Translations under genes and position numbers: made by a program
Shown here: positions 1 to 24,144 of the stretch, piece after piece
How the letters are laid out: every line of letters begins with the position of its first letter
Numbering within the stretch: position 1 is the first letter of the stretch
Source of the DNA: a virus
Taxonomy: Duplodnaviria; Caudoviricetes
Virus record (IMG/VR): IMGVR_UViG_3300037424_003015
Coordinates: 1 to 24,144 of that record
Direction: 5' to 3' (one strand)
Length of the DNA stretch: 24,144 bases
Notes under the pieces: model-generated
The model's database searches: none
The model's input: the letters and a program-made list of their open reading frames with translations, nothing else
Told to the model about the DNA's origin: nothing

Positions 1-774
1 TCAGTATGGCACCGTGACGTAGTCCCACACGGGCTCAGGCAGACCCTCGACGTGGTCCTCCTGCCCGGTGGCTGCCCAGACCTTGATCCGGTCGTTGCAG
101 AACGCCCTGCCCGCGAGCATCCGCCGTTCGTCGCGGGTAAGGCAACGGTGCTCGACGGTGTACGGCGTCTTCATCTGCACGGCGGGGATGTGGGGATAGG
201 TCCGGTCGAAGTCCTGGAAGATCCAGTGACGTCGCCCGTCCTTCTCCGCCGAGAACGCGCCGTGGTGGCGCTCGCAGGTGATGCCCGGCAGGGCACGGAA
301 GAAGTGACCGAGGAAGTAGGTCGCCTGCGCCTCGCGGGCGTGCCAGTTCGTCGCCGCCATCGAGCCCGGTGGGGTCCAGTAGGTGACGGACACGACATCG
401 ACGCCATCGGCGAGGAGCTGGGCAAGCTCGGCCCGAACCGGCTCCCGTTCGGCGTGGTCGATCCAATCGGCATCCGAGGTCAGGATCCAATCAGTCCCGC
501 GCGCAGCCCGTTCGAGGATGAAGGCGCGCTTCGCCACCTGCCCGGCCCACAGCTCGTCGGGGACGATGACCTCGCACTCGAGCCCGCATTCAGCAGCCGT
601 CTCGCGGATGACGGCAGCCTGCTCCGGGGGGCTGGCCGGTGTCCCTCCGGGGTAGCGCCGATAGGCTCCATCCACGGCGACGATCCGGTCGGCCGTGTTG
701 GCGAGCCCGAGCACGCAGTCACGCAACAGGTCGACCGGCTCATCCCACCAGACAAGAGCCGCGGTAACGATCAT
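1..774 (-). CDS. GT-A fold (GT2-like) glycosyltransferase, 257 aa
   Basis: ATG at 774 overlaps the upstream stop (ATGA); 'RIVAVDG' strand and 'DWILTSDADW' DxD motif; the track start at 891 overlaps the previous gene. Confidence 0.8.
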   Translation of the reverse strand: MIVTAALVWWDEPVDLLRDCVLGLANTADRIVAVDGAYRRYPGGTPASPPEQAAVIRETAAECGLECEVIVPDELWAGQVAKRAFILERAARGTDWILTSDADWIDHAEREPVRAELAQLLADGVDVVSVTYWTPPGSMAATNWHAREAQATYFLGHFFRALPGITCERHHGAFSAEKDGRRHWIFQDFDRTYPHIPAVQMKTPYTVEHRCLTRDERRMLAGRAFCNDRIKVWAATGQEDHVEGLPEPVWDYVTVPY

Positions 775-1481
775 GCCGCCACCGCCATCTCGGCCATGAG
801 GACCCGTGCCCGCTCCACGAGATCGGCCGGGTAGACCGTCGCGAGGCGTACCCAGGGGTCCGTTCGCTCGACGACGCCCCAACGCCGCCACAGGCTCGCG
901 TAGTGGGTGATGAACGGCGGCACCCGGAAGCCGACGTACTGGAGCGGGTGTCGGTCATACCACTCCCAACGCGGCGGTCGGGCGAGCCCTCGAATGGTGA
1001 GGTGATCCGTATTCCGCATGATCTCGTCGGGCGCGGGTCGGAAGCCGACACGCTCCATCAGCGAGCGGTGGAACATGTGCGGCCCGGCTCCGACCTGTCC
1101 GACCTTGAGCTCCGCCAGCCGGGTCGGCTCCACCGGGGCGTACATCCCCGAGGTACGCGTCAGGCGCGGGTAGGGGAGGGGCAGGAAGTAGGCCGGGTCG
1201 ACCCAGCTATCCGAGCCGATCGGCACGATCCACTCGGCGCCGTGCTTGCCGGCGTACTCCTGACCATCGTTGAACTTCCGGCCGAGCCATTCGTTCGACT
1301 GCTCGACCACATCGAAGCCAAGGCTCCGTGCGATGTCGAGGTTCTCGTCGTCCGCGATGACGACCTGGTGCGCCTCGACCCCGGACAACGCGAGCGCCTC
1401 GATGACCTGCCGGCGCTGCTCGAGACAGATGGCCGTCAACTCGAACCGACCGAAGGCAGGGGTCACGAACCAGACGCTCAT
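771..1481 (-). CDS. GT-A fold (GT2-like) glycosyltransferase, 236 aa
   Basis: ATG at 1481 (ATGA overlap); 'VWFVTPAFGR' N-terminus, 'LGRKFNDG', 'WIVPIGSDSW' DxD-equivalent. Confidence 0.75.
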   Translation of the reverse strand: MSVWFVTPAFGRFELTAICLEQRRQVIEALALSGVEAHQVVIADDENLDIARSLGFDVVEQSNEWLGRKFNDGQEYAGKHGAEWIVPIGSDSWVDPAYFLPLPYPRLTRTSGMYAPVEPTRLAELKVGQVGAGPHMFHRSLMERVGFRPAPDEIMRNTDHLTIRGLARPPRWEWYDRHPLQYVGFRVPPFITHYASLWRRWGVVERTDPWVRLATVYPADLVERARVLMAEMAVAA

Positions 1482-2146
1482 GCCGCCACCCTCGGGGCGA
1501 GGAGGTCCCAGTCCACCGGGAAGAGCGCCCTGATGGTCGAGGTGATAGCACCGTGCGGTCGGTGGCTCGTCGGGCGACCGTTGTCCTGGTGACTCACGCG
1601 GAGCCATGCCGGGCCGTCGTCGATGAACGTCACCGGGTAGGCTGCCGGGATGCGTTGGTGCTGGTGGGTCAGCGCGTGTTCGCGGAACCCGACCGGCGAG
1701 TAGACCGACGGCCATGCGTTGCGGAGGTGCCGGTTCATCGCCACTCGCCCGTCCCGGACGTGGTAGCCGACCGGGAAGATATACGCCCACGGCACGGAAG
1801 CCGGAAGGACCGCCGCGTACAGCCGGGCGAAGGCATCCATCGAGAACCCGTCGTCGTCGTCGATCCGCGTCGTGAGGACCGGCCCGGACCAATCGATCGC
1901 CGTCTCCGCTTCCGCGGTACTTGTGACGGGGATGACCGGATGCCCTGCCGACCGGAAGGCATCGAGCCGGTCCTCACGGAGGGGATCGTCGGGCGCGACG
2001 AACGCGAGCCACGTCCAGTCCCCGGCCTGCTCTGAAAGGGAGCGGGCGGTGATGCCCCGGAGGAGGGCGATCCGGCGGGCGTTCGCGTCGAGCGGGTAGT
2101 CGGGGCCGCGGTACGAGCGGGTCATGAGGTAGTGGCGGAGGTTCAT
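1478..2146 (-). CDS. Glycosyltransferase, putative rhamnosyl-transferase-like GT-A family, 222 aa
   Basis: 'TARSLSEQ..W.WL', 'VLTTRIDDDDGF' and 'PAWLRVSHQDN' match the pattern of the putative rhamnosyl transferase family; sugar specificity cannot be inferred. Confidence 0.75.
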   Translation of the reverse strand: MNLRHYLMTRSYRGPDYPLDANARRIALLRGITARSLSEQAGDWTWLAFVAPDDPLREDRLDAFRSAGHPVIPVTSTAEAETAIDWSGPVLTTRIDDDDGFSMDAFARLYAAVLPASVPWAYIFPVGYHVRDGRVAMNRHLRNAWPSVYSPVGFREHALTHQHQRIPAAYPVTFIDDGPAWLRVSHQDNGRPTSHRPHGAITSTIRALFPVDWDLLAPRVAA

Positions 2147-2994
2147 CGCGCCGGAACCTCCAGCGCCATCTCCGGGTACGCCTGACCGACCTTCGCCCGG
2201 AGCGCCTGCACCTCGGCGACGAGCGCGATCTTGAGCGTCGCGGGGATAAGCGTCTCGCGGTAGGCCCGGATCGCGGCGGCACGCTGGGCCGGGTCCGGGA
2301 TGCGGCGGGCGATGTGCTCGCAGCGGGCGACGATATCCCGGTTGCGTCGGCGCATCTGCTGGCGAGCCGGGGAGTCCCTGCGACTGTCGGGGTGGGTGCA
2401 GAGAGACCCCTCCCGGCCGAAGCGGTTGTACGTCATGAAGTCCGACACCGCGACCGGCCGGACGTTCCGCATGACCCGGAGCGTGAGCGAGTCCTGGCCC
2501 AGCCTCTCGGCCGGGTTGTGAGCGCCGATCTCCGTGTACCGTGACGTTCGGTAGATGCCGACTTCGTATGCCTTGCGCTGGCCCCGTGCGAAGTCAGCGG
2601 GGACCGGAGTCCCATGACAGCGAAGGTGCTGAGGATCGCCGGGGCAGTAGGCGTCGTTGTGGTAGCGGACCCCGCCCGAGGCCACGTCCTTGCCGTAGGC
2701 CAACAGGCGCTCGATGTGGTCGGGGTCGATCCAGTCATCCGCGGCGACGGGCGCGTACCACTCGTGGGGACTGGCCCAGATCGCCACGTCCTGCGCGAAG
2801 TACGCGCCCCGGTTGACGGGGTAGGAATGGACGATGAGCCGGTCGTCGCGGATACCCGAGAGGGGCGGCTCGTCGCCGTCGCCGATGACGACGCACACGA
2901 GGTCGCGGTACGTCTGGGCGAGGACGCTCTCGACCGCTCGCCGAACGTACTCGCGGGTCGGGGCGTAGTGAGTGACGCTGACGAGGACGGTCAC
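2143..2994 (-). CDS. GT2 family glycosyltransferase, 283 aa
   Basis: 'YVRRAVESVLAQTYRDLVCVVIGDG', 'NRGAYFA', 'VAADDWIDPDHIERL' are GT2 hallmarks. Confidence 0.9.
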   Translation of the reverse strand: MTVLVSVTHYAPTREYVRRAVESVLAQTYRDLVCVVIGDGDEPPLSGIRDDRLIVHSYPVNRGAYFAQDVAIWASPHEWYAPVAADDWIDPDHIERLLAYGKDVASGGVRYHNDAYCPGDPQHLRCHGTPVPADFARGQRKAYEVGIYRTSRYTEIGAHNPAERLGQDSLTLRVMRNVRPVAVSDFMTYNRFGREGSLCTHPDSRRDSPARQQMRRRNRDIVARCEHIARRIPDPAQRAAAIRAYRETLIPATLKIALVAEVQALRAKVGQAYPEMALEVPAR

Positions 2995-3362
2995 GATGTC
3001 ACCAGAACTTCGCTGTGGACGCGGCGGCAGTCCACCTCGAGGTGGTCGCTGACCATCCCATACGCGAAGTCGCGGATGCCCGTGACCTCGTACCGATCGC
3101 CGTCGTCGGTCGCGAACCGGATGTAGCTCGCGTTCTCGACCGGGGCGCTCCGAAGCAGGAAGACGGTGTGGTCCGACACCTGCGCGCCGGCCTGACTGAT
3201 GAGCGCGATCTCGCGGGCCGACTTCGGCTGGATGAGCCCGGAGACGTTCGTCACCGTCGGCTCGCCGGGGATCGGCTGGCCGTACTCGTCCGTGGCCGTG
3301 CCGACGTCGTCGGTCGGAGTCACGATCGCGAGCGAGTGGATGAGGCGGTCGGAGATCGGCAT
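2991..3362 (-). CDS. Head-closure (stopper, SPP1 gp16-like) protein, 123 aa
   Basis: ATG at 3362 (TGATG overlap); 'TDEYGQP', 'IQP.S.RE', 'DGDRYEVTG', 'HLEVDCRRV'; position after adaptor. Confidence 0.8.
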   Translation of the reverse strand: MPISDRLIHSLAIVTPTDDVGTATDEYGQPIPGEPTVTNVSGLIQPKSAREIALISQAGAQVSDHTVFLLRSAPVENASYIRFATDDGDRYEVTGIRDFAYGMVSDHLEVDCRRVHSEVLVTS

Positions 3363-3484
3363 CAGACCACCAACCAGTGTTGGATTGCGAGACGCGGGTG
3401 CATGAACAGCCGGCGACCGCCGAGATACCGGACCTCGATCAAGGTAGTTGCGAGGATGAACCAGATCGCGAACCGACGGCGCAT
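3362..3484 (-). CDS. Small hydrophobic/basic protein, 40 aa (MRRRFAIWFILATTLIEVRYLGGRRLFMHPRLAIQHWLVV); not in ORF track
   Basis: Fills the gap exactly, with TGATG overlaps at both ends. Confidence 0.55.
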   Translation of the reverse strand: MRRRFAIWFILATTLIEVRYLGGRRLFMHPRLAIQHWLVV

Positions 3485-3858
3485 CAGCTCGCCCCGCTCG
3501 CCCGGGTCGTATCGGCGCTGATCGCGAGGCGGCCCGACAGCGGAGTCCGCACGTCACCCGCCATGTCGTCGATCTGCACATCCCAGTAGAGGGACCGGGC
3601 GATGACGTGGTCGGAGAGGTCTTCGGTGTCCTCGGGGTCGAGGGTGATCGTCGCCGTGCCGAGGGTCGGGTCGTAATCGGTCACGATCCCGGCGGCCGTC
3701 GAGAGGCTGATGATCGCCTGCGCGTCGGTGTCGGTCGGCCGGCGCTTGACCGTGAACGTGATCGTGATTCCGGTCAGGTCGATCGCCAACCCATCGGCAT
3801 CGGTGATGGCAATCTCGAACGCCTGCTTGTCGCCCCGAACCATCGAAAGGAGGCTCAT
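3484..3858 (-). CDS. BppU-N/LtfC-like beta-sandwich virion protein (fibre adaptor candidate), 124 aa
   Basis: 'RGD...IDLTG.T..F.VK...G.ATITL....T......YWDVQ......V.T.L.G' pattern. Confidence 0.7.
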   Translation of the reverse strand: MSLLSMVRGDKQAFEIAITDADGLAIDLTGITITFTVKRRPTDTDAQAIISLSTAAGIVTDYDPTLGTATITLDPEDTEDLSDHVIARSLYWDVQIDDMAGDVRTPLSGRLAISADTTRASGAS

Positions 3859-5150
3859 TCGATCTCCCCGCTGTACGTCTTCGGTGTGATCGTCCCGGCA
3901 TAGGCGTCACCGAGGACGGCTCCCGTGATGTGCCCGGGCGGGAGCGTCGCTCGCAGGTGTTCGATGCGGACCGCCTGACCGTGCGCCCGGCGCCCGAGGA
4001 TCGTGGCGAGCAGCACATCCGGCAGGCCGTGGGCGGGAGCCGGTGGCACGCCGAACGTCGCCACGCCTCCGCCCGTGGCGGCGAACCCGCCGAGGCGCTC
4101 GGTCAGCGCGGCCATCGTCAGGACCCCGCCACCCGACATGAGGGCCCCGAGGGAGCGCGCGCTCTCAACGGACAGCGACAGAGCACCGGATGCCGTCGCC
4201 ACGAGAACCACGCCCCGATCGGTCATCGACCCGAATGCCGCGGTGCCTCCGCCCGTTGCCACGAAGCTGCCCGGATGGTCCTCGCCCGTCGATCCGGTGA
4301 AGACTGCTACACCACCGCCGGTCGCTACCAGTACGCCGAACCTCTCGGATGCCTGGGCCGTCGTGATGACACCGCCGCCCGAGAGGAGCATCGCCCCGAG
4401 GCGCCCCGCCTCCACGGATGCTGCGAGCACGCCGCCGCCAGTCGCAGCCAAGAGCCCGACGCGTTCCGTCGAGGCCGAGGTAGCGGCTACCCCACCTCCG
4501 GTCGCGGAGAATGAGCCGGAGTGTTCCTCGGCCGTTGCCCCGACGGTGTAGTCCCAGGTGATGACCCCGCCGCCAGTCGCCGTCAGGGCGAGGGCGCGAT
4601 CGGTCGTCGCAGCCGTCGCCGCGACGCCTCCACCTACCGCAGAGAACGTGCCCGCATGATCTCCGGTCGCCCCGACGACCGCGGTCCCACCACCCGTCCC
4701 GGTCGTGCCGACATTCCGCTGCGTCGAGGCTGAGGCTACGGTGACGCCGCCGCCAGTGGCAACGAAGCTGCCGGAGTGTTCCTCGGCCGCGGCGGCCACC
4801 GTGACGGTCTGAGTGGCGGAGAGGACGGTGTAGGCACCGCCCGTCGTGGGGGCCCCGACCATGCGGATGGTGTACGACCCAGACGCGGCGCAGGTGACAG
4901 TGATGCTCTGCTGGGCCGCCGAGTTGGAGTTCGTGACCGGGTTGGTGCCGGCCGTGGTCAGGCCGGTGCCCGAGGCACCAATCGTCACGTAGCCGGAGCC
5001 GGGATTGACCTCCCAGCGGAAGTCGTATCGGTTGACCCCGCCCGTGCCGGTGAAGCCCGGCGTCCCCGAGAAGGCGAACGTATCGTTGATCGCCGCCGAA
5101 ACGGGAGCGGCCGGGGCGTCGCGGCTGATGCTGACGAGGGTCTTTGCCAT
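3855..5150 (-). CDS. Gly/Ala/Thr-rich repeat fibre protein with Ig-like N-terminal domain, 431 aa
   Basis: About 120-aa beta-rich N-terminus followed by 12 units of about 20 aa centred on xxGGG; lies in the virion operon. Confidence 0.75.
   Translation of the reverse strand: MAKTLVSISRDAPAAPVSAAINDTFAFSGTPGFTGTGGVNRYDFRWEVNPGSGYVTIGASGTGLTTAGTNPVTNSNSAAQQSITVTCAASGSYTIRMVGAPTTGGAYTVLSATQTVTVAAAAEEHSGSFVATGGGVTVASASTQRNVGTTGTGGGTAVVGATGDHAGTFSAVGGGVAATAATTDRALALTATGGGVITWDYTVGATAEEHSGSFSATGGGVAATSASTERVGLLAATGGGVLAASVEAGRLGAMLLSGGGVITTAQASERFGVLVATGGGVAVFTGSTGEDHPGSFVATGGGTAAFGSMTDRGVVLVATASGALSLSVESARSLGALMSGGGVLTMAALTERLGGFAATGGGVATFGVPPAPAHGLPDVLLATILGRRAHGQAVRIEHLRATLPPGHITGAVLGDAYAGTITPKTYSGEIE
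4050..4784 (-). repeat. Hierarchical coding repeat: 3 super-repeats of 4 units each
   Basis: E(E/D)HxGSFxATGGG begins at 4784, 4529 and 4283 (85 and 82 codons apart); internal GGG motifs 20 aa apart (one unit has ASG). Confidence 0.9.
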
Positions 5151-5153
5151 GGG

Positions 5154-5528
5154 CTACGCGTCGTTCAGGTCAAGCGTCGTGCTGGCCGCGACCACGGTGT
5201 ACGTGCCCTGCGCACCGAACACCTCGTCGGTGACGTCCTTCTTGAGGTAGCGGACGGTCCCCGCGGTGTTCCAAAGGCTGATCCACGAGACCGTCGTGCT
5301 GGCCGGGACATCGAGGACGACGTTGCCCGAGCAGATCGCCACGCCGGATCCGTTGGCGGCGCCCCATGCGATCGCCTTCCGAGCGTAGGCCGGCGAGCCG
5401 CCGGTAACCTCGTTTGAGGCCGTGTTGGCCGCGCCCGGATCTCCGGTGTGGAGGGCCACCCGGAGGGCCAGCGCCGCGATGGCGTCGACCCCGACGATGC
5501 GGGCGGTGATGTCGTAGTCGTTCGCCAT
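5154..5528 (-). CDS. Small beta-rich virion protein of the 'ALHTGDPG...NEV.GG..YAR' type (fibre tip/base), 124 aa
   Basis: 'VALHTGDPG', 'NEVTGGSPAYARKAIAW', 'DVPASTTVSWISLW', 'EVFGAQGTYTV' pattern common in phage minor structural proteins. Confidence 0.75.
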   Translation of the reverse strand: MANDYDITARIVGVDAIAALALRVALHTGDPGAANTASNEVTGGSPAYARKAIAWGAANGSGVAICSGNVVLDVPASTTVSWISLWNTAGTVRYLKKDVTDEVFGAQGTYTVVAASTTLDLNDA

Positions 5529-5542
5529 TCGGTTCTCCTAAC

Positions 5543-6085
5543 TCACCAGATGCCCACGGTCTGTGGATTGAGGGACGCGAGGATGTCGGCCCGCTGCTCT
5601 GGGTAGGAGCGACCCTGCTGGTAGGACTCGGACCATGAGCCGATGGTCTGGGTGACGAGCGTCGGGTTGAACGCAATCTCCAGCTTCACGAGCTCGAGCT
5701 GGGCGACGTCCCGGATGGCGAGGTCGGATTGGGGGAGGTAGGTCACGAACGTCCGGTATCGCCAGTAGATGGCCTGGTTCGTGCCGTCATTGAGGCGCCG
5801 GAGGATGTTGCCCGACTGGCTCAGCTCGTAGTCATCGGCCGCCAGCGTCGTCGCGAGCGTCCCGGTGCCCTCGACGACCGAGGTGATTGATTCGGCCGGC
5901 CGTGACAGCATGAGCAGGGGGCCGACACTCCGCGGCGTCAGGCCCTCGGTGATCGTCCCGTCCGAGGCATATGGCCCTGCGGTCAGGATGATCGACTCAT
6001 ACGCCGCGTCGAGGAGACGCTGGATCGCCTCGTCACCGAGGGTCGAGGTCACGTGCTCGCGGAACTGGTCGACGGTGAGGGCCAT
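5543..6085 (-). CDS. Head-tail adaptor (HK97 gp6/SPP1 gp15-like) with beta insertion, 180 aa
   Basis: 'LTVDQFREHV...DEAIQRLLDAA...I', 'TQTIGSWSESY'; position after capsid. Confidence 0.8.
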   Translation of the reverse strand: MALTVDQFREHVTSTLGDEAIQRLLDAAYESIILTAGPYASDGTITEGLTPRSVGPLLMLSRPAESITSVVEGTGTLATTLAADDYELSQSGNILRRLNDGTNQAIYWRYRTFVTYLPQSDLAIRDVAQLELVKLEIAFNPTLVTQTIGSWSESYQQGRSYPEQRADILASLNPQTVGIW

Positions 6086-6088
6086 GCG

Positions 6089-6304
6089 CTAGGTCTCCGG
6101 CACCTCGGCGGGGGTGGACGTCGCACGCTCGATGTCCTCGTCGAGTTGCAGCGCCTTGAACCGCTGGGGCACAGCCCGCAACAGTGGATCACCGGCTGGC
6201 ACGATCGTCCGGTTCTGGTAGTAGGCGACCGTCTTGCCCTTGATCCGCACGTAGCCCGACGAGATGGCCTGGTAGAGCGCGGCTCGTGGCTTGGCTTTCG
6301 GCAT
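6089..6304 (-). CDS. Small post-capsid protein, 71 aa
   Basis: AAAGGAG RBS upstream; 'DPLLRAVPQRF' and 'IERATSTPAE' resemble small proteins that follow capsid genes in high-GC phages. Confidence 0.7.
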   Translation of the reverse strand: MPKAKPRAALYQAISSGYVRIKGKTVAYYQNRTIVPAGDPLLRAVPQRFKALQLDEDIERATSTPAEVPET

Positions 6305-6324
6305 GTCGCTCCTTTGTGTGGGTG

Positions 6325-6356
6325 GGGGCTCCCCGTCCGGGGGAGCGGGGAGCCCC
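6325..6356 (-). terminator. GC-rich stem-loop after the capsid gene (terminator/attenuator or mRNA stabiliser)
   Basis: Perfect 11-bp inverted repeat GGGGCTCCCCG / CGGGGAGCCCC with 10-nt loop; no U tract. Confidence 0.65.
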
Positions 6357-6366
6357 TGAAGTTGGC

Positions 6367-7848
6367 CTAGATGCCGGTCGTGACGACGCCGATCTTGAGG
6401 AGCCGGAAGGCGTTATCCACGAGGATCACGCTGGAGTTCCGGTAGTGGATGAACAGGGCGCGCTGCCCGGTGAGGGCACCGTTGCCGTCGCGGACGAAGC
6501 CCGCGTCCTGGATCGCCAGGCCGACCTTGTCCACGATGAGGAAGCCGGCCTTGAAGTCCCCGAAGAGGAGGACGTCGTTGCCGGAGCCCGTCACGTCGGA
6601 ATCCATCGCCGACGTGTTGAACCGGGGGTAGCCCTTGAGGGTCGGCTGCTGGCCTCGGTTGAGGTCGCTGACCGACGTGCCGCCGAGAGCGGCCTGGAGA
6701 TCCTCGTAGGCACCGTAGAACGCGCGATGCGCGAGGAACTGGGCGCGCGGCTCGAAGCGGTCGGGCAGGCGCCCAATGAGGGTCGTGACGTCGGTCAGGT
6801 CGAAGCCGTCGCCGGTCGTCCCGACGTCGCTTGTCGCGGCGAGGCCGGCGACCACGCCTTCGGGGTAGACGGTGGTCCCAACGCCGTTGACGAAGGAATC
6901 AGCTTCCTCCATGTCCTTGGCGTCCTGGATGACGACCGCCAGCTCGGAGAGGAGGCGGGGCTGGTCCTCGGCCGATTCGACCGAGAACTTGATCTCGCCC
7001 TTGACCGGCTGCACGGTGACGGTCGGCTGGCCGAAGCTGATGGTGTTCTCGGTGATCGCAGATCCTTCGGCGGGTCCACGGGTCAGGGTGATGCCGGCGG
7101 AAGTGACGCCGTTCCAGGTGTTGCCGGCGCCGGTGATGGTCTCGACCCGGGCCATGCCGCGGAGCGGGTTGAGCGCGCCGTCGGAGGTCGGGATGATCGC
7201 CGGGTCAAGGATGACCGGGACCATGTAGCCGCCGGCCGCAAGGTTGCCCGCGCCGACTGTGGCGATGGCGGCCCGCTCGGACGGGGTGAGCATGTCGGCC
7301 TGCCCGGTCGCGATCTTGGCGAAGCCGCGGGTGTAGGTCGGACTCGATGTGGCGATGAAGAGGTTGGAGAAGTACGGGTCGTCCCCGGCCTCCTCGATGA
7401 GGCGGCCGATCTTGGCAACGGCCTTGTCGTGGTCCACCGCGGGGTGCGGGAACCGGACCGTGTCCGCGATCTTCCGGGCACCGTCGCGCATCAGCGCGAC
7501 CATGCCGTCCTGCGAGCTCGTCCGCTGGCGGTACTCCGCTAGGTCGTGCAGATCCTCCGGCAGCCGGCTGCGCGCCGGCGTGACCAGAGAACGATGCTCC
7601 TCGCGCGCCTTCGGGATGGCGGCGAAGGATTCGACGACGCGACGCCGCTCCTCGGCTTCCTCCTTGGCACCCTTGAACGCCTTGATCGCGTCCTGAAGAG
7701 CAGCCCACTCGGTGCGGGCGTCTTCCTCAAGCGGCTGCACGCCAGCCTCGGTGTTCATCTCGGTGATCCGCGCCTGCATGTCGTTGATGGCGGTTGCCAT
7801 CTCTTCCACGGTGCGGAGTGATTCGAGGGTTGGGATCGGAAACATCAA
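6367..7848 (-). CDS. Major capsid protein, HK97 fold with N-terminal coiled-coil delta domain, 493 aa
   Basis: Helical N-terminus; 'AGGYMVP', 'AEGSAITE..ISF', 'FVNGVGT..PEGV', 'LKGYP', 'LLFGDF', 'NAFRLL'. Confidence 0.95.
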   Translation of the reverse strand: MMFPIPTLESLRTVEEMATAINDMQARITEMNTEAGVQPLEEDARTEWAALQDAIKAFKGAKEEAEERRRVVESFAAIPKAREEHRSLVTPARSRLPEDLHDLAEYRQRTSSQDGMVALMRDGARKIADTVRFPHPAVDHDKAVAKIGRLIEEAGDDPYFSNLFIATSSPTYTRGFAKIATGQADMLTPSERAAIATVGAGNLAAGGYMVPVILDPAIIPTSDGALNPLRGMARVETITGAGNTWNGVTSAGITLTRGPAEGSAITENTISFGQPTVTVQPVKGEIKFSVESAEDQPRLLSELAVVIQDAKDMEEADSFVNGVGTTVYPEGVVAGLAATSDVGTTGDGFDLTDVTTLIGRLPDRFEPRAQFLAHRAFYGAYEDLQAALGGTSVSDLNRGQQPTLKGYPRFNTSAMDSDVTGSGNDVLLFGDFKAGFLIVDKVGLAIQDAGFVRDGNGALTGQRALFIHYRNSSVILVDNAFRLLKIGVVTTGI

Positions 7849-9044
7849 TGCTCCTTGAGTAGAGCCCGGAACTCCTCGGCGCTGATGGCCGGGGGGACCG
7901 GGGTGGGATGAGGCTCATCAGCCTCGGTGGACGGAGCCGGCCCACCCGGCTTGACGGCGACCACTCCCGGCTCACCCGAGAGGAGCGCGTCGAGCTTGTC
8001 GCGGCTCACCCGCAACGAGCGTTCGGTAGACGTTGAGAACGGCGGCCGCGAGGCGGCGACCCGGGATCGCGCCCGGTGGGCGGCGGCCTCCGCCACCCGC
8101 TCCGCCTCCGCTGCCAGAGCGGCAACCCGCTCCCCGAAGGGGGGCGTCGCGGGATCCTCCGTGGTCTCGGCTTCGGGCAGGTCATCCTCCGCGCCGGTCC
8201 GACGGCCGGACGCCGCGGAGCGGGTCACCCGCTCGATCGTGGCATCGAGGGTGTCGACGCGATCGACCATCCCGGCATCGAGAGCGGCCCGCGCCATGAG
8301 GAGCCGCCCGCCCCCGAAGTCCGCCTCGACCTTGGCGACCGTGGTCCGGCGGCCCTTCGCGACGTCCCCAAGGAACATCGTGTAGAAAGCGTCGGACCGT
8401 TCCTGCAGCATGGCCCTCGCCTCGTCCGTGAGGGGCTCGAACTGGTTCGCCTCCGTCTTGAACGGGCCGGAGCTGATGAGCGTCGTCGTGATCCCGGCCT
8501 CATCGAGCATCCGGCTCATCTCCTGGTGGACGGTCCGAACCCCGATCGAGCCGACCGACCCGGAAGGGGAGACCACCACTTCGTCCGCCTGGGAGGCAAT
8601 CCAGTAGGCGGCTGAGGCCGCGAGGGTGTTCGATACCGCCACGATCGGCTTCGGGCCGCCGCGGACCGCCCGAAGCTCGGCGGCGAGCTCCGCGATCCCC
8701 GCCGCGGTCCCGCCGGGGCTGTCGATGTCGAGGACGATGGCCTTCACGGACGGGTCCGCGTATGCCTTTCGGACCTCCTCCCGGACGGTCTCCACGGAGG
8801 TCCCGCCGAAGAGCTCCAGCATCCAGTCGGCACGGTGCTCGATCACCCCGTAGACCGGAATGACGGCCACGGATCCGGCCCGGGCGGCACCACCCTGGGG
8901 GCCCTCGAGGGCGAGAACGGCCGGCGCGTTTGTCGCCGGCGCCGAGACGTACTCGACGATCCGAGACAGGGTCGAGGGGAGGAGCGCCCACGGCCGCTCG
9001 AAGAGGGAGACAAGGCGGGTCCGGGTCACGTCGGCGGTCTTCAT
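7845..9044 (-). CDS. S49 (SppA/ClpP-like) prohead protease with C-terminal helical extension, 399 aa
   Basis: 'AIVLDIDSPGG', 'AASAAYWIASQAD', 'GSVGSIGV', 'SGPFK', 'GMVDRV'. Confidence 0.93.
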   Translation of the reverse strand: MKTADVTRTRLVSLFERPWALLPSTLSRIVEYVSAPATNAPAVLALEGPQGGAARAGSVAVIPVYGVIEHRADWMLELFGGTSVETVREEVRKAYADPSVKAIVLDIDSPGGTAAGIAELAAELRAVRGGPKPIVAVSNTLAASAAYWIASQADEVVVSPSGSVGSIGVRTVHQEMSRMLDEAGITTTLISSGPFKTEANQFEPLTDEARAMLQERSDAFYTMFLGDVAKGRRTTVAKVEADFGGGRLLMARAALDAGMVDRVDTLDATIERVTRSAASGRRTGAEDDLPEAETTEDPATPPFGERVAALAAEAERVAEAAAHRARSRVAASRPPFSTSTERSLRVSRDKLDALLSGEPGVVAVKPGGPAPSTEADEPHPTPVPPAISAEEFRALLKEH

Positions 9045-9052
9045 GGCGTGTG

Positions 9053-10588
9053 CTACTCCTTACCGTTGAGGCTGGGCACGAGGGAGCGAGAATCCAAGGT
9101 GGGGTTCCATGCCCGCACGAGCTCGGGCTGTGGGGATTCAGCCGGCGTGAACATGCTCGGGAAGGCCGCCACGATCGGATGATCGGGCGAGAACAGGTCA
9201 CCCTCAGTGACGCGGTTCGATTCGAAGAGCCCGCTCACCGGCCAGAAGTCCGCCCGGGCCGAGAATGCCACGGGGGTCGTGCCCGCCGGCTGGAGCTGGA
9301 CACTGAACAGGCCCGTGTGCGTCAACCGCCGGAGGTCGCCGGACACCACGGCGTCGACGATCGTCTCCGGATTGAACCCGGCGCGAACGCCCGCCTCGAT
9401 CGAGAGCATGTTGCGGCCGATGATCTCGGCCGCGTCCTTGACATCTTCAGCGAGGAACGGGATATGGCGCTCGTCATACCAGAGACGACTGCCCGAGACG
9501 GGCGGGATGATCGTCTCCAGCGACCCGGCGAAGCTGCCCCAGTAGGGTCGCAGCGTCTTGTCCGCCACGAGACGTCGGGCCGCCCCGAAGTTGCCGGCGT
9601 TGAGGCTCGATCCCTGCAACCCCTCGGACACCGGGACGATCGTGGGGTGGAGCCCCATTGCCGCGACGATCCGCGTCTCGCCCTTGCCCTGGGTAGCAGC
9701 GAACTCGAGCTGCTGGAAGTCCTTGCCGACAGGCTCGGCTTCGGCTCCGCCGAGCAGGTACATCGTCCGGTAGGCGTTGAATGCCCCGGAATGGTCCTGC
9801 TCGAAGAGCTCGATGATCTCGCGGGCCTTCTCCTTGCCGAGCGACGGCGGGAACTTCACGATGAGGTTCGGGGTCGCCGCGTTGTCGAAGAACTTGAGCT
9901 TGTGGGTCGTCGCGCTGGTATCGCCCCGGATGTCCCGGATGACCGCCGTCGGGAGGGGCATTCCGCGATAGCGGGCGAGGGGATCGCGAATCGGCGCCCA
10001 GTGGGCGACCTCGGTCGCGTCGAACGAGTAGACCTCGGCCCCCGAGTACCACGGCCCGGCCGAATACGAGTAGCCGATGATCTCGGCGTCGGGATCCCAG
10101 GCCGGGAACGTCGCGTCCTCGTTCTTGGTGCCGACGATGATGACCGTATAGTCGGGGCGGAGCCGCTTGATCCGGCCCGGCCGACGGACCCCGAACCAGT
10201 CGCCCGCAAGATCGGCGTCGAGCATCGCCAGCGACAGGAGATCAGCCGTCGTCTCACCGGGCTCCGGGCGCTCGATGATCGAGAGCTCGGCTGTCCCGAA
10301 GAGATCGCCCGGCTGGCCGCCCCGCATCTGCTGGAACTGGAAGCGAGCCTGCTGGAAGAGCAGGAAGCGGGTCATCTCGCAGGCGAAGACGATCCCGTTC
10401 GACTGGTATGCCCCGCGGACCAAGCCAGCGAAGTCGCCCTCGATCTTCTCCTGGTTCGTCGTCCACGTCTGGTTGAGGAGCGACCCGAACCCGGCCGACG
10501 ACAGCCAGCCAACGTAGTCGTTGATGCCGAACGACTGCGGCCACTCGGAACGCATCGACGGCGAGCGCATCAGCGCCACATCGCCCAT
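9053..10588 (-). CDS. Portal protein, HK97 family, 511 aa
   Basis: ATG at 10588 (TGATG overlap); 'NGIVFAC', 'YRGMP', 'KFFDNAATP', 'GAFNAYRTMYL.GG', 'QLEF', 'I.AAMGLHP'. Confidence 0.93.
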   Translation of the reverse strand: MGDVALMRSPSMRSEWPQSFGINDYVGWLSSAGFGSLLNQTWTTNQEKIEGDFAGLVRGAYQSNGIVFACEMTRFLLFQQARFQFQQMRGGQPGDLFGTAELSIIERPEPGETTADLLSLAMLDADLAGDWFGVRRPGRIKRLRPDYTVIIVGTKNEDATFPAWDPDAEIIGYSYSAGPWYSGAEVYSFDATEVAHWAPIRDPLARYRGMPLPTAVIRDIRGDTSATTHKLKFFDNAATPNLIVKFPPSLGKEKAREIIELFEQDHSGAFNAYRTMYLLGGAEAEPVGKDFQQLEFAATQGKGETRIVAAMGLHPTIVPVSEGLQGSSLNAGNFGAARRLVADKTLRPYWGSFAGSLETIIPPVSGSRLWYDERHIPFLAEDVKDAAEIIGRNMLSIEAGVRAGFNPETIVDAVVSGDLRRLTHTGLFSVQLQPAGTTPVAFSARADFWPVSGLFESNRVTEGDLFSPDHPIVAAFPSMFTPAESPQPELVRAWNPTLDSRSLVPSLNGKE

Positions 10589-10794
10589 CAGCGACTCCTC
10601 TGGAAGCTGAAGCCAAAGAACACGAGCGCGAACAGCACCGCCGGGGCGATAAATGCCAAGGCGAGGTTCAGCATCCCGAAGCCGATCGCCGAGAGGACGA
10701 CCGCGCGGTACAGCACACGCTCGGCCGCCTCGAGCGCCTTCCACCACGCGCTGACCCTTGCAAGCGGCGAGCGCCGCCGCTTCCTCGCCGTCAT
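10588..10794 (-). CDS. Small membrane protein between TerL and portal, 68 aa
   Basis: Basic N-terminus then long hydrophobic hairpin; overlaps both neighbours. Confidence 0.7.
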   Translation of the reverse strand: MTARKRRRSPLARVSAWWKALEAAERVLYRAVVLSAIGFGMLNLALAFIAPAVLFALVFFGFSFQRSR

Positions 10795-12368
10795 CGGGCG
10801 TTACCCAGGAGGATGAACGGCTCGGAATCCTCCTCGGCCGGCGGCTGTGCGGCGAGGGCGTGAACCATCGCGGCCGCGGTGAGGGCGTCGATGGTCCGTC
10901 GTTCCTGCTCCTGCCCCATCCGGGATTGGGATGGTCGGTCGAACCGCGCATCACCCTGGGGCAGGACCCGGGCGATCGCTCGCAGGACGTGATCGGAGAG
11001 CGCCTGGTCGCCGGTGTGCTTGAGCCAGCCCTGCCGGAGGGCTTCCATGAACCGCTCGTAATCCTCGACCGCCTGGGGGTTCGTCTGGCTCCGGTCGATG
11101 ACGGTCGCCCCGAACGTGCTCTCCATCCACATGCCGAGCTGCTCTGCCCGCGTCGTGTCCATGACGACCGTGTGGATGGGGTTCCGCTCGTGGATCAGGG
11201 TCAATGCCCGCTCCACCTCGGCAGGGTCGAGCGATGACCCATCGCGGGGAGGGGTTAGGACCGTCGCCGGTCCGAGGAGCCGGAACTTGTCATTGCGCCA
11301 CCACAGCGGAACCGCCGCGGTCGTGTCCCACTTCCAGGCCACGTCGAGTCCCAGCCAGATCGGCTCACCTTCGGGAATAACCTCGGTCGTCGTGGCAGCC
11401 TCCCACTCGGCCTCCTGGATCGCCACGTTCTGAGAACGGGTCGGGCGGTTGCAGACGAACCGGAGCCAGTGATCCATCGTCATCGTCGGGCTGGCGTATT
11501 TCTCGGTCAGCATCTCGACCGTGATGCCCGAGAAGGGGTTGGCTGCCTTGACCGCCTCGAAGTCGTCGGGCTTGGCCTCGGGCGCGAGCGCCCATTCGTG
11601 GAGCACGACGCGAGACGACCGGGCTCGGAGAAACGACCCGCGCCGAAGGACCTCGTCGGCCTTCTGCCGGATCAACTCGCGCGTCTGCTCGAAGTCCGAG
11701 CCCGGTTCGCCTGCTGTGGAGATGCCCGCGATCTGCCCGCCGCGCTTGGCGATCTTGCCGGCCCAGGTCCGGTACAGCCCGAGGTCCCGGTGGCGGTGCA
11801 TCTCATCGATGAGCCCGAGGGTCGGGATGATCCCGTCGCCTGTCCGGTCGTCGGCGGCGAAGACCTGGATCCGCCCGCCCTGGTAGTGATTGATTCGGCG
11901 ATAGCCCTCGAGGCAGAGGAAGCGCGGGACGTCGGTCTTGCGCTTGCCCTTGGCCGCCTGAATGGCCGAGTGAACAGACTCGTACATCCGGGGCGAGCGA
12001 AGGACGAACCCCTCCGCTTGGTGGTACATGATCTCGCTCTGCTCGCGCGACGACGCGGCGACGGGCACCGCGGCGAACGGTCGGAACTCGCAGTGATAGA
12101 GCCCGATGCCGGCGAAGGTCGTCGTCTTGGTGTTGCCCTCCGGGACGACCAGCCAGCACTCCGGGATCCCGGCGAACAGGTCCTCGACGAACGCTTGGAC
12201 GAAGTCCTCGGGGTGCCACGATTGGCCCGTGTCGAGGATGAGGTCCGAGGCCCACGCCATGAAGTGCGGGAGGGTGAATGGAGCGGGGGGCGCCTTCGTC
12301 CGCGAGCGCGCCTCCGGGGCCGGGCGCGGCCGTGGGCGATCCTGACGGGAGGCGACGACGAGAGTCAC
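10791..12368 (-). CDS. terL: Terminase large subunit, 525 aa
   Basis: Walker A-like 'VPEGNTKTT', 'AASSREQS', Walker B 'LIDEMH', 'ISTAG', 'KAANP', nuclease 'LGLDVA...DTTA' and 'IDALTAAAM'. Confidence 0.93.
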   Translation of the reverse strand: MTLVVASRQDRPRPRPAPEARSRTKAPPAPFTLPHFMAWASDLILDTGQSWHPEDFVQAFVEDLFAGIPECWLVVPEGNTKTTTFAGIGLYHCEFRPFAAVPVAASSREQSEIMYHQAEGFVLRSPRMYESVHSAIQAAKGKRKTDVPRFLCLEGYRRINHYQGGRIQVFAADDRTGDGIIPTLGLIDEMHRHRDLGLYRTWAGKIAKRGGQIAGISTAGEPGSDFEQTRELIRQKADEVLRRGSFLRARSSRVVLHEWALAPEAKPDDFEAVKAANPFSGITVEMLTEKYASPTMTMDHWLRFVCNRPTRSQNVAIQEAEWEAATTTEVIPEGEPIWLGLDVAWKWDTTAAVPLWWRNDKFRLLGPATVLTPPRDGSSLDPAEVERALTLIHERNPIHTVVMDTTRAEQLGMWMESTFGATVIDRSQTNPQAVEDYERFMEALRQGWLKHTGDQALSDHVLRAIARVLPQGDARFDRPSQSRMGQEQERRTIDALTAAAMVHALAAQPPAEEDSEPFILLGNAR

Positions 12369-12742
12369 CGAACTATCTCTCGCGGATAGGGGCGAGGGTT
12401 TCCGAGGGGCAATCCGAGTTCACGTCGCGACCCCGCCCCCCTCCCCGTAGCTCCCCTGTCCTTCCATGCGGCGTTGCAGTGGGCGCAGGCACCGCGCAGC
12501 GGTCCGTGGCCGCGTCCGACGTCCTGTGGCACCACGTGGTCTGCGGTGGTGGCGGTGCCGGTGCAGCCGGGAAGCCGTAGTTCGCACGCGCCCCCTACAG
12601 TCCGACGGCGCCGGGCGCGATAGTCGCCGCCATACGCAGCCCGGTACCGGGTACGCTCGCAGGCCCGGCAGCGGGTGGCGCTGGACAGGCTCCGGGTAGG
12701 GCAGGGGACCCCGGACCAAGGACCAGCGCAGGCCCGCCTCAT
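12365..12742 (-). CDS. Terminase-associated HNH endonuclease (HK97 gp74-like), 125 aa
   Basis: 'CELRLPGCTGTATTADHVVP...ACAHCN' plus N-terminal Cys cluster; directly upstream of TerL. Confidence 0.8.
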   Translation of the reverse strand: MRRACAGPWSGVPCPTRSLSSATRCRACERTRYRAAYGGDYRARRRRTVGGACELRLPGCTGTATTADHVVPQDVGRGHGPLRGACAHCNAAWKDRGATGRGAGSRRELGLPLGNPRPYPREIVR

Positions 12743-13074
12743 TCGGCCTCCGGCTCGGGCAGGATCTCGGCAGCCTCGTCGACCGGGGTGACGGGGGTCT
12801 CCGCAACCTCTGGGTCAGGCTCCCGACGCCAGCCGGAGGCTCGGACCTGGGCCGGGGTATCACCCGCATTCGAGGACGTGGGTCGCTTCCTCGGTGGAGG
12901 CGGGGGTGGATAGCACACGTCGCAGGGCTCGAGCGTCCGGCCGCCTGCGATCGACATGACCCCGACGAAGGTGCGCGTCCGCTGGCCCGTTGCATGGTTG
13001 GCATAGCGGGAGTGGACGATGCCCGATAGGTCCACCGCGTAGCCGCGATCATCGATGGGGATGGGGCGGGTCAT
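12739..13074 (-). CDS. Hypothetical protein with H..H..CxxC and Pro/acidic tail, 111 aa
   Basis: ATG at 13074 with GGGAGG RBS and ATGA overlap; stop overlaps HNH start. Confidence 0.65.
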   Translation of the reverse strand: MTRPIPIDDRGYAVDLSGIVHSRYANHATGQRTRTFVGVMSIAGGRTLEPCDVCYPPPPPPRKRPTSSNAGDTPAQVRASGWRREPDPEVAETPVTPVDEAAEILPEPEAE

Positions 13075-13220
13075 GTCAAGCCTCCCGGCGGCTCGTTCCA
13101 AGGGACTATCCACACGACCCCACAACCACGACACTCCCGGAGATGGCGCCCGCCCCATTCGTAGACGTCGTCCCACCAATGGACGCAGCGTCGCTTGCTC
13201 GGAAGACGGGACCGCCTCAT
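13071..13220 (-). CDS. Small CxH...CxxC protein, 49 aa; not in ORF track
   Basis: MRRSRLPSKRRCVHWWDDVYEWGGRHLRECRGCGVVWIVPWNEPPGGLT; ATGA overlaps at both ends. Confidence 0.6.
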   Translation of the reverse strand: MRRSRLPSKRRCVHWWDDVYEWGGRHLRECRGCGVVWIVPWNEPPGGLT

Positions 13221-13312
13221 CCCAGCCCTCCCGACAGCAGCAGCCACATGAGGACCGCGCCGAACAGGACCCCGAGGGCGAAGGTGATGAAGTCGTGGGC
13301 GTCGCGGTTCAC
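13217..13312 (-). CDS. Single-TM micropeptide, 31 aa; not in ORF track
   Basis: MNRDAHDFITFALGVLFGAVLMWLLLSGGLG; GTGA and ATGA overlaps. Confidence 0.6.
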   Translation of the reverse strand: MNRDAHDFITFALGVLFGAVLMWLLLSGGLG

Positions 13313-13572
13313 GGTGGCGGGGGCACGTTGGGGTCGGCCGTCACGGTGATTGCCGGATCGGTCGCTGTGACCGTCACGCCGGCTGGCGTCGTCACGGTCG
13401 TCATCGGCGTGCCGCCGTTCGAGACACGCGCCCAGTAGACGAGGGCCACGTTGGTGGCGCCCAAGGCCACCTTGACCAGCGGCGGGAGGACGACGTCCGG
13501 CTGCCCCAGGAGGAAGGCCACGACGAGCGAGGCCGTGACGATGGCGCCGGTGATGAACTGTTGCTGGTTCAT
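13309..13572 (-). CDS. Holin-like 2-TM protein with Thr/Pro-rich tail, 87 aa
   Basis: Two hydrophobic segments; GAGGGAGG RBS; downstream of endolysin. Confidence 0.6.
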   Translation of the reverse strand: MNQQQFITGAIVTASLVVAFLLGQPDVVLPPLVKVALGATNVALVYWARVSNGGTPMTTVTTPAGVTVTATDPAITVTADPNVPPPP

Positions 13573-13582
13573 GGAGCCTCCC

Positions 13583-13801
13583 TCAGTAGCACGGTGAGAT
13601 GAAGTTGTCGAAGAAGTGGGCCGAGAGGTAGCCGAGAACGAACATCGAGATCACGATGACGATGGTCGCGCCCCGGCCCAGGGCGCGGACGCGGGCCGAG
13701 ATCGTCGGTCTCCCCGTGGCGATGGCCCGGGCCTCGATGACGAACAGCAGCAGGACCCACAGGCCGGTGCCGATGAGCAGGGCCACGCCGAGGTTGTCCA
13801 C
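13583..13801 (-). CDS. 2-TM membrane protein, 72 aa
   Basis: GTG at 13801 overlaps upstream TAG; MDNLGVALLIGTGLWVLLLFVIE...IVIVISMFVLGYLSAHFF. Confidence 0.7.
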   Translation of the reverse strand: MDNLGVALLIGTGLWVLLLFVIEARAIATGRPTISARVRALGRGATIVIVISMFVLGYLSAHFFDNFISPCY

Positions 13802-13938
13802 TACAGGAGCCCTGCTGCCGCGAAGAAGGCCAGCCCGAGCCAGCCGACCGAGATCGTCCCGAAGCCCACTCCGACCGCCGCGAGCACGAAGCAGATGACG
13901 GCCACGAGGAGCAGGAGCTTGTTCGCGTTGAGTGTCAT
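13801..13938 (-). CDS. 2-TM membrane protein, 45 aa; not in ORF track
   Basis: MTLNANKLLLLVAVICFVLAAVGVGFGTISVGWLGLAFFAAAGLL; GGGAGGAAG RBS. Confidence 0.75.
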   Translation of the reverse strand: MTLNANKLLLLVAVICFVLAAVGVGFGTISVGWLGLAFFAAAGLL

Positions 13939-14072
13939 GACTTCCTCCCGAACTCAAATCCCCACATGCACGGGCAGTCGAGACGGACGATCGGGCACAC
14001 AACGTGGCCGATCTCCAAGATGGGCTGTCTCATGAACAGCCTCCGCAGGGATAGCCCAATGCGGCGCCTCAT
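13935..14072 (-). CDS. Small hypothetical protein, 45 aa; not in ORF track
   Basis: MRRRIGLSLRRLFMRQPILEIGHVVCPIVRLDCPCMWGFEFGRKS; ATGA overlaps at both ends. Confidence 0.5.
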   Translation of the reverse strand: MRRRIGLSLRRLFMRQPILEIGHVVCPIVRLDCPCMWGFEFGRKS

Positions 14073-14245
14073 CCGAGTGTCCCCGGTTCACGCGGCACGA
14101 TGGGCCAGTGCCCGTAGACCCACTGACGGAGCCGACGGGTCGGCGTGAGGGTCAGGACGAACTCCAAGGTCGCGGGGCGCCGGAACATCCAGTCACGACC
14201 GCCGGGCCGGTAGTTCATCGCGCGATACCACGATGCGGACCTCAT
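14069..14245 (-). CDS. Small hypothetical protein, 58 aa; not in ORF track
   Basis: MRSASWYRAMNYRPGGRDWMF...PREPGTLG; AGGAGG RBS; ATGA overlaps at both ends. Confidence 0.55.
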   Translation of the reverse strand: MRSASWYRAMNYRPGGRDWMFRRPATLEFVLTLTPTRRLRQWVYGHWPIVPREPGTLG

Positions 14246-14463
14246 GGCTTCCCTCCTAGACGTGCATTGACCGCCTCAGCGGTCGTGAGAGTGGGGGCGT
14301 CGGTCAGCGCGGCCACAACGCGGCGTGCTTCATGGAAGTGCTCGGCCGCCCCGTGGTCGTCGTGGAAGTCGCCATTGGCATCTAGGCGACCGTATCCCGG
14401 CGACCAGTTCTCGCAGATGCGCGCCTCGTGCATCGCTCGCGCCATCCGCTCCACGTCGCTCAC
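14242..14463 (-). CDS. Hypothetical protein, 73 aa
   Basis: GTG at 14463 overlaps upstream TGA; 'VERMARAMHE...EARRVVAAL'. Confidence 0.6.
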   Translation of the reverse strand: MSDVERMARAMHEARICENWSPGYGRLDANGDFHDDHGAAEHFHEARRVVAALTDAPTLTTAEAVNARLGGKP

Positions 14464-14699
14464 CAGCCGGTCCATTGCCAATACGACCGGGCCTTGACGC
14501 GATCGGTGATGAGCACGACGACGTCGCCGTGGCGATCGGCCATCGTTTCGATCACGTCATCGCGGATGCCCGTGGGGTCGTTGGCGAGCTGGCCGAGGGC
14601 CATGACGCAGACACGGCAGACGAGCCGCGGACCGTCCCCTTCGATGAGGTGATCGGGTCGCCCGCAGTGACGGCACTGGCCCGGGATGTCGATCACCAT
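14460..14699 (-). CDS. Small CxxC...CxxC protein, 79 aa
   Basis: ATG at 14699 (TGATG overlap with endolysin stop); 'CRHC...CRVC'. Confidence 0.65.
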   Translation of the reverse strand: MVIDIPGQCRHCGRPDHLIEGDGPRLVCRVCVMALGQLANDPTGIRDDVIETMADRHGDVVVLITDRVKARSYWQWTGW

Positions 14700-15619
14700 C
14701 AGCCTCCCAACAGCACGGCTGCGTTGACCGCCGCGTCCTTCACGGCCCGGGAGCCGTCCCGGAGCCCTGCCGCTACCCCTTCGGCGCGGGCGGCGTTGAC
14801 GAGCGGGGTGCAGTCGATGGCCGGTTTCTGGTTGAGGTAGTCGGTGAGGCCCTTGGCAGTCAGGGGATCGACCACCAGTACCCAGTCCCGGACGAGCATG
14901 TAGGCGGGCTCGGGGCCGTACTGCGTCAGGACCCACTCGCTGTCAGTGGCTGCGGACGTCGTGACGTGGGCGATGGAGCGGGCCACCTGGTCGAGGGTGA
15001 GGCGGGCGATGATCGGGGCGCCGGCGTCGGGGGTTCGGCGCAGCACGCCGTTGCTCGTGCCGGTCGCGCTCTTGGTGGGGGTCCAGTCCTCGCCCTTGAT
15101 GGCGGTGATCACCTCGTCCTCCTCAAAGTAGCGCCGGAAGAGCGCCGTGTGGTCCCGGAATTCGCTGTCCCGATACCAGCTCGTGTGCGTGTGCTGGCGG
15201 TGCGAGAGGTCGCCCTGCGTCCAGCGGCCGTCGACGAACTTGCTCTCGTAGACCTTCCCGGTCGGCTCGTCCCAGCGGAAGACCTTGACCCCGTCCGGGG
15301 AATAGATCAGCTCCCGGATATCCAGGGTGTCGATGGCCCGGTTCGCGCATTCACGCGAGAGCCACACCGACAGCTTCTGAAGCCCCGTGAGGGTTCCGCC
15401 GACCGTCCCGATGTCGATGGCCGACGCGGCGTCGGACAGGCCCGCGACGTCACGGGGGAGCCGGGCCGACGATGCCCCGACGGCCAGATCGTCGGCACCC
15501 AGGTGATAGCTCCAGCCCTTGGCGATGTGCGCGGTGTCGCCCTTGATGCCGAGATTCACCGCGCCCTGAGACACGAGGTACTTGCCGAGGGTGACGAGGG
15601 TCGGGGGAGCGAAGGTCAT
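14699..15619 (-). CDS. Probable endolysin: zinc peptidase (LAS/M15-like) domain plus SH3b-like domain, 306 aa
   Basis: 'GIKGD.AH....SYH', 'ASAIDI', 'ELIY', 'SHRQHTHTS' (HxH); 'LRRTPDAGAPIIARL' SH3b-like; flanked by membrane proteins. Confidence 0.7.
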   Translation of the reverse strand: MTFAPPTLVTLGKYLVSQGAVNLGIKGDTAHIAKGWSYHLGADDLAVGASSARLPRDVAGLSDAASAIDIGTVGGTLTGLQKLSVWLSRECANRAIDTLDIRELIYSPDGVKVFRWDEPTGKVYESKFVDGRWTQGDLSHRQHTHTSWYRDSEFRDHTALFRRYFEEDEVITAIKGEDWTPTKSATGTSNGVLRRTPDAGAPIIARLTLDQVARSIAHVTTSAATDSEWVLTQYGPEPAYMLVRDWVLVVDPLTAKGLTDYLNQKPAIDCTPLVNAARAEGVAAGLRDGSRAVKDAAVNAAVLLGG

Positions 15620-15622
15620 CGC

Positions 15623-16129
15623 TCAGACACCCGAAGGCCCGAACAGCGCGAGCGCGGCGAGGATGAGCCCGACGACGCCCGGAAGCCCGAGGAAGACGGC
15701 GATGAACCGCCAGACAGCCACGGAGCCCTCTGCGCGGATGCGGGCGTTGCGCTCGACCTCGATCTCGTTGCTGAGGCCGGACGCGAGGGTTTCGAGCTTG
15801 CCGTTGACCCCGTCGATGGCGACCCGGTGCGTCTGCTTGACCTGGTCGATCGACTGTTCCAGGCGACCGCCGAGCGCGGTGAAGGCAGCCTCGCGGCGAG
15901 AGTCGTTCTCCTTGACGAAGGCGTCGAACAGCTCGCGGGGGACGGTCCGGGCCTGAGCCTCGACGGCGGCGGCGTGAGCGTGGTTGAGCTCTGAGAGGCG
16001 ACGCTGCATCTCGGTCTTGAACTCGATGAAGTCATCGGCCAGGAACCGCTCGGACTGCTCCCGGAGGCCGCGTTCACCTTCGATCCGCTCCGACAGCAGT
16101 TCGAGCGTGAGTCCGCCATGCTCCGGCAC
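15623..16129 (-). CDS. Coiled-coil protein with C-terminal TM anchor, lysis-associated, 168 aa
   Basis: Helical charged body, hydrophobic C-terminus 'VWRFIAVFLGLPGVVGLILAALALF'; GGAAGG upstream of GTG. Confidence 0.75.
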   Translation of the reverse strand: MPEHGGLTLELLSERIEGERGLREQSERFLADDFIEFKTEMQRRLSELNHAHAAAVEAQARTVPRELFDAFVKENDSRREAAFTALGGRLEQSIDQVKQTHRVAIDGVNGKLETLASGLSNEIEVERNARIRAEGSVAVWRFIAVFLGLPGVVGLILAALALFGPSGV

Positions 16130-16185
16130 TCAAGGCGCCCTTCCGGGTACGGCGTCATGGGCGCGTACCTCGGAGAAAGGAGAAT

Positions 16186-16228
16186 CCCCGACGGCCGCCG
16201 CGAGGGGGGATTCGGACGGCCGCCGGGG
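16186..16228 (-). terminator. Stem-loop, probable intrinsic terminator/attenuator ahead of the lysis genes
   Basis: Minus strand CCCCGGCGGCCGTC...GGCGGCCGTCGGGG (two G-U pairs), followed by ATTCTCCTTTCT. Confidence 0.6.
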
Positions 16229-16250
16229 TGCGCCTAGACACTGGCGCGAG

Positions 16251-16709
16251 TTATAGACGTGCATTCAGGCCGCCCGCATTCGCGGCCGGTACTTCTGACG
16301 GTGTGCAGCCTGCTCGCCGAGGATGGCACTCGGCACACCGCGTGCCGGTCCAGTACGGCTTGGCCGTCACGTCGACCGGATGGCCCTCTGAGCAGATTGG
16401 CAGAACGCGCGGACCGGGCTTGTGCCCCTTCAGGTCCCGATCTCGGGAGTTGTCCTTTGGGGTCCCGAGGAAGAGGTGCGCCGGGTTTACGCAGGGGGGG
16501 TTATCGCAGGTATGGCAGACATAGAGCCCATCGGGGATCTCACGACCATTCGCAAGGCGCCATGCCTGACGATGGGTGTTGCCCTGTCGTCCGGGGGAGA
16601 CGGTGCAACGGCCGTAGCCGTTCCGGTACGTATCGCCAAGCCATGCCCAGCAACCCGAAGGACCGGCAGAACGGTCAACCCTGACCCAGAAGTCGGCAGG
16701 CGCCTGCAC
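16251..16709 (-). CDS. HNH homing endonuclease, 152 aa
   Basis: 'FWVRVDRS...CWAW.G....GYG', 'THRQAW', '[27 protein letters not shown]', 'CSEGH...CAEC'. Confidence 0.92.
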
Positions 16710-16715
16710 CCTCTG

Positions 16716-16744
16716 AGAGTAGCTGCGAGCGGACCCCGTGCCTA
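16716..16744 (-). promoter_or_regulatory. Candidate sigma70-type promoter for a leaderless HNH transcript
   Basis: TAGGCA (16744-16739), 17 bp spacer, TACTCT (16721-16716), then 6 nt to the GTG at 16709. Confidence 0.4.
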
Positions 16745-16775
16745 CTCGGACGATGTTTCTAGGTGAACGGGCGTG

Positions 16776-16991
16776 CTAGCGACCCCTGTCGCGGAGGACG
16801 GTAGGGACAAACGTCCAAATCGATACGCGATCCCCGGCCCGTTGAGCGAAGCACGAGGGGCAAACGATGACTCCCTCAGCACGGGGGTTTTCGACCGTCC
16901 CCATAACCTCGTTCCACAGGTCATTCGGTGCATGCCAGACGGGGTTTGCCCGGCCGCAATCCCGACACGTCGCCTCAGTGAACCCAGCCAT
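16776..16991 (-). CDS. Small CxxC...CxxC protein, 71 aa
   Basis: ATG at 16991 one base after upstream TAG; 'CRDCG..NPVW....DLWNEV...IVCPSCF'. Confidence 0.65.
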   Translation of the reverse strand: MAGFTEATCRDCGRANPVWHAPNDLWNEVMGTVENPRAEGVIVCPSCFAQRAGDRVSIWTFVPTVLRDRGR

Positions 16992-16992
16992 C

Positions 16993-17298
16993 CTAGAGGG
17001 CCGGTCGGCGCTCACAGCGTGGGCAGCGCGATAGGCCCATGCCCTCGCCCCGGATGTCTAGCCAATGTCGCCCGGTCGTCGTATTCGGCCGGACCGTGAG
17101 GCCACAGGCCGTCAGGCTGTTGCCTTCCCTGACGCCACCGATCCGGTGCCAGTAACGCATAGTCGGGGTCCAGCCCATCGGGCCGTTGCCTCGCGTGATC
17201 CAGCGGCCAATGGCCCACGCTTCGGCCGGGGCGCCGACCATCTTCGCCCGTCGTCCACGCCCACACTCGGGGCAGTAGTCGTCAGCCATCCCAGCCAT
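16993..17298 (-). CDS. Cys-containing hypothetical protein, about 101 aa (alternative start 17289)
   Basis: 'CPEC', 'YWH...TACG...RCPRC'; fills the gap between neighbours. Confidence 0.6.
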   Translation of the reverse strand: MAGMADDYCPECGRGRRAKMVGAPAEAWAIGRWITRGNGPMGWTPTMRYWHRIGGVREGNSLTACGLTVRPNTTTGRHWLDIRGEGMGLSRCPRCERRPAL

Positions 17299-17299
17299 C

Positions 17300-17521
17300 C
17301 TACGCCACCCTCCCGAAGATGATGAGCACCGCCTGGACCGACGACGTCACTCCCAGACGTCGGCGGACCTCCACGAGGTTGCAGCGGACCGTCGGCAGGG
17401 CGATGCCGAGCTCGTGGGCCGTTTCCTTGTACGAGCCGGTCAATGCGTAGACGTAGAGGACTTGACGCTGGCGGTCGGTGATTCCCGCGCGGTGCTCGAC
17501 ACCGCGACGGGGGGTGGTCAT
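17300..17521 (-). CDS. Stand-alone LuxR/GerE-type HTH regulator, 73 aa
   Basis: ATG at 17521 (TGATG overlap); 'ITDRQRQVL....TGSYKETAHELGIALPTVRCNL..VRRRLGV.S.VQAV'. Confidence 0.85.
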   Translation of the reverse strand: MTTPRRGVEHRAGITDRQRQVLYVYALTGSYKETAHELGIALPTVRCNLVEVRRRLGVTSSVQAVLIIFGRVA

Positions 17522-18048
17522 CACGCTGGTTCCAGTTTCCCGGGAGGCGGCTCGGGCTTTCGTCGGACCATCCATCGGGAGTCGAAGCGGGCGTATAGGC
17601 CGTAGCACGGCCGACAGTCCTGCGGCATCGTCATTCCGCCTTGGAGGCGCGCGCCGCCGTCCGTGTCCACGAACTCACGCGGCGCCACGAACCCGTCCGC
17701 CATCGTCGTCCAGTAACGCGCCTTGTGGTCCGGGTTCGCGCCGATATGGCGGTCGCGTGACCGCTCCCAAGTCTCCCGCCGGTTGGTGTTGTATTCCGTG
17801 TTTAGTTTGTGGAGTTGCTCGGCCTCGTATTGCCAGCGTCTCCACGTCCGGGCTAAGTGCAGCAGGACCTCGAACAAGTCCAACCGCTCCTCGCCACAGT
17901 CACGGCACCCGACCGTCCTCAAAACTTCATCGAGCATGGTGTGCTCGTGCTGGCATGACAAGTAGTCGCGCGGCTTCCAATCGACTGGCGGGGCCTCAGT
18001 GAACCGCGTCTCGATCGCGATGACGTTGTCAGGCGTCTCCCCGTTCAC
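17521..18048 (-). CDS. Zinc-binding hypothetical protein, 175 aa
   Basis: GTG at 18048 (GTGA overlap); 'CQH....LDE..RTV.CRDCG...DLFEVL..LA', later 'CRPC'. Confidence 0.7.
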   Translation of the reverse strand: MNGETPDNVIAIETRFTEAPPVDWKPRDYLSCQHEHTMLDEVLRTVGCRDCGEERLDLFEVLLHLARTWRRWQYEAEQLHKLNTEYNTNRRETWERSRDRHIGANPDHKARYWTTMADGFVAPREFVDTDGGARLQGGMTMPQDCRPCYGLYARFDSRWMVRRKPEPPPGKLEPA

Positions 18049-18254
18049 TCCACAGCCCTCAGCCACGCCCACACCGGCCGCATCGCCCAGGAGAAGCCGA
18101 TCCCCAACACGAAGGCCAACCCGCCGTGAACGGTGCCCATGAAGACGGCGATACCGGACGCTCCGAGGAAGGCGACGAGGGTCACGATGGCCTGCTCGCC
18201 CTTGGAGAGGCGCTGGTAGCGGCGGTAGCGGGCGTGGATGCGAGGAACGGTCAC
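18045..18254 (-). CDS. Small 2-TM membrane protein, 69 aa
   Basis: GTG at 18254 (GTGA overlap); two hydrophobic segments. Confidence 0.65.
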   Translation of the reverse strand: MTVPRIHARYRRYQRLSKGEQAIVTLVAFLGASGIAVFMGTVHGGLAFVLGIGFSWAMRPVWAWLRAVE

Positions 18255-18475
18255 GACTCGTCCCAATCGATGTCCGTCGCGCGGATGTCATCGGGCGCGT
18301 GGTACACCGCGAGCGCGTCGTCGTCAGTCCAACCAGCGGCGGCGGCCTTGGCCCATTCCTCGACGTGGCGCTCGGCGGCGCGGCGCGTTCGGAAGTAGCA
18401 CGGGTGCTCATCGTCGAAGGGCGAGGGGTCGCGGTCCCGATACGTCACCATCCAGAGCCGGCCGCCGGACCTCAC
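18251..18475 (-). CDS. Hypothetical protein, 74 aa
   Basis: GTG at 18475 (GTGA overlap) with GAGGGG RBS; 'YFRTRRAAERH'. Confidence 0.65.
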   Translation of the reverse strand: MRSGGRLWMVTYRDRDPSPFDDEHPCYFRTRRAAERHVEEWAKAAAAGWTDDDALAVYHAPDDIRATDIDWDES

Positions 18476-18777
18476 GTCGTCCCCTCTCGGGGTTCTCCCG
18501 GTGTCTCGGCCAGAGCGGCGCGAAGGTCGTTCGCCGCCCTCATGCCCCGAAGCGGCAGGACGAATGGCTCTGCCTGAGCCTCCGCAAAGATCACATCGAC
18601 AAGACGCTGCGCCGCCTCTCGGAGTCCGGGGGCGGCTGGGGGTGGGACGGAGCGTTCCGACAAGAGCGCGTCCACGACATCGAGGGCGAGGCGCGTGTCG
18701 CACGGCCAACCCGCCCCATCCGCGACGCACACTCGCGGCTGGCCGCTGGATACGACGTGCTTCTCAGCGAGTCTCAT
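18472..18777 (-). CDS. Modular hypothetical protein carrying repeats B and A, 101 aa
   Basis: Coupled on both sides; contains PPAAPGLR and AALAETPGEP. Confidence 0.7.
   Translation of the reverse strand: MRLAEKHVVSSGQPRVCVADGAGWPCDTRLALDVVDALLSERSVPPPAAPGLREAAQRLVDVIFAEAQAEPFVLPLRGMRAANDLRAALAETPGEPREGTT
18494..18520. repeat. Repeat A copy 1 (27 bp)
   Basis: TCTCCCGGTGTCTCGGCCAGAGCGGCG, identical to 19182-19208. Confidence 0.95.
18620..18644. repeat. Repeat B copy 1 (25 bp)
   Basis: CGGAGTCCGGGGGCGGCTGGGGGTG, identical to 18943-18967. Confidence 0.95.
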
Positions 18778-19163
18778 CGTTCCTTCCCAGGCTCCGGCCC
18801 TCCCTCCAACTTCCCCGGAGGAGGCCCGGCGAGCTTCAGCGCCTGCCGGAGCAGATAACGCGCCTCCATGGCGTACTGATCGCCGCCGGACTGGTCGAGG
18901 ATCACGGCCGCCTCAGCGATGACGGACAGCAACTCGACGGGCCGGAGTCCGGGGGCGGCTGGGGGTGAGGCCGCTTCGTCCTCGCGCTGCAGGTCCTGGC
19001 CGATCAGGAGCAGTCGCTCGTCTGCGCCCCACGTATCCGGTCGCTGGCAACGGCAGTCGATGGTCCGGCTCCCGCAGCCATCGCAGACCATGAGGAGCGC
19101 CCACAGCACCTCGGCCCGGTCGTAGTAGCCGTTCCCGGCGATGATGTTCGCAACAGTGGTCAT
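18774..19163 (-). CDS. Modular hypothetical protein carrying repeat B and PPPGKLE, 129 aa
   Basis: AAGGAG RBS, ATGA overlaps; 'CDGC...DCRC'. Confidence 0.7.
   Translation of the reverse strand: MTTVANIIAGNGYYDRAEVLWALLMVCDGCGSRTIDCRCQRPDTWGADERLLLIGQDLQREDEAASPPAAPGLRPVELLSVIAEAAVILDQSGGDQYAMEARYLLRQALKLAGPPPGKLEGGPEPGKER
18943..18967. repeat. Repeat B copy 2 (25 bp)
   Basis: Identical to 18620-18644. Confidence 0.95.
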
Positions 19164-19420
19164 CGGTTCTCTCCTTGGGGCTCTCCCGGTGTCTCGGCCA
19201 GAGCGGCGGTGTGCTGTTGCCGTCGGTGGCGACCAAGATCGTCGTTGACCCCGCCGTCATCCCAGCCCCGCCACGCTGGATGATCGTTACAGGCGAGGCG
19301 GCGAGGCCGCCGGTCATAGCCTCGAAGGCCGAGGCTGCCGCAATGAGGGCACGTCACAAGACCACTCGGAAGAACGAACGGCATGGCCCCGCAATCGGGG
19401 CAGTACCAGCCGCCGCTCAT
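19160..19420 (-). CDS. Zinc-ribbon protein ending in repeat A, 86 aa
   Basis: 'CPDCG...CPHCGS'; GGAGAG upstream; C-terminal AALAETPGEP. Confidence 0.7.
   Translation of the reverse strand: MSGGWYCPDCGAMPFVLPSGLVTCPHCGSLGLRGYDRRPRRLACNDHPAWRGWDDGGVNDDLGRHRRQQHTAALAETPGEPQGENR
19182..19208. repeat. Repeat A copy 2 (27 bp)
   Basis: Identical to 18494-18520. Confidence 0.95.
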
Positions 19421-19646
19421 TCCTTCTCTCCGAGAGCCTGACGTGCCAGCCCCATCCAGTGATCCACAACCCCCTGTCGCTTGTCAGGGTTGGTCTTCCA
19501 GTAGATGCTGTCCTCCCACCGCTCCGGCCACGAGGATACGCAATCTCGCGGGGTGCCCATGAGAAGTCGGACGGCGAGCCGTGAACGTCGTTCAGGATCG
19601 TTTCGAGCAGTTCCGCCAGCCTGTCTCGGGCTACGGGGTCGGTCAT
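19417..19646 (-). pseudogene. Possibly frameshifted small gene
   Basis: Coupled ATG at 19646 (MTDPVARDRLAELLETIL...) and coupled TGA at 19417 (...HWMGLARQALGEKE) are in different frames; the span is 230 nt. Confidence 0.45.
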
Positions 19647-19972
19647 CGTTCGGCCGGCAGCGTCGTCGTGATGCGGTGCCATGTCAGCTCCCTCGTTCGG
19701 TAGGTCGCGGCGGCGAGGTCGGGGTCCCGGCCCTCGAGGACGGCGAGGTGGCGCTCCTGGACGAGATCGAGGCGGAGCTCGTCCTCCCAGAAGGCGATGC
19801 GGATACCGTGGCCGGGGAGGGGTTCGAGCCTCGGGATAGCCCTCGACGGACGACGCCACGATCCCCGGACGGGCCTGCGGGTCGCTCGGTCCAAGGCGGC
19901 TCGACGTTCCCGCTCCCGGTATTCGGGATGCGTCGCACGCCAAGCTCGCCAGTAGCCGGGGTCACGACGCAC
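19643..19972 (-). CDS. Hypothetical basic protein, 109 aa
   Basis: 'YWRAWRATHPEYRERERR' helix; stop overlaps next ATG. Confidence 0.6.
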   Translation of the reverse strand: MRRDPGYWRAWRATHPEYRERERRAALDRATRRPVRGSWRRPSRAIPRLEPLPGHGIRIAFWEDELRLDLVQERHLAVLEGRDPDLAAATYRTRELTWHRITTTLPAER

Positions 19973-20267
19973 GTCCGACGCGCTCGAGGTAGGCCAGGAG
20001 GAGCGGGCGGGCCTCGCGACCGTGCTCCGTCTTCCAGCGGTGATGAGATCCGCAGAGGGCCACGAGGTTGTCCGGCTCCGTCCGGGACTTCATGCCGGTG
20101 CCGTGAGAAGCGCGAACGTGGTCCGGCTCAAGGCCGCCGGCACAGTCACCCGGTAGGCGACCGAACCCTACGCAGCCGCCGTCCCTCTCGAAGACGTCGA
20201 GCTTCATTCGAGGCGGGATGACCGTGCCTCGGGACTGCTTCATCTGGGTGTACCGGCGGAGGGTCAC
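19962..20267 (-). CDS. HNH endonuclease, 101 aa
   Basis: 'VFERDGGC...DC.G.LEPDHV.....NLVALCGSHHRWKTEH'. Confidence 0.88.
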   Translation of the reverse strand: MTLRRYTQMKQSRGTVIPPRMKLDVFERDGGCVGFGRLPGDCAGGLEPDHVRASHGTGMKSRTEPDNLVALCGSHHRWKTEHGREARPLLLAYLERVGRAS

Positions 20268-20998
20268 AGCCGTCCCTCGCTCTTGGCGTAGAGCTGTTGA
20301 GCGAGCTCGTATTCGACCGAGCCCTTGCGGAACCCCCGCCGCTGCTCTCGCCGGCGTTCCTTCGCCTCGGCCTCGGCCTTCTCGGCGTCGACCTTCGCCC
20401 CGTTGCGGAACTCCTCGAGGTCCGCGATGAGGGCCCCGAGCGGGTCGGTCGGGTTGGCAAGGAAAACCCGCGACGCCCGCTCGGGTCCCGTCTCATCGAA
20501 GACCCGGAGGTAGGCGAGGATGACGTCGCGCTGCCGGACGGTCGGCATCCGCATCTTCACCGACAGCCACGACCGGAGCCAGGGCGGCGTTTCCTCTCCC
20601 TCCCCCGGACCTCCGTCTTCTCCTAGCGTTAGCGTTGGCGTAGACGACGCGCGCGCAGACGTATTGGTACGGTCATGTGACGTTGCGGTTACGGTGATGT
20701 CACGGTTCCTAGACCGGAGCCGAGCCATCCTGTCCCGGACAGTCAGGTCGCCTTCCTGCCACTCGTCCCAGCCGTCGACGTAGACCGTGCCATCGGTGAG
20801 GGTCACGACGTCGGCTCGCTCGAGGAGCCCTGCGACGGTGCGCTTCCCCAGGAGCCGGGTGAGAGCGCCGATGTCCTTGAACCGCCCGCGCGTTGACTGT
20901 CGCGCGGCGGCGCACATGAGCCGGACCATCGCCAGCGGGTCGGGGTGCTGGTCGATGTTCGGGTCCATGCGGAGGTAGGCGCGGGGGAGTCCTGGCAT
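20264..20998 (-). CDS. Probable phage replication initiator (lambda O / replisome-organiser-like architecture), 244 aa
   Basis: ATG at 20998 (TGATG overlap); N-domain ending 'VDGWDEWQ....RDRMARLR', Thr/Ser linker holding DNA repeats, helical C-domain. Confidence 0.65.
   Translation of the reverse strand: MPGLPRAYLRMDPNIDQHPDPLAMVRLMCAAARQSTRGRFKDIGALTRLLGKRTVAGLLERADVVTLTDGTVYVDGWDEWQEGDLTVRDRMARLRSRNRDITVTATSHDRTNTSARASSTPTLTLGEDGGPGEGEETPPWLRSWLSVKMRMPTVRQRDVILAYLRVFDETGPERASRVFLANPTDPLGALIADLEEFRNGAKVDAEKAEAEAKERRREQRRGFRKGSVEYELAQQLYAKSEGRL
20668..20704. repeat. Iteron-like direct repeat pair (candidate origin)
   Basis: TACGGTCATGTGACG (20668-20682) and TACGGTGATGTCACG (20690-20704), 13/15 identical, 22 bp apart. 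Confidence 0.55.
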
Positions 20999-21348
20999 CA
21001 GGCCGCCCGCCTCCGAGCCCGGTACTCGCGCATGTAGGCGGCGATCCGCTCCCGGTTCGCAGCTCGCCAGCGGTTCGTCGCGGCCAGCCGATCCTCGCGC
21101 TCGCAGCGGTACTTGACCCGCCGGGCTTCCTTGACGCCCTCGGCCCATGCCTCGTCTCCGCGCTTCCCCCGCTGCCAGGCCGTCTGGTAGGCCCGGAGAC
21201 ACGCCTTGCAGCGAGCCATGCCATGCGAGGGTGTCCAGTGGTCCAGGTCGAGCGGCAGCCATTCTCCGCACGTCCGACACCGCGCCTCGAAGATCGGGGC
21301 TCGATAGCGGATGTCCGTGTGCCGCCGGTTCGCGTACATCGTCGTCAC
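20998..21348 (-). CDS. Zinc-finger plus basic helix protein, 116 aa
   Basis: 'RCRTCGEWLPL...CKAC' then 'WRAANRERIAAYMREYR'; resembles the N-terminal part of phage HNH/endoVII proteins but has no nuclease motif. Confidence 0.7.
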   Translation of the reverse strand: MTTMYANRRHTDIRYRAPIFEARCRTCGEWLPLDLDHWTPSHGMARCKACLRAYQTAWQRGKRGDEAWAEGVKEARRVKYRCEREDRLAATNRWRAANRERIAAYMREYRARRRAA

Positions 21349-21551
21349 AGCGAGAGGGCGATCTGCGCGGGCTCGACCACGCGATACCGGGCCGGCCTAC
21401 CCGACGCCTCGATGACGTGACCCGCTGCCCGGAGGTCGCTGATCCGCGCCCGGGGGTTCGACACGAAGGGGTACAGGCCGTAGGTCAGGTCGAGCATGGT
21501 GCAGTCGGGGTGTGAGCGGATGTAGTCGAGGACCCGTTCGACTTGGGTCAT
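21345..21551 (-). CDS. Small winged-helix DNA-binding protein, 68 aa
   Basis: 'TQVERVLDYI...ARISDLRAAGHVIE...ARYRV'. Confidence 0.75.
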   Translation of the reverse strand: MTQVERVLDYIRSHPDCTMLDLTYGLYPFVSNPRARISDLRAAGHVIEASGRPARYRVVEPAQIALSL

Positions 21552-22261
21552 GGCTGCACCCGAACCTTGCGTAGCCTGATGAGACTTACGAGTGAATCGC
21601 TCACGCCATATCGCTTGGCTACGTCCACGCCCTTTTCCCCAGCCGCTAGCCGGGCTCGAATCTCGGCGGTCTGCACGTCAGTGAGCTTTGAATTACTGCT
21701 CGCTTCCCCATATCGAGGAGTGCGCTTCCGACCTCGCCAAAAGTCGCCGATCTTCTTGCCTCGTTTGGCCGCTATCTCTGGATCAGACGCGGCCTTTTCT
21801 GCGTACCGCGCGGCGAGGAAGCGGCCCTTTTCGGCCCGCTCCTCGGGTGACCGACTCGCCCACCACTCGCGACTCCTCAGGGCATTCAGTTGGCGGGTAA
21901 GGTCGTTCGGCGTCGCCCGCGGTCGCCGCACGCCGTTTGGTCCCGTCCGCTTCACCTTGGCGAGGGTCGCCGCCTCCGAGTAGCGCACCATGAGATCGGG
22001 CGTTTGGGCTATCCGGCGATGGTTCGACTCTGTGATCCGACGAGAGACGGGACGAGCCCACAGGGCAGTCGTGACGAACAACCGAAAGCGGTCCCGATAC
22101 TCGGACGCCCGCAGGCCATGCATGGCCCAAACGTGGGTTTGCAGGTTGAGATAGTCGCGTCCGCAGAGATGACAGACGAGGCGATCTCCGACCATCAGAA
22201 AGGCCCCGAACTCGCCAAATGGCGGGCGGTCGTAGTCATAAGGCGGATGCAGCCAAGTCAC
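21548..22261 (-). CDS. MucR/Ros-like zinc finger fused to a C-terminal HTH, 237 aa
   Basis: 'LVCHLCGRDYLNLQTHV..MHGL...EYRDRFRL'; C-terminal 'GE....SKLT..Q..EIR..L..GEKGVDVAKRYGVS..LVSLI'. Confidence 0.75.
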   Translation of the reverse strand: MTWLHPPYDYDRPPFGEFGAFLMVGDRLVCHLCGRDYLNLQTHVWAMHGLRASEYRDRFRLFVTTALWARPVSRRITESNHRRIAQTPDLMVRYSEAATLAKVKRTGPNGVRRPRATPNDLTRQLNALRSREWWASRSPEERAEKGRFLAARYAEKAASDPEIAAKRGKKIGDFWRGRKRTPRYGEASSNSKLTDVQTAEIRARLAAGEKGVDVAKRYGVSDSLVSLIRLRKVRVQP

Positions 22262-23238
22262 CGTGGCACCGCCGCATCCAGCTCGGCCTCTGTCGCCTCA
22301 TCGAACATCGGGATCGACGGAGCCGGGGGTACTGCGGCCGGCTCCTCTGACGGGACTCCCGCCGCGTCGGGTGAAGGGCCAGCCCCGTGTGTCTCGGCTG
22401 GCAATGGCAGGGACCATCCGGCGGTCCTGATCCGCTTCAGGTGGATGCGCGGGAACGGCTTGGAGAAGTCGCCGTTGCGGAACGGCACGGAGAACTCGTC
22501 TCCCTCGATCGTGCAGACGAGGCCGTTGAGATCCGCCCCGGCCGCGTCGAGCATGTCCACTGCGAGCGGATCGCGGACCAAGACCTGGGGGATGCCCGGG
22601 CCGTCGACCGGCTTGAACGCGACGATGAAGTAGCCGCCGTCCGGTCCCTGCCGGAGATTGCCGTCGGATTGGCCGGTCTTGCGGACGACGATCTCGCCCG
22701 TCCCGGACCAAGGGCCGACATAGACCGGCTCGGTCGATTGTGGCTTGGGCGTTTCACGCCTAGCCGGTTGGCCGGCCCCCTGTCCGGTGGACTGTCCGGC
22801 CTCGGTGCTCCCGAGCTCAGAGTCCTCACCTGTGGACAGAAGGAAGCCGGTCAGGAGCGCGTACTTCATGGCCGAGGTCGACGCCTTGCCGGAATACTTG
22901 TCCCCGCCGTCGGCGCCGGCCCCGAAGGATTGGATCTCGATCGTCTCCCCGGACTCGCCATCGGTGAGCCGCCATGTCGTGACGAGGTCGACGGTCGTCA
23001 TCGACCCGCCCGACTTCGTTGGACGGTCAGCCTGCCCCGTCACCTGGACGCCGACGGGCATCATCGTGATGACCTTCTCGGCGAGGGCCTTGCGGATGTA
23101 GTCGGCCGCATCGCCGACCTGTACGAACTTGTACCCGCCCATCTCGCGAGGCGCGGTCCCGTTCTTCGGGATGCGATCGGCCTCGTACATGATCTGCGCG
23201 AGCTTCCGGTGCAGGCTGCGCGTCTCGGTCGTCGTCAT
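22258..23238 (-). CDS. erf: ERF-family single-strand annealing recombinase with C-terminal extension, 326 aa
   Basis: 'KL..IM.....IPKNG.....YKF', 'D.ESGE.IE....G.G.D.GDK..GKA.T.A.KYAL...FLL.TGED'. Confidence 0.88.
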   Translation of the reverse strand: MTTTETRSLHRKLAQIMYEADRIPKNGTAPREMGGYKFVQVGDAADYIRKALAEKVITMMPVGVQVTGQADRPTKSGGSMTTVDLVTTWRLTDGESGETIEIQSFGAGADGGDKYSGKASTSAMKYALLTGFLLSTGEDSELGSTEAGQSTGQGAGQPARRETPKPQSTEPVYVGPWSGTGEIVVRKTGQSDGNLRQGPDGGYFIVAFKPVDGPGIPQVLVRDPLAVDMLDAAGADLNGLVCTIEGDEFSVPFRNGDFSKPFPRIHLKRIRTAGWSLPLPAETHGAGPSPDAAGVPSEEPAAVPPAPSIPMFDEATEAELDAAVPR

Positions 23239-23813
23239 GCTTCCCCCGTATGTCGTGCGGCGATCTCGTCGTCGCGGTACTGCTCGAAGCGCCGGTCCTC
23301 TTCGATGGCGGCGGCGTCCTGTTCGTCGTACATGGGTTGCATGGGGTCGGGGATGCCGTGATCAGGGCAACCGGGATCGCCGCACTGCCATCCGACGGGC
23401 GCGTTCGGATCGGTGATGCCATGCAGCGGCGCGGGTCTGTCAGGGGTGACGGCTGCTGACACGTCCCTTAGCCGCAGGCCAGCACTTGCGTCCCCCGAAG
23501 GCTTCGGCCCGCCCTTTCGGGAGGTGGTTGAGCCCAAGAGGGAACCGTCATCGTGATTATCGGCCAGCGCGTACTCGTCCGCCATGTCGAGGATGAGCCG
23601 GAAGTCATGCTCGGTCGGCGCGTAGCCGTGTCGGTCGAGATGCCAGCGGCGGAACGCGAGGATCAGCCCATTCGTCGCGTCAACGACGGCCTCGATTGCC
23701 TCCAGAATGAGGCCGGGGCAGGGCCGATCAAGCGGTCGTCCGTCCGGTCCCGCGATGACATACTCGTGCGGCTCGTGCGGCTCATCGAACCCACACTCAG
23801 CCATCCGGACCAT
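23235..23813 (-). CDS. Hypothetical protein, about 192 aa (alternative start 23804)
   Basis: ATG just after upstream TGA; 'C....PHEPH...CPG' and 'CGDPGCPDH'; stop overlaps the erf start. Confidence 0.6.
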   Translation of the reverse strand: MVRMAECGFDEPHEPHEYVIAGPDGRPLDRPCPGLILEAIEAVVDATNGLILAFRRWHLDRHGYAPTEHDFRLILDMADEYALADNHDDGSLLGSTTSRKGGPKPSGDASAGLRLRDVSAAVTPDRPAPLHGITDPNAPVGWQCGDPGCPDHGIPDPMQPMYDEQDAAAIEEDRRFEQYRDDEIAARHTGEA

Positions 23814-23814
23814 C

Positions 23815-24144
23815 TCAGAACACCGTCTGCCGGGAGCGAAGCCCGGTCCCGTAACAGGCTCGGCAGGGGCATCCATGGCCCCACTTGTCGTGAGGACCGG
23901 GGCAGGCGAGCGGGTCGTCGCAGTCGTCCTGCGTCCCCTCGCCGGCGCACCACGTGCAGTCGTCCTCATCCTCATCGCCAAACTCGATCCCGACCTCCGG
24001 CGGCTGCTCCTCCTCCCGTTCCCGGACGACCCGCTCCCAATCCGCCAGCTCATACGAGAGGTCCGCGGCGTCCTCGCCGTTCGCGTACCGCAAGCTCTTG
24101 CGGATGGACTCCACGACGTGGCGGGCTTCCTCGAGGGTGGCGGT
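23815..24144 (-). CDS. 5'-truncated protein with DnaJ-like CxxCxGxG zinc finger
   Basis: Frame open to the window edge; 'CTWCAGEG' and 'CRACYGTG'. Confidence 0.65.
   Translation of the reverse strand, partial: TATLEEARHVVESIRKSLRYANGEDAADLSYELADWERVVREREEEQPPEVGIEFGDEDEDDCTWCAGEGTQDDCDDPLACPGPHDKWGHGCPCRACYGTGLRSRQTVF

Follow-up and report, generated by a model that had tools for sequence, protein, structure and literature searches.

Whether the mosaic joints of phage genomes fall at pre-existing short linkers, or arise by illegitimate recombination followed by selection, is an old open question. The modular theory (Botstein 1980; summarised in PMC2839356 and also in PMC3029335) invoked linker sequences, which in their classical form flank genes or gene blocks. 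In T4-type phages, PeSL cassettes are repeats in a variable region of small genes, where ORFans are inserted, lost and replaced by homologous recombination; these intergenic elements, each a promoter plus a stem-loop, mobilise entire genes and give rise to mini-circles (Arbiol et al. 2010, PMC2839356). Within a single gene, the T-even adhesin gp38 has four hypervariable segments and five conserved glycine-rich motifs proposed as its core (PMC3157838). Ea22 of lambdoid phages represents mosaic early accessory proteins (PMC10834534), and undetected domain mosaicism is expected in accessory proteins (PMC10684548).

The linkers described here, six sequences designated A to F, are like those of the modular theory in being short, common to dissimilar phages and apparently placed to steer exchange to viable positions. 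Between our phage and one relative, G001, they match over 24-38 nt at 91-100% identity although the terminases are 23% identical, and mosaic boundaries lie at them (51 of 67 internal ends of common protein blocks and 19 of 37 ends at the DNA level). In contrast to classical linkers, B, E and F lie within reading frames, there are six types, five of them in fixed order, and the units between them are sub-gene modules of 13-134 aa. The mechanism is thus familiar from the modular theory and the ordered intragenic set makes this an unusually explicit case; the literature searched, which covered few subscription papers, held no description of ordered intragenic linkers in accessory genes. PeSLs similarly lie as repeats among variable small genes, but all linker copies here are coding, carry neither promoter nor significant fold and would yield hybrid proteins. 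A scan of positions 16500-24144, weak at 68% GC, found 0 promoter-like sites and one terminator-like site, on the other strand; identity with PeSLs was rejected on coding position, promoter and a fold no better than that of shuffled sequences. The ordered motifs with variable segments between them are reminiscent of gp38. However, gp38 is a single structural gene with a fixed architecture, whereas each genome here has several genes that draw on subsets of these linkers, with unrelated modules and fixity at the DNA level; a gp38-type adhesin was rejected because linker proteins matched no adhesin or tail family and their motifs, rich in Pro and Ala, are modelled as coil. As in Ea22, accessory proteins are put together from common blocks and unrelated terminal domains. 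The difference is the DNA linkers, none of which are named for Ea22 in the available sections of PMC10834534, and the family Ead_Ea22 (IPR025153) was rejected, five of five candidates resembling Ea22 by eye having 0 Pfam families at E <= 10.

The stretch of DNA analysed, hereafter the window, is a 24,144-nt virus record (Duplodnaviria; Caudoviricetes) of provirus class, 59% complete. Along its minus strand an ERF gene is followed by replication genes and HNH genes, a cluster of small genes at 17.3-19.7 kb whose stops overlap starts, and lysis and head genes. The closest cultured-phage relatives of the capsid, in Rhodococcus, Gordonia and Mycobacterium phages, are 31-35% identical and too far for a host call; a host among the Chloroflexota is conceivable. 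The two longest exact direct repeats of the window, A (27 nt, at 18494 and 19182, 688 apart) and B (25 nt, at 18620 and 18943, 323 apart), lie in the cluster. The third longest is 20 nt, and A and B are confirmed to exceed chance (no repeat above 20 nt arose in any of 200 Markov simulations, half of them of order 2 and half of order 5). As the preliminary description had it, A encodes AALAETPGE in one minus-strand frame where ORFs 19160-19420 and 18472-18777 end, and B encodes PPAAPGLR, again on the minus strand and in one frame, inside ORFs 18774-19163 and 18472-18777. Its statement that the flanks are unrelated agrees with four of five part-against-part comparisons, which were not significant against shuffles (p 0.059-0.89); p was 0.004 in the fifth, gene 1 before A against gene 3 between B and A, where the signal apparently stems from a single common 5-residue stretch spotted by eye. 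The recombination products it foresaw were reproduced by computation: B×B gives an in-frame hybrid of 122 aa, and A×A removes two genes and leaves one of 86 aa, with a GTGA overlap between its stop and the start that comes next. It had overlooked two linkers, C at 19619-19648 and D at 17493-17526, and the order in the window is C, A, B, B, A, D.

All features of the cluster named below lie on the minus strand. Linker C (19619..19648) is a gene-start linker encoding MTDPVARDR and the first in the ordered set; it is identical at 30 of 30 nt in G001, L031 and L019, and 16 copies are tabulated. It heads a 110-aa ORF (19314..19646) that, in three-frame translation, overlaps a 47-aa ORF (19417-19560) in another frame. 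The C-headed ORF seems to switch frame near 19560, and the end of the 47-aa ORF overlaps the start of gene 1, a pattern typical of cluster genes; the two are possibly a single frameshifted gene. A contig of run X1 spans 19179-19646 with 0 differences, so the frame change is not obviously an assembly error. Gene 1 (86 aa, 19160..19420) consists of a Cys-rich N-module and then A (19182..19208), here a gene-end AALAETPGE with a Shine-Dalgarno-like GGAG(A) word; against Pfam it gave zinc-ribbon matches below threshold only. Its 71-aa module, 92% identical, also heads protein P0019 and is followed there by other modules, B and A. Gene 2 (129 aa, 18774..19163) is composed of module alpha-1, B (PPAAPGLR, 18943..18967) and module beta-1, without a terminal A. 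Alpha-1 stands alone in P0026, beta-1 is preceded by three different N-parts in P0024, P0025 and P0027, and the DNA match of gene 2 to L039 (18971-18803) begins at B. Gene 3 (101 aa, 18472..18777) comprises alpha-2, B (18620..18644), beta-2 and A (18494..18520). Its B has the full form VPPPAAPGLRE (18613-18650), identical to a G001 copy at 38 of 38 nt, and the stop behind its A overlaps the next start (GTGA). Alpha-2 with B is joined to two different beta modules in P0001 and P0002, and beta-2 is present in eight proteins in other contexts (P0003-P0010); the modules of the window thus recur with different partners, cut at B. Gene 4 (74 aa, 18251..18475), which has 0 Pfam or PADLOC families, starts inside the stop of gene 3. 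Linker D (17493..17526), last in the cluster, is the gene-start MTTPRRGVE of a LuxR-type HTH gene (17300-17521; GerE, 28.2 bits, exceeding the cut-off); it is identical at 33 of 34 nt in G001, where a different gene comes after it.

Words common to at least four sequence groups, together with their translations, yielded the further linkers C, E (LLAAGVLPP), F (EAASGTPEPP) and D. A, C and D are found at gene ends or starts and B, E and F within genes. A, B and C are present in 10 sequence groups besides the window, or 11 in all, a count that includes G003. When A and B were searched in viral contigs and metagenomes, as the preliminary description had advised, their flanks proved to vary among relatives rather than to be fixed. 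The full exact 27-nt A had 0 matches in viral contigs; its 19-nt core occurs in three of them, with two or three exact copies apiece, and at 36 metagenome loci, of which 16 were retained for companion linkers or gene-end copies (L030 being doubtful) and 20 discarded as lone matches within unrelated genes. A second match of a degenerate B scan (L004/G002), without a linker, and a C-like match standing alone (L059) were also discarded. G001 holds 12 copies of A, B, C and D, 11 of them within a single 3-kb cluster and all on the coding strand. A solitary B-bearing gene in this relative (L062 1106-1498) lies 4.5 kb away from the main cluster, right behind the gene for the annealing protein. Across 17.5-19.7 kb the window and G001 share linker matches only, without a common module; elsewhere their portals are 48% identical, their proteases 46% and their capsids 45%. 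A scan anchored on the lysin returned four linker-bearing contigs already known and L067, which has no linker in the just 1.9 kb upstream that it covers; the single-protein version found 0. The C pattern had 0 matches in prokaryote genomes, where two lone matches of the B pattern were taken as chance, and the cluster DNA had 0 matches in 50,697 cultured-phage records.

Searched with a profile, 1.84 billion representatives yielded 60 proteins at E <= 0.001. The set comprised 93 proteins after near-duplicate removal, from which 12 (another or no linker dialect, one ASCH gene) were excluded, and in the remaining 81 the order C-E-F-B-A is kept by 135 of 145 adjacent linker pairs. Altogether we favor, at a probability of roughly 0.78, a reading in which the linkers are a fixed-order coding set (C-E-F-B-A plus D) and act as crossover points at which modules would be swapped in frame by short-homology recombination. 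The observed part of this reading, as read from the sequences compared, is the linkers, their order, their fixity at the DNA level and the occurrence of the same modules in differing combinations cut at linkers. The proposal of the preliminary description that the repeats are standard linkers is borne out, with modules recombined at B and A as judged by partner changes and variable flanks. A crossover between like linkers would keep the frame, and one at A would also retain the stop, the ribosome-binding site and the next start; since frame and expression signals would be kept, the genes produced would be viable. An interior module would be replaced through a pair of crossovers, and a single one inside a genome would lead to gene fusion or deletion. 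Under repeated exchange the linkers would stay homogeneous, because a drifted copy would leave the exchange pool. Multi-unit fusions (C-E-E-A-B-B-A, 428 aa), in which A lacks its stop, are found at L049 564-1850 (minus strand) and in P0043, which is what unequal crossover or read-through fusion would give.

A different account would make the cluster one amplified family of small genes, diverged paralogues whose motifs are held by peptide selection, as a hinge or for binding, while the interiors drifted. The fixed linker order suits such a single ancestral scaffold, helix-like flanks recur (RLAALL, ADRLL, LREA, RAAL), certain C-to-E stretches align across groups at 70-73%, and structure models of low confidence (pLDDT 59 and 51) place B in coil, with a Cys/His unit or helix on one side and a helical hairpin on the other. 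The codons, by contrast, tell against peptide selection. In 84 linker copies compared with the majority, 648 codons were identical, 22 differed synonymously and 110 non-synonymously, counts to be read knowing that the copies were chosen by DNA seeds, that edge codons inflate the non-synonymous number and that one B row is F in a different frame; over the 46 codons of module beta-1 there were 13 synonymous against 3 non-synonymous changes. A peptide-first search without a DNA seed (131,156 nt) found a single codon string for 14 of 15 PAAPG, 19 of 21 AETPG and 11 of 12 TDPVAR, whereas LAAGV was codon-identical in merely six of nine. The linker codons CCA, GGA, ACA and GCT have 6-10% usage in the long genes of the window. 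Because the codons are fixed, rare ones included, whereas the common module drifts synonymously, we conclude from this codon comparison that it is the DNA rather than the peptide that is conserved in the linkers, synonymous positions being fixed even though residues change. Some of this constraint may lie in expression signals: a stop follows within 15 codons in 24 of 28 A copies, and an ATGA or GTGA overlap with the next start in 21 of 28 suggests translational coupling. The fixity of A may thus be due in part to its Shine-Dalgarno word, which does not explain the fixity of B. A hairpin masking the ribosome-binding site of A was rejected, shuffles being equally good.

The contents of the slots argue in the same direction. 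Modules between B and A number 59 (13-134 aa, median 41) and fall into 39 families, with 31 related pairs out of 1,711, and the case that the preliminary description had named as fatal to its proposal, diverged whole-gene duplicates, fails on these figures. Near-identical modules, moreover, switch partners at linkers, and beta-2 occurs in proteins without these linkers. Paralogy as the only cause is therefore largely refuted, and we consider it improbable; it is partly true for the frame, not for the contents. The C-to-E alignments and the B-to-A module families indicate that plain descent accounts for part of the pattern, and the recurrent helix-like flanks together with the low-confidence models suggest descent from one scaffold gene. 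On this basis the set may go back to a single small ancestral gene; replacement of its interiors would have left Pro-rich spacers that separate small modules of helical or Cys/His type. A second linker dialect, with GLDVERLARAL and EYAAL-type motifs, is found in P0003-P0010, P0083 and P0085 and bears the beta-2 module of the window, which suggests a flow of modules between linker systems; a window gene at 14242-14481 has a motif similar to this dialect.

Passive scarring has similarly little chance of being the whole explanation. Here illegitimate recombination would bring in the modules, and the linkers would be footprints of recent duplication or gene conversion that are rarely reused. The position of breakpoints bears on this directly. 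Among the 81 proteins, 51 common blocks have 102 ends, 35 at protein termini and 67 internal; 51 of the 67 fall at a linker against 28.3 expected (0 of 50,000 simulations), and 42 of 67 do so in both proteins against <=13.6 expected (again 0 of 50,000). In an earlier analysis of 49 proteins, 34 of 49 ends lay at linkers against 20.3 expected, and the DNA-level test gave 19 of 37 against 11.5 (p 0.007). These p-values overstate the case, since blocks are non-independent and the proteins were gathered by linker-bearing queries. As scarring would have it, a quarter to half of block ends are off-linker (16 of 67 for protein, 18 of 37 for DNA), so other routes act too; mosaicism also occurs elsewhere in the genome, for example a 97% identical glycosyltransferase beside a 23% identical terminase, and boundary sequences are absent from most mosaic joints according to PMC3029335. 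What this account does not accommodate is that 11 sequence groups retain these linkers amid many differing flanks, and that several modules independently change partners at one linker.

An in-frame B×B hybrid of the kind foreseen by the preliminary description is present in the database, from a relative: P0027 (266 aa) is an exact composite of residues 1-207 from one gene of L039 and the final 68 residues from the gene after it, the parts overlapping in the nine residues of B, which there is a 30-nt repeat with copies 384 nt apart. Its sole source is one 2,330-nt contig, and it would be either a real deletion or an assembly collapse over the 30-nt repeat. For the window itself, no joint of 323 or 688 nt was among those listed in contigs of runs X1 and X2, a type of data too coarse for junctions so rare and short; the runs listed as holding it included none of RNA. 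Assembly could in principle have produced the swaps at large, by joining different phages at common repeats: in run X1, which may be the source of the window, contig breaks fall at A, B and C, and other contigs have B and A joined with different letters between them, although such joints of differing B-A content are often from other organisms. Yet a single 585-nt X1 contig bridges alpha-1, B and beta-1 of gene 2 with 0 differences, the swapped partners are 84-93% and not 100% identical to the window modules and so come from other phages, the repeats are much shorter than a read, and false joining would still require genuine common linkers; we regard it as very unlikely. An integron-like or other site-specific system with a dedicated recombinase recognising the linkers would suit their near-invariant DNA, rare codons included, and is hardly credible given that the six linker sequences are mutually unrelated, that none of eight linker stretches folded better than shuffles (z -1.33 to +0.86) and that 0 recombinase families were found in the 24 window ORFs scanned of this 59% complete record.

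Under the favored reading of in-frame exchange at linkers, the catalyst may well be a phage single-strand annealing protein, ERF in this case, acting in co-infection or when a prophage is encountered, a proposal by analogy to which we give slightly better than even odds. It rests on size, linkers of 25-38 nt matching the minimum pairing segment of 23-27 bp of Red-beta (PMC3945230); Erf of phage D3 is as efficient as Red-beta in the same source, where it was assayed on 800-bp repeats, not 25 bp. The window does carry nearby the ERF-family gene that the preliminary description had named, a candidate catalyst (22258..23238, minus strand; PF04404, 38.2 bits against a cut-off of 25; phrog_155, E 5e-17). 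G001, which has the same linkers, carries a phrog_19042 N-terminal domain, of function not known, on the same C-terminal half; an annealing role for this type of protein is a weak lead. Neither family was detected in the incomplete record of G003, and ERF need not be the sole catalyst. The annealing-protein gene is itself mosaic: window 22258-23238 and L062 1495-2565 have the C-terminal half in common, at 48% aa identity and with 134 nt at 97%.

From their position and size, the products are possibly early accessory proteins with host or competitor proteins as binding partners, which we put at somewhat less than an even chance. The host-interaction or anti-defence role put forward in the preliminary description drew no support from family searches: no named family in Pfam, PHROGs or PADLOC covers a module, the matches being sub-threshold zinc-ribbon-type families and PHROGs of unknown function; gene 2 had no match in the ESM Atlas at 0.9, and a viral fold search with the models gave 0 matches at E 0.001. 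Whole known domains do adjoin linkers, ASCH ahead of A and DUF4326 and LuxR-type HTH behind D-type starts. One could go further and speculate that five ordered, frame-locked linkers, selected for exchangeability, form a recombinase-free combinatorial library in which a whole group of phages puts together new host- or defence-binding accessory proteins slot by slot from a common pool of micro-domains, at a high rate within populations; we hold this to be rather doubtful. Because its linkers are named and ordered, swapped forms occur naturally and the predicted deletions are exact (323 and 688 bp), the case makes the question of linkers versus illegitimate recombination directly testable. If inheritance works in units of ~40-residue modules, this would explain the absence of full-length homologues for such small phage genes, and modules should be catalogued and screened one by one.

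Other parts of the window deserve mention. A run of glycosyltransferase-like genes lies past the head-tail genes (1-2994, minus strand), with Glycos_transf_2 and Rhamno_transf exceeding the cut-off; one of these glycosyltransferases is 97% identical in G001, against ~45% for head genes. Amid the head-tail genes, a 431-aa repetitive protein rich in Gly, Ala and Thr is encoded at 3855-5150 (minus strand), and the 20-nt repeat at 4515 and 4770 lies inside its gene. The lysin-like gene at 14699-15619 has a C-terminal part common to five of five aligned relatives and an N-terminal domain of two kinds; its final 50 nt are identical in G001. A 60-nt patch at 16720-16779 is 95-98% identical in L014, L031 and L035 and is possibly another boundary linker; in contigs of runs X1 and X2 it is joined to ~17290 with differing content between.
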